Source: Spirochaetia bacterium (GTDB lineage: Bacteria > Spirochaetota > Spirochaetia > UBA9216). Taken from it: a stretch of 64,000 nt of DNA. The notes beneath the pieces are model-generated. The model was not told the origin of the DNA and made no database searches. It saw only the letters and a program-made list of their open reading frames with translations. Both the position numbers and the translations under genes were made by a program. This document shows, in pieces, positions 1-64,000 of the stretch (its first letter is position 1; the number at the start of each line of letters is the position of its first letter). The stretch is taken from NCBI GenBank assembly GCA_963677925.2, contig CAXXYH010000004.1:1664001-1728000 (forward strand), read 5' to 3'.

Positions 1-1
1 T

Positions 2-325
2 GCTTTCTGGGCCGGAGTAGCCGGTGTAATCTTTGCAGGCAAGACAACGTTTATTAACCCGGCAAGTTTCACAATGTGGGAGTCAATTATCGTTCTGTGT
101 ATGGTTGTTCTCGGCGGTCTTGGGTCAATTCCGGGTGTAATTGCCGGAGCGCTGATAATGACGCTTCTTCCCGAATATCTGCGTGCTTTCTCCGAGCTTA
201 GAATGATTATTTTCGGTGCTGTTCTTGTACTGATGATGGTCTTCAAGCCGGGCGGAATTATTCCTGCTATCAGGCAGAAGTACGAGTTCAAACAGAAAAA
301 AGCACCTGCTGAGGGAGAGAAATAA
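2..325 (+). CDS. livM: Branched-chain amino acid ABC transporter permease, C-terminal part (runs in from before the window)
   Basis: Frame open from nt 2 (AFWAGVAGVIFAGKTTFINPASFTMWES...MVVLGGLGSIPG...LPEYLR...PGGI), a typical LivM C-terminus; directly upstream of livG/livF. Confidence 0.9.
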   Translation, partial: AFWAGVAGVIFAGKTTFINPASFTMWESIIVLCMVVLGGLGSIPGVIAGALIMTLLPEYLRAFSELRMIIFGAVLVLMMVFKPGGIIPAIRQKYEFKQKKAPAEGEK

Positions 326-1116
326 TGGCCCCTATACTAGACGTTAAAAAACTCAGGATGGACTTCGGCGGACTCAGAGCTGTAAATGATGTCGATCTTT
401 TTATAAACGAGAAAGAGATTGTTGCCCTCATAGGACCGAACGGTGCAGGCAAGACAACCTTTTTTAACTGTATTACAGGTGTTAACAAGCCTACTGCAGG
501 CGATATTATTCTGACCCCGCCCTCAACAGGCAAGGCACAGCGGATTAACGGCATGAAGCCGAATAAGATAACAGAAAAAGGACTTGCCAGAACCTTTCAG
601 AATATCAGACTGTTTCAGAACATGAGTGTGCTTGAGAACGTTATGATTGGACGGCATCCGAGGATGAAGGCAGGCGTTCCCGGCGCAATTCTCAGGGATC
701 CCAGAACCAGAGCGGAAGAACGGAATGTCATAGATGAGAGTTATGAGATTCTAAAAAAACTGAATCTTGAGCAGCATGTCAATGACCTGGCCAAGAATCT
801 TCCCTACGGTGCGCAGAGACGGCTTGAAATAGCCAGAGCTATGGCTACCGACCCCTTCCTGCTTCTTCTTGATGAACCTGCAGCCGGTATGAACCCGCAG
901 GAAACCAGGGAACTCGACGAGACCATTGTCAGGATTCGTGACACTGAGGGGATAACAATTCTGCTCATCGAGCATGATATGAGCCTGGTAATGAGCCTGT
1001 CCGAGAGAATCTATGTTGTCGATTACGGAAAACTGATAGCAACAGGAGTTCCTGAAGATATTAAGAAAAACCCTGATGTAATCAAGGCTTACCTTGGGGA
1101 GGATGTAGATGCTTAA
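325..1116 (+). CDS. livG: Branched-chain amino acid ABC transporter ATP-binding protein
   Basis: Walker A GPNGAGKT, ARTFQNIRLF, LPYGAQRRLEIARA, LLLDEPAAG, IEHDM. Confidence 0.95.
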   Translation: MAPILDVKKLRMDFGGLRAVNDVDLFINEKEIVALIGPNGAGKTTFFNCITGVNKPTAGDIILTPPSTGKAQRINGMKPNKITEKGLARTFQNIRLFQNMSVLENVMIGRHPRMKAGVPGAILRDPRTRAEERNVIDESYEILKKLNLEQHVNDLAKNLPYGAQRRLEIARAMATDPFLLLLDEPAAGMNPQETRELDETIVRIRDTEGITILLIEHDMSLVMSLSERIYVVDYGKLIATGVPEDIKKNPDVIKAYLGEDVDA

Positions 1117-1816
1117 ACTTGATAAAATTGAAACCTATTACGGAAACATTCAGGCCCTTAAAGGGATAAGTATTGAAGTTGCCGACGGTGAAATAGTTAC
1201 TCTTATCGGCGCCAACGGTGCCGGTAAAACAACAACTCTTATGTCAATCAGCGGAGTAGTTCCCGCCCGGTCAGGTCGAATTACCCTCGACGGTAAGGAT
1301 ATTACAGGAAAGAATCCTGATGATATAGTTCCTATGGGAATTATTCAGGTTCCTGAAGGGCGGCGGATTTTCCCTGACCTTACGGTTGCTGAGAATCTCG
1401 ATATGGGAGCCTTCCTCAGAAAGGACAAGGAACAGATTAAGCGTGACATTGAATATGTTTACGAACTGTTTCCTATCCTTTCACGCAGAAGAAGCCAGCG
1501 TGGAGGTACCCTCAGCGGCGGTGAACAGCAGATGCTGGCTATAAGCCGTGCACTCATGGCAAAACCGCGGATACTGCTTCTTGATGAGCCCTCACTGGGG
1601 CTTGCGCCAATCATCGTTCGCCAGATCTTCGACATTGTTAAAAAGATCAACGAAGAGCAGGGAACAACAGTATTTCTTGTTGAACAGAATGCCAACCTGG
1701 CTCTCAAGATAGCTCATAAGGGCTATGTAATGGAAACCGGCCGTATTACCATGGCTGATACCTGTGAGAACCTGCTTAAAAATGATGAGGTACAGAAAGC
1801 CTATCTGGGAATGTAA
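1109..1816 (+). CDS. livF: Branched-chain amino acid ABC transporter ATP-binding protein
   Basis: GANGAGKT, VPEGRRIF, LSGGEQQMLAI, LLDEPSLGLAP, VEQNA. Confidence 0.95.
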   Translation: MLKLDKIETYYGNIQALKGISIEVADGEIVTLIGANGAGKTTTLMSISGVVPARSGRITLDGKDITGKNPDDIVPMGIIQVPEGRRIFPDLTVAENLDMGAFLRKDKEQIKRDIEYVYELFPILSRRRSQRGGTLSGGEQQMLAISRALMAKPRILLLDEPSLGLAPIIVRQIFDIVKKINEEQGTTVFLVEQNANLALKIAHKGYVMETGRITMADTCENLLKNDEVQKAYLGM

Positions 1817-1846
1817 TTGACGCGGCTTTTTTAAAGCTGTGCATAT

Positions 1847-1880
1847 AAAAAAGGCTGTTCAGTTTGAACAGCCTTTTTTT
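1847..1880. terminator. Bidirectional intrinsic terminator
   Basis: AAAAAAGGCTGTTCA-GTT-TGAACAGCCTTTTTTT between the convergent livF and acyl-CoA ligase genes. Confidence 0.9.
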
Positions 1881-1912
1881 GTCTAACAGTTTCCAATGCC
1901 TTTATCGGAGCA

Positions 1913-3517
1913 TCAGCTCTGGTAAAGAAATCTTCTAATTTTCATTGAAGGTGTGAGTTCGAAGGGCACTTCCTGTTCAATTATCCTGCTTATCTTTGAA
2001 AAAGAGCTTAGACTTGTATTCATCTTTTTACGCATGTTCTCCAGGAATTCTTCCTTCCACTGCGGAAAATGACTGATATTGTGCTTCAGCTCTTCAAAGT
2101 ACTGCTTCAGCTTTTCTTCATCAAGCATTACCCTTGCTACAAGTTCGGAACCCTTACCGAGAACCAGACATTCTGAAACAACCGGATCTGTTTTGAGGAT
2201 GTTTTCAATTTCTTCGGGATATATATTTTCACCAGCCGGGCCGAGAATGACATTTTTAATACGGCCTTTAACGTAGAGGTTGCCTGCTGCATCAAGTTCA
2301 CCGATATCACCTGTTTTAAACCAGCCGTCTTCGGTAAAGACTTCTGCGGTTCTGGCCTCATCAAGGTAGTAGCCCTGCATCACGCAGTCGCTTTTTACCT
2401 GGATTTCGCCGTCTGCTATACGGAGTTCAACACTTTTAAACGGTTGTCCAGGGCCCCTGAATACTGTTTTATCGGGTGGAGATCCCGCAAGACATGGTGA
2501 TGTCTCGGTAAGCCCGTATCCTACTGCATACGGAAATTTAGCTTCCCTGAGAAATCTTTCAACATCCTCGGAAAGAGGGGCTCCGCCGATTCCGAAGAAC
2601 TTAAGCCTGCCCCCGAAAGTCTTCATGAGTTTTTTTCCGATTACAAAGCGGTTAAGCAGCTTTCTAACCGGTAAAATTTTGTATAACGTCTTCAGCACTT
2701 TACTGCTGTTAATATTCTTAAGTACTGAGCTTCTGTATATTTTTTCTATCAGCAGGGGGACACTCAGAATAAAATGCGGACGTGTCTTTGCTATTGCATC
2801 AAGCATCAGTCTGGGGGAGGGCTTCATACCAAGATATGTTATGTTTGCGCCTTCAAGAACCGGAAGCATAAAACCCTGGGTGAACTCATACATATGAGCA
2901 AGCGGAAGAACTGACAGAAGAGCATCCCCCGCCTCCATTCCGCCGACAAGTGTTGAATCACAGGCATTTACAACAATATTCTTATGAGAGAGCATTACGC
3001 CCTTGGAAGTTCCAGTTGTTCCTGATGTGTATATTATTGCCGCAGTATCTTCTGATGCCGGGCTGTATTCTGCGACAGAAAGTGCAGTATTCGGATTATC
3101 AAAGAGCCCAGCTTCATCAATAAGCAGGAAATTTCCATCTCTGAAAAGTTTCGTTTCCCTTATTTTTGGAAGCATCTTTTCCGAGACGAAAATGAAAGAT
3201 GCCTCGGAATGTTCAAGTATGTTCTGAATCTGTTCGGCAGCAAAATCGGTCATGATAGGCACGGCTATCCTTGAGGATGTAACCGCTGCAAGCCAGCATA
3301 ATCCCCATTCAGATCTGTTCTCACTCAAGAGAGCCACTCTGCTGCCGGTTTCAATTCCGGTCAACTCCAGATGGCTGATAAGATTGTTTATAACTGAATC
3401 TGCTTTTTTATATGTGAAGTTTCGTCCGTTAAGTGACGCTGTGAACGGAAGGCTGGAATAGCTTGCAGTTGCAAAGTTCCAAACCTCGCCAATGCTGTAA
3501 TTATAAAAGCTTTTCAT
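1913..3517 (-). CDS. Long-chain fatty acid-CoA ligase (AMP-binding, FadD/ACSL-like)
   Basis: YTSGTTGTSKG, GYGLTET, GWFKTGDIG and terminal K-loop TPSMKIRR. Start moved to ATG 3517 (MKSFY), which has TATATT 6 nt upstream. Confidence 0.88.
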   Translation of the reverse strand: MKSFYNYSIGEVWNFATASYSSLPFTASLNGRNFTYKKADSVINNLISHLELTGIETGSRVALLSENRSEWGLCWLAAVTSSRIAVPIMTDFAAEQIQNILEHSEASFIFVSEKMLPKIRETKLFRDGNFLLIDEAGLFDNPNTALSVAEYSPASEDTAAIIYTSGTTGTSKGVMLSHKNIVVNACDSTLVGGMEAGDALLSVLPLAHMYEFTQGFMLPVLEGANITYLGMKPSPRLMLDAIAKTRPHFILSVPLLIEKIYRSSVLKNINSSKVLKTLYKILPVRKLLNRFVIGKKLMKTFGGRLKFFGIGGAPLSEDVERFLREAKFPYAVGYGLTETSPCLAGSPPDKTVFRGPGQPFKSVELRIADGEIQVKSDCVMQGYYLDEARTAEVFTEDGWFKTGDIGELDAAGNLYVKGRIKNVILGPAGENIYPEEIENILKTDPVVSECLVLGKGSELVARVMLDEEKLKQYFEELKHNISHFPQWKEEFLENMRKKMNTSLSSFSKISRIIEQEVPFELTPSMKIRRFLYQS

Positions 3518-3636
3518 CCTACTAATATAATGGTGATCTTGCAGATAAGCTATAGTAATATGGTATGATTGAATCACCTATAGGGGTGATTAGTGTATTA
3601 ATCTGTTTGAATGCTAATTCAGGAGGGAATACAGCA

Positions 3637-4536
3637 TTGAACATGCTTGTTTTGTCTCAGAATAAGGACCCGTTTACCAACCTGACAATAGAAAACTCGC
3701 TGTTTACAGAGGAGCCCGCAAGCGGATATACACTGTTTCTCTGGGTAAATAAGCCCTCTGTGATTATCGGCCGTTACCAGAATCCATGGCTTGAATGCAG
3801 TCTAAAGTCTATGAATGATTCCGGAATAAGACTTGCAAGACGTCAGAGCGGCGGCGGTGCTGTTTATCATGATGAAGGCAACCTTAATTTCAGTTTTATC
3901 TGTAGAAAAGAAGAGTACGATCGTGACAGGAACCTTGATGTAGTAATCAGAGCTCTCGGCAGTTTGAGAATAACCGCAGAGATTAATGAGCGGCATGATG
4001 TTGAAGTAGATGGTAAAAAGGTGTCCGGAAGCGCTTTCAGAATTAGCCGAGGACGGGTTCTGCACCATGGGACCCTGCTTATTTCTGCAGATCTCCATCC
4101 GCTGAAGGCTTCGCTTTCCGGCCCCTCGCTTGAAGGTATTGAATCAAAGGGTATCCGCTCTGTCCGGTCAAGTGTCGTTAATCTGAACCGTTACAATCCT
4201 GATATAACTGTTGATAAATTGAAATCAGCACTGTCGGAAACATTTACGTTTCAATACGGCCGTGCTGATACAGCAACTGCTGACGGGGCAGGAGCTTCGG
4301 AAGATGAATTTTTTAAGCGGATGACAAACCCTGAGTGGATATACGGAAATACTCCGGAGTTTTCATTTATCTATAGGGCAGGTGCCGGACATTCGGCTGA
4401 AAATTACCGGTTTTCAATAAAAAAAGGCTGCATATCGGAGATTCAGCCTTCCGACAGCAGCCGTATAAATAATTATTTGAAACTTAAAGCGTTTATTGGA
4501 AAACCGCTTTACTCAATCCCGGATTATTCAGTCTGA
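3637..4536 (+). CDS. lplA: Lipoate-protein ligase A
   Basis: VIIGRYQNPW, RRQSGGGAVYHDEGNLN, KKVSGSA, HHGTLL, SKGIRSVRSSV. Start at TTG 3637 or ATG 3643, after AGGAGG at 3621. Confidence 0.9.
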   Translation: MNMLVLSQNKDPFTNLTIENSLFTEEPASGYTLFLWVNKPSVIIGRYQNPWLECSLKSMNDSGIRLARRQSGGGAVYHDEGNLNFSFICRKEEYDRDRNLDVVIRALGSLRITAEINERHDVEVDGKKVSGSAFRISRGRVLHHGTLLISADLHPLKASLSGPSLEGIESKGIRSVRSSVVNLNRYNPDITVDKLKSALSETFTFQYGRADTATADGAGASEDEFFKRMTNPEWIYGNTPEFSFIYRAGAGHSAENYRFSIKKGCISEIQPSDSSRINNYLKLKAFIGKPLYSIPDYSV

Positions 4537-5520
4537 GCCTGCCTGCTCCTTCAGTGCTTTCCGGCGCTCAAGGTATTCAGGAATTTCTATCATCGGCGGC
4601 CTTTCGAATTCGATAATCCGGTGCTCAATCGCCTCAAAATCACTGTCATGCGCAATGAACTGCCTCAGAATATTATGTTCGGGAATCTCGTTTACAAGCC
4701 CCTTCATATGCAGTCTCTTCAGGAAGGCCTGCAGGATTCCGAAGGCCATCTTTCCCAGATCCCTGGTTGCCTGGTTCCGGTGGACACGCTGATCCAGATC
4801 TGTCTGGGCAAATGCTTTAAGTCCCCATTTAGAGTAAACATCAATAAGGTGTGAAGTTTCAACACCGTAGCCGATGGGGAAGGGAATTGCTTCAAGCACT
4901 TCACGCCTTACCGCATATTCACCGGAAAGCGGCTGAATAACACCCGAAAGCTCAGGGAAATACAGTGAAAAAAGCGGGCGTACAAGAATCTCAGTTACCC
5001 TGCCGCCTCCTGACGGCCTTATCCCCTCAGAAAAAGCCAGCGGTCTGTCATAGAATGCCTTCACATACTGAATTTCATCGTTGAAAATAAGAGGAGCAAC
5101 AAGACCATAGACAAATCTCGGGTGGATATTTTTGATATCTGCATCAATATAGACGATGATGTCTCCTTTCAGCTGGTATATAGCCTTCCAGAGGTTTTCG
5201 CCCTTTCCGCGTCTGGGTTCAATACCGGGCAGGATATCGGATGCAAGATAGGTATCGGCTCCGAAAGAGCTTGCAATCTCAAGGGTGCGGTCTTCAGAGC
5301 CCGAATCAATAATGGCTATTTCATCAAGCAGAGGAATTCTTGTCATCAGTTCCGATTTGAATATGACGACTTCCTTTCCTATTGTTTTTTCCTCATTTAA
5401 AGTGGGAATGCAAAGGGATATTTTGAGGTTCTTTTTTTTCTTTTCTTTTACAAGCGCGTTCAGATCCTCAAAATCTGAATGATGAAATGTGTTTTCTTTA
5501 ATCCATTTATCAAGATTCAC
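4528..5520 (-). CDS. gpgS: Glucosyl-3-phosphoglycerate synthase (GT81)
   Basis: PTLNEEKTIG, DSGSED, GKGENLW, DADI, GGGRVTE, QPLSGEYA, GYGVE, RVHRNQ. Likely GTG start at 5520, overlapping the upstream stop. Confidence 0.88.
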   Translation of the reverse strand: MNLDKWIKENTFHHSDFEDLNALVKEKKKKNLKISLCIPTLNEEKTIGKEVVIFKSELMTRIPLLDEIAIIDSGSEDRTLEIASSFGADTYLASDILPGIEPRRGKGENLWKAIYQLKGDIIVYIDADIKNIHPRFVYGLVAPLIFNDEIQYVKAFYDRPLAFSEGIRPSGGGRVTEILVRPLFSLYFPELSGVIQPLSGEYAVRREVLEAIPFPIGYGVETSHLIDVYSKWGLKAFAQTDLDQRVHRNQATRDLGKMAFGILQAFLKRLHMKGLVNEIPEHNILRQFIAHDSDFEAIEHRIIEFERPPMIEIPEYLERRKALKEQAGSD

Positions 5521-6676
5521 TGGAATACCCCCGGTCAATCGCTAGAATAAGTCCTATAAGCTGTGTAAGCCCGGTATATATCGGTTCAACTTCAATGCTC
5601 TCGTTGATCCCGTCCTGGTAGTCCCCTGTTGTCAGTCCTATTGTAAGGGCAGGAATATCATGTGCAATAAAAGCAGCCAGTTCGGAGGTACTTGGCGATA
5701 TTCTTGGTTTTATTTTAAGATTAGTCATGATCTGTCTTGCAGAAGAGGCAAGAGGATGAGAGAAGTCAATTCCGCCCGGATGCCGCCTTGCAAGAACATC
5801 AAGTTCGATTTCTTCGCCGGTATGGCTTGAAACTTCTGATGCAATGTTAGAAATGGACCTTAGAACTTTCGACACCATATCACCGGATTCACTGCGGATC
5901 TCAAAGCGCAGTATTGCCTTGGAGGCAAGGGCGTTGAATGATTTTCCGCCTTCGATTGAGCCGAAGGCAATGTTGCACCTGGGGCGTTTAGGCAGCGGTA
6001 TCTCAAGAATCCGGTTAATAACCTCGTTTATGGTTACTATTGAACCGACCGCTCCGAAGCGGGTCCAGTCATACTGTTCCGGAACCTCGCATTTCAGTTC
6101 ACAGCGTATCATTCCAATGGAACTATAGCTTAGTCTTCCGAGTTTTACCCCCTCAACACAGAGCCCTGCGTGGATGGGAATGTTTGAATTGTCAAGAAAG
6201 AAGCTTAGCCCCTCGATATCGCCGCGGCCGAGGCTCCGGGAAGACCCCATAAGCACCAGGTTTGACCGCAGCTTAATGTCCAGGTGTTCCAGTATTGTGG
6301 GAAGGGCGGCAATAGCCGCTACACCAAGGGCATTGTCGCCTATTCCGGGGCCTGTAATATACTGAGGCTGAACGCTGATTGTGTGATCAACCTTCTCGTC
6401 AAAAATACTGTCTGTGTGGGCAACAATAAGAATATTGCGGTCGCCCCGTTCTCCGGGAAGTATTCCAAGAGCGTTGCCTTTCTCGTCTGTAGAACAGTTG
6501 AGCATGTGATTATCAGCGAAACGCTCAATAAGAAACCTTACCCGCTTTTCCTCGTTGAAAGTAGGGGAGGGTATCTCTCCGAGCATTACCAGGTTGGCAA
6601 GCACCGTTTCACTGAGCTCTTTCAGTTTACTTTCATATCCTGGAAGAAGTTCAAGAATGTCTTTTATATCGGGCAT
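5510..6676 (-). CDS. M20/M25/M40 peptidase-fold protein, apparently lacking several catalytic residues
   Basis: IPSPTFNE..R, GNA, VAHTDS, GPGIGDNALG, dimerisation domain GGKSFN...FEIRS. The EE motif and C-terminal His are not visible. Confidence 0.75.
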   Translation of the reverse strand: MPDIKDILELLPGYESKLKELSETVLANLVMLGEIPSPTFNEEKRVRFLIERFADNHMLNCSTDEKGNALGILPGERGDRNILIVAHTDSIFDEKVDHTISVQPQYITGPGIGDNALGVAAIAALPTILEHLDIKLRSNLVLMGSSRSLGRGDIEGLSFFLDNSNIPIHAGLCVEGVKLGRLSYSSIGMIRCELKCEVPEQYDWTRFGAVGSIVTINEVINRILEIPLPKRPRCNIAFGSIEGGKSFNALASKAILRFEIRSESGDMVSKVLRSISNIASEVSSHTGEEIELDVLARRHPGGIDFSHPLASSARQIMTNLKIKPRISPSTSELAAFIAHDIPALTIGLTTGDYQDGINESIEVEPIYTGLTQLIGLILAIDRGYSSES

Positions 6677-6787
6677 AATTTTCCTCTATAATCATTTTAA
6701 GGACAGAGAATTCTTTTTTCAACAACATTTCTATCCTGAGAAGTTTTTTAGTGGTATTTTAACCCCAAGATGTGATATCTTATCGTT

Positions 6788-7168
6788 ATGAGGACCTTCA
6801 AATTGGCGGCTGCAGTACTGGCCGCGGTATTTCTCATATTATCATGCAGCAGTTATGTCATCCCTTATCTGGATCTTAATGTAGAAAATACTTATAGCAG
6901 TTCAACTGTAAAGATATACTATACTTATGTCTGCGAGGGTGAGTCTCAGACCTGTTCCTATATACTGTACAATAAAAATGATTATTCATCAGCTTATCTT
7001 GGCTATGAATACTACGGCGTATTGCCTGAATCAGATTCCCTGCTGTTCGAAGGTTTGTCTGAAGGAGATTATCAGCTTAATTTTACAGTCTATACGGAAA
7101 AGAACGGTGAATATACAGCCCTTAAATTTCTTGATGAATCACATACATTTACAGTGGATATTCCCTAG
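6788..7168 (+). CDS. Hypothetical lipoprotein
   Basis: Signal peptide ending LILSC; Tyr-rich beta-sandwich-like body; TGaTATCTT 6 nt before the ATG. Confidence 0.75.
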   Translation: MRTFKLAAAVLAAVFLILSCSSYVIPYLDLNVENTYSSSTVKIYYTYVCEGESQTCSYILYNKNDYSSAYLGYEYYGVLPESDSLLFEGLSEGDYQLNFTVYTEKNGEYTALKFLDESHTFTVDIP

Positions 7169-7174
7169 GAGAAG

Positions 7175-8347
7175 TTGTCGATGTTCAGAATAAAAATCAC
7201 TGTGTTTACTGCAGTAATTCTTCTATTACTAACCTTCAGTTCCTGTGACGAGGGAATTTTTAATTTTAATGACCAGACAGGGAATCTCGCTCTTACCTTT
7301 GATAAAACCACAACATATTCTATTGATATAGGCAGTGTAGTGTTTATTCTGGAAAATCAGGATTCCGGCGATTATATCAGGAAGGAATATGATTATGACG
7401 GCGGTATCGATGAATATATATCACGGTTAAACACCGGCAACTGGAACCTCACAATTACCGTATATGATTCAAGTGGCACTCAGATATTCCAGAACTCTGA
7501 TGGTCCCTTCTACTTTGAGCTGGAACTGGCTGAAACAGCAAATGTTGATCTAATATTAAATTACGATGGTACCAATTACTGGATCGAGGCCGACATCGAT
7601 GTTGGTGATGGAACTGCGGATCCCGTTATTGGAATTTCTGCGATGGATGTTTTAGTGGTTGGTATTCATGCCGCCGGAGATGACTCCAGAGACTCAATCA
7701 ATTTTACATGCTCTGTTATGGTTCAGGGCTACGGTTTTACAAGCGGTCTTGCAGGTTTATACATACAATATCCTGATGGGAGCAGCTTCAGTTCCGGCGA
7801 TACCTCGCGTGCTATATCAGGGCTGAGTATATCAACAGATGCAGCATATATGACGATAAACCGGAATGGATTCTATTCGAAGGGTGATTATTATATCAGA
7901 CTGATCGATGTTTATGGAAATGTAGTCGAACAGACTTTCAATCTTTATTTTGATATGGATCCATACAATGGAACAGCAATTTTTACAACATCCTACGGCG
8001 AGGCTAACCCAATAACCACAACCGGTTATGATTCGGGTGATGCTACGGGTGTCGGTTCATATATCGCATATTGTGTTCTTCAGGGGACCGGTACATCGGT
8101 TCAGGGCTCAAGTCTGACGATTGTCGAAAATCCCGATGGTGCTTCCAGTATAGCCCTTCCGGGAATAGGTTCTCCCAGTTATGATTATGTTTTAGTTACA
8201 ACTGATTATCTGGTTCCGCTTAGTGATTTAAGTGCAATTTATACACCGGGAACAACAGATATGAGTGTTTCAGGAGTTCCTGAATGGTTGTATACATATT
8301 ACGGCGGCTCAATTCATTACATCGGAATATCGGTGTACTCAAACTAG
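7175..8347 (+). CDS. Hypothetical lipoprotein
   Basis: 390-aa ORF, lipobox TFSSC, beta-rich S/T/G/D/Y composition, AGGAG upstream. Confidence 0.8.
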   Translation: MSMFRIKITVFTAVILLLLTFSSCDEGIFNFNDQTGNLALTFDKTTTYSIDIGSVVFILENQDSGDYIRKEYDYDGGIDEYISRLNTGNWNLTITVYDSSGTQIFQNSDGPFYFELELAETANVDLILNYDGTNYWIEADIDVGDGTADPVIGISAMDVLVVGIHAAGDDSRDSINFTCSVMVQGYGFTSGLAGLYIQYPDGSSFSSGDTSRAISGLSISTDAAYMTINRNGFYSKGDYYIRLIDVYGNVVEQTFNLYFDMDPYNGTAIFTTSYGEANPITTTGYDSGDATGVGSYIAYCVLQGTGTSVQGSSLTIVENPDGASSIALPGIGSPSYDYVLVTTDYLVPLSDLSAIYTPGTTDMSVSGVPEWLYTYYGGSIHYIGISVYSN

Positions 8348-8363
8348 GATGCCGGGAAAAAAT

Positions 8364-9569
8364 ATGAAGCGAATGCTTAGATTTTCAGCACTGACATCTT
8401 TACTCTTTATTTCACTGTTATTCCTTTTCTCATGCAGTTACGGTATTTTTAATTTTTCCGCTGAGACCGGCTATTTCAGATTTGAACTTGAGTTTAACGG
8501 CGATTATTCTGCTTCGGAAGTAGAATTTACCCTTACTCCTCCGGACGATAGCGGTGATGTAATATTCACAGAAGTAATTGAGAACGGTTTCTGCAGCCTT
8601 AACGTTGAAAATATGGATATCGGGACCTGGCAGCTTAATGTAACAATTCTGCCTGATTCCAATACGGTTTTCGAATCACCTGTTGATTTTGAAATAGTTA
8701 CTGATCAGCAGACGGGCGGAAGAATTGATGTTAGTTTTAACGGGTCTGAATACAGTTATAATGTTTACTGGTGGGATTCTGACGGAACAGACATCAGCAG
8801 CGCAGAAGCTGCAATAACAGTTGATTCCCTGACATTGAGTCCTTTAATACTCAAGGCTTACCGTGGTAATACAAAACTCGGGTACGCTGCATTTGAGGTC
8901 TCAGGAACCAATTTTCTGGATGGGCTTAATTATCTTGAGATTACATCTCCTGATGATTCCACAGTCAGAGTGAGTAATTATGAATATTACCCTAAAGATT
9001 TGTTTCTTGGCGGATCGGATGTCGAAGAAACCCTTATAAGCATTCAGGACGGCTTCAACAGGGATTTCGATTCTTTTAACGGAACTTATACTGTCAGAGC
9101 TGTGGACAATTCGAGCAATATTGTTCGATTTACCTACGACTATGATCTGGTTTCCGAGGACAAGATTCCGGTTCTGACAGGAATGGATGGCGCCGGAGTA
9201 ATAGCAACGCTTGTCGATTCCACAATAATTCATGATTTTGATTGGGAAATACCTGATTCTACTTCCACCGGTTCAGTGTTTGCATATATTGTGAATAAAA
9301 CAGATGGTACTTATTATCCAGCAGATGACAGTATCTATAATAGTACCGGCGTACTTTCGGTTCCCAATTCAACAATGTCAGTAAGCGATACATACCAGTT
9401 GGTTGTGGTATCAATGGAATATTCTACAACAACCCCGTATACAGATGCGATCGCCGCAGGAGTTGATATACATATGAACGCAACTACTATAGGCTGGATG
9501 CTGAATGAAATATATGGAGCCTCTACCGGTCTTATAAGCGTAACAGCTGCTGAGTTCGATACCTACTGA
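8364..9569 (+). CDS. Hypothetical lipoprotein, likely paralog of 7175-8347
   Basis: MKRMLRF...LFSC lipobox; SCxxGIFNF and GxWxLxxT motifs shared with the upstream gene. Start at ATG 8364 (or 8349). Confidence 0.8.
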   Translation: MKRMLRFSALTSLLFISLLFLFSCSYGIFNFSAETGYFRFELEFNGDYSASEVEFTLTPPDDSGDVIFTEVIENGFCSLNVENMDIGTWQLNVTILPDSNTVFESPVDFEIVTDQQTGGRIDVSFNGSEYSYNVYWWDSDGTDISSAEAAITVDSLTLSPLILKAYRGNTKLGYAAFEVSGTNFLDGLNYLEITSPDDSTVRVSNYEYYPKDLFLGGSDVEETLISIQDGFNRDFDSFNGTYTVRAVDNSSNIVRFTYDYDLVSEDKIPVLTGMDGAGVIATLVDSTIIHDFDWEIPDSTSTGSVFAYIVNKTDGTYYPADDSIYNSTGVLSVPNSTMSVSDTYQLVVVSMEYSTTTPYTDAIAAGVDIHMNATTIGWMLNEIYGASTGLISVTAAEFDTY

Positions 9570-9571
9570 AT

Positions 9572-11938
9572 CTACTCCCTGACATAAACAAGGTCCAGGC
9601 TTCGGGGAGATTCTTCGGAGTCTGCGGAGAGTTCCGCCTCAATCCTTCCCGAATCAGCTGAAATCACAGTTGCTGTGCCGATAAGATACTCACTCTTGCC
9701 GCGTTCCTTACGCCTTATGATAATCTCCGCTCCGTCGGCAATCCGGGTATCGGAAAGTCTTTCAATTATCAGTCTGCTGCCCGAAGCCCACGAAACTGAG
9801 CCCACAAGGATTTCCCGTGTAAGGCCTGAAGAGGCACCGTCAGATGTAGCTGCAAGGGCTGATATCTCTCTTACCGCCTGGGCAAAAAGCAGTTCCTTTG
9901 AACTTAGTTCGTTTATCTTCTGCGCAGATGAAGCGGAAGCAGTACCTGCAAGATGTCCGGTAAGTGTCAGGACATCTTCAAGGGCTTCGGTCCGGCCGTC
10001 GCCGTATCCGCTAGTGTAGCCGCTCTTTTCAGCCTGTACCGCTTTCTGCTCAAGAGTGACCTTCTCTGCTTCAAAAGACTCATTAAGTGCGGTCATCTCT
10101 GATGCAGCTTCTGTCAGCTTCAGGTTGAGTTCCTCTATTGAGGCTTCCTGCTCGGCAATCTTTTCGCCGCTTTCAACATTAAGACTGTTCAATTTCAGGT
10201 TTTCCTGGTCTCTTTCGCCAATCATCCTGGTCAGCCGGTCGATCTCAGTATTCTGTTCGGCTGTAAGCTGCTCAACCTCGGCTGCACGTTCTGCAGCCAG
10301 CTGTTCAACTTCTGCATCGCGCTGTGCGGTCAGCTCTTCAACCTGGGCTTCCCGGGCTGCTGTAAGTTCCTGAAGTTCAGCATTCCTTGCCTCAGTCAGC
10401 TCGCTAATCCGGCTGTCGGCCTCGGTAATCCGTGTTTCATACCTGCTGATAGTATCATCAAGAGTTTTCTGAATTTCAGCTACTGCACTCTTTCGTTCAG
10501 CTTCAAGATTTTTAATTGCAGTATCCTTCGCTGCAAGCTGACCGGAGAAAGACTTCTCATAGCTTCTGACAAGCCCTTCAAGGGCCCTGCTGAACAGGTC
10601 CGGGTTTTCGGTCTCCGCTCCCGCAGCTGCGTCTACATACTGCTGAGCCGCCTTTTCCAGACTGCCGCTGTTCTCAAGGGCTTCAGCCTGAGTCAGTGCA
10701 GGGCTTATGCGCTCGGCTTCTCTCTGCCGGGTGATGGATTCAAGATTGCTTAAAGCGGTCGAAATTGAAGGCAGCTTTTCAACAGCCCTGCTGTAGTAAT
10801 CAGCTGCGGCTGAAGAATCTCCGGTTCTAAGGGCCTCGTCGCCAAGCCTTGCCAGTTCACGTGCCGACAGCAGCAGTTCCGCCGTCTCTGTGCGGCTCCT
10901 GTTGTCAACGCTGGTTTTGTAGGTCTGTTCCTCAATCCGCTGTTTGAGCACATTAAGGATTTCTATATCGTTCGCCTTTCTTTTCTGAACCGCTGCCAGA
11001 TTTGATAGTGTCGGGTCATTTATGTATTCATTTAGAGACTGGATAGCCGAAATAGCCTGTTCGTAACTGCTGTTTCTGATCAGGTTGAAGATCTGTTCAT
11101 ATGAACCGTTAATCTGGTCAATGACAAGCGATTCCCGTTCACGGTTTCGGGTAAGTTCTTCAATTTTTGCCGCCGCCGCTGCGGCTTCCTCGGCCAGAGC
11201 GCTTTTTTCGGCCTCATACTGAGCGGTGAGTTCATTTTCCCTGGCTGCAGTCTCCTGTCTTATCTGGTCTTTCTCGGAATTAACCTGGGCAAGCAGCTGT
11301 TCATTCTGCCTTCTGGCAGCTTCAAGCTCCTGTCTCTGGGCTTCAAGGGCTTTTTCATTTTCATTGCGGAAAGCCTGTATCTCAGCATCATATTCAGCCA
11401 TTCGGGCGGCTTCAATGCGTTCAAGTTCCGCGCTGATATCAGCCTCAGTCCTTCCGGCGCTTCTCATGTTCTGACGTTCACGTTCCAGTTCGGCTTCAAG
11501 GGCACTTCTAAGCTCAGTCTCCCTGTCGGCTATCCGCTGCTCCATTGTGTCAGCCAGTTCCCGGCTCTGCCTGTCGAGTTCAGAAAGCTCAGACTGGATC
11601 TGATTTATCTGGCTGTCTTTTTCGGAAAGTTTCTGCTCTGATTCCTTTTTAAGTTCCTCAAGCAGTTTTCCTTCCGCGGAGGTATACGTGGCGTTAAGCT
11701 GGTTAAGATTATCCTTTTTCTGCTCGAACATCCTGCCTGAAAAATATACCGTTGCTGCAACGGCTGAAATTGCCAGGATGTTTATAATAAGCGGCAGAAT
11801 TGCACCTGTTTTTGCTTTCTTTAAACCTGATTCATCGGAGGAGGTAAGACGGTTATCGGCAATAACACGGTCAATTTCTTCGAGAATTTCAAGACGTTCC
11901 TGTTCTTCTATCCCGTTATCGGTCTGTTGTTCGCTCAA
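9572..11938 (-). CDS. Membrane-anchored long coiled-coil protein with TPR-like helices and a C-terminal beta domain
   Basis: 788 aa; one TM segment (ILPLIINILAISAVAATVYF); E/Q/A/R-rich coiled coil; AGGAGG SD before the TTG start. Confidence 0.8.
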   Translation of the reverse strand: MSEQQTDNGIEEQERLEILEEIDRVIADNRLTSSDESGLKKAKTGAILPLIINILAISAVAATVYFSGRMFEQKKDNLNQLNATYTSAEGKLLEELKKESEQKLSEKDSQINQIQSELSELDRQSRELADTMEQRIADRETELRSALEAELERERQNMRSAGRTEADISAELERIEAARMAEYDAEIQAFRNENEKALEAQRQELEAARRQNEQLLAQVNSEKDQIRQETAARENELTAQYEAEKSALAEEAAAAAAKIEELTRNRERESLVIDQINGSYEQIFNLIRNSSYEQAISAIQSLNEYINDPTLSNLAAVQKRKANDIEILNVLKQRIEEQTYKTSVDNRSRTETAELLLSARELARLGDEALRTGDSSAAADYYSRAVEKLPSISTALSNLESITRQREAERISPALTQAEALENSGSLEKAAQQYVDAAAGAETENPDLFSRALEGLVRSYEKSFSGQLAAKDTAIKNLEAERKSAVAEIQKTLDDTISRYETRITEADSRISELTEARNAELQELTAAREAQVEELTAQRDAEVEQLAAERAAEVEQLTAEQNTEIDRLTRMIGERDQENLKLNSLNVESGEKIAEQEASIEELNLKLTEAASEMTALNESFEAEKVTLEQKAVQAEKSGYTSGYGDGRTEALEDVLTLTGHLAGTASASSAQKINELSSKELLFAQAVREISALAATSDGASSGLTREILVGSVSWASGSRLIIERLSDTRIADGAEIIIRRKERGKSEYLIGTATVISADSGRIEAELSADSEESPRSLDLVYVRE
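10238..10402 (-). repeat. Five degenerate 33-bp (11-aa) intragenic tandem repeats
   Basis: ELTEARNAELQ / ELTAAREAQVE / ELTAQRDAEVE / QLAAERAAEVE / QLTAEQNTEID. Confidence 0.8.
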
Positions 11939-12016
11939 AGCCTTCCTCCTGACTTTTTTATCGGCAAATGCCGGTTAATTTTAAAGCCGTGCATTCCGAT
12001 TCTGTAGTAGGAACAT

Positions 12017-13675
12017 ATGAAAATTCGTGCGAGACTTATCCTTATTGTTATGCCTCTCCTTGCGGCGGCCCTGCTCATTACGGGTATCTTCTCATCATAT
12101 TCAGCCAGAAGCGGTATGACAAGGCTCGCGATGTCCTCGCTTGGATTCAAATCCGAAGAACTAGAGAAATACATGCAGAACCAGTGGACTCTTCTGAAGG
12201 ATAACGGATTCAGCGACCGCCCGGAATATGTTGAGGTAGCAAAGAGCGCTGTTCTTTCATATGCCTTTACCCTCCTTCGGAGCGAGACCGAGCTTATCTT
12301 TGCTGTAACGCCTGATTCTGAAATTGTTATGAAAACCGCAGGGGTTTCCGTCCTGCCTGAGGAGAAAGAGGTATTCACAGGTATTCTAAACCGCCCCGAA
12401 ACAGGATGGGTAGAACTGAATATCTCGGGTGAGGCCAGGGTAGGGGATTACTTTTATTTTGAGCCGTTTGGCTGGTATGTCTTTCTTACTGAAGACAGTG
12501 CCGCTTTTTACCGTGAAGTCTCAGAACTTCTGCAGCAGAATTACATAATTCTCGGTATATCAATAGTAATTTCGTTGATCTTTATACTCATCCTTGCCTC
12601 ATATCTGATTGGCCCGCTTACAAGGGTTGTTTCGGCTATGAAGGGAATAATCCGTGACAGCGACCTGTCACGAAGGGTTCAGGTTGAATACCGTGATGAA
12701 ACCGGCCAGCTTGCAGATACATTCAATACGATGATCGGCGCCCTTGAACGTGCAAACCAGCAAATTAAGGAACACGCAATAGAGGCCGTACTCGCAAAGA
12801 AGAGCGAGCACAAGATTAGAAATATATTCCAGAAGTATGTACCCAAGGATGTTATAGAAACTGTTTTTGCAAATCCCGAATCAATGCTGATAGGAGAAAA
12901 CAGGGTAATTTCAATACTTTTCTCGGATATCAGAAGTTTTACAACAATCTCTGAAAGCTATTCTCCGGATCAGCTTGTAATTGATCTTAATAAATATTTT
13001 GAGATCATGGTTGATATAATAATCAGCCGGGGGGGCGTTATTGATAAATACATCGGTGATGCGATTATGGCTTACTTCGGTGCTCCTGTTAAACATGATG
13101 ATGATGCCTACCAGTCGGTTATGGCTGCTCTTGAGATGCAGGATGCTCTGGCAAAGTTTAATGAGCAGCTTGAAAGCGAAGGCAAGCATCCCTTTAAAAC
13201 CGGAATCGGTATTAACTACGGTGTAGTTACAGTAGGTAATATCGGGTCAGAGAAGAAGATGGATTATACTCTTATCGGTGATATGGTTAACCTCGGATCA
13301 AGACTTGAGGGCCTGACCAAGCCTTATAAGCAGGGAGTCATAATTTCCGAGAGCGTATACCGCAAGGTTCGAAGCAAGGTGCCCTGCAGGGTCGTCGATA
13401 AAGTCCAGGTAAAAGGAAAGACTCAGGGTGAAAGCATCTACACTGCAAGCACAGATCTAACCGACAGACAGAAGAAAGCCTGGGCCTACCATAATGCCGG
13501 GGCAAGACTCTTTTATTCACGTGATTTTAAAAAGGCTATAAAATACTTCGGTGCAGCTTTGAGCATCGACCACGATGACTACCTTTCAAACATGTTCATG
13601 GAACGAAGCCGCAGGTACATGACAAACCCGCCGCCTGAAGACTGGACCGGTGTCGAGATAATGACTACTAAATAA
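12017..13675 (+). CDS. Membrane-bound class III adenylate cyclase with HAMP domain and C-terminal TPR-like tail
   Basis: Two TM helices, HAMP (DETGQLADTFNTM), LFSDIRSFT, DKYIGDAIM, DYTLIGDMVNLGSRLEG. The Lys/Asp pair indicates ATP specificity. Confidence 0.92.
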   Translation: MKIRARLILIVMPLLAAALLITGIFSSYSARSGMTRLAMSSLGFKSEELEKYMQNQWTLLKDNGFSDRPEYVEVAKSAVLSYAFTLLRSETELIFAVTPDSEIVMKTAGVSVLPEEKEVFTGILNRPETGWVELNISGEARVGDYFYFEPFGWYVFLTEDSAAFYREVSELLQQNYIILGISIVISLIFILILASYLIGPLTRVVSAMKGIIRDSDLSRRVQVEYRDETGQLADTFNTMIGALERANQQIKEHAIEAVLAKKSEHKIRNIFQKYVPKDVIETVFANPESMLIGENRVISILFSDIRSFTTISESYSPDQLVIDLNKYFEIMVDIIISRGGVIDKYIGDAIMAYFGAPVKHDDDAYQSVMAALEMQDALAKFNEQLESEGKHPFKTGIGINYGVVTVGNIGSEKKMDYTLIGDMVNLGSRLEGLTKPYKQGVIISESVYRKVRSKVPCRVVDKVQVKGKTQGESIYTASTDLTDRQKKAWAYHNAGARLFYSRDFKKAIKYFGAALSIDHDDYLSNMFMERSRRYMTNPPPEDWTGVEIMTTK

Positions 13676-13700
13676 AAAAACTTGGTTAGTTTTTTTATTT
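13670..13700 (+). terminator. AT-rich inverted repeat at the cyclase stop (probable terminator)
   Basis: AAATAAAAAAACT-TGGTT-AGTTTTTTTATTT. Confidence 0.5.
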
Positions 13701-13780
13701 GGTTTTAGAGATTTTTGGTTATATCAGACTGAGTAAAATAGGGTTTCTTTGATAAAAATCTCCATTTAAATCTAAGGCAG

Positions 13781-13811
13781 TAAATCAAAAAGTTGCTGAC
13801 TTTTTGATTTA
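13781..13811 (-). terminator. AT-rich inverted repeat after the convergent gene (probable terminator)
   Basis: TAAATCAAAAAGT-TGCTG-ACTTTTTGATTTA, perfect 13-bp arms. Confidence 0.5.
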
Positions 13812-13817
13812 TGAAGA

Positions 13818-14411
13818 TTAAAAAACGGCTGAGAGTATTCCTGCTGTGAGCAGGGTTGTGAGTGCTGTGATTCCAGATATTATTGATGTCTCCTCTAGAA
13901 GCTGCCACCAGAAGAGGTAGAAGGCTGCCTGATCGGCGTATTCAGTCTCGGTGTATTTATTGAAAAAGTGTTCATAGCCGGCTGCTGAGGCAGCAAAAAC
14001 GACCGTTGAAACACCGGCAACCCATAAATCAGCTGTAGTAAGATTCTTTATGAGCTTTTCTGTTCTGCCGGAATTTATCCTGTCCTTTTCAGCCTGATGC
14101 ATTGAGGCGGTAATTTCAATGCTGTTCTGAGCCTTATTCTGCTCCTCAATCGAAGATTCAGCTATGAATTTCAGCATCCTTGCCCTGCTGATGATGTCCC
14201 TGCGGTTTTCATTTAAAGCTGAATTTATCAGATTGTCGATATCGGTGATCTCAGACTCTGTCAATGCCGGGTTTTCTATTATCGATGTTTCAAGCTCCAT
14301 GTAGCTGTTAAGCAGTTCATCAACATAAACTTCGGATTCCTGTGCATGAAGGCTGTATAAGGGCAGTAAGAGTAAGAGTGTCAGTAATAATGTACGGCTG
14401 TTCTTTATCAT
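13818..14411 (-). CDS. Hypothetical exported/membrane protein
   Basis: Signal peptide plus two C-terminal hydrophobic segments; starts 1 nt after the upstream PEGA gene stop. Confidence 0.7.
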   Translation of the reverse strand: MIKNSRTLLLTLLLLLPLYSLHAQESEVYVDELLNSYMELETSIIENPALTESEITDIDNLINSALNENRRDIISRARMLKFIAESSIEEQNKAQNSIEITASMHQAEKDRINSGRTEKLIKNLTTADLWVAGVSTVVFAASAAGYEHFFNKYTETEYADQAAFYLFWWQLLEETSIISGITALTTLLTAGILSAVF

Positions 14412-14412
14412 T

Positions 14413-15558
14413 CTACTCGAGTCTCCCAGCGGGATTCCGGGCCCAGGATTCGATCACTGTTTCTATACCGCTTGCCAGAATTTCCTCTTCGGTGCCTGAG
14501 AACAGAGGGTCGATGAAAACCATCTTTTCCGCGTATTCTCTGCTTTTTCCGGTTTCACCCAGATTATAATAAAGCAGGGAAATTGCCTGACAGGCCCTGT
14601 CGTAGACTTCCGGGGTCTGGTAGCGCATTATTATCATTGTCAGTTCGGCAATGGCAAGGGGAGTGTCACCGGTAATAATGTGGATTTTTGCTGTCCTGTA
14701 GATAGAATCGGCGTAGAACTTTGAGTCTTTGTGGAAACTGATAATTTCACTGTAAAGACTAAGCGCTTCTTCCAGGCTTCCTCCTGCAAGAGCATCACCT
14801 GCCTGCTGAAAAATAAGTTCTGCATCGGCTTCGGTGCTTCCCGGCTGAAATTCGGCTATTTCATAATGTTTAAGATAATCGCTTCTATCAATCAGCAGGG
14901 CAATTTCGGTAGCTCCCAGCAGCAGTGTTGTGCTTTCCAGAGCTGTAAGGTACAGCGGCTGGGGCCATCTTATCCGCCTGCTCTCATACCAGTCTATCCC
15001 GAAGGCTGCTGCTGTAACTCCGAATGATATTGGAATCAGGGTGGATATTGCGGTTAACAGTTTTTCTTTGGGATAAAAAGGGGTGATAATTACATCGCGG
15101 CCTTCGCGTGATATCCTGTACCCGCTTTCAGGAATTAACAGATTATTACCGAGAATTCTGTCTTCATCGGCCCTGAGGATTATATTATCCTCGGAGACAA
15201 ATGATGAAGGTATCACCTTTGAATTCAGGTCGGCAAAGAAACTGCTGTTTTTGTCTGTAAGTTCAATATTTTCTATGTAAGGCTGATAATTATCGCTGAT
15301 TATTTTTATTTCATGGCTTCCGGGACTGAGTCCCCTGAGTAGTACCGGTGTTGCCTGGGCCTGTGGAGCTCCATCGATAAATACGGCAGCATTTATAGGG
15401 CTGCTCCCGATGAAGAGATTAACCTGCTCATCCTGAGCGTATACAGACTGAAAGACTGCTGTTAAAAGGATTGAGGCAAATAACAGTTTTCGGTGAATAC
15501 GTGAACAGGAAAAAGCCATAGTGAATAATAATATCAGATCAGGCATAATTGCAAGCAT
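14413..15558 (-). CDS. PEGA-domain and TPR-containing membrane protein
   Basis: IGSSPINAAVFIDG...TPVLLRGLSPGSHEIKI (PEGA); central TM pair; C-terminal TPR-like helices. Start codon uncertain. Confidence 0.8.
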   Translation of the reverse strand: MLAIMPDLILLFTMAFSCSRIHRKLLFASILLTAVFQSVYAQDEQVNLFIGSSPINAAVFIDGAPQAQATPVLLRGLSPGSHEIKIISDNYQPYIENIELTDKNSSFFADLNSKVIPSSFVSEDNIILRADEDRILGNNLLIPESGYRISREGRDVIITPFYPKEKLLTAISTLIPISFGVTAAAFGIDWYESRRIRWPQPLYLTALESTTLLLGATEIALLIDRSDYLKHYEIAEFQPGSTEADAELIFQQAGDALAGGSLEEALSLYSEIISFHKDSKFYADSIYRTAKIHIITGDTPLAIAELTMIIMRYQTPEVYDRACQAISLLYYNLGETGKSREYAEKMVFIDPLFSGTEEEILASGIETVIESWARNPAGRLE

Positions 15559-15586
15559 GATTTAGATATACCGGCTTTTTATGAAG

Positions 15587-15618
15587 ATAAAAACAGCCCC
15601 TTAAAGGAGCTGTTTTAT
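15587..15618 (-). terminator. Intrinsic terminator of the Ig-like lipoprotein gene
   Basis: Minus strand AAAACAGCTCCT-TTA-AGGGGCTGTTTTTAT (one G-U pair). Confidence 0.8.
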
Positions 15619-15636
15619 TGGGTTGAACCGGCTAAG

Positions 15637-16704
15637 CTATTTACTTCTGAAAGCTATGGAATGCAGATTGTTGATAGTCTGTGCGGTTGATGATCTGCTT
15701 CCGGCGTCTACATCAAGTATGTTGAAGTAACGTTCTGTTCCGGAATTGTTATCTATGCCCCAGAAAAATCCGGTCAGAGGGTTGAATTTTCCATGATGAG
15801 CATAAACATGGGTAGTATCTGTTGTTATCTTTTTGACAAATGTTCCAGCACCGGTGGAAGTGTTGATGCTGTATACATCTACAGCATCGAGTGATTCATC
15901 TTCCTGTTCCGGGTTAATCAGATATAGATTGCCGCTGCTGTCAAAATCCATACCATGTGTCCATGTTGAAACTCCGGATGATTCAAATTCTGTTATTTCG
16001 GCGGTTGACGGGTTTACGGTAACCAGTACATCTGTATTTTCACTCCAGGCGTAAAGTGTTCCTGAGGAGCTGAATGCCGGATTAAGAAAACCGGCTTCTA
16101 CAATTCCGGAAGAGCCTATTTCCGTTACGGCTGCTGTGGATGTATTTATTTCAACTAGTCCGGAAGAGAGTGTTGTATCATTAGTTGATGTAGTTCCATA
16201 CAGTTTTCCGTTATCATTATCATACACCAGACCGTTAAGGTAGTAGCCGGTATCACCAATTTCGGCAAGCTGTTCGCCTGTTTCTGAATCAATTTCATAA
16301 AGGATGCTTGTTCCCAGGCTGCTGTTTCCTTTGCTGGCTCCATATAAAATGGGCAGTACCGTAACGCTCGCCGATGCAGAGAAAGAATCGTCAGTAGTTG
16401 ATACTGTTATTTCAGCGGTTCCTGCACCAACCGCTGTTGCGGTTCCGTCATCGCTGATGGTAACGATGCTTTCATCAGAAGTGGCCCATATGAGGCTTAT
16501 CTCTGAAGCTGCCTCAGGCTCAACTGTTGCTGCGAGCTGAGCTGTAGATGTAAGTTTAACTGTCAGCTCAGTATCATTCAGTGACAGGTTTGTTACTGTT
16601 ATACCGCTGTTTGCTGTAGTGATTCCGTCACAGCTGTAAAATGCGAATACAGTAATGGCAAGTACTATCAGAAAAGCTTTAAGTTTAAATTTTTTTTGTT
16701 TCAT
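15637..16704 (-). CDS. Lipoprotein with Big_2 Ig-like domain and beta-propeller-like repeats
   Basis: Lipobox FYSC; QLAATVEPE...WATSDESIVTISDDGTATAVGAGTAEITV (Big_2); repeated LY(G/A)...L..I(D/N)..T blades. Confidence 0.8.
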   Translation of the reverse strand: MKQKKFKLKAFLIVLAITVFAFYSCDGITTANSGITVTNLSLNDTELTVKLTSTAQLAATVEPEAASEISLIWATSDESIVTISDDGTATAVGAGTAEITVSTTDDSFSASASVTVLPILYGASKGNSSLGTSILYEIDSETGEQLAEIGDTGYYLNGLVYDNDNGKLYGTTSTNDTTLSSGLVEINTSTAAVTEIGSSGIVEAGFLNPAFSSSGTLYAWSENTDVLVTVNPSTAEITEFESSGVSTWTHGMDFDSSGNLYLINPEQEDESLDAVDVYSINTSTGAGTFVKKITTDTTHVYAHHGKFNPLTGFFWGIDNNSGTERYFNILDVDAGSRSSTAQTINNLHSIAFRSK

Positions 16705-16735
16705 ATAATAATCCTTATAAAATTAAATCCTGACA

Positions 16736-16764
16736 AATTTACTCAGGTTAAAAGCGATTGTCAA
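16736..16764 (-). promoter_or_regulatory. sigma70-type promoter of the Ig-like lipoprotein gene
   Basis: Minus strand TTGACA-17 nt-TAAATT. Confidence 0.7.
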
Positions 16765-16831
16765 TTTTATTAGTTCGGTTTCGCAGAAAATCTATGATTT
16801 TGTGCCGGGATAATAATCGCAGAATATCTCA

Positions 16832-16858
16832 GGGATGATATTTGCAGAATATCATCCC
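16832..16858. promoter_or_regulatory. Perfect 11-bp inverted repeat abutting the -35 box
   Basis: GGGATGATATT-TGCAG-AATATCATCCC. Confidence 0.5.
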
Positions 16859-16860
16859 CC

Positions 16861-16889
16861 TTGACATAAACACTGACTGACGGTACATT
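16861..16889 (+). promoter_or_regulatory. sigma70-type promoter of the Ala-leader/aminotransferase transcript
   Basis: TTGACA (16861-66)-17 nt-TACATT (16884-89). The predicted +1 falls at about 16896, the A of the leader ATG. Confidence 0.85.
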
Positions 16890-16895
16890 TTCAAT

Positions 16896-16973
16896 ATGTT
16901 GGAATCAATCTTAAACAAGAAATTATCCGCCGCGGCCGCAGCTACTTTGACTGCGGTGTTGAACTGGTTCTGA
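16896..16973 (+). CDS. Putative alanine-rich attenuator leader peptide (25 aa, MLESILNKKLSAAAAATLTAVLNWF)
   Basis: Leaderless ATG at the predicted +1; GCC GCG GCC GCA GCT at 16929-16943; followed by alternative hairpins and a terminator upstream of an AlaA-like gene. Confidence 0.8.
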   Translation: MLESILNKKLSAAAAATLTAVLNWF

Positions 16974-17032
16974 CATATTTCGCCGCAGTCTTTTAAAAAA
17001 GGCTCGCGGTCCGGTTAATATTGAAGCTGACG

Positions 17033-17065
17033 GCAGAGTCTTTTTACAGACTCTGCTTTTTTTTT
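17033..17065 (+). terminator. Attenuator terminator in the 5' leader of the aminotransferase
   Basis: GCAGAGTCT-TTTTAC-AGACTCTGC-T9, lying between the promoter and the 17104 start codon. Confidence 0.9.
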
Positions 17066-17103
17066 GCAGAGGCGATTACAAAATCCGGTGGAGTGGAGTT
17101 GAA

Positions 17104-18405
17104 ATGAGAAGAGCGATAGTACATGAAGGTGCAAGGCAGCTGACTTATGAGATCAGGCAGATCGTATCGGTTGCCAACGAGATTAAGGAGCTCGGCAGGG
17201 AAATAAGCTGGGAGAACATCGGAGATCCGGTTGAAAAGGGAAACAACATCGAACCCTGGATGAAAGAGATTATTTCAAATCTGACGGCTTCAGACGCCAG
17301 TTACGGTTATACAGACAGTCAGGGGAATCTGCAGACAAGGAAATTTCTGGCCGGTGAATGCAACGCAATCGGCGGAGCACATATCAGCCATGACGATGTA
17401 ATTTTTTTCAACGGTCTTGGAGATGCTGTTGCAAAGATTTTCGGATTTCTGAAACGGGAGGCAAGGGTAATTGGTCCATCTCCCGCCTACTCAACACACT
17501 CATCAGCCGAAGCCGCCCATTCAGGCTATGAGCATCTGACATACAAACTCGACCCTGATAACAACTGGCTGCCCGATATCGAGGATTTGAGGAACAAGGT
17601 AAAATACAATGACTCAATTGCCGGAATCCTGCTTATTAATCCCGATAACCCCACGGGTATTGTATATTCAAGGGAACTTCTAAGTGAAATAGTACAGATA
17701 GCTGCAGATTACAATCTGTTTATTATTGCCGATGAAACCTACAGCAGGGTTGTTTTTCCAGATGTAGATTTCAGCTATATATGCGAGGTTATCGGGAATG
17801 TACCTGCTGTTTCGATGAAAAGCGTAAGCAAGGAATACCCCTGGCCGGGAGCAAGATGCGGCTGGATCGAAGTGTATAACCGCAAAAAAGACCCGGAATT
17901 TGATACATATATCTCAAGTCTTATAAACGCCAAGCGTCTGGAGGTCTGCTCAACAACTCTGCCTCAGCTTTCAATCCCGCTGATTATGGGAGATCCGAGG
18001 TATCCTGAACACATCCGTACCCAGTCTGAAATGCTGGCTTCAAGAGCCGAGGAAGCCTATATCAATATGAAGGATATTACGGGCATTCAGGTTCTTAAAC
18101 CACAGGGGGCTCTCTATTTTACAGTCCTTTTTAAAGATGGTGTTTTGAATGACGGGCAGTTTCTTGAGATTTCTGAACCTGGTATCAAAAACTATGTTGA
18201 AGAGAAGGTTAAAGGCCTTGAACTTGATAAACGTTTTGTTTACTACCTTCTCGGTGCTGCAGGTATATGTGTAGTCCCGCTTACAGGATTCTGCTCGCAA
18301 CTCAAGGGGTTCAGATTCACACTGCTTGAAGCTGATGATCAGAAACGAAGGAACATTTATAAAACACTTGGTGAATCAATACAGGCCTATCTAGGAAGTA
18401 ACTGA
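17104..18405 (+). CDS. alaA: PLP-dependent class I/II aminotransferase, alanine aminotransferase (AlaA-like)
   Basis: N-terminal YEIR...NIGDP resembles E. coli AlaA and archaeal AlaAT (YDIR/YAIR...NIG[ND]P); INPDNPTG, DETY, SVSKEYPWPGARCGW (PLP Lys). Confidence 0.75.
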   Translation: MRRAIVHEGARQLTYEIRQIVSVANEIKELGREISWENIGDPVEKGNNIEPWMKEIISNLTASDASYGYTDSQGNLQTRKFLAGECNAIGGAHISHDDVIFFNGLGDAVAKIFGFLKREARVIGPSPAYSTHSSAEAAHSGYEHLTYKLDPDNNWLPDIEDLRNKVKYNDSIAGILLINPDNPTGIVYSRELLSEIVQIAADYNLFIIADETYSRVVFPDVDFSYICEVIGNVPAVSMKSVSKEYPWPGARCGWIEVYNRKKDPEFDTYISSLINAKRLEVCSTTLPQLSIPLIMGDPRYPEHIRTQSEMLASRAEEAYINMKDITGIQVLKPQGALYFTVLFKDGVLNDGQFLEISEPGIKNYVEEKVKGLELDKRFVYYLLGAAGICVVPLTGFCSQLKGFRFTLLEADDQKRRNIYKTLGESIQAYLGSN

Positions 18406-18433
18406 GCTGCTTTATTCCGGCAGAAAATCCTGC

Positions 18434-18462
18434 TTGAAAACAGGGCATAAAAACCTTAGTAT
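18434..18462 (+). promoter_or_regulatory. Probable pfk promoter
   Basis: TTGAAA-17 nt-TAGTAT. Confidence 0.55.
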
Positions 18463-18537
18463 TAGTGTACGCTAAACACCTGAAATCTGCTGATTACAGG
18501 TGTTTACAATACTTTTTGTAACATCAGGAGAACCCGG

Positions 18538-19857
18538 ATGGCGAAGAAATATAATTTCAGTATTCCGAAGCTTGGCGAAGCCAAGATTAAGTCACCGATA
18601 CAGATGTCAAAGACATATGGCGACAGAATAGTCAATTATATAAGGGATGAGGAATGTATCCTCTACGACGTTGAAGTTGAAAAGGGTGAAGTACTGCCGG
18701 AATGCGACTCAAATTTCTGTCTGGAGAAATCCGGACCTCATGAACTGCTCTATTTCAACCCAGGTCATGTGCATGCCGGTGTTGTCACCTGCGGAGGACT
18801 ATGCCCGGGGCTTAATAATGTTATAAGGGCGATAGTACGGACTCTCTGGTACCAGTACGGCGTAAGACGCATCACCGGAATACGAAACGGTTACAGGGGA
18901 TTTCTTCCTGAGTATAATCTGCCGATAGTTGAGCTTAATCCTGATGTTGTTGACGATATCCATAATATGGGCGGGACCATGCTCGGTTCCTCCCGGGGCG
19001 GCGGTGAGATCGAAGAGGTCGTGGATGCTATTGAAAGGCTGAACATGAATATGCTTTTCACCATCGGCGGTGACGGCACAACCAAGGGTGCCATAGCCAT
19101 AAGCAATGAAATAGAAAAACGCGGTCTCAAGGTTGCCATCATCGGTATTCCAAAGACTATAGATAATGATTTGAGTTTTATTCAGCGTTCTTTCGGGTTT
19201 GAGACTGCGGTATCAAAGGCTGTTGAGTCGGTTGCTGCTGCCCATGTTGAAGCCAAGGACGCCTTTAACGGGATAGGCCTTGTGAAGCTGATGGGGCGTG
19301 AAAGCGGTTTTATCGCTGCCCACACGGCACTTGCAATGAGCGTGGTAAACTTTGTGCTCATCCCGGAAATTCCCTTTGACCTGCATGGTCCCAACGGTTT
19401 TCTGGAGCATCTGAAAAAGAGGATCAATGAGAAGCACCGGGCAGTAATTATTGTTGCCGAGGGTGCCGGCCAGGATATGCTGGAGGATCTGAAGCAGACT
19501 GATGATTCAGGCAATAAGACTCTTGGAAATATCGGCCGTTTTCTGAAAGAGCAGATAGCCGAATACTTTGATGAAGAAGGGCTTGAGGTGAATATCAAGT
19601 ACATCGATCCCAGTTATCTTATCAGAAGCACAGCTGCAGATGCCAATGATTCAATTTACTGTCTCAGGCTGGGTACTCACGCCGTTCATGCGGCTATGGC
19701 CGGAAAGACAAAGGCTCTTATCAGCATGGTCAATGACCGTTTTGTCCTTGTTCCGATGGAGCTTGCCGTTTCAAAGCGCAACTTTGTAGATCCCGAAGGC
19801 AGTTTATGGAGAGATGTTCTTCAGACAACAAGAATGCCGCTGACAATGAAAAACTGA
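18538..19857 (+). CDS. pfkA: ATP-dependent 6-phosphofructokinase (group X type)
   Basis: VTCGGLCPGLN, GGTMLGSSRG, GGDG (Gly indicates ATP), PKTIDND, KLMGRESG, YIDPSY. Confidence 0.93.
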   Translation: MAKKYNFSIPKLGEAKIKSPIQMSKTYGDRIVNYIRDEECILYDVEVEKGEVLPECDSNFCLEKSGPHELLYFNPGHVHAGVVTCGGLCPGLNNVIRAIVRTLWYQYGVRRITGIRNGYRGFLPEYNLPIVELNPDVVDDIHNMGGTMLGSSRGGGEIEEVVDAIERLNMNMLFTIGGDGTTKGAIAISNEIEKRGLKVAIIGIPKTIDNDLSFIQRSFGFETAVSKAVESVAAAHVEAKDAFNGIGLVKLMGRESGFIAAHTALAMSVVNFVLIPEIPFDLHGPNGFLEHLKKRINEKHRAVIIVAEGAGQDMLEDLKQTDDSGNKTLGNIGRFLKEQIAEYFDEEGLEVNIKYIDPSYLIRSTAADANDSIYCLRLGTHAVHAAMAGKTKALISMVNDRFVLVPMELAVSKRNFVDPEGSLWRDVLQTTRMPLTMKN

Positions 19858-19858
19858 T

Positions 19859-20665
19859 TTGATAGCAGTAATAGGCGATATTCACGGTAATCCTTATCCT
19901 CTGAAAAGGATTATGACGGCCCTTGGGCTTGTAGACGAAGATATGAACTGGAAGATGGCCGGAGTGTCGCTGGTTTTTACCGGTGATGTATGCGACCGCG
20001 GGACTGATTCTGCGATTATCTACAGCAGCATAATGAAATGGCAGCAGCAGGCTCCGTCCTTCGGTTCCTCGGTTGATTTCATTATAGGAAATCATGAAGT
20101 GATGAACATCTGCGGCTACTATTTTTATAATACCGAAGCTGAAACAAGATCATATGCAGAATCGGGTGACAGTGACGGCTCCGCGGAAAAATTGAAAGCC
20201 TTTTCCCCGGGCGGCTGGGTATACAGCTGGCTTTTAAAGCAGCATTTTATAGTAAAAAAAGGCCCCTTTATTATCGCGCATGCAGATTTTCCTGCTGAGT
20301 ATGCCGGAATGAATGTTGATGATGTAGAAAAAATCAGCTGGGAGCTGTTTGAAAAGTCGCTTAGATCCGGGGATCAGGGTGAAAACAGGATAATCTGGAG
20401 CCGTGAAGTGCGGAAGGCCGACCTGAACTACGAACTTGTACTGAGCGACTTTCTCAGGGCAAATGAAGCGGAAACCTGGGTTTGCGGTCATACCCCGTCG
20501 GTGGATGGGCAGATAAAAAGCCGCTTTGACGGCAGATATATCTGCGTTGATACAGCTATGAGCCTGAATGAGGCGAATGCGTCAGCGCTGATTTTTGAAA
20601 ATGATAAAATAAAGGCCGCCTATCTCAACTGGGACGGCAGCCTCTTAATCGATTCGGTTTACTGA
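19859..20665 (+). CDS. Metallophosphoesterase, Shewanella-like PPP phosphatase type
   Basis: GDIHG, GDVCDRG, GNHE, GHTP, VDTAMS. Confidence 0.85.
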   Translation: MIAVIGDIHGNPYPLKRIMTALGLVDEDMNWKMAGVSLVFTGDVCDRGTDSAIIYSSIMKWQQQAPSFGSSVDFIIGNHEVMNICGYYFYNTEAETRSYAESGDSDGSAEKLKAFSPGGWVYSWLLKQHFIVKKGPFIIAHADFPAEYAGMNVDDVEKISWELFEKSLRSGDQGENRIIWSREVRKADLNYELVLSDFLRANEAETWVCGHTPSVDGQIKSRFDGRYICVDTAMSLNEANASALIFENDKIKAAYLNWDGSLLIDSVY

Positions 20666-21730
20666 TCATCTGATACTGACGGTCAGTGATACCGGGTTGT
20701 GATCAGTGTATTCAAAGCCCAGATTAAATCCCCTTATGTCATCCACTCTAAGGTTGGGCGATACCAGAAACCCGTCAATTACAGTTGTAAAGTTTTCTCC
20801 GCCTCTGTATGGTTTTTCAAGTGATCTTGAGGTAGGAATATCTCTGTCGTAACACCACTGCCAGCCGTCGGGCGTCCATCCCTCCGGAATCGATTTGACC
20901 CAGAACAGGTTTTCTGCCGGGGTTGAATAGGGTCCGAAGCTGTCCATATCCATTCCCGGGAATATTGAGTTCCAGTCGCCGCCTGCAACAACATAATGTC
21001 CTTCATTGTACAGACCTGTAAGCAGCTGTTTTACATATTCAAGCTGCTGTTCTCTCATGCTGCCGTCGCCGTAGGCACTAAGATGAAGATTGATAATACA
21101 CCAGTCTTTGCCTTCAACCGCAGAAGGGAATCTTGTAATTACAGCGCATCTTTTAAGATGGAAAAGCTTAACAGGCCAGCTGAAACTGCCGGGCAGACTA
21201 AGCCGCTGTGCCGAATCCGCACTGAAGCGTGATAGTGTTAAAATTCCTGATTTAACCTTCCCCATAGGTGAGGAGGCGGGATAAGGTACAAAGAGTGATT
21301 TGTAGTTTATCCCGTAGTAGGTTTCATATTGACCAAATACTGAAGTAATGGTTTTAACCTGATCGATATTAAATGATCTCCGGGAACCGCTGTCGGCCTC
21401 CTGGATAAAATAAACATCAGGTTCCTGTCTCCGGGCAAATTCAAGTATTCCGTCAAGCGATTTTCTGACGGCTTCCGCTGACTCAGCTCTGCTGTTTTTG
21501 CCGCCCTCCATTACAAAATCATTATCCCTGTCCAGTCCGCAGTAGCCGATATTCCATGAAAGAATGCTGATTCCGCCCGGTTTTGATGTGGTTATAACTG
21601 GGCTGCTGATGGAACTGAGGTTTTCAACTGAATCTGGTTTATATTCTGTAAGTGTGAAAAAAAGAAGAAATGCAACAAAAAGTAATAGAATGACCGCTAT
21701 GGGTATAAGAACTGCCTTGATGATTTTCAT
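20666..21730 (-). CDS. Membrane-anchored endonuclease/exonuclease/phosphatase (EEP) family protein
   Basis: SWNIGY, FIQEAD, NLHLSAY, GGDWN, IDGFLVS, TDHNPV; N-terminal TM anchor. Confidence 0.9.
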   Translation of the reverse strand: MKIIKAVLIPIAVILLLFVAFLLFFTLTEYKPDSVENLSSISSPVITTSKPGGISILSWNIGYCGLDRDNDFVMEGGKNSRAESAEAVRKSLDGILEFARRQEPDVYFIQEADSGSRRSFNIDQVKTITSVFGQYETYYGINYKSLFVPYPASSPMGKVKSGILTLSRFSADSAQRLSLPGSFSWPVKLFHLKRCAVITRFPSAVEGKDWCIINLHLSAYGDGSMREQQLEYVKQLLTGLYNEGHYVVAGGDWNSIFPGMDMDSFGPYSTPAENLFWVKSIPEGWTPDGWQWCYDRDIPTSRSLEKPYRGGENFTTVIDGFLVSPNLRVDDIRGFNLGFEYTDHNPVSLTVSIR

Positions 21731-21789
21731 TTTTATCCGTCCGGAAAAATTATAACTTTTTTTTGAATGATTTGTAACCTTTACCAGGC

Positions 21790-22040
21790 TATGTTGTTCC
21801 TATTTATGAAGCGTGGAGTTTTTTTCATTAACCTCCTTTTTTTTAGATATTCCCCTCAGGGTTTTGCTACCTCCTTTCCCCTGAGGGGCTTTTTTTTAAA
21901 TCTCCCCCTGAAAATTAGTTTAAACGCCTCTTTTTTCAACCAACCTCCGGAAACGTCTAAACAGCTCCTCTATTAATCAACCTTTGTGTGAAAAAAATAA
22001 TCTTTGATAAGTTATGAATTGTTCTCTCATTTTGGATGTG
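21790..22040. ncRNA. Candidate structured RNA or long 5' leader with GGAGG (minus strand) / CCTCC (plus strand) motifs
   Basis: Hairpins at 21852-21888 and 21918-21962, each with the motif in the loop; minus-strand promoter TTGCAT-16-TAGAAT (22073-22046); plus-strand T8 after the first hairpin. Confidence 0.4.
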
Positions 22041-22151
22041 AATTTATTCTAAACCAGAATTGTAAAAATGCAAGGAAAATCTTCACAAATTTGTAAAATT
22101 ATGTCCCTTTCATTGCGTGACACCGCAATAATTGTACGTTATTATTAATTC

Positions 22152-22514
22152 ATGAGTATCAAGATAGATAAACCTTCGGTGGTTGAATCTGCCGGAAACA
22201 TGCCCAAGCGTATTGAAGAGTTCTTCGGGCTGGTCAACAGCGGGGACAGCAATGTCAGTATTGCAAGGATGAAGAGTCCTGGCGGCTGGGTAGAACCGGG
22301 GCAGCGTCCCGAATTTGATGAGTATACAGTTGTTCTTGCAGGCAGCCTTCTCGTAGAAACAGAAACGGGGAATTTTACAGTAAGCGCAGGTGAAGCTGTG
22401 CATATGGCTGCAGGTGAATGGGTCCGCTACAGCTCACCCGGGGCTGAAGGCGCTGAGTACATTGCCGTCTGCCTTCCTGCTTTCTCTCCGGATACAGTGA
22501 GGCGCGATGACTGA
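22152..22514 (+). CDS. Cupin domain protein (EutQ-like)
   Basis: GWVEPGQRPEFDEYTVVLAG, WVRYSSP, YIAVCLPAFSP. Confidence 0.85.
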   Translation: MSIKIDKPSVVESAGNMPKRIEEFFGLVNSGDSNVSIARMKSPGGWVEPGQRPEFDEYTVVLAGSLLVETETGNFTVSAGEAVHMAAGEWVRYSSPGAEGAEYIAVCLPAFSPDTVRRDD

Positions 22515-23835
22515 CCGCGGAAGACCGGACCGGCCTTCCGCCCTACTGATATATCCGAATGTCTATGAGTTTGCACTATTTGATCTCTATCTCAAACCCT
22601 ATGGACTGATGCGGCTGCATGCAATGCTGTCGGCGGCAGGCTGGAAAGTTGAACTTATAAACTCTCTTGAACACGCACCCGGGAAGACCAAAGAAAACGG
22701 AACGGGGAAGTTTATAAGAACTCTTGTTGAAAAACCTGATTCACTTAAAAATATTCCCCGTAATTTTGCCTGCTACGGTATCGGTCCGGTAGAGCTTGAA
22801 CGCCGGATGTCGGGACAAACACCGGATGCTGTGTTTATCTCAACGGGTATGACATACTGGTACAAAGGGGCGGCAGAGGCAGCCGAAATTTCTAAAAAGC
22901 TGTGGCCTGATGTTCCGATTATTACAGGCGGAGTTTATGCAAGCCTCATGCCAGAACATTGTGCGGCTGTCACAGGCTCTGATTTTATTAATACCGGAAC
23001 AGCCGGAACTGAGCTTGACCTATGGCTGAAGGACAGGAGCCTTCCGGGGATATCTTTCGGAACTGGGATGCTTCCCTCTGACGGGCCTGTCTGGGATCAT
23101 TCTGCAATAATCAATCTTAATTCGGGGTGTCCGCTGCGCTGTGATTACTGCGCTTCTTTTAAACTTACCGACGGCTTTCATCAGGGCCGTCCGGATACTG
23201 CAGTCGAATGGGTAAAAATGGTTCACAGAGCCCACGGTACGGTTAATTTTGCCTTCTATGACGATGCGCTTCTTTTCAGTTCAGATGATGTGTTCAAACC
23301 CTTTCTTGAAGGGATAATTCGTGAATCAGAGAAGAGGGGTGTTCAATACAGGTTTTATTCACCGAATGCCATGCACATCCGCTATCTGGATACTGAAGCT
23401 GCAGCTCTGATGAAGAAGGCCGGATTTCAGGAAATCCGCCTGGGCTTTGAGAGCTCCTCTGATGATTTTCATGAGAACCATGACAGAAAGTTCGGTATTC
23501 AGGATTTTTATGACCGGATACAAATGCTTACCGATGCAGGGTTTGAGAAAAATCAGATAATCGTCTACCTGCTGGCAGGTATGCCGCTGCAGAAAGCGGA
23601 TGAAGTTGAGCAGTCTATAAGCTTTGCTTCAAGAACAGGGGTAAGACTCTCGGTTTCCGAGTTTTCACCGGTTCCCGGGTCTCCATTATGGGAAGAATGT
23701 GTGAGAGAATGCCGGTATCCGATTGAGGAAGAGCCGCTGTTTCACAACAACAGCTTCTTCCCCATGGAATGGGAAGGCTTTACGCGCGCTGATATGCAGC
23801 GGCTTAAAGTTCTTTCGAAGAAGCCTGCATACTGA
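22507..23835 (+). CDS. Cobalamin-binding radical SAM protein
   Basis: N-terminal B12-binding-like region (PYGL, MTYWY, GGVYA); CPLRCDYC; FYDD; RLGFES. Confidence 0.88.
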   Translation: MTDRGRPDRPSALLIYPNVYEFALFDLYLKPYGLMRLHAMLSAAGWKVELINSLEHAPGKTKENGTGKFIRTLVEKPDSLKNIPRNFACYGIGPVELERRMSGQTPDAVFISTGMTYWYKGAAEAAEISKKLWPDVPIITGGVYASLMPEHCAAVTGSDFINTGTAGTELDLWLKDRSLPGISFGTGMLPSDGPVWDHSAIINLNSGCPLRCDYCASFKLTDGFHQGRPDTAVEWVKMVHRAHGTVNFAFYDDALLFSSDDVFKPFLEGIIRESEKRGVQYRFYSPNAMHIRYLDTEAAALMKKAGFQEIRLGFESSSDDFHENHDRKFGIQDFYDRIQMLTDAGFEKNQIIVYLLAGMPLQKADEVEQSISFASRTGVRLSVSEFSPVPGSPLWEECVRECRYPIEEEPLFHNNSFFPMEWEGFTRADMQRLKVLSKKPAY

Positions 23836-24892
23836 GGCTTTTTACAATATCCTGGACGGCCTGCATCGGCATCTGCTCTTTATTTAGGATGCGGTAGACA
23901 GCCTCGGATATCGGAAGTTTCAGTTTTGATATTTCGGTTATCTGTTTAACAAATCTGGCGGCAACAACGCCCTCCGGCAGATATCCGATTTTTGAAATGT
24001 TGGCGATAAGATCATCAAGTCCGTCAAAGCTGTCAAGGGCATGTGCCTTGATTATCTCACGTCCGAATTTACGGTTTCTGCCGTGAATACTTCGGCAGGT
24101 AACATCAAGGTCGCCGACCCCCGCAATGCTTGTGAAGGTTTCAGGGTATTCTGAACCCAGGGTTTTTCCGAGTATCTGAATCTCGTTAAGACCCGCAGCA
24201 AGAAGCAGCGATTCGGTATTATCACCGAAGTTGTCCGATATTTCACTCAGCGCATCAAGTATTCCGTAGGCAATTGCAATAACGTTTTTCACTGCCCCGC
24301 AGGTCTGAACACCCTCTACATCAAGAGATGAGTAGACAAGGAGGTTTGAACCTGTAAGCAGTTCCCTGAATCTGATAGAGTTCAGGCCGCTCTTGCTCGC
24401 GCTGATAAGCCCGGTAATCTTTCCCCTTGATACTTCTTCGGCATGGCTCGGGCCGGATATGTAAACCAGGCTGTCCTTGTAGAATCCTGGCAGGTACGAC
24501 TCCATAGCCCTTGTGATAAGCATGGGCCCTGTAGGAGTCTGTATAAACCCCTTGGTAAGTACTCCGATTGCCGGTTTCCCTTCCATTATGTCGGGGATGG
24601 GTACGAGCTTCTTCACTATATCCAGAATGTACAGTGAGGGAGTTGCAATAATTATAAAATCTTTACCTGAAACGGCTTCTGCCAGCTCCGTTGTCGCTTT
24701 TACAGTTTCCGCCAGATTGACTCCCAGCAGATAGCGGGAATTTGAGTGTTTGCTGTTTATCTCGGTGACGACATCGGCCATGAAATCCCACATAGTTACA
24801 TCATGTCCCAAATCTCCAAGTACTTTTCCGATTGCAGTGCCCCAGGCTCCTGCGTTTATTATGCCGACTTTCTTGCCGTTTGGTTTCTCCAT
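23804..24892 (-). CDS. gpsA: NAD(P)H-dependent glycerol-3-phosphate dehydrogenase
   Basis: NAGAWGTA, TKG, SGPSHAEEV, GAVKNVIAIA, GVGDLDVTC, RNRKFG, EG. Start set at ATG 24892. Confidence 0.93.
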   Translation of the reverse strand: MEKPNGKKVGIINAGAWGTAIGKVLGDLGHDVTMWDFMADVVTEINSKHSNSRYLLGVNLAETVKATTELAEAVSGKDFIIIATPSLYILDIVKKLVPIPDIMEGKPAIGVLTKGFIQTPTGPMLITRAMESYLPGFYKDSLVYISGPSHAEEVSRGKITGLISASKSGLNSIRFRELLTGSNLLVYSSLDVEGVQTCGAVKNVIAIAYGILDALSEISDNFGDNTESLLLAAGLNEIQILGKTLGSEYPETFTSIAGVGDLDVTCRSIHGRNRKFGREIIKAHALDSFDGLDDLIANISKIGYLPEGVVAARFVKQITEISKLKLPISEAVYRILNKEQMPMQAVQDIVKSLSMQASSKEL

Positions 24893-24899
24893 AAAAAAA

Positions 24900-26684
24900 T
24901 TACCCCATGTTTCTGCTGCAGAGTTCTTCAAACTCATCGACCTTTTTCTCAATAAGGCCGATACCCTGCATCCAGAAGTCTTTACTTGTTATATCAAAGC
25001 CGGCTGTTAATGTCACCTGTTCTGCGCTTGCTTTTCCGGTCATAAGAAGCAGATCGCGGTATTTTTCGGGGAAAGAATCCACTTCATTGAGGTAGAGCGA
25101 GTAGAGTCCCATGCCGAAGAGTTTTCCGAAAGCGTAGGGAAAGTTGTAAAATGCCAGGTCCTGCCGATAGTAATGTCCCTTTACCGCCCACATGTAGGGG
25201 TGCATATAATCGGGATCCATGGCATCTCCATAGGTCTGATTCTGTGCATCAATCATTATGCTGCAGAAGTCAGAAGCAGAGAGTTCGCCGGTCTTTCGTC
25301 TCTCCATAACTTCCTTTTCAAAGATAAACCGTGAGAGGATGTCGACGACGACCTGATTTGCTTCCATCAGTTCGGTTTCAATAATTCCCAGTTTGTCACC
25401 TTCGGGGGCGGTTTTAAGCGATTCCTCAAAGACAATGGTCTCGCAGAAGATTGAAGCCGTTTCTGCGAGCGTCATAGGAAAGTCGCGGTGGAGTCCTTCC
25501 TCGTTTTTAAGAACATGGTTATGGTATGCATGTCCAAGTTCGTGGGCAACTGTTGTAAGTCCGCTGAAAGAGCCGTCAAAGTTGCTCATTATTCTGGATG
25601 ATCCGGAGAGGGGCAGACCGGCACAGTATGCTCCGCCTATCTTGTTTTTACGCGGAAGGGCGTCAATCCAGCCTTCGCTGAAGGCTCTTGATGCAAGCAA
25701 ACCGAGATCGCCGCTGAACGCGGTAAATTTTTCTACAATAAAATCCGAGGCTTCTTCAAAGCTCCAGATCTTATCCGATGTTCCCACAGGAGCGAAGAGA
25801 TCGAAGAAGGGCAGGGTTTTTCTGCCGAGCAGGCCGGCCTTAAGCCGCATATATCGTCTGAATACCGGCAGTGAATTTGTCAGCGAAGCGATAAGGGCTT
25901 CAAGTGTTTCTTTGCTTATTCTGGACTGCATGGTTGAACGTTCGAGTGTTGATTCAAAGCTGCGTCTTGAGTTCACAGCAGTACTGAATCCCTTTACTCC
26001 GTTGAGGGCAAAGGCCAGAGGGACTTCGTTATCCTTCCATATTACATTCTCCAGTTGCCAGGCTCTTTTTCTTGTTTCAGCATCAGGAGAGAAGGCCAGA
26101 GCCCGCAGCTGGGTAGCTGTTTTCATCTCTCCTGTTTTCTCATCCCAGAGAGCTGATGCTGTGGAAGTAATATTATTATGCAGTCTTGTCCATGATTCAG
26201 CCCCGCATCTGGCCAGATCTGCGGCAAGTTCTTCCATCCCGGCTGACATCTGGTGTTTCTGAAGAAGCAGCTCCTCTTCAAAGAAGAATGAGAATTTCGA
26301 GAGATACGGGTCGTTCTTAATCAGTCCGGTTATTTTTTCACCTTCAGAAGCAAGCAGATCTCTGAACTTCACTCTGAAGGACTGCAGGGGTACCGACATG
26401 CCCTCAACTTCATTCATTTCGTTCAGGCTTTTCTGGTCGGATGTGTCGACGGAATGGCAGCAGTATATATAGGAATCGAGTTCTTCATAACGGTCGAAGG
26501 CCGCATTGTACATCTGCATTATTTCTGCAAGTTTTTCTGCGGTAAGAGAGCCGCTGTGATCTGAGACCGTTCTATTAAGCTTTTGTGTAAATTCTTTAAG
26601 TTCATTTTTAAGTGCAATATAAGCGGGGTCATCAAACCCCTTGTAGGGATTTTCCGATTTCCATTTTGGAATATCATTATTCAT
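24900..26684 (-). CDS. pepF: M3B oligoendopeptidase F
   Basis: WIDALPRKNKIGGAYC, HELGHAYH, LAETASIF, HYY...FYNFPYAFG. Confidence 0.92.
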   Translation of the reverse strand: MNNDIPKWKSENPYKGFDDPAYIALKNELKEFTQKLNRTVSDHSGSLTAEKLAEIMQMYNAAFDRYEELDSYIYCCHSVDTSDQKSLNEMNEVEGMSVPLQSFRVKFRDLLASEGEKITGLIKNDPYLSKFSFFFEEELLLQKHQMSAGMEELAADLARCGAESWTRLHNNITSTASALWDEKTGEMKTATQLRALAFSPDAETRKRAWQLENVIWKDNEVPLAFALNGVKGFSTAVNSRRSFESTLERSTMQSRISKETLEALIASLTNSLPVFRRYMRLKAGLLGRKTLPFFDLFAPVGTSDKIWSFEEASDFIVEKFTAFSGDLGLLASRAFSEGWIDALPRKNKIGGAYCAGLPLSGSSRIMSNFDGSFSGLTTVAHELGHAYHNHVLKNEEGLHRDFPMTLAETASIFCETIVFEESLKTAPEGDKLGIIETELMEANQVVVDILSRFIFEKEVMERRKTGELSASDFCSIMIDAQNQTYGDAMDPDYMHPYMWAVKGHYYRQDLAFYNFPYAFGKLFGMGLYSLYLNEVDSFPEKYRDLLLMTGKASAEQVTLTAGFDITSKDFWMQGIGLIEKKVDEFEELCSRNMG

Positions 26685-26775
26685 AATTACTCCTTGTCTG
26701 CGGAAATTATAAATCCCTTAATCACAATAGGCAATAGAGATAAAGTGTGCTATATTTTCCATCGAGGTAAGACAC

Positions 26776-28266
26776 GTGAAGTCAAAAGTTTTATTACTTG
26801 CATTCTGTTTCCTGCTTTCGGTTTTTAACGTTTCAGCAGAAAAGACCTACAAGGGAATCCGGTATACAGATCTTAACAATGGACAGAGCCTGAATGGTAC
26901 TATCGATCTTTCCGGCAGTTTTGCAGAGCAATCTGAAAACTTCAGGATACGAATCCCGAAAAACGCCTACGGCCTGAGGATCAGCCTTTCCGGTGCATCA
27001 GCGGATCTGGACCTCTTTATCAACCCTGGTGCTCCTGCCGAACAGGCCTCAGAGGCCCTTTATATTGCAGAAACTGAGGATTATAACGAAGAACTCTTTG
27101 TTACAAGGATGGATGAACCCGGCCTTGATACCGGTATCTACTTTGTGAAGGTGGCCTACCAGTTCGATTATCTTCCGGTGATTGACGGTGAAACCCATAC
27201 TTCGGTTGATTTTTCCATTAAATGCGAAATTATCTCTGCAGATCCGCAGGTTACTGTGCTTGAAGGTCAACGCTACGACCTTGAACTGCTGCCTGAGAAC
27301 GGAATGTACCTTACAGCCGCTGTTAACATTCCGGCCGGAACAGAGAGTGTCAGAATTGATGTTTTTGATACAAAAGCTGATATTGATATATTTGCTTCAA
27401 TGAAAACCCCGGCCAAGACCCGGGTAGAGGCGATGTATGCGGCTGAAAGCCTTCTCGGCAATGAAAGCCTGGTTATCCGGGGAATGGACGGTGCCAGACT
27501 GATTCCGGGAAAGTATTTCATTTCTTTTACCGATCAGGTTGTCCATGATATACCTCAAAAGTTTTCTGTTTACATTACATACGGGCCAGAAGCTCCGGCG
27601 GACCTTCTGCAGATCCCTTCTGCTCCATCGGAAGACAGCAGTTTCGGTTCGGCGCTGCAGTCGGTGGTAGAGGTGATATCATCAAAAGGAAAGGGCTCCG
27701 GCTGCCTTGTAAGCAGTGACGGTCTGATAATAACCAACTGGCATGTAATCCGCGGTCCTGACGGGAATCCGTCTGAAGAGCTGTACGCTGCTTTGACCTT
27801 TGATGAACGCTATCCGCCTCAGGAACTGTTCAGTCTTTCGGTACTGGAGTACGATGAAGAACTCGACCTTGCCCTGCTGAAAGTCAGCGGCGGACTCTAC
27901 GGCCAGGAGCTTCCCTACGGCTACAGTTTTCCCTTTCTGAGTATCGGCGATTCATCAAAGCTCCGCATAGGCCAGCCTGTTGGAACCATAGGCTTTCCCG
28001 CAATCGGCGGCAGCGGTTCCAGAACCTCAGTTACATTTACAACCGGTATAGTAAGCGGTTTTGAACTCACCTCAAGCGGTCTGCTGGTGAAAACCGACAG
28101 CCTTATCAACAGCGGGAACTCTGGAGGGGCTGTTATAGACAGTTACTTCGAGCTTATCGGTTTTCCAGGTTTTGTTATCGATTCTGATAACAGTTCAATG
28201 GGCTACATATACCCTGTTTCGATGATACCGGAAGCCTGGATGAGGATGATAAAAGCTGCTTCGTAA
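26776..28266 (+). CDS. Exported trypsin-like (S1) serine protease with two N-terminal PPC-like domains
   Basis: Signal peptide; ADLDLF and ADIDIF PPC-like repeats; catalytic triad motifs TNWHV, DLALL, NSGNSGG. Confidence 0.88.
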   Translation: MKSKVLLLAFCFLLSVFNVSAEKTYKGIRYTDLNNGQSLNGTIDLSGSFAEQSENFRIRIPKNAYGLRISLSGASADLDLFINPGAPAEQASEALYIAETEDYNEELFVTRMDEPGLDTGIYFVKVAYQFDYLPVIDGETHTSVDFSIKCEIISADPQVTVLEGQRYDLELLPENGMYLTAAVNIPAGTESVRIDVFDTKADIDIFASMKTPAKTRVEAMYAAESLLGNESLVIRGMDGARLIPGKYFISFTDQVVHDIPQKFSVYITYGPEAPADLLQIPSAPSEDSSFGSALQSVVEVISSKGKGSGCLVSSDGLIITNWHVIRGPDGNPSEELYAALTFDERYPPQELFSLSVLEYDEELDLALLKVSGGLYGQELPYGYSFPFLSIGDSSKLRIGQPVGTIGFPAIGGSGSRTSVTFTTGIVSGFELTSSGLLVKTDSLINSGNSGGAVIDSYFELIGFPGFVIDSDNSSMGYIYPVSMIPEAWMRMIKAAS

Positions 28267-28291
28267 TAGATGCTTAAACTGTGTAAAATGC

Positions 28292-28330
28292 GGGTTGAGC
28301 GGAACAAATGTTCTGTTCAGCCCTTTTTTT
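28292..28330 (+). terminator. Intrinsic terminator whose apex contains the palindrome GAACAAATGTTC
   Basis: GGGTTGAGCGGAAC-AAAT-GTTCTGTTCAGCCC-T7 with G-U pairs on the plus strand. Confidence 0.8.
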
Positions 28331-28427
28331 GTGCTGCATATCCGCACATTGGTTACAGACTAAAAAAATGCACAATTGTCAAACTTTTTAGTTGATTTTC
28401 TCTACAATATATGGTTAAAGTTATGCA

Positions 28428-29393
28428 ATGAGTGAGAAAACCAGTTCGCATAGAAAAATATCTCTCCTGGCCCGAATCGCCTGGATGTACTATATACAGG
28501 GCCTTACACAGGAAGAGATTGCAAGGAAGTTAGATTTTTCAAGGACAAAAGTCACCAGACTCCTTGCCCAGGCAAAGGATGAGGGTGTTGTCGAGATAAA
28601 TATCAGCAGAACATTCAGAACCTGCTTTGAAATAGAAGAAATGGTACGTGAAACCTTTGATCTGGACCTTGTCCGGGTTGTTCCGCAGGGAGATAACCCC
28701 GAGGATACACGGGAAGGCGTAGGTGTAGCATGTGCAGGTTTCCTTGAACAGAATCTGCAGGACGGCGATATAATCGGATGTTCCTGGGGAAGGAATCTTT
28801 TTCATGTCGGTATGGCAATAAGACCGGTGAAGGACCGCGATTTGACAGTTGTGCAGCTGAGCGGCGGAATGAACACCGGCGGAGAGCTTCTGCCTCAGAA
28901 GGTTATGGAGATGATGGTTTCCAAACTGAGTGCAAAGGGGATATGGCTGAATACTCCGGCTGTTGTTGCACATCTGGACATTAAGAAGGCTCTTATCCGC
29001 GATTCCAGCATCAATGAAGCCCTGACACTGGGACGCAGCTGTACAAAAGCTCTGGTCGGTATAGGAGATTTCAGCGATACGGCTTCGCTTGTTGTCACCG
29101 GTTCCATCACACGTGAGGAGAACCACGAGCTGAAGCTTGCGGGTGCAGTGGGCGATATCCTCTGCCGCCATTATGATCTCAAGGGCAAAGTTGTTAAAAG
29201 CAGTATTGCAGACCGTGTAATGGCAATCTCTCTCGAGGAGCTGAAGGCTATTCCGCTTAGAATCGGAGTTACCTCGGGAAAAGAGAAGGCGCTGCCTATT
29301 CTTGGAGCCATCAACGGCGGTTATATCAACTCGCTTATTACTGATGAAGATACAGCGAACGAACTTCTCAGACTTAGAAACCACAAGCAGTAA
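28428..29393 (+). CDS. SorC/DeoR (LsrR-like) sugar-binding transcriptional regulator
   Basis: AWMYYIQGLTQEEIA...SRTKVTRLL HTH; SWGRN; GAVGDI; LITDE. Confidence 0.92.
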   Translation: MSEKTSSHRKISLLARIAWMYYIQGLTQEEIARKLDFSRTKVTRLLAQAKDEGVVEINISRTFRTCFEIEEMVRETFDLDLVRVVPQGDNPEDTREGVGVACAGFLEQNLQDGDIIGCSWGRNLFHVGMAIRPVKDRDLTVVQLSGGMNTGGELLPQKVMEMMVSKLSAKGIWLNTPAVVAHLDIKKALIRDSSINEALTLGRSCTKALVGIGDFSDTASLVVTGSITREENHELKLAGAVGDILCRHYDLKGKVVKSSIADRVMAISLEELKAIPLRIGVTSGKEKALPILGAINGGYINSLITDEDTANELLRLRNHKQ

Positions 29394-29404
29394 CGGAATT
29401 TTTT

Positions 29405-30241
29405 ATGTCAGCAGATAAACAGATATTCAGCGGTTCAGGAAACTATGTTCTTGACGGCGAGCTTTCCGATATAGTCAATATTTCAATTCAGCTGGAGATG
29501 CCCCTTCTTTTAAAAGGGGAGCCGGGAACCGGAAAGACAATGCTCGCTCACGGCGTTGCAGACAGTCTGGATATGCCGCTTATCATTCTGAATGTTAAAT
29601 CAAGCATGAAGCTGGTCGATGCTCTCTACCAGTATGATACCCTTACAAGACTTAATGACAGCCGTTTCGGTGATTCGGATCGTGATGTAAGCAGTATAGA
29701 TGACTACATCCGTATGGGAAAAATAGGTCAGGCATTTACCGCCGATAAGCGGGTAGTTCTTCTTATCGATGAGATCGACAAGGCCGACACTGATTTTCAG
29801 GATGATATGCTGGATGTGCTGGACCAGATGCAATTTGATATAATAGAAACAGATAAAACAATCAAGGCAGTACATCGTCCCGTTATAATAATCACTTCCA
29901 ACAGCAAAAAAGATCTTTCAGACCCCTTCCTTGGAAGGTGCAACTTTCATCATATTGCCTTTCCCGACCGGAAACAGATGGACAAAATTGTAAAAGTGCA
30001 TTTTCCCGACATGGGAACAAAAACTGCTGAAAATATAATTGAGACTTTCTACCGGCTAAGGAGTATCGGAAGCATAGAGAAGAAGCCTGCTACCAGAGAA
30101 CTTATCAACTGGATACGCGCGCTCTCTGCCGATCCGGAATTTGATACCGATCAGCTTAGAAGGGGCAGGGTTCCGTTTCTCGGAGTACTTTTTAAACGGA
30201 GTGAAGACCTTAAAAAGGCCTCCGATACGCTGGCAGACTGA
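29405..30241 (+). CDS. MoxR-family AAA+ ATPase
   Basis: GEPGTGKT, LLIDEIDKAD, IIITSN, DPFLGRC. Confidence 0.92.
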   Translation: MSADKQIFSGSGNYVLDGELSDIVNISIQLEMPLLLKGEPGTGKTMLAHGVADSLDMPLIILNVKSSMKLVDALYQYDTLTRLNDSRFGDSDRDVSSIDDYIRMGKIGQAFTADKRVVLLIDEIDKADTDFQDDMLDVLDQMQFDIIETDKTIKAVHRPVIIITSNSKKDLSDPFLGRCNFHHIAFPDRKQMDKIVKVHFPDMGTKTAENIIETFYRLRSIGSIEKKPATRELINWIRALSADPEFDTDQLRRGRVPFLGVLFKRSEDLKKASDTLAD

Positions 30242-31428
30242 TGTTTGCAGATTTTTTTCTGGAGCTTAAAAGAGCCGGAGTTCCGGTGAGTTTCACTGCC
30301 TATCTTAACCTTCAGAGGGCCCTGTACAAGGGGCTTATTATCAGCCTGAACAGTTTTTATCATTGTGCCAGAAGTATCCTTGTTAAAAGCGAACGCTACT
30401 TCGATGCATATGACCGTATATTTGCCTATCAATTCGAAGGTGCAGATGAGTCCATTCTTGACGGGATAATGCCTGATGAAAAGATGGCTGCCCTGCTTGA
30501 TATGTGGCTCCGTGACGCCGCTGATCCGGATCGCCGGTTTGATTCCGACAGTCTCGAATTTGAGAATATGACCCCTGACGAACTTCTGCAGTATTTCAAG
30601 GACAGGCTTGAAGAGCAGAAGGAGAAGCATGACGGTGGGACGAAGTGGATTGGCACCACGGGGACATCTCCCACAGGTCATTCGGGATGCCATGTAGACG
30701 GAATGAGGGTAGGGGGAACTTCCAAAAGCCGTTCGGCAATGAAGGTTGCCGGGGAAAGGCGGTACAGGGATTATTCTGATGATGTGATGCTCTCGGAGGC
30801 TACGATGATGGAGGCTCTGAAGAAGCTGAAAATCATGGTTCCTCATGGACCGAAGGACAGGCTGGATATTGATGCTACCATTTACCAGACAATGCGCAAT
30901 GCGGGTGAAATAGAACTGGTATTTTCACAGAGCCTGCGCGACCGGCTTAAAGTTATCCTGATGATTGATAACGGCGGCTTTTCAATGGATCCTCACATCG
31001 GAACTGTTAAAAAGCTCTTCGATCATGCCCACAGTTTTTTCAAGGATCTCAATGTTTATTACTTCCACAATACCATCTACCGGCATATCTGGTCGGATCC
31101 CCAGCGTTTTAAGAAGCCGGTACCTATAGAGGATTTCTCGGGACGCGATCCGGAGACCAGGCTTATTATTGTTGGAGACGCGAGTATGTCGCCATATGAA
31201 CTTCTTTACCGCAACGGGGTAATACGGACCGAAGACCGCGAAAATGCGCCGGGCCTTGAATATCTGAAGCAGCTGGCTTCAATGTTCCGGCATACCGTCT
31301 GGCTGAACCCTGTGCCGGATTATCTGTGGCAGTACACAAGTTCCATCGGTATAATCCGCAATATCTTCCCGATGTACGATATCAGCATGAAGGGGCTTGA
31401 AAATGCCGTCATCAGGCTGATGAGCTGA
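30241..31428 (+). CDS. VWA-domain (CoxE-like) partner of MoxR
   Basis: LDIDATI, MIDNGGFSM (degenerate MIDAS), YYFHN, VGDASMSPYE, WLNP; coupled to moxR. Confidence 0.88.
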   Translation: MFADFFLELKRAGVPVSFTAYLNLQRALYKGLIISLNSFYHCARSILVKSERYFDAYDRIFAYQFEGADESILDGIMPDEKMAALLDMWLRDAADPDRRFDSDSLEFENMTPDELLQYFKDRLEEQKEKHDGGTKWIGTTGTSPTGHSGCHVDGMRVGGTSKSRSAMKVAGERRYRDYSDDVMLSEATMMEALKKLKIMVPHGPKDRLDIDATIYQTMRNAGEIELVFSQSLRDRLKVILMIDNGGFSMDPHIGTVKKLFDHAHSFFKDLNVYYFHNTIYRHIWSDPQRFKKPVPIEDFSGRDPETRLIIVGDASMSPYELLYRNGVIRTEDRENAPGLEYLKQLASMFRHTVWLNPVPDYLWQYTSSIGIIRNIFPMYDISMKGLENAVIRLMS

Positions 31429-31462
31429 AACTTCCGATAATATTCTTAATCTTAAATAAAAC

Positions 31463-32665
31463 TCAGCTGATACTTTCCAGAAGTTCCGTGAGTTTTTCAG
31501 GCTGAGCAAGGATTCCCTGCCAAATAGGAACCTTCCCGCCTCCCTTTACTCCGAAGGGTTTGAGAACCTCGCTGCTGAAAGAATTGAAATTGAAATCAGT
31601 ATCACCGGCCTGGACTATGGCCCATGTTGTCTTATCTGCCGACTTGTTGAAGAGCATAAATATTTTTCCTCCGTCATTGTCTGAAAGAGAGCGGCAGAGG
31701 TTTTTTATATAATCTGAGCTTTCGTTCTCAAGTATGACGGTATGCACTTTTGAAGATTCAGACCAGGGCTTCCCGCATTCGGCTATATCACCTGCTGCTT
31801 TTTCTGCACGTGCATTTTCCATCTGCCCAAGCTCATATTTCAGGCGGCTGAGAGCTTCAAGTGAGTCTTTGCATCTGGCTGTAATTTCAGCGAGGGGAGC
31901 GCTGTACAGTACAGAGAGCTCATCTGTAACTGCTGATTTAAGGCTGTAATCATTATATGCTCTTTTACCCAGCTTCCACAGAAGCCTGACATGACCTCTG
32001 ATTTTTTCGCTTCCGGTACACTTTGCCAGACCTGTGAGGCCGGTGGATGCAAGATGCAGTCCGCCGCATGCGACGCAGTCTGTGCCCGGGATTTCAACTA
32101 TCCTTATTTTACCGCTTCGTTTGGTGGGCCTTCTCAGGTTGAACTCACTGAGACCCACATCATCGGTTACAACGGCCTTAATCGGAAGATTGCGACATAT
32201 AATTCTGTTTACCTCAGATTCAACTTCGGCTATAGTCAGAGCATCTATCTCTTCGGCCGAGGTTTCTATTGCTGTGTATTCTTCACCCTGGTGAACCGAA
32301 ACAGTCTGAATATCTGCAACCTTTACGAGTGCCGCGGAAACAAGGTGCTGACCGGTATGCTGCTGCATATAGTCCAAACGGTGCTCCATATCAACTTCAC
32401 ATTCAGCTGTGCTGCCTTCAGCGGGCAGTTCATCCCCATTTTCCCCTGTTTCAATATAATGAAGGACTGCATCGTCCGTTTTTTGTACATCGGTTATATT
32501 AAGTCCCGCAATGCTTCCCTTATCGGCAGGCTGTCCGCCCCCTTCGGGATAAAAGCACGTTCGATCAAGAATCAGGGAGACGCCTCTCTTATCTTCTCTG
32601 ATTTCGAGTATTTTAGCGGAAAATAAACTGCGATCAGGTTCGCTGTAATAAATCAGTTCTGTCAT
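31463..32665 (-). CDS. Alanyl-tRNA editing protein (AlaX, with DHHA1-like C-terminus)
   Basis: FYPEGGGQPAD, HTGQH, CGGLH zinc-binding motifs, C-terminal KGGG. Confidence 0.9.
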   Translation of the reverse strand: MTELIYYSEPDRSLFSAKILEIREDKRGVSLILDRTCFYPEGGGQPADKGSIAGLNITDVQKTDDAVLHYIETGENGDELPAEGSTAECEVDMEHRLDYMQQHTGQHLVSAALVKVADIQTVSVHQGEEYTAIETSAEEIDALTIAEVESEVNRIICRNLPIKAVVTDDVGLSEFNLRRPTKRSGKIRIVEIPGTDCVACGGLHLASTGLTGLAKCTGSEKIRGHVRLLWKLGKRAYNDYSLKSAVTDELSVLYSAPLAEITARCKDSLEALSRLKYELGQMENARAEKAAGDIAECGKPWSESSKVHTVILENESSDYIKNLCRSLSDNDGGKIFMLFNKSADKTTWAIVQAGDTDFNFNSFSSEVLKPFGVKGGGKVPIWQGILAQPEKLTELLESIS

Positions 32666-32725
32666 GACTTAAGTATATCAGAGGTTGAAATTGATATTAA
32701 GTCTAAATTGTTGTATTTTACTTCT

Positions 32726-34006
32726 GTGCGAAAGTTATACTTTTTAATAGTGATTCTGCTTGCAGGCAATTTTCCGGCATTTTCAGACACAGCCCTTGTT
32801 TTTTCAGGCGGGGGAGCTATGGGTGCCTATCAGATAGGTGTATGGAAGGCTCTTACCGACCTGGAAGTTGATATAAGTGCTGCCTACGGATGTTCAGTCG
32901 GAACAATAAACTCTGCTGCTGTAGCCATGCATGATTACAAACTGGCCTACAATATGTGGCTTAAACTTAAAAAATCAGATGTCATAGATCTCAGTACATC
33001 CCAGGAGGATGTTCTTGACGGGGAATTCAACCTGAGGCAGCTGATGCGTGCATCCCGACTTGCCTATAACGAGGAAGGTCTGGATGCTTCTCCGCTCTCA
33101 GAAACTCTTTCAAGATTTGTTGATGAACAGAAGGTAAGAAATTCCGATATTGATTTCGGACTTTTAACCTATAATCTAACGGATATGGAAGAGGAAAGCC
33201 TCTTTATTGAAGATATTCCTGAAGGTCAGCTGGCTGATTACATTGCTGCAAGTGCTAATTTCCCGCTGTTTCAGAGAAAGACTATAGACGGCAAGGTTTT
33301 TATTGACGGCGGGGTTGCAAACAATATACCTGTTAAGCTTGCGGCAGACAGGGGCTACAGGGATGTTGTCATCGTCGTGCTTGAACTGATAACCCCGGGT
33401 GATTTTGCCGATTATTATTCAAACTACAGCGATTACAATTTTGATCCTGTTGTGATAAGTCCGTCCGGGGATATCGGAGGGTTTCTTGATTTTGATCCTG
33501 ATAACGCCGTAAAGGCAATGAAGCTGGGATATCTGGATACCCTGAAGGCCATGGGTGCTATATGCGGCCGGAACTACCTGTTCGCAGACTGTGAGGATAT
33601 TTTCCGGGATATGTTTATCAATCTTCCATATGAGAAACAGGCTGAGGCGGCTGAACTTCTCGGAATGCTTTTTACTTCCATTGATAATCCTTCTGATTTT
33701 TATGATGAAAAGATTTTTCCCGTACTTTATGAGAACCTTCCATTTTTAGAGGATATGAAAACTCCATCCGCCGCACTTATTGAATACAGTGCGGAACTTG
33801 CCGGCATAGATAACAAACCGTTCTATTCGCAGGTTTCACTGTTTGACAGGATTATTTCAAGATACATCGGAAGTATCTTCCAGATTAAGCAGTTTGAATT
33901 CGCGGTGTACCTGAGACTTAATTCGGGATATAATCCTTACAGACCGGCTGAACCGTCCGGGCTTTATGCGGAAAGCTATTACAGTCTTGGGAAGCTGCTT
34001 GAATGA
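32726..34006 (+). CDS. Patatin-like phospholipase
   Basis: SGGGAMG, GCSVG nucleophile motif, DGG. GTG start at 32726, 6 nt after TTGATA-17-TATTTT. Confidence 0.88.
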   Translation: MRKLYFLIVILLAGNFPAFSDTALVFSGGGAMGAYQIGVWKALTDLEVDISAAYGCSVGTINSAAVAMHDYKLAYNMWLKLKKSDVIDLSTSQEDVLDGEFNLRQLMRASRLAYNEEGLDASPLSETLSRFVDEQKVRNSDIDFGLLTYNLTDMEEESLFIEDIPEGQLADYIAASANFPLFQRKTIDGKVFIDGGVANNIPVKLAADRGYRDVVIVVLELITPGDFADYYSNYSDYNFDPVVISPSGDIGGFLDFDPDNAVKAMKLGYLDTLKAMGAICGRNYLFADCEDIFRDMFINLPYEKQAEAAELLGMLFTSIDNPSDFYDEKIFPVLYENLPFLEDMKTPSAALIEYSAELAGIDNKPFYSQVSLFDRIISRYIGSIFQIKQFEFAVYLRLNSGYNPYRPAEPSGLYAESYYSLGKLLE

Positions 34007-34443
34007 ATTATAATACCGATAACGTAACTACAAAAAAAATAATCCCTCCGAACGTAAAATATGCGGTAAGGTGGTCTGATTATGAAAAAGTGAATCCCTA
34101 CGTTATCACCTCAAAGGTTCCGTCCAGACCCGGGATATTTGAGCTTTTCTACGAGCTTGAAAACAGTGAGCTTCAGCGTTTTTACATGGAAAGAGTATGG
34201 TACGGAGGTCTGCGGGCCGAGATAAGGCGATCAACCGAGCCCGATGCTGTTCCGGATCCTGCACGCAGGGAGGTTCTTTTGAACAAAACCTGCTACTACA
34301 GATATACAATTATCGAGACCATGAATGACATGCTCGATTTAATATATCATTATTCCTGTGTGTATCTCCCGGAAAGGGAACCTCCCGCACATTCGGGGAG
34401 GTATGAAAAGATTTTTGTGGTCGAAGATCCTGAGAAATACTGA
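34003..34443 (+). CDS. Hypothetical protein (possible divergent GIY-YIG-like fold)
   Basis: 146-aa ORF with ATGA overlap with the patatin gene; PSRPGIFELF and GGLRAEIR motifs. Confidence 0.7.
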   Translation: MNYNTDNVTTKKIIPPNVKYAVRWSDYEKVNPYVITSKVPSRPGIFELFYELENSELQRFYMERVWYGGLRAEIRRSTEPDAVPDPARREVLLNKTCYYRYTIIETMNDMLDLIYHYSCVYLPEREPPAHSGRYEKIFVVEDPEKY

Positions 34444-34674
34444 TTATCTATGCAGGGCTCTTTCAATCTGATCCTTGTTAAATCCGACAAGTATTCTTCC
34501 GTTTATATCGAGAACCGGAACTCCCATCTGTCCTGATTTCCTGGTCATTTCTTCTGCGCGGCGGGTGTCTGCGGCTACATTGTATTCTGTGAAGTTAATC
34601 TTATGCTGTCTGAAGTAGTCCTTTGCCAGTCTGCAGTATGTGCAAGTCGGTGTAGTATACATTGTTACTGCCAT
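34444..34674 (-). CDS. NrdH/YruB-like glutaredoxin
   Basis: YTTPTCTYC, GQMGVPV, VGF; AGGAGG SD; promoter TTGACT-17-TATTTT (34732-34704). Confidence 0.92.
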   Translation of the reverse strand: MAVTMYTTPTCTYCRLAKDYFRQHKINFTEYNVAADTRRAEEMTRKSGQMGVPVLDINGRILVGFNKDQIERALHR

Positions 34675-34823
34675 ATTATTATCCTCCTGTAAATTACATA
34701 TATAAAATAATTAAGCTGTTTGAAAAAGTCAATCCATATATAATAAAAATAATATATATAAAGATAAAATATATGTCCCAATGTTTAGACTCAAACGTAA
34801 ATTTCTATTATACTTTCTTTATC

Positions 34824-35744
34824 ATGAATTTTAACAAAGAAATACTGATTTTTGACGGTGCCTGCGGCACAAGCATACAGAATATGGAACTCGGTGATGA
34901 AGTCTGGGACGGCAACGAAGGATGCAACGAGTATCTTAACATAACAGTACCGGAAAAGATAACCGGGATGCATCTGGAGTTTCTGGAAGCCGGAGCTGAT
35001 ATAATAGAAACAAACACCTTCGGTGCCAACAGGATAGTACTTGCCGAGTATGGGCTTGAAGGCCGGGTAGAAGAGATAAATGCCGCTGCTGTAAAAGCGG
35101 CAAGAGCTGCAGTTGAAAAATACGGCAGCGGTATAATTGCCGGATCCATCGGACCGGGTACAAAGATGCCGACTCTGGGTCATATCACTGTGGAGGAACT
35201 TGAAGCCTCATACCGTGAGCAGGTTGCGGCGCTTATTGATGCCGGTGTGGATATGTTCATGCTTGAAACAGCACAGGATATACTTCAGCTGAAGACTCTG
35301 CTGGTCACCACCTTCGATGTGATGAGGGAAAAATTGAAAGAGCTTCCCGTCGTTGTTTCTGTTACCATAGAAAAGACCGGTACAATGCTTGCCGGAACCG
35401 ATATTGCCGCAGCTGCGGCAATCATCGAACCATTTCCTGTCTTTGCCTTCGGCCTAAACTGTGCCACGGGTCCGGAAGACATGGTTTCAAGCATTAAATG
35501 GCTCAGCCATAACTGGGGAGGCCGGATATCATGTCTGCCAAACCAGGGAATACCCGAAATAGTTGACGGGAAGACCTGCTACCCGATGAGTCCTGAACAT
35601 TATTCGGGGGAACTCGGGCATTTTGTAAAAGATCTGGGTGTCTCGGTTGTAGGCGGCTGCTGCGGGTCAACACCTGCCCATATTGCTGCGCTTAAGCAGG
35701 CTGTCGGCGGTATGAGTCCGGCAAAGAGGGAGGTGGAGGCATGA
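34824..35744 (+). CDS. metH: Methionine synthase, stand-alone homocysteine-binding module
   Basis: DGACGT, ETNTFG, GLNCATGP, GGCCG zinc ligands. Start at ATG 34824, after TAGACT-17-TATACT. Confidence 0.9.
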   Translation: MNFNKEILIFDGACGTSIQNMELGDEVWDGNEGCNEYLNITVPEKITGMHLEFLEAGADIIETNTFGANRIVLAEYGLEGRVEEINAAAVKAARAAVEKYGSGIIAGSIGPGTKMPTLGHITVEELEASYREQVAALIDAGVDMFMLETAQDILQLKTLLVTTFDVMREKLKELPVVVSVTIEKTGTMLAGTDIAAAAAIIEPFPVFAFGLNCATGPEDMVSSIKWLSHNWGGRISCLPNQGIPEIVDGKTCYPMSPEHYSGELGHFVKDLGVSVVGGCCGSTPAHIAALKQAVGGMSPAKREVEA

Positions 35745-38188
35745 ACCCTTCCGTAGCTAGTCTGTATGAAAGTGTTGATCTCATTCAGCCGATTAAGCCG
35801 CTGATAATCGGCGAGCGCTGCAACTCAAACGGTTCCAAACGGTTCCGCGAATGTCTTCTTGCCGATGACTGGAACTCATGCCTTACAATCGCAAAGGAGC
35901 AGCAGAGTGCCGGTGCTCATGTGCTTGACCTCTGCACCGCTTATGCCGGCCGTGATGAGTTTGCCGACATGAGCATGCTTATTCCGATGTTCTCAACATC
36001 GCTGAAGACCCCGCTCATGATTGACTCAACTACGCCCGAGGTGATTGAGCATTCGCTTAAGATTTATCCCGGACGCAGCATAATAAATTCGGTAAACCTC
36101 GAAGACGGCGGGAAGAATATTCACCGCGTGCTTCCTCTTGTTAAGAAATACGGAGCTGCTGTTGTTGCTCTTACCATCGATGAGGATGGAATGGCAATGA
36201 CCGCGGAAAAAAAGCTGGAGGTCGCGAAGCGTATCCACAGCATTGCTGTTGATGAGCACGGCCTGCGTCCTCAGGATATCCTCTTTGATCCATTGACTTT
36301 TACGGTAGGTGCGGGCGACGAGAATCTAAGGGATGCGGCGGTTCAGACTCTCGATGCAATGAAGCTGATAAAGCAGCAGCTTCCCGGCTGTCTTACAGTG
36401 CTGGGCCTTAGCAATATCAGCTTCGGGCTTTCTCCGAAATCAAGGAAAATTCTTAACGCTGTATTTTTGCATGAGGCTCTTGAAGCCGGGCTTGATGCCT
36501 GCATTATCGATGCGGCAAAGATCATCCCGCTTGCCTCCATTTCCGAAGAGGACAGGGAAGTCTGCCTGGATCTTCTGTATGACAGGGTAAAAGATGAGGT
36601 CAAGTCTCCGCTTTTGACATTTATTGATCACTTCGGAAACAGAAGCGACAGCGACGACAGCGAAGATCAGACATGGAAACCTGCCGAACAGCAGCTCTAT
36701 GATCATATCGTTGACGGAAGCAGGGAGGATCTTGAAGACATTCTTGATATGCTTCTTCAGCGGCGTTCGCCGATTGGAATTATCAATGAAATCCTGATAC
36801 CCGCAATGCGGCACGTCGGAGAGCTTTTCGGAAAGGGCGAGCTTCTTCTGCCCTTTGTTCTGCAGTCGGCTGAAACTATGAAGGCTTCAGTCAGCTATCT
36901 TGAACCGCTCATGGAGAAAAAGGACGACGGAGCAGCAGTGAAGATTCTGCTTGCTACGGTTCAGGGAGATGTTCACGATATCGGTAAAAACCTGGTAGAG
37001 ATTATTCTAAGCAACAACGGCTATACCGTTTACAATATCGGGATCAAGGTTCCTGCAGAAACGATAATAGAGAAGGCTAAGGAGCTTGATGTTGATATAA
37101 TCGGACTCTCGGGCCTGCTTGTGAAATCGGCAATGGTAATGAAGGACAGCATGGAGCAGTACGCTGAGGCCGGGTTCAAGATTCCAATCTTTCTAGGCGG
37201 AGCGGCTCTCACAAGGAAATTTGTTGCAGAAAGCTGTGTTCCGGGTTATCCGGGCCCGGTTGTTTATAATTCGGACGCTTTTGACGGACTGAAGCATGTG
37301 CGGGAATTTGAAGCCGGAACCCTTGAAGCAACCACCTGGGAAGCAAATCCTGATGCAGTGTCGGTTAAACCCGGCAGAAAGGATATGACTATAGTCCGCG
37401 ACAACCCGGTTCCTGAACCTCCGTTTAAGGGCGGCAGAGTGACAGAGGATATTGACCTGGAAGAGGTTCTTACTTTGGTCAACAAGCAGGCGCTTTTCCG
37501 CGGACGCTGGGGCTACCGACGGGGCAAGATGAGCGCCTCTGAATATGATGAACTTATTAAAACCAGGGTGGAACCCCTCTATGAATCCTTCAGGAAGGAA
37601 TTTGTGGAAGGACGGCTTGTCCGTCCAGCGGCGGCCTGGGGCTGGTTTGACTGTGAGAGCAGGGACAACCTGCTGGTTCTAAAAGATTCAGGAAAGGAAT
37701 ACAGCTTTGATTTTCCAAGACAGTCGGAGGCTCCCTTTCTCTGTCTTTCGGATTACTATAAAAATGCTGAGGAAGGCGGCGATGTCGCAGGTCTCTTTGT
37801 AGTAACAATAGGACCGGAGGTCTCAAAGCGCACAGCCGAACTCTATGAGGCAAACGAATACCATGACTACCTGATGCTTCACGCCTTCAGTGTAGAGGTG
37901 ACTGATGCCCTTGCCGAATACTGGCATAAGCAGATGAGAAAGGAACTTGGAATTGCGGTCGATGAACCTGAGAATATCCACGGCTACGTTACCCAGCAGT
38001 ACCAGGGCTCAAGATACGGCTTCGGCTACCCCTCATGTCCGGACCTCAGTGCCCATGAGATAGTATTTGAACTGATAAAACCTGAAAGAATCGGTATAAG
38101 CCTGACAGAGAATTACGAGATGGTTCCGGAGCAGAGTACATCAGCTCTTGTTGCCCATCATCCGCAGGCCAAATACTTTGCTGTATAA
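35741..38188 (+). CDS. metH: Methionine synthase folate-, cobalamin-binding and reactivation modules
   Basis: IGERCNSNGSK, GDVHDIGKN, SGLL, RYGFGYPSCPD, PEQSTSA, HPQAKYF; ATGA overlap with its own GGAGG. Confidence 0.92.
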   Translation: MNPSVASLYESVDLIQPIKPLIIGERCNSNGSKRFRECLLADDWNSCLTIAKEQQSAGAHVLDLCTAYAGRDEFADMSMLIPMFSTSLKTPLMIDSTTPEVIEHSLKIYPGRSIINSVNLEDGGKNIHRVLPLVKKYGAAVVALTIDEDGMAMTAEKKLEVAKRIHSIAVDEHGLRPQDILFDPLTFTVGAGDENLRDAAVQTLDAMKLIKQQLPGCLTVLGLSNISFGLSPKSRKILNAVFLHEALEAGLDACIIDAAKIIPLASISEEDREVCLDLLYDRVKDEVKSPLLTFIDHFGNRSDSDDSEDQTWKPAEQQLYDHIVDGSREDLEDILDMLLQRRSPIGIINEILIPAMRHVGELFGKGELLLPFVLQSAETMKASVSYLEPLMEKKDDGAAVKILLATVQGDVHDIGKNLVEIILSNNGYTVYNIGIKVPAETIIEKAKELDVDIIGLSGLLVKSAMVMKDSMEQYAEAGFKIPIFLGGAALTRKFVAESCVPGYPGPVVYNSDAFDGLKHVREFEAGTLEATTWEANPDAVSVKPGRKDMTIVRDNPVPEPPFKGGRVTEDIDLEEVLTLVNKQALFRGRWGYRRGKMSASEYDELIKTRVEPLYESFRKEFVEGRLVRPAAAWGWFDCESRDNLLVLKDSGKEYSFDFPRQSEAPFLCLSDYYKNAEEGGDVAGLFVVTIGPEVSKRTAELYEANEYHDYLMLHAFSVEVTDALAEYWHKQMRKELGIAVDEPENIHGYVTQQYQGSRYGFGYPSCPDLSAHEIVFELIKPERIGISLTENYEMVPEQSTSALVAHHPQAKYFAV

Positions 38189-38218
38189 TGCCCGGGGAAG
38201 GGGCAGGGAGTTTTTTTT

Positions 38219-38377
38219 ATGAAATATATATGTGTTAACTGCGGATATATCTATGATCCCGAGGCGGGTGACCCGATGGGAAATATCCCTCCGGGGACAG
38301 CCTTTGATGATCTTCCCGACAGCTGGGTATGTCCGCTCTGCTATACCTCTAAGGATATGTTCGACCCGCTGGATTAG
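38219..38377 (+). CDS. Rubredoxin (52 aa; not in the ORF track)
   Basis: [52 protein letters not shown]; GGAG SD. Confidence 0.95.
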
Positions 38378-38396
38378 GAATAATGGTCCGGCCGGA

Positions 38397-39689
38397 TTAA
38401 AGCTCACCGGTCGGATGTGTCTGCCGCCATTCCGGGTCGACGGGGCATATCATCTTTCTTATTGACAGAAGGGCTGCAAGGGGAAGCAGGGCAGCTGCCG
38501 GAAATACAGCCTTCCATCCGAAGAATGTTACCGCCGGGGCCAGAAGCAGCGGGAATAGGGCTGCCGTCAGATTAAGCGCCCCGTAAATTCCTGAATACAG
38601 TGCCCGTTTTCCGTCAGGGCTAATCTGAACAAGAACCGCTTCCGACGACATCTTCTGCGCGCCGGCAAGGGCGCCGAGCAGCGGAATGATGATGAACATT
38701 GTAATCCGTCCTGCCCCGGCCGCTGTCATCACGGCTGCTGTAACCGGAAGGACAAATCCCATAATCGACTGAATTCTAAGCATCCCCTTGAATCCTGCCT
38801 TCCTCACTGCTGAAGGCCAGATCAGGTTGGATATAACCATTCCGCCTATCTGAAGCAGGACGATAACCCCTATGAAGTCTCCGCTTATTTTGTACTCTTT
38901 CATAAAGGATGGAATATAGAATGGAATCATAACGATTGCCGAGGAGAGCAGGTTTGCTGTGATTGTGTAGTTTCTGAAGGTGTTGTCGGTTTTTAGGATT
39001 TCCCGCATGGAGCCGAGAACCTTGAGTATTCCCGCTTTTGCGGCGCCTGTATCCTTTTTTTCACGGATCAGCCAGAAGCCTATGGAACCTGCTGCAAGCA
39101 TTGATGCTGCTGCAAGAAAGAGAAAGCCGTAGCGTTCAAGCCCCTTTTCAGCCGAGATTATAAAACGGGTCAGAATGCCCGAGATAAATACTCCTATACT
39201 CCAGAATACCTGCTTGTTAAGAAAAAAACGCTTCCGCAGGCTGTCGGGAATTGTTGTGCCTATCAGGGTCACATAGGTGATGCCGGCAAAGGCTCCGCTC
39301 AGCGTAAAGACAATCAGTCCCGCATAAATAAGCAGCAGCACCAGTGCTGTATTGAAAAGTCCCGAGTTAAGAAGCAGAAATCCTATCAGATAAAAGGAAA
39401 TCATCCTGGCGTATATCCCTCCAAGAAGAAATGGTTTCTTTCTCTTCCTTGACTGCAGAAACGGTGAGAACATCAGCTGTGAAACCAGAGGCAGTCCGGT
39501 CATAATAGTTGAGAGTATGCCGATATGGATTGCAGCACCGCCTGCCTGTACCACCATTGCCGGAAGGACTGTGTTGATTTCAGTGAATGTGACCGCGAGC
39601 GCAAGGAAAATTCCGTGAACCATGAATCCTGAATAACTGAGCTTCTGATCTTTATCGGCTTGCGCCCAGGCTGTTTTTTTTCTTTCCAT
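38397..39689 (-). CDS. MFS transporter
   Basis: About 12 hydrophobic segments; 430 aa. Confidence 0.85.
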   Translation of the reverse strand: MERKKTAWAQADKDQKLSYSGFMVHGIFLALAVTFTEINTVLPAMVVQAGGAAIHIGILSTIMTGLPLVSQLMFSPFLQSRKRKKPFLLGGIYARMISFYLIGFLLLNSGLFNTALVLLLIYAGLIVFTLSGAFAGITYVTLIGTTIPDSLRKRFFLNKQVFWSIGVFISGILTRFIISAEKGLERYGFLFLAAASMLAAGSIGFWLIREKKDTGAAKAGILKVLGSMREILKTDNTFRNYTITANLLSSAIVMIPFYIPSFMKEYKISGDFIGVIVLLQIGGMVISNLIWPSAVRKAGFKGMLRIQSIMGFVLPVTAAVMTAAGAGRITMFIIIPLLGALAGAQKMSSEAVLVQISPDGKRALYSGIYGALNLTAALFPLLLAPAVTFFGWKAVFPAAALLPLAALLSIRKMICPVDPEWRQTHPTGEL

Positions 39690-39747
39690 GAATCAATAAT
39701 AACCGATTTTATTCATCATTCAAAATAAATATGATACAGTTATAACG

Positions 39748-40389
39748 ATGATTTACCATACCAGAGTATTTGAGAAGCTTTCCGACGAAAAGAAGAACCG
39801 AATCCTGACCACTGCCGCAGCCGAATTTTCAGTCTGCGGATATCAGGCCGCGAATATTAATGTCATTGCAGATAAATGCGGTGTCAGCGTGGGAGCTCTT
39901 TATAAGTATTTCACAACAAAGGAAAATCTCTTTCTTACCGTATGTATGGATGCAGTCCGCCAGCTTTCTGAGAGTCTAAAAGCTGTTGAAGAGCTCGGCG
40001 GCGGAATATTTGAAAAAGTTGAAAATGTAATTCGTACCATCCTTTCACATTCCCGCAGATACAGCGAACTCATCAATCTTTATATAGAAATAACCACCGA
40101 AGGAAACAGTGAACTGGCCTCCAAGCTGTCATACCAGATGGAGTCGGTTTCAGCCGAATACTACCGCAGGCTTATCAGGCAGGCTGTCGACTCTGGAGAA
40201 TTGAAGTCCGGATGTGATGCCGGGATGGCTGCATTCTGCATGGATAACCTGTTCATGGCTCTTCAGTTTTCATACGCCTCTGAGTACTGGAAGGAGCGCA
40301 TGAAGATATATGTTGATGAGAATATCTTCGATGATGATGAGCGTGTAGTTTCCGGTATGATGAATTTCATAAAAAATGCACTTAAATAG
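39748..40389 (+). CDS. TetR/AcrR family transcriptional regulator
   Basis: N-terminal HTH GYQAANINVIADKCGVSVGALYKYFTTKENLF. Confidence 0.93.
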   Translation: MIYHTRVFEKLSDEKKNRILTTAAAEFSVCGYQAANINVIADKCGVSVGALYKYFTTKENLFLTVCMDAVRQLSESLKAVEELGGGIFEKVENVIRTILSHSRRYSELINLYIEITTEGNSELASKLSYQMESVSAEYYRRLIRQAVDSGELKSGCDAGMAAFCMDNLFMALQFSYASEYWKERMKIYVDENIFDDDERVVSGMMNFIKNALK

Positions 40390-40411
40390 CTCTGCTGCAG
40401 CATAAGAATGA

Positions 40412-40467
40412 TTGACTTTCTGAGAAGACGTGGTAAACTTAAAAAGTGAGTGACTGCTCACTTTTTA
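40412..40467 (+). promoter_or_regulatory. Promoter with a palindromic operator over the start site (likely TetR site)
   Basis: TTGACT-16-TAAACT with extended TG; TAAAAAGTGAG-TGACTG-CTCACTTTTTA at 40440-40467. Confidence 0.8.
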
Positions 40468-40488
40468 TAAAATCTACAGGGGGACATT

Positions 40489-41949
40489 ATGTCATTCTCT
40501 ATTTCAGAATATCCTGATACCGCAGCTGTAACTGCTGATCTGCAGAGGCTTGTCAAGCTTCCGGTGCCGGCATTCACAGATGAATACTCAAAGAAGATCG
40601 ATTCCTACTTCGAAGATAAATGCTCCGGGTCTAAGGCCATGATTGAAACTGCGAAGCAGCGGATACCCGGCGGAGTTCAGCATAACCTTGCATTCAACCA
40701 TCCCTTTCCGCTGGTAATAACAAAGGCCGAAGGCGCCTACCTTTATGATACCGACGGAAATAAATACATCGATTTCCTGCAGGCCGGCGGACCGACAGTT
40801 CTCGGAAGCAATATGCCCTCAGTGCGCGAGAAGGTTATCAGCCTGCTTAATGACTGCGGCCCTTCAACCGGACTCTTTCATGAATACGAATTTCTGCTTG
40901 CCGACAAGATTGCTCAGCTTTTTCCGTCGGTGGAGATGTTTCGAATGCTTGGAAGCGGAACCGAATCATGCATGGCTGCAATACGAGTGGCCAGGCTTGC
41001 GACCGGAAAAAAGAATGTTGTGAAAATGGGCGGTGCCTATCACGGCTGGAGCGATCAGCTTGCCTACGGAATACGTCTTCCGGGCAGCATGCACTTCGAG
41101 GCCCACGGGGTACCGAGGTATATATTCAAAAATACCCAGGAATTTTATCCCAACGATCTGGGCAGCCTTGAAAGGGTACTCAAGCGCAACCAGCTGCGCG
41201 GCGGAACCGCAGCGGTGCTGATTGAACCGATGGGCCCCGAGAGCGGAACCAGACCGCTGGACCGTGATTTTAATGCGGGTGTCAGAAGACTCTGTGATAA
41301 ATACGGTGCACTTCTGGTTTTTGATGAAGTAGTTACCGCCTTCAGGATAGGAATGTCCGGAGCTCAGGGGTACTTCGGAGTAAGCCCCGATCTGACAGTC
41401 TTCGGGAAGGTAGTTGCAGGCGGTTATCCTTCGGCAGGAGGGCTTGGCGGAAAGCGCGAATACATGAAATTCCTGGCAGCCGGAATACAGACCGGACAGA
41501 AGAAGGCTCTCATTGGCGGAACAATGGCCGCCAACCCTCTGAGTTCAGCGGCAGGATATTTCACTCTCTGCGAGATGGAAGAGCAGAAGGCCTGCGAGAA
41601 GGCGGGTACTGCTGCCGACAGACTTACCAAAGGGCTGCAGAAAATAATCAGTGAACTGGCTCTTCCCTTTGTAGCCTTCAACCAGGGTGCAATATGCCAT
41701 CTTGAAACCAGTGCTGCAATGCTTCTTGATATCGACATTAAAAGATTCTGGACAATAAAAAATACTATAAAGAATGCCCATGACCGAAAAGCCTCTATGG
41801 AACTTTTCGGTGCCGCCTATACCATGGAAGGGCTTATAACCCTGGCAGGAAGCAGACTGTATACGAATGCTGAGGATACCGATGAGGTGATTGATGAAGC
41901 TCTTGAAGGTTTTAGACATGTATTTTCGAATGTAAGGAAGATGATATGA
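40489..41949 (+). CDS. Class III aminotransferase (GSA-aminomutase-like fold, probably catabolic)
   Basis: GAYLYDTDGNKYIDF, SGTES, GAYHG, FDEVVTAFR, FGKVVAGG, GGT. Confidence 0.88.
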   Translation: MSFSISEYPDTAAVTADLQRLVKLPVPAFTDEYSKKIDSYFEDKCSGSKAMIETAKQRIPGGVQHNLAFNHPFPLVITKAEGAYLYDTDGNKYIDFLQAGGPTVLGSNMPSVREKVISLLNDCGPSTGLFHEYEFLLADKIAQLFPSVEMFRMLGSGTESCMAAIRVARLATGKKNVVKMGGAYHGWSDQLAYGIRLPGSMHFEAHGVPRYIFKNTQEFYPNDLGSLERVLKRNQLRGGTAAVLIEPMGPESGTRPLDRDFNAGVRRLCDKYGALLVFDEVVTAFRIGMSGAQGYFGVSPDLTVFGKVVAGGYPSAGGLGGKREYMKFLAAGIQTGQKKALIGGTMAANPLSSAAGYFTLCEMEEQKACEKAGTAADRLTKGLQKIISELALPFVAFNQGAICHLETSAAMLLDIDIKRFWTIKNTIKNAHDRKASMELFGAAYTMEGLITLAGSRLYTNAEDTDEVIDEALEGFRHVFSNVRKMI

Positions 41950-42605
41950 CAGAAGCCGATGCCAGAATAATTCTGCGTGATGCAGGATTCCGCTTTGTGG
42001 AATCAGGCCTGACTACCGGAACCTGGGGAAATATCAGTCTGCGGTTTTCAAATGATGAGATGCTTGTTACGCCCAGCGGCGCCGATTATCTGTCGATACA
42101 GCCGGCAGACCTTACTCTTGTAAAAATATCTGATGACAGCTGGAGCGGTTCTGCTAAACCTTCCAGCGAATACAAGCTGCATTCTGCAATTTACCGTGAC
42201 CGAAGGGATATTAATGCTGTCATCCACACTCACAGTACGAATGCCAGTGTTGCCGCCGCGGCCAGACGCGAGGTTCCGCCGGTGCTTGATGATCTTGCCC
42301 AGATTATCGGACCGACAGTAAGGGTTGCCGATTATGCTTTGCCAAGTACGAAGGCAATTGTGAAAAAGACACTGAAGGCGCTTAAGGGGCGGAATGCGGC
42401 TTTGATGGCCAATCACGGTGCAGTCTGTCTGGGCCGGGATATCGATGAGGTATTTACTGCAGCGGAGGTTCTTGAGAAGGGCTGTAAAGCCTTTATTGAA
42501 GCAGAATTCCTGGGCGGGGCAAAATCAATAAATAAGTTTGAGGCCGGACTGATGCATCAGATCTACCTTAAAAAATATTCAAAAATCAGGATGAAAGAAA
42601 AATGA
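41946..42605 (+). CDS. Class II aldolase/adducin family protein (FucA-like)
   Basis: GNIS, TPSG, PSSE..LH, HTHS, NHG. Confidence 0.92.
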   Translation: MTEADARIILRDAGFRFVESGLTTGTWGNISLRFSNDEMLVTPSGADYLSIQPADLTLVKISDDSWSGSAKPSSEYKLHSAIYRDRRDINAVIHTHSTNASVAAAARREVPPVLDDLAQIIGPTVRVADYALPSTKAIVKKTLKALKGRNAALMANHGAVCLGRDIDEVFTAAEVLEKGCKAFIEAEFLGGAKSINKFEAGLMHQIYLKKYSKIRMKEK

Positions 42606-44206
42606 AAAGCGAAACCTGCATCCTTGCTTATGATATAGGAACTACGAGTATCAAAACCTGTCTGTACCGGACCGGTGATGTGTTTGAACTGCTTGGGAGC
42701 TCGATGCAGGAATATTCCATTACAATATCTGCCGGCGGTGCTGCGGAGCAGAATCCTGAGAACTGGATAGAGGCCCTTACCGCGACCACACAGGAAGTGA
42801 TAAACGAATCAGGCATGGATCCTGCGGCTGTAACAGCTGTTTCATTTTCATCGCAGATGCAGGGTCTGGTTCTTACCGATGCTGAAGGCCTCCCGGTAAG
42901 GCCTGCGATGAGTTATATGGATCAGCGGGCCGTGAAGCAGAAGGCTGATTTCGGCCGCGGATTAAAAATCGAGGGGATCCCGGTATTTACTCTTCTTTCA
43001 AGCATTAAAATTACAGGAATTGCTCCTACAAGCGTAAAAGATCCGCTTTGGAAGTATCACTGGGTAAAGGAAAATGAGCCTGAGGTTTTTAAAAAGACTG
43101 CATACTGGTTTGACGTAAAGGATTTTATAATCTTCAGGCTTACCGGAAAGGCTGTTGCCACAAGGGATTCCGCCTGTGCAGCAGGTCTGTTTGACAACCG
43201 TCCGGGTAGAAACTGCTGGAGCAAATCCCTGTGCAGACGATACGGAGTTAATTTTGAGCATCTTCCCTCTATTATAGAATCACATGAACCGGCCGGGGTT
43301 CTGCTTCCGGAATGGGCTGAGGCTATGGGTTTGGCGCCGGGTACAATCGTATTCGGCGGCGGCGGAGATGCTTCGATGATAGGGCTTGGCGCCGGAGCGG
43401 TCAGTGAAAACTCAGCCCACATCTACATGGGAACTTCAGGCTGGGTCTCTGCCGTTACAAAGCAGCGAAGGCTTGATCTTGAGCACAAAATTGCATCCAT
43501 AACATGCGCTGTTCCCGATCGCTATCATTATTTCTGTGAGCAGGAAACCTCAGGGAAATGCCTGGAGTGGGTGAAGGATCATCTTGCACTTGATGAAATC
43601 GGAATCTACCTTAAGAAAACTTCGGTGACTGATGATCCGGAATCGATATACAGAAATCTTTTTGAATACCTCAATGAGGTAATCGGTGATACTGAACCCG
43701 GCTGTGACGGGGTCATTTTTACTCCCTGGCTTCACGGAAGCCGTTCTCCATTTGAGGATCCGAACGCCAGGGGGATCTTTTTCAATATAGGACTGAGCAG
43801 CGGAAAGAGAGACATGATAAGGGCTGTTGTTGAAGGCCTTGCCTACAGTACCAGGTGGATGCTTGAAAGCATTGAAACAAGGGTAAGATGCAATAAACGG
43901 CTGAGATTTGCAGGCGGCGGAGCTCTTTCTCCGGTAACTGCACAGATAATGGCTGATATCACCGGGCATGAAATTGAAGTTCCCGAGAATCCTCATAATG
44001 CCGGAGCTCTCGGGGCCGCCCTTACGGCAGCCTTCGGGCTTGGAATGATATCCTCCTTTGATGAAATACCCTCAAGAATTAAGCAGCAGGATGTGTATTG
44101 CCCCGATCTTAGCAATAAGCCGGTTTATGATCGCAACTATAAAGTTTTCAAAAATTTATATAAACAGAACAGGACCTTATTCTCAATGATGAACAGCTGC
44201 GGTTAA
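42602..44206 (+). CDS. FGGY-family carbohydrate kinase
   Basis: DIGTTSIK, DQRA, GGGD, GTSGW, RAVVEG, GGGA. Confidence 0.92.
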   Translation: MKSETCILAYDIGTTSIKTCLYRTGDVFELLGSSMQEYSITISAGGAAEQNPENWIEALTATTQEVINESGMDPAAVTAVSFSSQMQGLVLTDAEGLPVRPAMSYMDQRAVKQKADFGRGLKIEGIPVFTLLSSIKITGIAPTSVKDPLWKYHWVKENEPEVFKKTAYWFDVKDFIIFRLTGKAVATRDSACAAGLFDNRPGRNCWSKSLCRRYGVNFEHLPSIIESHEPAGVLLPEWAEAMGLAPGTIVFGGGGDASMIGLGAGAVSENSAHIYMGTSGWVSAVTKQRRLDLEHKIASITCAVPDRYHYFCEQETSGKCLEWVKDHLALDEIGIYLKKTSVTDDPESIYRNLFEYLNEVIGDTEPGCDGVIFTPWLHGSRSPFEDPNARGIFFNIGLSSGKRDMIRAVVEGLAYSTRWMLESIETRVRCNKRLRFAGGGALSPVTAQIMADITGHEIEVPENPHNAGALGAALTAAFGLGMISSFDEIPSRIKQQDVYCPDLSNKPVYDRNYKVFKNLYKQNRTLFSMMNSCG

Positions 44207-44225
44207 ACAGGTCCGGGAGGAAGTA

Positions 44226-45503
44226 ATGCAGGAAGATTACAAGGTATACGGTTACAGGTGGGTGGTTCTTGCCGCCTTCATGGCAGTCACTGTGGTGATA
44301 GAGATACAGTGGCTTGCGCATGCCTCGGTGGCCCGGGCTGCTGAAGCTTTCTACATAGGCCAGTTCAGTCCGGATTCGGTTGTTAATATTGATTTTCTGG
44401 CAATGTCGTATATGTTTGTTTTTTTAATTATATGTATTCCTGCTTCATATGTGATCGACACCTTCGGAATAAAAACCGGACTTGGAATAGGCTGTGTCCT
44501 TACAGCTGCATTCAGCCTGCTCAAGGGCTTCGGTGGAGGAAGTTTTAATCTGGTTATGATTGCCCAGATGGGACTGGCTGTAGCCCAGCCTTTTATTCTT
44601 AATGCCGTGACTGCCGTCACAGTCCGGTGGTTTCCTCTTGAAGAACGGGGAACAGCTGCGGGACTTGCCGCGCTTGCCCAGTATATAGGGATAGCCATAG
44701 CCATGGCTGTGACGCCGATGCTTGTTTCAGGTTCTCCTTCCGACCCCGACTACGGACAGGGAATTGATACCATGCTGATGATCTATGGTCTTATCAGCGC
44801 TGTGACTGCAGTTGCGGCATTCGTGCTTATCAAGGAAAAGCCTCCGACACAGCCTTCCGGTGAAGAGTATGTTCATACCAAATTTTCCGAAGGATTCAAA
44901 TATATCTTCGGAAGCAGGGACATGGTTCTGACCATCGTTCTGTTTTTTATCGGCCTCGGGATATTCAACGCTGTAAGTTCAATGGTTGACTCAATTTCAG
45001 GCGCACTGGGAGTGGATGACTCGGACGGCATGATCGGTGTGCTGATGATCGTCGGAGGAGTTATAGGTGCGATTTTAATTCCGATGCTTTCAGATAAGTT
45101 CCGCAAGCGGAAACTGTTTCTTGTTATATGCATGGCCGGTATGATTCCCGGGGTTGCAGGTCTTGCTTTTTCAGACATCCTGTTCAGTTCTGCTGATGCT
45201 GTCTATACAGCGGCTCTTGTTTCGGCCTTCGTCCTCGGTTTCTTTGTTATGAGTGCAGGTCCGGTCGGTTTTCAGTATGCCGCTGAAGTCAGTTACCCGG
45301 CTCCCGAATCCAGCTCACAGGGGCTTCTCCTTCTTGCAGGCCAGATCACCGGTCTTGTTTTTACAGCGCTTATGAGCCTCAGGAGCAATCAGTACCTCGG
45401 TACAATGATGAGTCTTTTCAGTCTTCTTGCAGTCGCCGCACTGATTCTGATACTTATGGTGAAGGAATCACCTATGATGGGTGTATCTGCTAAAAAAGAG
45501 TAG
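44226..45503 (+). CDS. MFS transporter resembling the FLVCR/SLC49 family
   Basis: YKVYGYRWVVL N-terminus, WFPLEERGTA, QYAAEVSYP; about 12 TM segments. Confidence 0.85.
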   Translation: MQEDYKVYGYRWVVLAAFMAVTVVIEIQWLAHASVARAAEAFYIGQFSPDSVVNIDFLAMSYMFVFLIICIPASYVIDTFGIKTGLGIGCVLTAAFSLLKGFGGGSFNLVMIAQMGLAVAQPFILNAVTAVTVRWFPLEERGTAAGLAALAQYIGIAIAMAVTPMLVSGSPSDPDYGQGIDTMLMIYGLISAVTAVAAFVLIKEKPPTQPSGEEYVHTKFSEGFKYIFGSRDMVLTIVLFFIGLGIFNAVSSMVDSISGALGVDDSDGMIGVLMIVGGVIGAILIPMLSDKFRKRKLFLVICMAGMIPGVAGLAFSDILFSSADAVYTAALVSAFVLGFFVMSAGPVGFQYAAEVSYPAPESSSQGLLLLAGQITGLVFTALMSLRSNQYLGTMMSLFSLLAVAALILILMVKESPMMGVSAKKE

Positions 45504-45884
45504 CGCCTGCAATACTTTCAGGTTCTGACTCAGATTCTGATATTACAATAAGTTCTTTAAGGTTCCGATGCAGAACCTCTATGTTCATATTTATTTCAGA
45601 TGCGGAACCTGCAACTTTCTGGTTTTCCTGTTTCAGACTCTGAATAGAATGCATGATTACGTTTCCGCTGGAGGATATTTCCTGTGCCTCACTTGAATCA
45701 TCAATGATACTGCGGGCCTGCTGGGTGCAGGCATCGATACATACGCCGCATCCGATGCATCGGTCGTGTAATATTTTTACGTATCACCGGAACCGTCAAT
45801 ACAGAAATTAACCGGACATACAGAGATACACATGTGACAGCTGTTGCATTTTTCGATATCAACATTAATGACTGGTTTTAGCAT
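45490..45884 (-). pseudogene. Frameshifted remnant: 2[4Fe-4S] ferredoxin domain joined to a chemoreceptor-like helical tail
   Basis: MLKPVINVDIEKCNSCHMCISVCPVNFCIDGSGDT* (45884-45777) continues in another frame as VKILHDRCIGCGVCIDACTQQARSIIDD...EISSSGNVIMHSIQSLKQENQKV to TAG at 45490. Confidence 0.75.
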
Positions 45885-46009
45885 TTCTTTACCTTGATTA
45901 AAACGTTAACGTATTTATTAAGCACATCGATAATCTATCATGTGAGTATTAAGCAAAAATTAAAAAATAATTAAAAAGAATTAAATATAGTTTAAAAAAA
46001 TTAGTTTAT

Positions 46010-46038
46010 TTGTCATTTCAATTTTGTTCCCCTATAAT
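46010..46038 (+). promoter_or_regulatory. sigma70 promoter with an A-tract UP region
   Basis: TTGTCA-17-TATAAT preceded by A/T tracts. Confidence 0.7.
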
Positions 46039-46103
46039 AATATACAGAAAGCTGATGTATTGAATGCCGTAAAAGTTTAGTTTTTAAAGTAGCGGAGTTC
46101 CGG

Positions 46104-47924
46104 ATGAAAATATTCTCAAAAATCCTGGTATCAATACTGATAATGATTCTAGGATTTTTTTCAGCCTTCGCAGTGTTATTATATTCCTATAGCTATACTG
46201 AGAAGGTTCAAAATATTAGAGAGACTTCACTTCTCTGTATTAACTACTATACCAGGATGAATGATCGTACCTTAGCTCTTCTTTCAAGTGATATTTCTCT
46301 TGAGATCATGTATTTTCAGTGGCAGCAGTCTGTCAGTGATTTTAAGGAGATTTATCAAATAATGCAGACTCATCCTTCAAGGAATCTGTTTTCAGATAAA
46401 TCTGATGACCAGCTTAATCAGATAGAAACTTTGTGGATGCTGCAGCTGGATATTTTTAAAGAGTTATACAATGATTTTTCTATAATTTTTACTTCTGATA
46501 ATTTTTTTGATTCCGAAAAAACAGGTATACTTCTTATGATCCAGGCAGATCGAAACAGAGGGTCTGATTCGGGTAAAGATTTTGCTACTCTCATCAGGAT
46601 TAGGAAGAACCTCGAATCACTTTCGCAGGTTTATTCAGAAAGAATGCTGGATGCTCTTTCCTTAAACTCTGAGAATTTAAACACTGAAATTATTATGTCC
46701 AACAATAGAAGAATGAAAATATCAATGACTATTGTTGCGTTGATTGTAGTCTTTACCATTTATATATCTGTAAAATTCAGTCAAAAGCTATGGGATTCAA
46801 TGAGGCTGAAAAATGAGGAGCTTGAACTCAAGGTTTATGAACGGACTGCCCAGCTTGAGGAATCAAACAGTGAACTTGAGACTGCTAATAATAACCTTAT
46901 CAGAACAAATACGAAACTTGAAACGGCAATGAACTCACTCAAGCAGACACAGGACCAGCTGATATTTTCCGAAAAAAAAGCAGTTCTTGGACAGCTGGCT
47001 GCAGGACTTTCTCATGAAGTTAATACACCGCTTGGAGCAATCAAATCATCTACCAGGACGCTCAGGAATCAGCTTGATGAAATTCTTAAGGCAATTAGCG
47101 GTGAAATAATTGAATGGGACTCAAAGGAGGTTGAAGCGTTTAAAGTGCTGATTCTGGGAATACAGAAGGATAAAGAAGGTATGTTTCTTTCTGCTGATCG
47201 TCATCTTAGGAATATCGTTAAAGCCGGTCTTGTTGAAAATGGAATAAATAATCCGGAGCTGTTCTCTCATTATTTTATGGAACTGAAATTTCACCCGGAA
47301 GATCTGGAGAAGTTTATAAAAATTTTAAAACTGAAGCATGGATACGGAATAGTCACAACAGCCTCAATTATATCCACCCTGTATTCGATAGGTGAAGTTA
47401 TTGAAAGCTCCGAAGAGAAGATGTCCGTTGTAATAAAATCTCTCAGAGCTCTTGCTTATACAGAATCCGAAGGAGTCCTTACAGCAGTAAATCCTGCAGA
47501 ATCAATTGATAATGTACTCAAACTCTATTTCACCAAAACTGTCGGTAATGTGGCAATTGCAAAATTCTATAATTCGGAGAAAAAGATTATCTGCTTCGAA
47601 GATCAGCTGAATCTAATCTGGATAAATCTGATCAACAACGCCCTTCAGGCGATGCGCTATTCCGGCAGACTTGAGATCAAAATAAATGAAGTTCCGGATG
47701 GTCTTTCTGTCTCATTTACAGATACCGGGCCAGGAATACCTGAAGAAATACAGTCGATGATTTTTAATTCCTTTTTTACCACCAAGAAATACGGAGAGGG
47801 GAGCGGAATAGGCCTTAATCTGGTAAAGAATATTCTGAACAGGATAGACGGTGATGTAACTTTCAGCAGTATACCCGGTAATACTGTTTTTTCAATACTA
47901 TTCAGGAGGATTGATGAAGGGTAA
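46104..47924 (+). CDS. Membrane sensor histidine kinase
   Basis: Two TM segments, SHEVNTPLG H-box, NLINNALQA, DTGPGI, FFTTK, GSGIGL. Confidence 0.93.
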   Translation: MKIFSKILVSILIMILGFFSAFAVLLYSYSYTEKVQNIRETSLLCINYYTRMNDRTLALLSSDISLEIMYFQWQQSVSDFKEIYQIMQTHPSRNLFSDKSDDQLNQIETLWMLQLDIFKELYNDFSIIFTSDNFFDSEKTGILLMIQADRNRGSDSGKDFATLIRIRKNLESLSQVYSERMLDALSLNSENLNTEIIMSNNRRMKISMTIVALIVVFTIYISVKFSQKLWDSMRLKNEELELKVYERTAQLEESNSELETANNNLIRTNTKLETAMNSLKQTQDQLIFSEKKAVLGQLAAGLSHEVNTPLGAIKSSTRTLRNQLDEILKAISGEIIEWDSKEVEAFKVLILGIQKDKEGMFLSADRHLRNIVKAGLVENGINNPELFSHYFMELKFHPEDLEKFIKILKLKHGYGIVTTASIISTLYSIGEVIESSEEKMSVVIKSLRALAYTESEGVLTAVNPAESIDNVLKLYFTKTVGNVAIAKFYNSEKKIICFEDQLNLIWINLINNALQAMRYSGRLEIKINEVPDGLSVSFTDTGPGIPEEIQSMIFNSFFTTKKYGEGSGIGLNLVKNILNRIDGDVTFSSIPGNTVFSILFRRIDEG

Positions 47925-48303
47925 ATATATTATATGCGTTGATGATGAAGCCATTATTCTCTATGCATTAAAGCTGGAGCTTATGAATTATTTCGGCGGA
48001 AAATTTTCATATGAAACTGCCGTAAACGGAATTGAAGCTCTGGAGATTATTGATGAAATTTACGAAGAAGGCGGTTCTGTTTTCCTCATCATTTCCGACT
48101 GGGTCATGCCCGGTATGAGCGGTGATGAATTTCTTCTGAAAGCTGATGAAAAGCATCCTGAAACACATAAAATGATAATAACCGGACAGAGAGATGATGG
48201 TGCTATATCAGCTTTGAGAGAAAAGCTCAGACTTGAGAGCGTAATAACCAAACCATGGGACTTCAGTCAGATTGCTGAGAAAATAGAAGAACTGTCCGGT
48301 TAG
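47911..48303 (+). CDS. Single-domain response regulator
   Basis: VDDE, SDWVMPGMSG, ITG, KPW. Confidence 0.92.
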   Translation: MMKGKYIICVDDEAIILYALKLELMNYFGGKFSYETAVNGIEALEIIDEIYEEGGSVFLIISDWVMPGMSGDEFLLKADEKHPETHKMIITGQRDDGAISALREKLRLESVITKPWDFSQIAEKIEELSG

Positions 48304-48309
48304 GCTGAT

Positions 48310-49698
48310 ATGAAAACATCGCTTATTTTTATTCTTATTGCCGGTTTAGCCTTCTTTTCGGGATGCGGTACCAAAAAATCCTCCACAGAACAGAAAATAG
48401 AACCCTCTGTAGAATCTCTGGGTTTCAGCTGGGAATCTCAGTCCGGTGAAGTAATAGAAGTAGAATTTAATCAGCATCCCTATTCCGAAGCTGTAATAAA
48501 GCATCTCCGGAAATTTGAGAACCTTACGGGGATTAAAGTTAATTACTCTTTCACACCTGAAGAAAACTATTTTGACAGAATAAACTACATGCTCGAATCT
48601 GAATCCGGAAATCCCGATGTCTTTATGACCGGCGCGTATCAGATTTGGGACTACAGTGCGAGAAGTCTTCTTGCTGATTTTGACGATTTCCTCGAAGACA
48701 GTCGAATCACATCCGAAGATTACGACGTGCTGGATTTCTTTCCCAACATCATAGGAGCATTCAGGTGGGATACCGTCACAGGTCATCGTCCCGGAAACGG
48801 TCCGCTCTGGGCCATTCCAATGGGATTTGAGCAGTATGTTCTTGCATACAACAAAAGAATCTTTGATGAAATGGGTCTGTCTCCGCCTGCTACGATGAAG
48901 CAGCTGCTTGAGCTCTGTTATTCACTTGATGGGTTCGGAGGTCCGGGAACTTATGCTATTGCATTGCGGGGAACGGGAAACTGGGCAACCATACATCCCG
49001 GTTTTATGACTACGTATGCCAATTACGGTGCTGTGGATTTTCTGCTTAATGACGGCAGACTTGTCTCAGCCGTAGATTCGGTACAGTCAGTGGAGATGAT
49101 CAGCAAATGGATAGAAATTATCCGGGCCGGAGCTTCTCCGCAATGGCCGTCATATACCTGGTATCATGCTTCAAAAGATTTTGGTGCCGGAAAAGCTGCA
49201 ATGCTTTTTGATGCAGATATTGTCAGTTATTTTCAGAATGTTGAGGGAGCTTCCCGTGAATCTGGAAATATAGCCTGGGTAAAAGCTCCGATGCCGGAAT
49301 CGGCGCTGGGAATGAGTTCAAAGTCAAATCTATGGGTGTGGGGGCTTGCAATTAACAGCAGGTCTAAGAGTAAAAACGCTGCATGGATGTTTGTGCAATA
49401 TTTTACAGGAAGAGAATTCCAGCTTGATGCTGCTGTCAGTGCCAAATCCGTTAATCCGCCGCGTCAATCTGTTTTCTATGATCCTGCGTTCATCGAAATG
49501 ATAAGTGAAGCTGAAACTTATCTTGAAGCTTTTAATGCAACAATTGATGGTACTTCAATTCTTTTTACTCCCGAACCCTACTTTTTTGAATTTGCGACAG
49601 AATGGGCGGAGCTCCTGCGGATGCTTGCAGAAGATGAAACTCTGTCTGTAGAGGATGAACTTATAAAGTTTAAAGAGAGAATTGATCTGCTGTTCTAA
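48310..49698 (+). CDS. Sugar ABC-type substrate-binding lipoprotein (no adjacent permeases)
   Basis: Lipobox FSGC; FENLTGIKV, YNKRIF, GKAAM, WGLAINS..KNAAW. Confidence 0.9.
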   Translation: MKTSLIFILIAGLAFFSGCGTKKSSTEQKIEPSVESLGFSWESQSGEVIEVEFNQHPYSEAVIKHLRKFENLTGIKVNYSFTPEENYFDRINYMLESESGNPDVFMTGAYQIWDYSARSLLADFDDFLEDSRITSEDYDVLDFFPNIIGAFRWDTVTGHRPGNGPLWAIPMGFEQYVLAYNKRIFDEMGLSPPATMKQLLELCYSLDGFGGPGTYAIALRGTGNWATIHPGFMTTYANYGAVDFLLNDGRLVSAVDSVQSVEMISKWIEIIRAGASPQWPSYTWYHASKDFGAGKAAMLFDADIVSYFQNVEGASRESGNIAWVKAPMPESALGMSSKSNLWVWGLAINSRSKSKNAAWMFVQYFTGREFQLDAAVSAKSVNPPRQSVFYDPAFIEMISEAETYLEAFNATIDGTSILFTPEPYFFEFATEWAELLRMLAEDETLSVEDELIKFKERIDLLF

Positions 49699-49711
49699 TT
49701 CAGGCTCTTAC

Positions 49712-50191
49712 TCAGACGGTCCGGTTTATATAGGACGAATAATCCTTGAGTACCGGTTTATAGTCAGATTTGAACAGGGGTGATGAGATCATATAGTCAG
49801 CTGTAGATCTGTTGTTTGCAATCGGTACATTATACAGAACCGCAATTCTGGTAAGTGCTTTAACATCAACATCATGGGGCTGGGGTTCCATTGGATCCCA
49901 GAGAAATATCATAATATCGATTTTCCCTTCTGATATCAGCGCTCCAAGCTGCTGATCCCCGCCGAGTGGTCCCGATTTCATCTTTTCAAGCTTCAGATCC
50001 TTCTCTGTGAAATTATTGTTTTCAGAATCTCTGGCAATTTTTGCAAGAATGGCCTGTTCAACCAGGCTTCCTGTGGTTCCAGTGCAGTAAAGTTTGTGAG
50101 GGATCAGTGTTTCCCAGTTGAATTCGACCCATTCAATAAGGTCTTTTTTCCGGTTATCGTGAGCCACAAGGGCAATTTTTTTCTGTTTCAT
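49712..50191 (-). CDS. mgsA: Methylglyoxal synthase
   Basis: IALVAHDNRK, TGTTG, SGPLGGDQQ, PHDVDVKAL. Confidence 0.96.
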   Translation of the reverse strand: MKQKKIALVAHDNRKKDLIEWVEFNWETLIPHKLYCTGTTGSLVEQAILAKIARDSENNNFTEKDLKLEKMKSGPLGGDQQLGALISEGKIDIMIFLWDPMEPQPHDVDVKALTRIAVLYNVPIANNRSTADYMISSPLFKSDYKPVLKDYSSYINRTV

Positions 50192-50219
50192 GATTGAATA
50201 ATAACCCCTAAGGTTTTAT

Positions 50220-51287
50220 CTATTCAACCTCAATCCGGTTCCTTCCGAGGCTTTTTGCCCTGTAAAGGGCCTTGTCGGCACGGCTGAACATAGTATCCAG
50301 CCTGTCTCCTGCAAGACCTTCAGTGAGACCGATGCTGACCGTTATTTGGCGGCCAATCCCGAAGTTGTATTTTGAGACTGTTTCAAGGATACGGCCTGCA
50401 ACAATCAAACCTGCATCCAGATCCTGTCCGGTGAGGATGGCTATAAACTCCTCACCGCCCCATCGGTAGGAGGAATCGCCCTCTCTCAGGCTGCTGTCAA
50501 GAAGGACTGAAAACTCCTTTAAAACGCGATCGCCCTCTTCATGTCCGAAATCATCATTGACCGATTTAAAGAGATCAAGGTCTATTATCATCATTGTCCG
50601 TACAGTTTCCGATGTAAGGCCGCGGGTATATAATTCTTCAAGTTTTCTGCGGTTGGCCAGTCCGGTAAGCGGATCTGTCAGCGCCAGGGCTTCAAGCTTC
50701 TGCGATTCGTGAATTTCCTTCTCAATGATTCTTGTGACAAAATCGGCTGTAAGAGTAAAAATAATTCCGCTTGCTATGGCATAAAGGGTCTGGGTAAAGG
50801 CTGATTCCGGAAGTCTTCCCATACGGATGTAGTATGAAACAATAAACGGACGGCAGATCAGCAGAATATTGAAATAGGTATAGATGAAATAAGTCTGAAT
50901 TCTGTAAAGGAAAATTACGCTGATTGCCAGTACGACCAGATAGTACTGAGAGTAGAAGTGCACCGATTCGGGAATAAAAAAGACCTGAATCCCCCTGAGG
51001 CAGCCCAGTGCGGTAAGGGCCCAAGATATAAATTTAATTTTTCCGGTTCTGAGAATAATGATTAATGTAAGGATAATGAGGTAGTAGAGAAAGTAGGACA
51101 GAATTTCAATGGGTTTAACATCAGTAGTGATAAAATCAATAATTATAGTCGGTATGATGTACAGCAGCAGAAGCAGCATAAAGGCTGATGAGTATTCGGC
51201 CTTTCTTCTTTCATAGAAGCTGTAGCCATCGTATCTTCCGAGTATAAATCTGCTCCATTTTTCACGGATCTGCCTTAAAAAATCCAT
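50220..51287 (-). CDS. Membrane GGDEF diguanylate cyclase
   Basis: TDPLTGLANRR, DLDLFKSVND..GH, RWGGEEF. Start at ATG 51287, 7 nt after TTGATT-17-TATAGT. Confidence 0.92.
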   Translation of the reverse strand: MDFLRQIREKWSRFILGRYDGYSFYERRKAEYSSAFMLLLLLYIIPTIIIDFITTDVKPIEILSYFLYYLIILTLIIILRTGKIKFISWALTALGCLRGIQVFFIPESVHFYSQYYLVVLAISVIFLYRIQTYFIYTYFNILLICRPFIVSYYIRMGRLPESAFTQTLYAIASGIIFTLTADFVTRIIEKEIHESQKLEALALTDPLTGLANRRKLEELYTRGLTSETVRTMMIIDLDLFKSVNDDFGHEEGDRVLKEFSVLLDSSLREGDSSYRWGGEEFIAILTGQDLDAGLIVAGRILETVSKYNFGIGRQITVSIGLTEGLAGDRLDTMFSRADKALYRAKSLGRNRIEVE

Positions 51288-51373
51288 TAAAACAACTATA
51301 AACCAATATGCAGTGCTAATCAATTTGTTAAAGTTTATAGCTAATTGTTATGAAGTTTATGCAGTAATTGAAT

Positions 51374-51402
51374 TAGACAGCAGGTATCCCATAATTTATA
51401 AT
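51374..51402 (+). promoter_or_regulatory. Promoter of the permease-amidohydrolase pair
   Basis: TAGACA-17-TATAAT; AGGAG SD before 51432. Confidence 0.65.
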
Positions 51403-51431
51403 TGCCGGAGTCTATTTTATAGGAGAAGTGA

Positions 51432-52742
51432 ATGCTTTCTGTTCTGGGAATTGTTTGTGCAATAGTGTTTTTAAGTGTGGCAATTTATAAGGGGCTGAAT
51501 CCTGCCATCGCAGCCTTTGTCGGAACTCTGATGATTGTGGTAACCGGTGCTTCGGGGGTGACCCGGGGCTGGAATGACGCTATGGGTATGGCCGGCGGTG
51601 TTTTCACGATGATGGGACCTCTTTTCATCCTCGGCGGCATAATGGGGCTGCTCTACGCAAGATCAGGCGCCATTAAATCACTTGCAGATTTTCTGATGGC
51701 TCCGGTTGATAAAATCAATGAAGGCAGAGGCCGTTACTTTGCTGTAATCTGGGTTATCATCCTTGTGAGATTTCTACTTGGTCTGGCCGGTATAAGTGCC
51801 GGTGCGGATATCCCTACCATGACAGCAATGGGTGTTGTTGCCTTCAGGAAGGCTAACATGCCCAGCAAGTATATTCCTGCTCTTATAATGATTGCATCAA
51901 GTATCGGAAACCTTATTCCCGGAACTCCGACTATTGTAAACATGATGCTTGAAAAGTTCATCCCTGACTTTACAACAGGAAGTATGATGGTTCTTCGTCT
52001 TGTTATGATGCTTCTCTGGCTTCTGCTGAGTTCAATGCTCCTCACATACAAGGTTGACAAGGATGTTAAAGCCGGTTACCGGTATACTGAGGTTGAATTC
52101 AGGGTGCCTGAAGAATTTGGACCGAGAAAACCTCACTGGATTCTCTCACTTATTCCCCTTTTTGCAGTTTTCGGAACATACAACTACTTCCATCTTCAGG
52201 GATGGCAGGCTCTGATGATTGGCGCCCTGCTTTCAGCTGTGATGTTCGGCCCCTTCATGGTTGCAGAAGAAGGGAAAACAAAATTCGGTACTGTTATTTC
52301 AACCATGAATACAGGAACCCTGGCTCTTCCTCTTGCTTTCATGATGATTATGGTTCCTGCCATGGCTATGGCCACATCTTCAGGAATGCAGATTATTACT
52401 GATTTCCTCGGAGCAAGCGGAATGCCTGTTACCCTTATAATGATTATACTCTGTCTCATCATGATGGGATTTGCCGGGCCTTCAGGTGCCGCGGTTGTCG
52501 GAACTCTTTACCTCTCAATCGGAGCTCCTGCAGGAATGAGCGGACTTGGAATAGCTCTTATTGCAATCTGGAGTTCTCAGGTATTTGACTCACTTCCGAA
52601 CAATCCATCTGTTCCGCTCTGTGCAAGTATGATGGGATTGTCGGTTAAGGAAATTTATCCGAGTATATTCCAGACGACAGTTATCCTGACTTTTGTAATG
52701 ACTGTAGCGGCTGCAATTATTGCAGGACTTGGACTTGTATAA
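51432..52742 (+). CDS. GntP/ion-transporter superfamily permease
   Basis: Highly hydrophobic; LFILGGIMG...SGA, IPGTP...N, FDSLPNN motifs. Confidence 0.75.
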   Translation: MLSVLGIVCAIVFLSVAIYKGLNPAIAAFVGTLMIVVTGASGVTRGWNDAMGMAGGVFTMMGPLFILGGIMGLLYARSGAIKSLADFLMAPVDKINEGRGRYFAVIWVIILVRFLLGLAGISAGADIPTMTAMGVVAFRKANMPSKYIPALIMIASSIGNLIPGTPTIVNMMLEKFIPDFTTGSMMVLRLVMMLLWLLLSSMLLTYKVDKDVKAGYRYTEVEFRVPEEFGPRKPHWILSLIPLFAVFGTYNYFHLQGWQALMIGALLSAVMFGPFMVAEEGKTKFGTVISTMNTGTLALPLAFMMIMVPAMAMATSSGMQIITDFLGASGMPVTLIMIILCLIMMGFAGPSGAAVVGTLYLSIGAPAGMSGLGIALIAIWSSQVFDSLPNNPSVPLCASMMGLSVKEIYPSIFQTTVILTFVMTVAAAIIAGLGLV

Positions 52743-52754
52743 TATTCTGCAGCG

Positions 52755-53933
52755 ATGAAAAAGATTCTACTTAAAAATGCGGCTGTCCATGATGCTCTCA
52801 ACTGGGGAATGACTTCGGATATTCTTGTTGAGGGTGATGTAATTGCAGAACTCGGAACAGGGCTTTCCGGTGATATTGAAATTGATATGAAGGGGGCAGC
52901 TGTGCTGCCCGGCTTCTTTGATGCCCATGTTCATCTTGTTAGCGGTGATGAAAAGCTTTCCGATGAAGCCCTGAGGCAGTGGGCTTTTAACGGGGTAACG
53001 ACAGTAAGGGATATGGGGTTCGGCGGAAAGCAGAGTCTTGAAGATTTCATGAACTGGGTCAATAAAACTTCCGCCTCTGAGCAGATGAGTAAATGTCCTG
53101 CGGCCGGACGCTTTGTAACCGCCCTGCACGGCTACGGGCATATAATGGGCGGCCACGAAAACGGAATTCCGGTAGGATTTCCGGACGAGGCGAGGGCTGC
53201 AGTGCGGAAGCTTTATTCGCTCGGCGCCTCAGGCATAAAGACTGCAGCAGACAGGGAGCCCGGCAGGGATGACACTCCGGTTCTTTCAACAGAGACCTTT
53301 GCCGCGATTGCTGATGAATGTGAAAAGCTTGGAATCTGGTGCGGTGCACATGTTCTGTCTGCTGATTTTCTTCCTTTGCTGGTGGAAGCAGGCATTCCGG
53401 AGATGGCTCATATTCCGCTTGATCATATACCGGATGAACTGCTTGATGAAATGGTGCGCAAGGAAATCTATATAACACCTACGCTCCAGCCCATCAATGC
53501 CCCAAGGCCGCCGCTGCCTCCGGGAGAACTTCCGCCCGAAATGAAGAAGATTATCGAAGCAATGTCAAAGATTGATACGGCCGAACAGGAGCGTATTGCC
53601 ATAGATAATGTTAAACGCTTCTTTAAGAAAGGCGGAAGGGTCGCCTTCGGAACTGATACAATGCGTATGCAGGGAAGTCCCGAGGTTCAGGGAATTGCTG
53701 TAAAGGAACTTCAGCTGCTGCATAAAGCCGGACTTTCGGTGAAAGATGCGGTAACAGCAGCTACGCTTAACTCCGCCCATGTATGTAAAATGGATAAGAC
53801 TCACGGAACCATTGAAACCGGTAAAAAAGCGGATATAATTGCCGTCGGTTCCGTGATCGATGAGACCTTTGAAGCCTTCAGCAGCATCACTTTTGTCATG
53901 AACAAAGGCGTTATAATAAGACAGGAATTATAA
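52755..53933 (+). CDS. Metal-dependent amidohydrolase (prolidase-like subgroup)
   Basis: LPGFFDAHVH, GVTTVRDMG, GAH, AH, FGTD, GTIETGKKADII. Confidence 0.9.
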   Translation: MKKILLKNAAVHDALNWGMTSDILVEGDVIAELGTGLSGDIEIDMKGAAVLPGFFDAHVHLVSGDEKLSDEALRQWAFNGVTTVRDMGFGGKQSLEDFMNWVNKTSASEQMSKCPAAGRFVTALHGYGHIMGGHENGIPVGFPDEARAAVRKLYSLGASGIKTAADREPGRDDTPVLSTETFAAIADECEKLGIWCGAHVLSADFLPLLVEAGIPEMAHIPLDHIPDELLDEMVRKEIYITPTLQPINAPRPPLPPGELPPEMKKIIEAMSKIDTAEQERIAIDNVKRFFKKGGRVAFGTDTMRMQGSPEVQGIAVKELQLLHKAGLSVKDAVTAATLNSAHVCKMDKTHGTIETGKKADIIAVGSVIDETFEAFSSITFVMNKGVIIRQEL

Positions 53934-54605
53934 AAGTTCCTGTACTTTCTTTTTATAAACAGGAGCCCGGGATCCTGAAAAACCGGAAAGTACGAACCAG
54001 ACCAGCTGCAGTATCCCGAAAATTATTGTTAAATTTGTCAGGATCGGAATAACTGTAATGATGCCGACGCTCCCTATGATTATTCCGAATATACCCATAA
54101 AATTGGAAAAATGATCATCCGTAAACATGGCAATACCGAAACATAGTGTCATTAGTCCACCGAGAATCTCACCATTTCCGTTTCCGATAGCAGTAGCAAC
54201 AGTATCCAGTATCTGCCATAAATACACTGCCTGTTCCTGGTTTTCAGCAAAAAGTCCTGAAACAGGCCCTATTGCCGCATTTGTTATCATTCCGCTTGCC
54301 GTGAGGGAGCCCGCCCAGATGAATCCGATTACTGATGCGAACCTTACAGGAAGTGTTTCGCGATTTGCCATTCGGGATTTCAGGAATAGAATAAACAAAA
54401 CCAGAACCGGTCCAAAAAGAACGTACATAAGTAAATGGCAAATGAAAAATATCGATTTCATTTCTGCAATCATTTTGACTTTTTCAATTTCATCAGTAAT
54501 GGCTGGATATTTCAGAACTGCGACAAATATGATTATTCCGGCCAGATAGGCTGATGCGAGATACAGGCTGGCAGCCTTTCCGATAATGTGTTGGTTAGCT
54601 TTCAT
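53928..54605 (-). CDS. Membrane protein (DUF4386-like)
   Basis: About six TM segments; GNGNGEILGG motif; AGGAG SD. Confidence 0.7.
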   Translation of the reverse strand: MKANQHIIGKAASLYLASAYLAGIIIFVAVLKYPAITDEIEKVKMIAEMKSIFFICHLLMYVLFGPVLVLFILFLKSRMANRETLPVRFASVIGFIWAGSLTASGMITNAAIGPVSGLFAENQEQAVYLWQILDTVATAIGNGNGEILGGLMTLCFGIAMFTDDHFSNFMGIFGIIIGSVGIITVIPILTNLTIIFGILQLVWFVLSGFSGSRAPVYKKKVQELL

Positions 54606-54673
54606 ATAAACATCTCCTGCGCTATATTTGATTTATTAATATTTAATGTACAGGCGCAGGTCCGGATAATCCA

Positions 54674-54687
54674 TTGACTTTGGTTAA
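54674..54687 (-). promoter_or_regulatory. Crp/Fnr-type box upstream of the membrane protein gene
   Basis: TTAACCAAAGTCAA (TTRAC-N4-GTYAA), centred about -42 relative to a promoter with -10 TACATT at 54650-54645. Confidence 0.65.
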
Positions 54688-54700
54688 GAAAGAACGGGTA

Positions 54701-55276
54701 TTATATTCTTTTAGAGATTCTTTTTCGAATCCGGCTGAGCGATTCAGGTTTTATTCCGAGGTAGCTGGCTATCTGATACTGAGGAACCCTTTGTATAAGC
54801 TCAGGTTTTCTTTGAACCAGATTTTGATAGCGCTCTTCCGGGGTAGATGTTTTAAAATCATCAAAGGATTCTTTATATTCAATCATCATCTTATCAGCAA
54901 TAATTCTCGACATTGTTTCAAGCTGCGGATATTTTAGATACATGTCTTCTTCAACCTCCGGAGTTCCTATAACTGCAACAGTGTCTTCAAGACATTCCAG
55001 CGTAATATCTGAGGCTGTCTTTTTTCCATAACTTGACGGCGTGACTGAATGTTCTTCCAGATAAAAATCAACAGTGACTTCTTCATCTTTTTTCAGGCAA
55101 TAGCTGCGGATTAATCCTTTCAGAATAAAATAACATTCATTACAGAAATCTCCCTGCCTGAGCAGAACTGTCCCTCTGGGGAATTCTTTGATAAAGAGAT
55201 TTTCTTCTAAAGCCTTTTCCAGTTCCGAGTTGATTTCTATATATTTTGACAGGTAATGGACAAGATTATTTTTCAT
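54701..55276 (-). CDS. Crp/Fnr family transcriptional regulator
   Basis: LLRQGD...YFILKGLIRSY; TPEERY; VPQYQIASYLGIKPESLSRIR. Confidence 0.93.
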   Translation of the reverse strand: MKNNLVHYLSKYIEINSELEKALEENLFIKEFPRGTVLLRQGDFCNECYFILKGLIRSYCLKKDEEVTVDFYLEEHSVTPSSYGKKTASDITLECLEDTVAVIGTPEVEEDMYLKYPQLETMSRIIADKMMIEYKESFDDFKTSTPEERYQNLVQRKPELIQRVPQYQIASYLGIKPESLSRIRKRISKRI

Positions 55277-55411
55277 ATTAATACAAAAAACTCCTCCATT
55301 TCAAAAGGTTACTTTATACACCTATCATAGACCTATTTATGGTCCAGGTCATCCCGTAAAGGCTTCAGTTTTTAATTATGAGCAAATTTATAAGAAAAAA
55401 ATATCTTTTTA

Positions 55412-55441
55412 TTGACATATAGAGAATCCCGTACATAGAAT
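55412..55441 (+). promoter_or_regulatory. Probable promoter of the Mrp-Mbx operon
   Basis: TTGACA-18-TAGAAT. Confidence 0.6.
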
Positions 55442-55543
55442 GATATATATGTATCGATATAAATTTGCACTTTAAAATGACATCAACTAAGCTGAAAGTA
55501 TATCGTTCTGATTCATTCAATAAAAAGATACGGGGGGAATAAT

Positions 55544-56035
55544 GTGAGGGTAAAAGCCGCATTCGTATCGCTGGTACTCGGCTTCCTGATTTGGCTGGGT
55601 ATAAACAGCAGCATGAAAACCGATGTATTAACTGCAGGTATAATTATCACAGTTATAACATCGCTTTTCTATCTCGGCTCGGGCATGTTTACAGAAGTCA
55701 GGCTGACGCCGAGGGCTCTGGCAGCTCTGATTGCCTGGATAGTCGTTTTTCTGATAGAGCTGATCAAATCAAATATTGACGTGATGTCCAGGGTTGTAAC
55801 TCCGAAGGTCAGGATAAATCCTGCAATCGTGGAAGTTAAAACAAAACTGAAATCACCGCTTGGCAGGCTTGCTCTTGCCAATTCCATCACTCTGACTCCG
55901 GGTACCCTTACTGCGGATATTGTCGGAGACACTTTATTCATTCACTGGATTGATGCCTCAAGTACTGATGTTGAAGGTGCTACAGAGAAGATTGTAGCCA
56001 AATTCGAACGGCATCTGGAGGTGCTCTTTGGCTGA
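55544..56035 (+). CDS. Na+/H+ antiporter subunit E-like (MbxA/MrpE)
   Basis: PAIVEV, LANSITLTPGT, LFIHWID. Confidence 0.92.
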   Translation: MRVKAAFVSLVLGFLIWLGINSSMKTDVLTAGIIITVITSLFYLGSGMFTEVRLTPRALAALIAWIVVFLIELIKSNIDVMSRVVTPKVRINPAIVEVKTKLKSPLGRLALANSITLTPGTLTADIVGDTLFIHWIDASSTDVEGATEKIVAKFERHLEVLFG

Positions 56036-56288
56036 CAAAATTATTTTAATAGCGGCGCTTATTACTTTGTTAAGCGTATTCATCTCGCTTATAAGGTTTA
56101 TTAAAGGCCCCACAGTTCTGGACAGGCTTGTAGCATTCGATGCAATAAGCATCATGGCTATTTCTGTGATAGTTATGCTTGCCTGGATGGTCAAAAGGTT
56201 TATCTATGTTGACGTTGCCCTTGTTTACGGCCTGCTCAGCTTTCTGGGTGTGCTGGTAGTTGCAAGATATTTTGAGAGGGGGCTGTAA
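56028..56288 (+). CDS. Antiporter subunit F-like (MbxB/MrpF)
   Basis: RFIKGPTVLDRLVAFD, DVALVYGLLSFLG...ARY. Confidence 0.92.
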   Translation: MADKIILIAALITLLSVFISLIRFIKGPTVLDRLVAFDAISIMAISVIVMLAWMVKRFIYVDVALVYGLLSFLGVLVVARYFERGL

Positions 56289-56629
56289 TGGAATTAGCCG
56301 GTTCAATTCTTGTACTTATCGGTTCGCTGGTATTTTTTCTGAGTGCTCTCGGAATTATCAGAATGCCTGATGTTTACAACCGTATTCAGACAGGTACGAA
56401 GGCAACTACGCTTGGTACCATTTTTGTCATGATCGGCATTTCTCTTATCCTTCCAGGCTGGGCTCCGAAGCTTGCTGTGCTGATTATTTTTATCATTCTG
56501 ACTAACCCTGTTTCCTCTCATGTTGTTGCCAGGGCAGCCCACTTTAATAAAGAACCCATGACAATACTTACAGTTGAAGACAGGATGGAGGATATGGAAA
56601 GTATCGAAACTGAAGGAGAGAAGGTATGA
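56288..56629 (+). CDS. Antiporter subunit G-like (MbxC/MrpG)
   Basis: RMPDVYNRI...KATTLG, TNPVSSH..ARAA. Confidence 0.92.
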   Translation: MELAGSILVLIGSLVFFLSALGIIRMPDVYNRIQTGTKATTLGTIFVMIGISLILPGWAPKLAVLIIFIILTNPVSSHVVARAAHFNKEPMTILTVEDRMEDMESIETEGEKV

Positions 56630-56868
56630 ATATAATTTTCATTGTTATTGCAGCTATGACGATTATTACCGCTCTCACCGCGGTTATAGTTAAAGACAGG
56701 ATAGTAGCAATACTTGCTGCAGGAGCTGTCGGTCTGTTTGCTGCAATTCTATTCATTATAATGGCCGCGCCTGATGTTGCCATGACCGAGGCCGCCATAG
56801 GCAGCGGTCTTACAACCTTTATATTCTTTTTCGCTCTGAAAAAGATAAGGGGGCGCAACGATGGTTAA
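56626..56868 (+). CDS. DUF4040 subunit (MbxD-like)
   Basis: APDVAMTEAAIGSG. Confidence 0.9.
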   Translation: MNIIFIVIAAMTIITALTAVIVKDRIVAILAAGAVGLFAAILFIIMAAPDVAMTEAAIGSGLTTFIFFFALKKIRGRNDG

Positions 56869-57565
56869 AAAGGGGTTTCTTCTTTTATTGATTGTTGCGG
56901 TGGCCGTCATTTTCTCCGGATATATTCTGCAGTATTCGGAAAAATCCGAGCTGCCGGCTGTTTCTTCCCATTATCTTACGGAAGGACCTGAGGAACTGGG
57001 CTCTGCAAACATTGTGACATCTGTAGTTGTTACCTACCGCGGACTTGATACTCTGGGTGAGGTTACCATCCTTTTTGCCGCCTCCACTGTAGTTGGTCTG
57101 CTTATCCATCTGAATAAAAACGAGAACCGCAGAAGAAGGGAGGGAAGTGAACTGCTTAAAACCTCTTCCAGACTCCTTTTTCCGCTTCTGCTCATGTTCG
57201 GAATATACGTTTTTATAAACGGACATCTCAGTCCGGGCGGAGGTTTCCAGGGCGGTGCAATTATTGCTTCGGCAATAGTCCTCAGGGTGCTTGCCGAACC
57301 TAACCGGAAGACCGGTCATACAGTTATGTCTGTGATTGAATCACTTTCCGGCCTTGCCTATATCGGAATAGGTGCCGCCGGAGCACTGCTGATTGTGAAC
57401 GGCTTTCTTGACAATAGACTGATTCCACTTGGAGCCTACGGCAGCCTGTTCAGTGCAGGTTTAATTCCTGTGATCTACTCTGTTGTCGGCCTGAAGGTTG
57501 GATCTGAGCTGAGTTCGGTAGTTGTTACACTCAATGGTGAATCAACAGAGGAGGCGGCAGAATGA
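56861..57565 (+). CDS. MnhB/MrpB-domain subunit (MbxE/F-like)
   Basis: NIVTSVVVTYRGLDTLGE, GHLSPGGGFQGG. Confidence 0.92.
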   Translation: MVKKGFLLLLIVAVAVIFSGYILQYSEKSELPAVSSHYLTEGPEELGSANIVTSVVVTYRGLDTLGEVTILFAASTVVGLLIHLNKNENRRRREGSELLKTSSRLLFPLLLMFGIYVFINGHLSPGGGFQGGAIIASAIVLRVLAEPNRKTGHTVMSVIESLSGLAYIGIGAAGALLIVNGFLDNRLIPLGAYGSLFSAGLIPVIYSVVGLKVGSELSSVVVTLNGESTEEAAE

Positions 57566-57912
57566 TAGGTACTGCAGCACTTGTAACCGGAGTCCTTCTG
57601 TTTCTTATAGGGTTATGGGGAGTTCTTACAAATAAAGACATTATCCGTATAACTGTAGGATTCACAATATTTGATGTCGGAATTCACCTGATAATGATAA
57701 GTGCCGGCTATGTAACAGGAGGTACTGCGCCAATTATATCAAGTCTTTCGGAAATCGGGGCAGAATATGTCGACCCGGTTCCGCAGGCCCTTGTTCTTAC
57801 GGCAATCGTTATCGGTCTTGGAATCACAGCCTTTATGCTTACATATGCTGTGAGCATGTACAATAAAAAGGGAAGTCTTGAAATAGACAGGTTCGAGGAG
57901 CTCAAATGGTAA
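57562..57912 (+). CDS. Antiporter subunit C-like (MbxG/MrpC/NuoK)
   Basis: DPVPQALVLTAIVIG. Confidence 0.92.
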   Translation: MIGTAALVTGVLLFLIGLWGVLTNKDIIRITVGFTIFDVGIHLIMISAGYVTGGTAPIISSLSEIGAEYVDPVPQALVLTAIVIGLGITAFMLTYAVSMYNKKGSLEIDRFEELKW

Positions 57913-60900
57913 ATCCGATTTATATAATTGTAATAACCCTCGGTGCCGCGTTTCTTATCGGATTGTTCCGAAAAACAGGACCGGGAATTCATGTAGCATT
58001 GGCCCTTATTGCAACGGCCGCTATTACTGCTGTTTCCGCTCAGTGGACTATAGGAATCCTGGCCGGAAGTGTTGAGGACATAAACATTTTTACGGCCGGT
58101 ATGAATCCGCCGCTTTCAATAAATCTATATATGGGAAAAATCGAAGCGGTTTTAACGCTCATAGTTAATGCAGCCGTTTTTCTGAGTACCATGTACATTG
58201 GGCGTGAATACAGAAAATCATCTGTTTTCACCTTCATGCTTCTGCTCGTTTTTGCAATGGGACTGAACGGAATAATACTTACAAGAGATCTTTTCAACCT
58301 CTTTGTGTTTATAGAGATTGTCAGCATTGCCTCCGCAGGTCTGATCGTCCTTAACAGCGATATTAAGCAGCTGGGTGCAGGTTTTAAATATGTTATTGCA
58401 GGTGCTCTTGCAAGCGGCTTTATGCTGATTGGAATAATATTCACTTACTACCGCACAGGTTCACTGAATATAGATGTGATTACCGGCATGTTCAGTTTTG
58501 AGCTGGTTAAGGCCTGCTACGTCGGAATGTTTCTTCTGTTTATCGGTATTATTATCGAGCTGAAACCCTTTCCGGCAAACGGCTGGGGACTTGATGCCTA
58601 TGAAGCATCAGCCAGTCCAGTCGGGGCAATGCTTGCCGGCGGAACAGCTACGGCAATGTTTTTTGCATACACAAAAATCAACCAGCTTTCTGGCGGTACA
58701 TTTCTGAATGCGTCTCTCTACATAGGTGCGCTCACGTTTGCAGGAATGAACATCCTGGCTTTGAAGCAGACAAGTGCTAAACGTCTTCTTGGCTATTCAT
58801 CAATTTCACAGATAGGAATGGTTGTGATGGTTTATGCCATGGTCAACTTCTTTGATATTGAAAACGGCATGATGATCGTACTCGCGCTTCTTGTGACTCA
58901 TGCTATTGCCAAGGCTGTCCTGTTCTGGCTTTCGGGTATAATCGGTAAGGCCGGTACAGATGAATGGGGAATTATCCGCAAACGGAACATCCTTATAGCT
59001 GTTTTTGCGATTGCTGTTGGAGCGCTTCTGGCGCTGCCCCCATTCCCTTCATTCTATGCTAAATGGGAACTTGTAATGAAGTTGGCAGCTTCAGGGCATT
59101 ACGGATGGATTTTTATTCTTCTGGGCGGAGCCCTCATCGAAGCTGTTTATCTTATGAGATGGTTCGGCAATGCTGTTAAGAATGATTATTCAGAAGAGGA
59201 TAAGCTTGATTTCAGGTTCGGAACAGCAGTTCCTGTTCTTGCAGGTGCAGCAGCCCTGCTTGCTCTGGGTTATTTTTCTGCTGATTATTCCTCCTTTGGA
59301 AATACGGTCAACTGGCTGCTTCCTGCAGCCGTAGTTGTTCTTATGCTGCTGGATTTCCTTCCTGCAATTGTAAAGAACATTCTGCTAATTGCCGCGGTGG
59401 CATATTACGGCTATCCGCTGCTTATGGAAATCGGCGGCTACCGTTCAATTTTTGCAGGAATTTTCATTGTGGGAGCACTTGTTACCCTGCTTCCGGGATT
59501 CATGAAAAAAGATCGCCGTATGGGCTTTTACCCGTCTGTGAGTATGATGTTTGCAGGCCTTGTAGGAATACTCGAAGCGACTGATATGCTTTCGTTCTTC
59601 TTTTTCTGGGAACTTATGACCCTCGGCTCATACTTTCTCATCCTGAGAGGAAAGAATTCAAAACCGCATGCCTTAAGCTATATGCTCTTTTCGCTCGGCG
59701 GTGCATATTTGATAATGAGCGGTTTCGCTCTTTCATACGCCCAGACCGGGGCTTCCTCGATTGCCCTTTCGATACTCCCTGAGGCAGCCTCAGGACCTTT
59801 ACCCGGTATAACGATGCTGCTTCTGTCGGTAGGATTCATGACAAAGATGGCCTCTGCAGGGCTTCATATCTGGCTGCCGGGCGCCCACGCTGAAGCTGAG
59901 ACCGATGTATCCCCGATGGTATCCGGTATTCTGCTTAAAGCCGGTGTATTCGGGCTTCTTATGACCTTTATCGCCTTCGGCGAGCAGACAATCGGCCGGG
60001 TCAATATTCCATATGTTCTAAGCTGGGTAGGCGTAATTACCGCCCTGGTTGCAAACTACATGGCTGCCCTGCAGGAGGATGCGAAGCGGATGCTGGCCTA
60101 TTCAAGTATAGGGCAGATGGGTTATGTCCTTTTCGGCCTTGCCCTGATGTCCCACCTCGGATGGCTGAGTGCGCTCTCTCTATCATTGGTACATTTCATT
60201 TACAAGGTTGTTCTCTTCCTTGCTATCGGCGGTGTTGTTTACAGGGTTAAGACCCGCAACATGTATCAGATGGGCGGCCTTATTACTAGAATGCCTCTGA
60301 GTTTTTTCAATGTACTTGTCTGTATTATCGCTCTTTCGGGAATTCCTCCTCTGGCGGGATTCGGCGGACGCTGGCTGACCTATAACGCTGTTATAGAGAA
60401 GGGCTGGCTGCTGCAGGGTGTTGTTGCCGGTATTGCAGGCCTTGTAGCCTTTCTCTACCTCTTCAGACTTATTGCAACTATTTTTCTCGGGCAGCTGAAG
60501 GATGAGCATCGCAAAGTCAAAGAGGCTCCGTTCTTTATTATGCTGCCTCAGCTGATTCTGATTCTGGCGGTTATCTATCTGTCATTCTTCCCGGGATCCT
60601 TTCTCAAGCCGATTGGTGAGATCCTGATGGATTTCCATACTGAGGGAGCTCTGACCTGGAACGGTTCGCTTGCTATTTCAGACTACGGATACTGGAACGG
60701 TCAGATGGTAATGTGGGTTTTTATTGGACTGTTTGCAGTTTTCTTTGTGATTCTGTTTCTTACCAACAGGCACAACCAGCAGATCAAACAGTTTAATATC
60801 GTCTACGCTGCTGAACGTCCGGCCCGTCCGGAAACCACACATTTTGCATACAATATGTTTGCACATTACAGGAAGGCCGTTGGTTTTCTTGAATATCCTT

Positions 60901-61052
60901 TGACTACCAAATTCTGGAACTCCATTTCCGAACTGCTGCATGCGGTATCCGGATTTTTCAGAAGAATCTACACCGGCAACGGGCAGACATATCTGCTTCA
61001 GATGCTGCTGTTTGTAGTCATCTGCTATCTGCTTGACAATGGAGGTTTTTAG
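57906..61052 (+). CDS. Double antiporter-like subunit (fusion of two MrpD/NuoL-M-N type modules, MbxH-H'-like)
   Basis: Two complete modules: DLFNLFVFIE...KRLLGYSSISQIG and FFFWELM...HIWLPGAH...KRMLAYSSIGQMG. Confidence 0.9.
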   Translation: MVNPIYIIVITLGAAFLIGLFRKTGPGIHVALALIATAAITAVSAQWTIGILAGSVEDINIFTAGMNPPLSINLYMGKIEAVLTLIVNAAVFLSTMYIGREYRKSSVFTFMLLLVFAMGLNGIILTRDLFNLFVFIEIVSIASAGLIVLNSDIKQLGAGFKYVIAGALASGFMLIGIIFTYYRTGSLNIDVITGMFSFELVKACYVGMFLLFIGIIIELKPFPANGWGLDAYEASASPVGAMLAGGTATAMFFAYTKINQLSGGTFLNASLYIGALTFAGMNILALKQTSAKRLLGYSSISQIGMVVMVYAMVNFFDIENGMMIVLALLVTHAIAKAVLFWLSGIIGKAGTDEWGIIRKRNILIAVFAIAVGALLALPPFPSFYAKWELVMKLAASGHYGWIFILLGGALIEAVYLMRWFGNAVKNDYSEEDKLDFRFGTAVPVLAGAAALLALGYFSADYSSFGNTVNWLLPAAVVVLMLLDFLPAIVKNILLIAAVAYYGYPLLMEIGGYRSIFAGIFIVGALVTLLPGFMKKDRRMGFYPSVSMMFAGLVGILEATDMLSFFFFWELMTLGSYFLILRGKNSKPHALSYMLFSLGGAYLIMSGFALSYAQTGASSIALSILPEAASGPLPGITMLLLSVGFMTKMASAGLHIWLPGAHAEAETDVSPMVSGILLKAGVFGLLMTFIAFGEQTIGRVNIPYVLSWVGVITALVANYMAALQEDAKRMLAYSSIGQMGYVLFGLALMSHLGWLSALSLSLVHFIYKVVLFLAIGGVVYRVKTRNMYQMGGLITRMPLSFFNVLVCIIALSGIPPLAGFGGRWLTYNAVIEKGWLLQGVVAGIAGLVAFLYLFRLIATIFLGQLKDEHRKVKEAPFFIMLPQLILILAVIYLSFFPGSFLKPIGEILMDFHTEGALTWNGSLAISDYGYWNGQMVMWVFIGLFAVFFVILFLTNRHNQQIKQFNIVYAAERPARPETTHFAYNMFAHYRKAVGFLEYPLTTKFWNSISELLHAVSGFFRRIYTGNGQTYLLQMLLFVVICYLLDNGGF

Positions 61053-61997
61053 ATGGGTGAATTTGAATACATAAAAATTCTATATGCACTCGTAACCATC
61101 TTTCTGCTGATAATTTACGGACTTGTTCTGCAGGGAATTATAGGAAAGATATATGCAAGGGTTGGTAAACGCCGCGGTATCAGGATTTATCAGCCGTTTA
61201 TAAACATAATAAGGCAGTGGGCCACCCGCTCATCAGTTTCACACGGAGTTATGTTCTACATCGCTCCTGTATTCCGCTTTGTCGGCGGAGCAGGCATACT
61301 GCTTTTTATTCCGCTGATCTACGGCGCTCCGCTGTTTTCATCATTCTCTTTCTCAGGCGACCTGGTTCTCATTTCCTATTTTATATTTCTGGGAACCCTG
61401 GGAATGGCGCTTGGCGGTGCTGAGGCCGGTCATCCTTATTCAATGATTGCGGTAAGCCGCGGTCTTGCCCAGGTTACTGCGGCTGAGATTCCTCTGATAA
61501 TGGCCGTCTACTCAATGGCTGTTCAATACGGAACACTTAATATCACCGAGATCGTAGCCGCCCAGCAGGGGAGCTTTCTCAACTGGACACTGTTTACAAA
61601 TCCCGTGGCTGTCGCCGCGGCAATGCTCGGCTTCCTCGGTTCAATGATGCGTTCTCCCTTCGATATAGTAATTGCTCCGCAGGAAATACCAATCGGACCG
61701 CCCACCGAAATGCAGTCGCACTTTCTGGCAATGCTGATGACTAACAGGACTATATTTCCTGTTGCCAAGACTGTGCTTTACGTGAATTTCTTCTTCGGCG
61801 GAGTAGCCCTTTACAGCAACTGGTTTCTCACATTTGTTGTCTTCTTCCTCAAGACATTTCTTCTGTACATGTGGTCGGTTTTTGTCGGGCTTTCGTTTCC
61901 GAGATTCCGGGTGGATCACAGCATCCGCTGGTTTATAAAGTATCCGCTGATTATCGGATTAATCTCAATTATCCTCGTATATATAAGGTACTATTGA
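61053..61997 (+). CDS. NuoH-like membrane subunit (MbxM)
   Basis: KIYARV..R.G...QPF, RSPFD..APQEI..GP.TE, PRFRVD. Confidence 0.9.
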   Translation: MGEFEYIKILYALVTIFLLIIYGLVLQGIIGKIYARVGKRRGIRIYQPFINIIRQWATRSSVSHGVMFYIAPVFRFVGGAGILLFIPLIYGAPLFSSFSFSGDLVLISYFIFLGTLGMALGGAEAGHPYSMIAVSRGLAQVTAAEIPLIMAVYSMAVQYGTLNITEIVAAQQGSFLNWTLFTNPVAVAAAMLGFLGSMMRSPFDIVIAPQEIPIGPPTEMQSHFLAMLMTNRTIFPVAKTVLYVNFFFGGVALYSNWFLTFVVFFLKTFLLYMWSVFVGLSFPRFRVDHSIRWFIKYPLIIGLISIILVYIRYY

Positions 61998-61998
61998 T

Positions 61999-62664
61999 AT
62001 GGCAAAGATGAACTATAGAAAAAGATCGGCAGATCTTGAAAAACGAATGGTTACCTCTCCTGACGGCGAGCAGTTTGAGGTTGATCCATATAAAGATTAT
62101 TTTTCGGATGCAAAACCGAAGGTCCACAAACCCAACCCGATAACCCCGCTTGAAAAATTCGCAAACTGGTGCCGCGCCGAGTCTATTTACATCCTCGGAT
62201 TCGGAACAGGCTGCGGCGCAATTGAGATGCGCCCCCTTATGAGTCCCATGTACGACGCCTTCCGCTTCGGAATTCACTGGCGTCCGACTCCAAGGCAGTC
62301 CACTGTCTTTCTTATCGGAGGCTACGCCTCGGTTAAGACAATTAAGCGTATTGTCCGCAGCTATGAGCAGATGCAGGGCCCCAAGTGGGTTGTAGCCGTA
62401 TGCAGCTGTACAATAAACGGCGGAATGTACTGGGACAGCTACAACACAATAAACAGGCTCGATCACTATATTCCTGTTGATGTTTATGTTACCGGATGCA
62501 TGCCCAGGCCGGAAGCCCTGCTTGATGCCTTTGAATCTCTGAAGGTAAGAATCAAGGAAGGCCGCGGTGAAGGCGCAAATAAATACGCTGAAAATTTTGA
62601 ATGGTATAAGGCAAACCAGAAAAAGATAATCAAAGACTGGGATATGCCTGACTATAACTGGTAG
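61999..62664 (+). CDS. NuoB-like Fe-S subunit (MbxJ)
   Basis: GTGCGAIEM, TPRQS, PKWVVAVCSCTINGG, PVDVYVTGCMPRPE. Confidence 0.92.
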   Translation: MAKMNYRKRSADLEKRMVTSPDGEQFEVDPYKDYFSDAKPKVHKPNPITPLEKFANWCRAESIYILGFGTGCGAIEMRPLMSPMYDAFRFGIHWRPTPRQSTVFLIGGYASVKTIKRIVRSYEQMQGPKWVVAVCSCTINGGMYWDSYNTINRLDHYIPVDVYVTGCMPRPEALLDAFESLKVRIKEGRGEGANKYAENFEWYKANQKKIIKDWDMPDYNW

Positions 62665-62672
62665 GGGGAATC

Positions 62673-63221
62673 ATGGAAAAGGTAATTGATAATATTAAAA
62701 AACATTTTCCCTTATCAGACGTCACTTCGGCACACGGCTGGTATCTGACCTGCGAAAAGAAGGATACAGTCAGCCTGCTTGAATACCTGAAAACAAGGGA
62801 AGGCTTCACACATCTTATACTGATAACAGCAGTGGACTGGATAGAGGATAACCGCTTCCAGCTGACCTATCTGCTGAATAATCCGGCTGAAAAAACAAGG
62901 CTCGGTGTCCGTACCTATATAGAACGGTCAGTCTGGCCTGAGGAATCTGAGATGTTTACAGCCCACCACCTCTGGCCGGCAGCAAAAACCTACCAGAGGG
63001 AACTGCACGAAATGTTCGGTATAGACTTTCCGAACAGCCCTGAGGTGAACGAACCACTCATCCTTGAATACTGGGATGATATTCCTCCCTACCGAAGAGA
63101 CTTCGATACAAAGAAGTATTCGGAGGAAACATACTTTCCAAGGGAAGGCCGGAGCACAAATGATCCCGCCGGGTACATGAAAGAAAAGATGTATCCGAAT
63201 GAAGGAGAGAAGAATGCTTGA
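62673..63221 (+). CDS. NuoC-like subunit (MbxK)
   Basis: ITAVDW, WPAA..YQRELHEMFGIDF, PPYRRDF. Confidence 0.9.
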   Translation: MEKVIDNIKKHFPLSDVTSAHGWYLTCEKKDTVSLLEYLKTREGFTHLILITAVDWIEDNRFQLTYLLNNPAEKTRLGVRTYIERSVWPEESEMFTAHHLWPAAKTYQRELHEMFGIDFPNSPEVNEPLILEYWDDIPPYRRDFDTKKYSEETYFPREGRSTNDPAGYMKEKMYPNEGEKNA

Positions 63222-64000
63222 CTATGGTGTAAAAAACAGGGAACTTTTTCCCGAGACCCGCAGTGACGGAACAGTTGATATAGATCTTTCCAGCGGGAAA
63301 TATACTAAGATCTGGCAGGGTCCGAACCATCCGGGGATTACAGGAAACATGTCGCTTGAGCTTACAGTTCTTGGCGATGAGGTAATGGAATCAAAGACCC
63401 ATGTAGGATACCTGCACCGCGGTTTTGAGAAGCTGATGGAACGCAGACGTTTCATCAACAACTTTCCGCTTGTCTGCAGGGTCTGTGTGCCTGAGCCGGA
63501 CTTCAATGAGTACTGCTATGCCGCGGCGCTTGAAGAACTTGCCGGTATTGAAATACCAGAGAATGCTCTGTGGATTCGTACCCTGATTCTTGAAATGGCA
63601 AGGCTTCAGTCATACCTCATGTGGTTAAGCGGCCAGGTAGGCTCCTTCGGAATGGGAATACCCAGCCAGTGGATGCTTTACAGCAGGGACCGTGTACTTC
63701 AGATGTTTGAAGAGCTAACAGGCGGCCGAATCTACCATATATTCATCATCCCCGGCGGAGTACGGGACAACCTTACAAAGGGCTTCAAGCAGAGAATGCT
63801 TGAAGTACTGGATGAGATTGTGCCGCTTCTAAAGGATTATGAGAGGGTAGTGTTCAATAACTCTGTATTCAAAAAGAGGGCTAAAGGCCTTGGATATATC
63901 AATCCTGACTGGGTGGATGAATGGGGAATAACCGGACCGAATGCAAGGGGCGCCGGCATTCCGAAGGATATCCGTAAGGACTATCCCTACCTGAAGTATC
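63214..64000 (+). CDS. NuoD-like catalytic subunit (MbxL/MbsL-like), truncated by the window end; not in the ORF track
   Basis: ATG 63214 after AGGAG; GPNHPG, GYLHRGFEK, CRVCVPEPD, ELTGGRIYH, PGGVR, TGPNARGAG...DIRKDYPY; frame open to the window end. Confidence 0.9.
   Translation, partial: MLDYGVKNRELFPETRSDGTVDIDLSSGKYTKIWQGPNHPGITGNMSLELTVLGDEVMESKTHVGYLHRGFEKLMERRRFINNFPLVCRVCVPEPDFNEYCYAAALEELAGIEIPENALWIRTLILEMARLQSYLMWLSGQVGSFGMGIPSQWMLYSRDRVLQMFEELTGGRIYHIFIIPGGVRDNLTKGFKQRMLEVLDEIVPLLKDYERVVFNNSVFKKRAKGLGYINPDWVDEWGITGPNARGAGIPKDIRKDYPYLKY

Follow-up and report, generated by a model that had tools for sequence, protein, structure and literature searches.

The window analyzed here is a 64,000-nt stretch of DNA from Spirochaetia bacterium (assembly GCA_963677925.2, contig CAXXYH010000004.1, positions 1,664,001-1,728,000 of the forward strand), and all coordinates below are counted within it. 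It contains an aminotransferase gene that is preceded by a promoter, a short open reading frame (ORF) with a run of alanine codons, and an intrinsic terminator. Since the upstream neighbor gene (15637-16704) is encoded on the opposite strand, the terminator belongs to a 5' leader and does not mark the end of a gene. The features of the locus are listed below.

16861..16889, + strand: sigma-70-type promoter, TTGACA-17-TACATT, 10/12 consensus matches; a leaderless transcript is predicted
16896..16973, + strand: leader ORF of 25 codons, translated as MLESILNKKLSAAAAATLTAVLNWF and then a stop codon
16929..16943, + strand: Ala run GCC GCG GCC GCA GCT, five consecutive codons; proposed sensor, doubling as segment 1 (A)
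16928-16943, + strand: segment 1 (A), the Ala run as a pairing segment; potential partners are segments 2 and 4
16949..16958, + strand: segment 2 (B), GACTGCGGTG; last codons of the conserved ..(I/L)TA(V/A) tail
16981..16990, + strand: segment 3 (C), CGCCGCAGTC; located by motif and hairpin energies
16994..17009, + strand: segment 4 (D), AAAAAAGGCTCGCGG, putative antiterminator strand; can pair with segment 3, the Ala run or the terminator 5' arm
17032..17065, + strand: intrinsic terminator, segments 5 and 6 (E:F), GGCAGAGTCT-TTTTAC-AGACTCTGCT and then a T run; hairpin of -15.1 kcal/mol
17104..18405, + strand: regulated gene, 433-aa PLP-dependent class I/II aminotransferase, NCBIfam PRK06855 (657 bits versus a cut-off of 443)

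The promoter consists of TTGACA (16861-16866), a 17-nt spacer and TACATT (16884-16889), and the leader ATG at 16896 is located 6 nt past the end of the -10 hexamer. In addition to the five-codon run, which uses all four alanine triplets, the leader ORF contains one extra Ala codon. The terminator is a perfect 9-nt inverted repeat; its stem (17032-17057) comprises 10 pairs, five of them G-C, around a loop of 6, and the T run extends to 17065. An earlier, sequence-only reading of this DNA had described the promoter beside the ATG, the 25-codon ORF with its Ala codons, a strong terminator ahead of the aminotransferase start, and the pairing segments GACTGCGGTG (16949-58), CGCCGCAGTC (16981-90), AAAAAGGCTCGC (16996-17007) and GCAGAGTCTTTTT (17033-45). 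We found each of these where it had been placed, the segments being exact in sequence, and the features as first described are confirmed as real. Promoter-like and terminator-like sites in the region were not above chance (9 versus 6.3 +/- 2.4 and 3 versus 3.0 +/- 1.8 in shuffled sequences, respectively). The leader RNA (16896-17075) folded to -62.6 kcal/mol versus -46.2 +/- 4.3 kcal/mol for shuffles (z -3.8), and none of 200 shuffles was as good.

The downstream gene encodes an AlaA-like aminotransferase

The protein encoded at 17104-18405 carries YEIRQI...WENIGDP, in agreement with the AlaA/AlaAT-like YxIR...NIGDP motifs noted at first reading. The family to which it belongs, PRK06855, has the generic name 'pyridoxal phosphate-dependent aminotransferase', and a search of openly accessible articles returned nothing relevant on it. 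The closest solved relatives were E. coli AlaA (4cvq, E 3.3e-42) and then 1xi9 (E 6.6e-36), an entry deposited as 'putative transaminase' that we take to be the Pyrococcus alanine aminotransferase. Against the alanine aminotransferase equivalog PRK08363, the regulated protein scored 157.3 bits, far below the cut-off of 534. A 406-aa AlaAT-like paralogue encoded elsewhere in the genome is closer to PRK08363 than the regulated protein is, and it has no leader upstream. We infer that the regulated enzyme makes alanine, a reading that the leader strengthens without proving it.

Alanine-codon leader ORFs recur across Spirochaetia

Conservation of the leader was examined in two sets of genomes. Among 41 related genomes, an orthologue of the aminotransferase was present in 16 (58-95% identity), and all 15 of these loci that included the 5' end were preceded by a short ORF containing 4-7 Ala codons in a row. 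A class-wide sample, with an orthologue in 67 of 401 genomes at E <= 1e-120, provided 50 further upstream regions, 35 of which contained a short ORF with a run of at least four Ala codons. Altogether, 50 of the 65 Spirochaetia orthologues with a readable 5' end are preceded by a short ORF of 4-8 consecutive Ala codons, which is the conservation that the sequence-only reading had proposed as a check, although these counts overstate independent support because the genomes are related. The other 15 orthologues lacked a run of at least four Ala codons. Among them, AAAGA was found at two loci (L121 and L122), scattered Ala codons were found in three low-GC genomes (L111, L114 and L115, with SAKAS in L114 and SASAKA in L115), and the gene was located directly behind another gene in two (L130 and L140); nothing leader-like was seen upstream of the remainder.

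As a lineage control, we took one genome per species and scanned 80 named orthologous loci for GCN runs of at least four within 350 nt upstream (two of the 80 had less than 90 nt of upstream sequence). Such runs occurred in 9 of 13 Spirochaetia loci (Spirochaetaceae/Treponema-type), in none of the 350-nt regions of seven Leptospira orthologues, and in 2 of 60 loci from other phyla (Desulfobacterota, Planctomycetota, Hydrogenedentota, Gemmatimonadota and others), where both were chance runs at the ends of longer open frames. Since the Leptospira and other-phylum controls were nearly empty, the leader element is specific to the lineage and not to the gene family. Moreover, the fold of the leader (z -3.8) and its recurrence in 50 of 65 genomes of the class indicate that the arrangement as a whole exceeds chance. 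Within the genome that contains the window, there were 82 candidate short ORFs with an Ala run, six of them outside longer frames, and only the leader at 16896 had leader architecture; the others that were inspected lay inside genes or were without the architecture, and were rejected.

Signs of translation and a predicted leaderless start

Since the loci were chosen by their GCN run, GC content at codon positions 1 and 2 is no proof of translation. Four independent signs point to translation of the leader ORF. ATGs placed 4-8 nt behind a -35/-10 promoter (score of at least 8/12) shared the frame of the Ala run in 42 of 50 loci, and no locus had one in either of the other two frames. The first stop past the Ala run was encountered at a median of 21 nt in frame versus 74.5 and 78.5 nt in the other frames, and in nearly all loci the run begins 10-16 codons into the ORF. 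Every Ala triplet is represented (GCC 93, GCA 81, GCG 80 and GCT 23 over the loci), and outside the Ala run the leader peptides are wholly different between clades. A TTGAC(A/C)/-10 promoter has its -10 hexamer ending 5-7 nt 5' of the ATG in 41 of 48 loci. Because a gap of this size leaves no room for a Shine-Dalgarno sequence, the mRNA is predicted to be leaderless, and in the window transcription would start at or next to ATG 16896. One sequencing run was found to contain this DNA, and none of the matches listed is recorded as RNA.

These observations bear on two other explanations of the locus. One would make the leader a structured RNA that is not translated, for example a riboswitch or a leader bound by a protein or a tRNA, with the GCN repeats forming one strand of a GC-rich helix and the ORF being incidental. 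The Ala run is indeed palindrome-like and is paired with other segments in the fold of lowest energy, and its codon choice is partly fixed by pairing; however, the confinement of promoter-adjacent ATGs to the frame of the run, together with an early in-frame stop located at the antiterminator strand, counts against it, and we saw no conserved core resembling a ligand pocket that is common to the clades. Comparison of 16600-17300 with 4227 Rfam families (cmscan) likewise gave no family match: the best hits were chance-level and snoRNA-type (E 1.3 and 7.2), far under gathering scores, and the gathering scores of His_leader, Trp_leader, Leu_leader, Thr_leader and the other Rfam leader families were not reached. 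We regard the untranslated RNA as very improbable. The other explanation is that the ORF encodes a functional small hydrophobic protein and that the terminator merely ends its transcript. Although the peptide is hydrophobic and, at 25 residues, long enough to span a membrane, this idea is difficult to reconcile with peptides that share nothing between clades apart from the Ala run, with an ORF that is always 5' of the same gene, and with conserved tails (EDRG, GIAG, LTAV) that coincide with RNA pairing to the terminator arm; it appears extremely unlikely.

A proposed four-segment switch in most Spirochaetia

Most other Spirochaetia appear to have a simpler, four-segment version of the switch, in which the last codons of the leader would also be the antiterminator strand. 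Our script detected a terminator 3' of the ORF in 50 of 54 ORF-bearing loci, and inspection of three of the four missed loci revealed a hairpin with a shorter T run. Pairing of the segment after the Ala run with the terminator 5' arm averaged -17.1 kcal/mol, with a median z of -3.2 versus shuffles (49 loci, one locus having been left out because of insufficient spacing). Among the 41 loci outside the window's family, this antiterminator segment starts no more than 11 nt from the Ala run in 38, and in 28 its end falls in the interval from 7 nt 5' to 3 nt 3' of the end of the stop codon. Since the segment sits between the run and the stop codon, the conserved peptide tails (..EDRG, ..GIAG and ..GAAV, each followed by the stop) can be explained as the antiterminator strand read as codons. 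In this form, a ribosome at the stop codon would cover the antiterminator strand, while a ribosome stalled on the first Ala codons would not.

In a clade of 12 sequences, 95.8% of cells pair in the terminator, where three pairs change on both sides, and 93.1% of cells pair in the antiterminator versus 34-51% in slid registers. Covariation in the antiterminator of this clade was weak, with one double-side change and an observed score reached by 112 of 500 shuffles. When cognate and foreign arms were compared, the mean energies were -17.1 and -14.0 kcal/mol, respectively, and the cognate arm ranked in the best quarter in 25 of 49 loci, which represents moderate specificity only. The comparison fails for the window: GC-rich arms from other clades can pair with nearly every CGCGG-rich leader, which makes it uninformative there.

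A proposed six-segment relay in the window's family

An extra hairpin is inserted in the leaders of the window's genus (g1) and a sister genus (g4), which together provide eight relay loci; in a third genus of the family (L015) the leader has the short form. An alignment of the eight leaders with MAFFT was rejected, and because it had misaligned segment 3 the segments were located by motif. Segment 2 starts 5 nt past the Ala run in all eight loci. All five overlapping hairpins can form in each of the eight, and in the window their energies are -12.5 (1:2), -18.3 (2:3), -14.6 (3:4), -20.5 (4:5) and -15.1 kcal/mol (5:6); the 1:4 pairing is present in the minimum-energy fold of the leader. The pairings put forward at first reading (2:3, 3:4, 4:5, 5:6 and the Ala run with segment 2) are thus available in every member of the group. 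Over the eight loci, pair 9 of helix 2:3 varies among C-G, U-A and U-G. Segment 4 differs between the two genera to match a differing terminator: in g1 an A-run ahead of segment 4 is opposite a U-run in the terminator arm and loop, and in g4 GACTCGC is opposite GCGGGTC. Taken as a bare duplex, 4:5 of the window (-9.9 kcal/mol, z -0.8) was no better than shuffles.

In two relay loci the 3:4 loop contains a small self-complementary insertion, with the stem intact. A pattern consisting of the Ala run and segment 2 was also used to look for further relay leaders in metagenomes. It matched at least 119 stretches and was set aside as too permissive, since segment 3 was downstream in none of the loci read.

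Ribosome position and the predicted balance of hairpins

The effect of a translating ribosome was modeled as a mask with a 28-nt footprint, and the net energy gain on forming the terminator was used as the measure. In the window, this gain was -14.9 kcal/mol when no ribosome was present and only -3.6 kcal/mol when one was placed on the first or second Ala codon; with the ribosome at the stop codon it was again -14.9 kcal/mol. The corresponding means over 50 loci were -14.1 with no ribosome, -9.5 at the first Ala codon and -14.5 kcal/mol at the stop codon. The shift was in the predicted direction in 39 of the 50 loci, and its Wilcoxon p value is overstated because the genomes are related.

Full-length minimum-energy folds were non-discriminating, as the terminator was kept in every masked state in five of six loci, including the window; in the exception (L003) it was lost in all four masked states, with the ribosome at the stop codon among them. 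Since full-length folds keep the terminator in nearly all states, any antitermination must be kinetic, as it is in the trp attenuator. Co-transcriptional folds showed the terminator 5' arm sequestered in 50 of 50 loci with the ribosome at the first Ala codon and in 25 of 50 with the ribosome at the stop codon. For the window itself these folds were non-discriminating, with 8 of 10 nt of the 5' arm sequestered in every state, including that with the ribosome at the stop. The masked folding suggested by the sequence-only reading therefore gave a mixed outcome: the energy gain behaved as predicted (-14.9 to -3.6 kcal/mol on the Ala codons), but the full-length folds and the window's co-transcriptional folds did not discriminate. 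Computationally, mutual exclusivity of antiterminator and terminator and dependence on ribosome position were both found, in the overlapping hairpins, in the masking and in an antiterminator strand that ends at the stop codon in 28 of 41 loci.

Discussion

We consider it highly likely that this element attenuates transcription ahead of the aminotransferase gene by a ribosome-mediated (leader-peptide) mechanism, and that what it gauges is charged tRNA-Ala. It is very probably a genuine, conserved and functional alanine-sensing attenuator, with a mechanism deduced from sequence and folding. The first reading, in which a leaderless leader with Ala codons chooses between antiterminator and terminator before an AlaA-like gene, is supported in that the ORF, the promoter-ATG geometry and the terminator are conserved across Spirochaetia and the rest of the peptide is not. 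According to the proposed mechanism, transcription would start at or next to ATG 16896 to give a leaderless mRNA, and a ribosome would translate the 25-codon leader while RNA polymerase proceeds. When alanine is scarce, the ribosome would stall on the Ala codons (16929-16943) and cover segment 1; pairing of segments 2 and 3 would then leave segment 4 free to pair with the terminator 5' arm, so that the terminator would be blocked and the aminotransferase gene transcribed. When alanine is plentiful, the ribosome would translate past segment 2 as far as the stop codon; segment 4 would be captured by segment 3 or by the Ala run, now vacated, and the terminator (17032-17065) would form. If the leader is not translated, hairpins 1:2, 3:4 and 5:6 would form and termination would be expected as well. 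Stalling at the Ala codons, read-through in vivo and a response to alanine are thus predicted from the arrangement of the leader, and most likely the leader turns the enzyme gene up when alanine is short.

The logic of the four-segment form is that of E. coli trpL, the classical attenuator in which 1:2, 2:3 and 3:4 pairings alternate. The short form of Spirochaetia likewise combines sensor codons with an antiterminator strand located at the stop codon and with the 5' and 3' arms of a terminator; it would differ from trpL in its amino acid, leaderless start, host group and single-gene target. To our knowledge, the classical attenuators are limited to Trp, His, Leu, Thr, Ile/Val and Phe, and Cys attenuators have been described as well. 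Our literature search, which covered openly accessible articles, found no direct alanine attenuator and no leader-peptide attenuation in spirochaetes; the papers returned for 'alanine leader peptide' and for leader genes in Spirochaetales had no bearing on the question and were rejected.

The sequence-only reading was likewise not aware of a characterized Ala-tRNA-sensing attenuator, or of such attenuators in spirochaetes. An alanine-tuned upstream ORF (uORF) is, however, in print for mycobacterial whiB7 (PMC10274678). That report describes a uORF with 25-40% Ala, termed an 'Ala leader' by its authors, which acts by stalling and antitermination and raises the alanine aminotransferase aspC via the transcription factor WhiB7. 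The Ala-rich uORF, the antitermination and, as final output, an alanine aminotransferase (here a putative one) would be shared with the system proposed here. The whiB7 route is indirect (uORF to WhiB7 to aspC), whereas the Ala run of the window stands directly before the aminotransferase gene, and the whiB7 uORF is longer, of mixed composition, and answers many other amino acids and antibiotics. Since the gene downstream of the window leader encodes an aminotransferase and not a WhiB-family regulator, the leader is not a member of the whiB7 type.

The whiB7 precedent also raises the question of what the Spirochaetia leader reports. A translation-coupled attenuator could report general translation capacity or another stress, such as overall amino-acid starvation or ribosome-targeting compounds, and not alanine, which is how the whiB7 uORF was first understood. 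Anything that slows the ribosome early in the ORF would trigger this architecture, the whiB7 uORF is reported to respond to shortage of many amino acids (PMC10274678), and low-GC relatives possess scattered Ala codons only (the SAKAS of L114 and the SASAKA of L115). However, what the clades have in common at the coding level is solely an uninterrupted stretch of 4-8 Ala codons just 5' of the antiterminator strand; no other codon class is enriched, and the regulated gene is always an AlaA-like aminotransferase. A general stress sensor is improbable on these grounds, and we retain the attenuator that gauges alanine as the preferred reading.

The sequence-only reading had compared the locus with the trp, his, thr, leu, ilv and phe attenuators together. 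That comparison can be made more exact for the window's family, where the six segments are laid out as in the Salmonella his leader, with A:B, C:D and E:F (the terminator) against B:C and D:E (read-through) (PMC4046918). Hairpins 1:2, 2:3, 3:4, 4:5 and 5:6 of the window map one-to-one onto that scheme. Like hisL of Salmonella and E. coli (Rfam His_leader), the window leader has a short ORF with a run of a single codon type, seven His codons there and five Ala codons here. It would differ in sensing alanine and not histidine, in a predicted leaderless start with no room for a Shine-Dalgarno sequence, and in controlling one aminotransferase gene and not a pathway operon; its host is a member of Spirochaetia, and it matches no Rfam leader in sequence or covariance model. 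Leaderless short ORFs with a run of one codon type have a parallel in mycobacterial polycysteine ORFs, reported to be amino-acid-responsive attenuators of downstream genes (10.1101/834739); those have Cys codons and belong to Actinobacteria, whereas the present ones have Ala codons and belong to Spirochaetia. The kind of attenuator and the his-like layout are known; the host group and direct sensing of alanine would be new.

Taken together, these data probably describe a class-wide Spirochaetia family of leaderless alanine-tRNA gauges, with two architectures (trp-like with four segments, and his-like with six segments in the window's family) and with PRK06855 as the regulated alanine-forming transaminase. 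Such a family would have no reported precedent, either as an attenuator that acts on alanine supply directly or as a leader-peptide attenuator in spirochaetes. As a bolder extension, the terminated leader RNA of about 170 nt may also act in trans. The element is a compact candidate for an alanine-responsive regulatory part. A direct alanine gauge would fill a gap, the sole alanine case that we found in the literature being the indirect whiB7 circuit of mycobacteria, and leader-peptide attenuation in spirochaetes would add a new host group. The occurrence of four-segment and six-segment forms among relatives offers a natural series for the rewiring of attenuators, and the regulatory context gives the widespread, generically named PRK06855 family a testable function in alanine synthesis.

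Genomic surroundings of the leader

Two genes diverge from the leader and its aminotransferase, with a promoter-like site of their own on the minus strand, and a 6-phosphofructokinase gene follows the aminotransferase after a gap of 132 nt that also holds a promoter-like site:

14413-15558, minus strand, gene whose 381-aa product gives a weak BamD/TPR-like match
15637-16704, minus strand, gene whose 355-aa product carries a lipoprotein-like signal (..AFYSCDG)
16764-16736, minus strand, promoter-like site TTGACA-17-TAAATT for the divergent genes
18434-18462, promoter-like site of the 6-phosphofructokinase gene
18538-19857, plus strand, gene for an ATP-dependent 6-phosphofructokinase (PRK06830, 662 bits)

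Neither divergent product (355 aa, 381 aa) reached any family cut-off.

Just upstream of the leader promoter, a 22-nt direct repeat occupies 16807-16828 and 16832-16853, with 86% identity between the copies. This direct repeat gives rise, within the region 16807-16858, to a perfect 11-nt inverted repeat, GGGATGATATT (16832-16842) and AATATCATCCC (16848-16858), the end of which lies two bases 5' of the -35 box. In L002, the closest relative, whose protein is 95% identical, the repeat unit occurs only once and the inverted repeat is absent. The repeats have the appearance of a local duplication of recent origin, not of a conserved operator.

If the mRNA is leaderless, as predicted, its 5' end, AUG included (16893-16907), shows 80% complementarity over 15 nt to the sequence around the leader stop codon at the close of the ORF (16965-16979). 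This pairing could affect initiation when the RNA is untranslated.

Outside the window, a run of eight GCN triplets in the genome (G000 C3:429663) would read MKAAAAAAAADPAAV. We rejected this run as a second attenuator; it sits within a longer open frame, which probably encodes a membrane protein.

Variation of the leader among relatives

The leaders of low-GC Spirochaetia (L114, L115/L051 and L111; genomes of approximately 31-35% GC) retain both promoter and terminator, along with an ORF of 22-25 codons, but their Ala run is interrupted (SAKAS, SASAKA and SAEAT, respectively). The architecture varies as well. The L015 leader (genome G005) belongs to the window's family, yet has the short four-segment form, and two leaders from other families (L009 and L113) contain long spacers, their antiterminator strand lying 42-48 nt beyond the stop codon. 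This variation suggests that relay-type insertions arose more than once.
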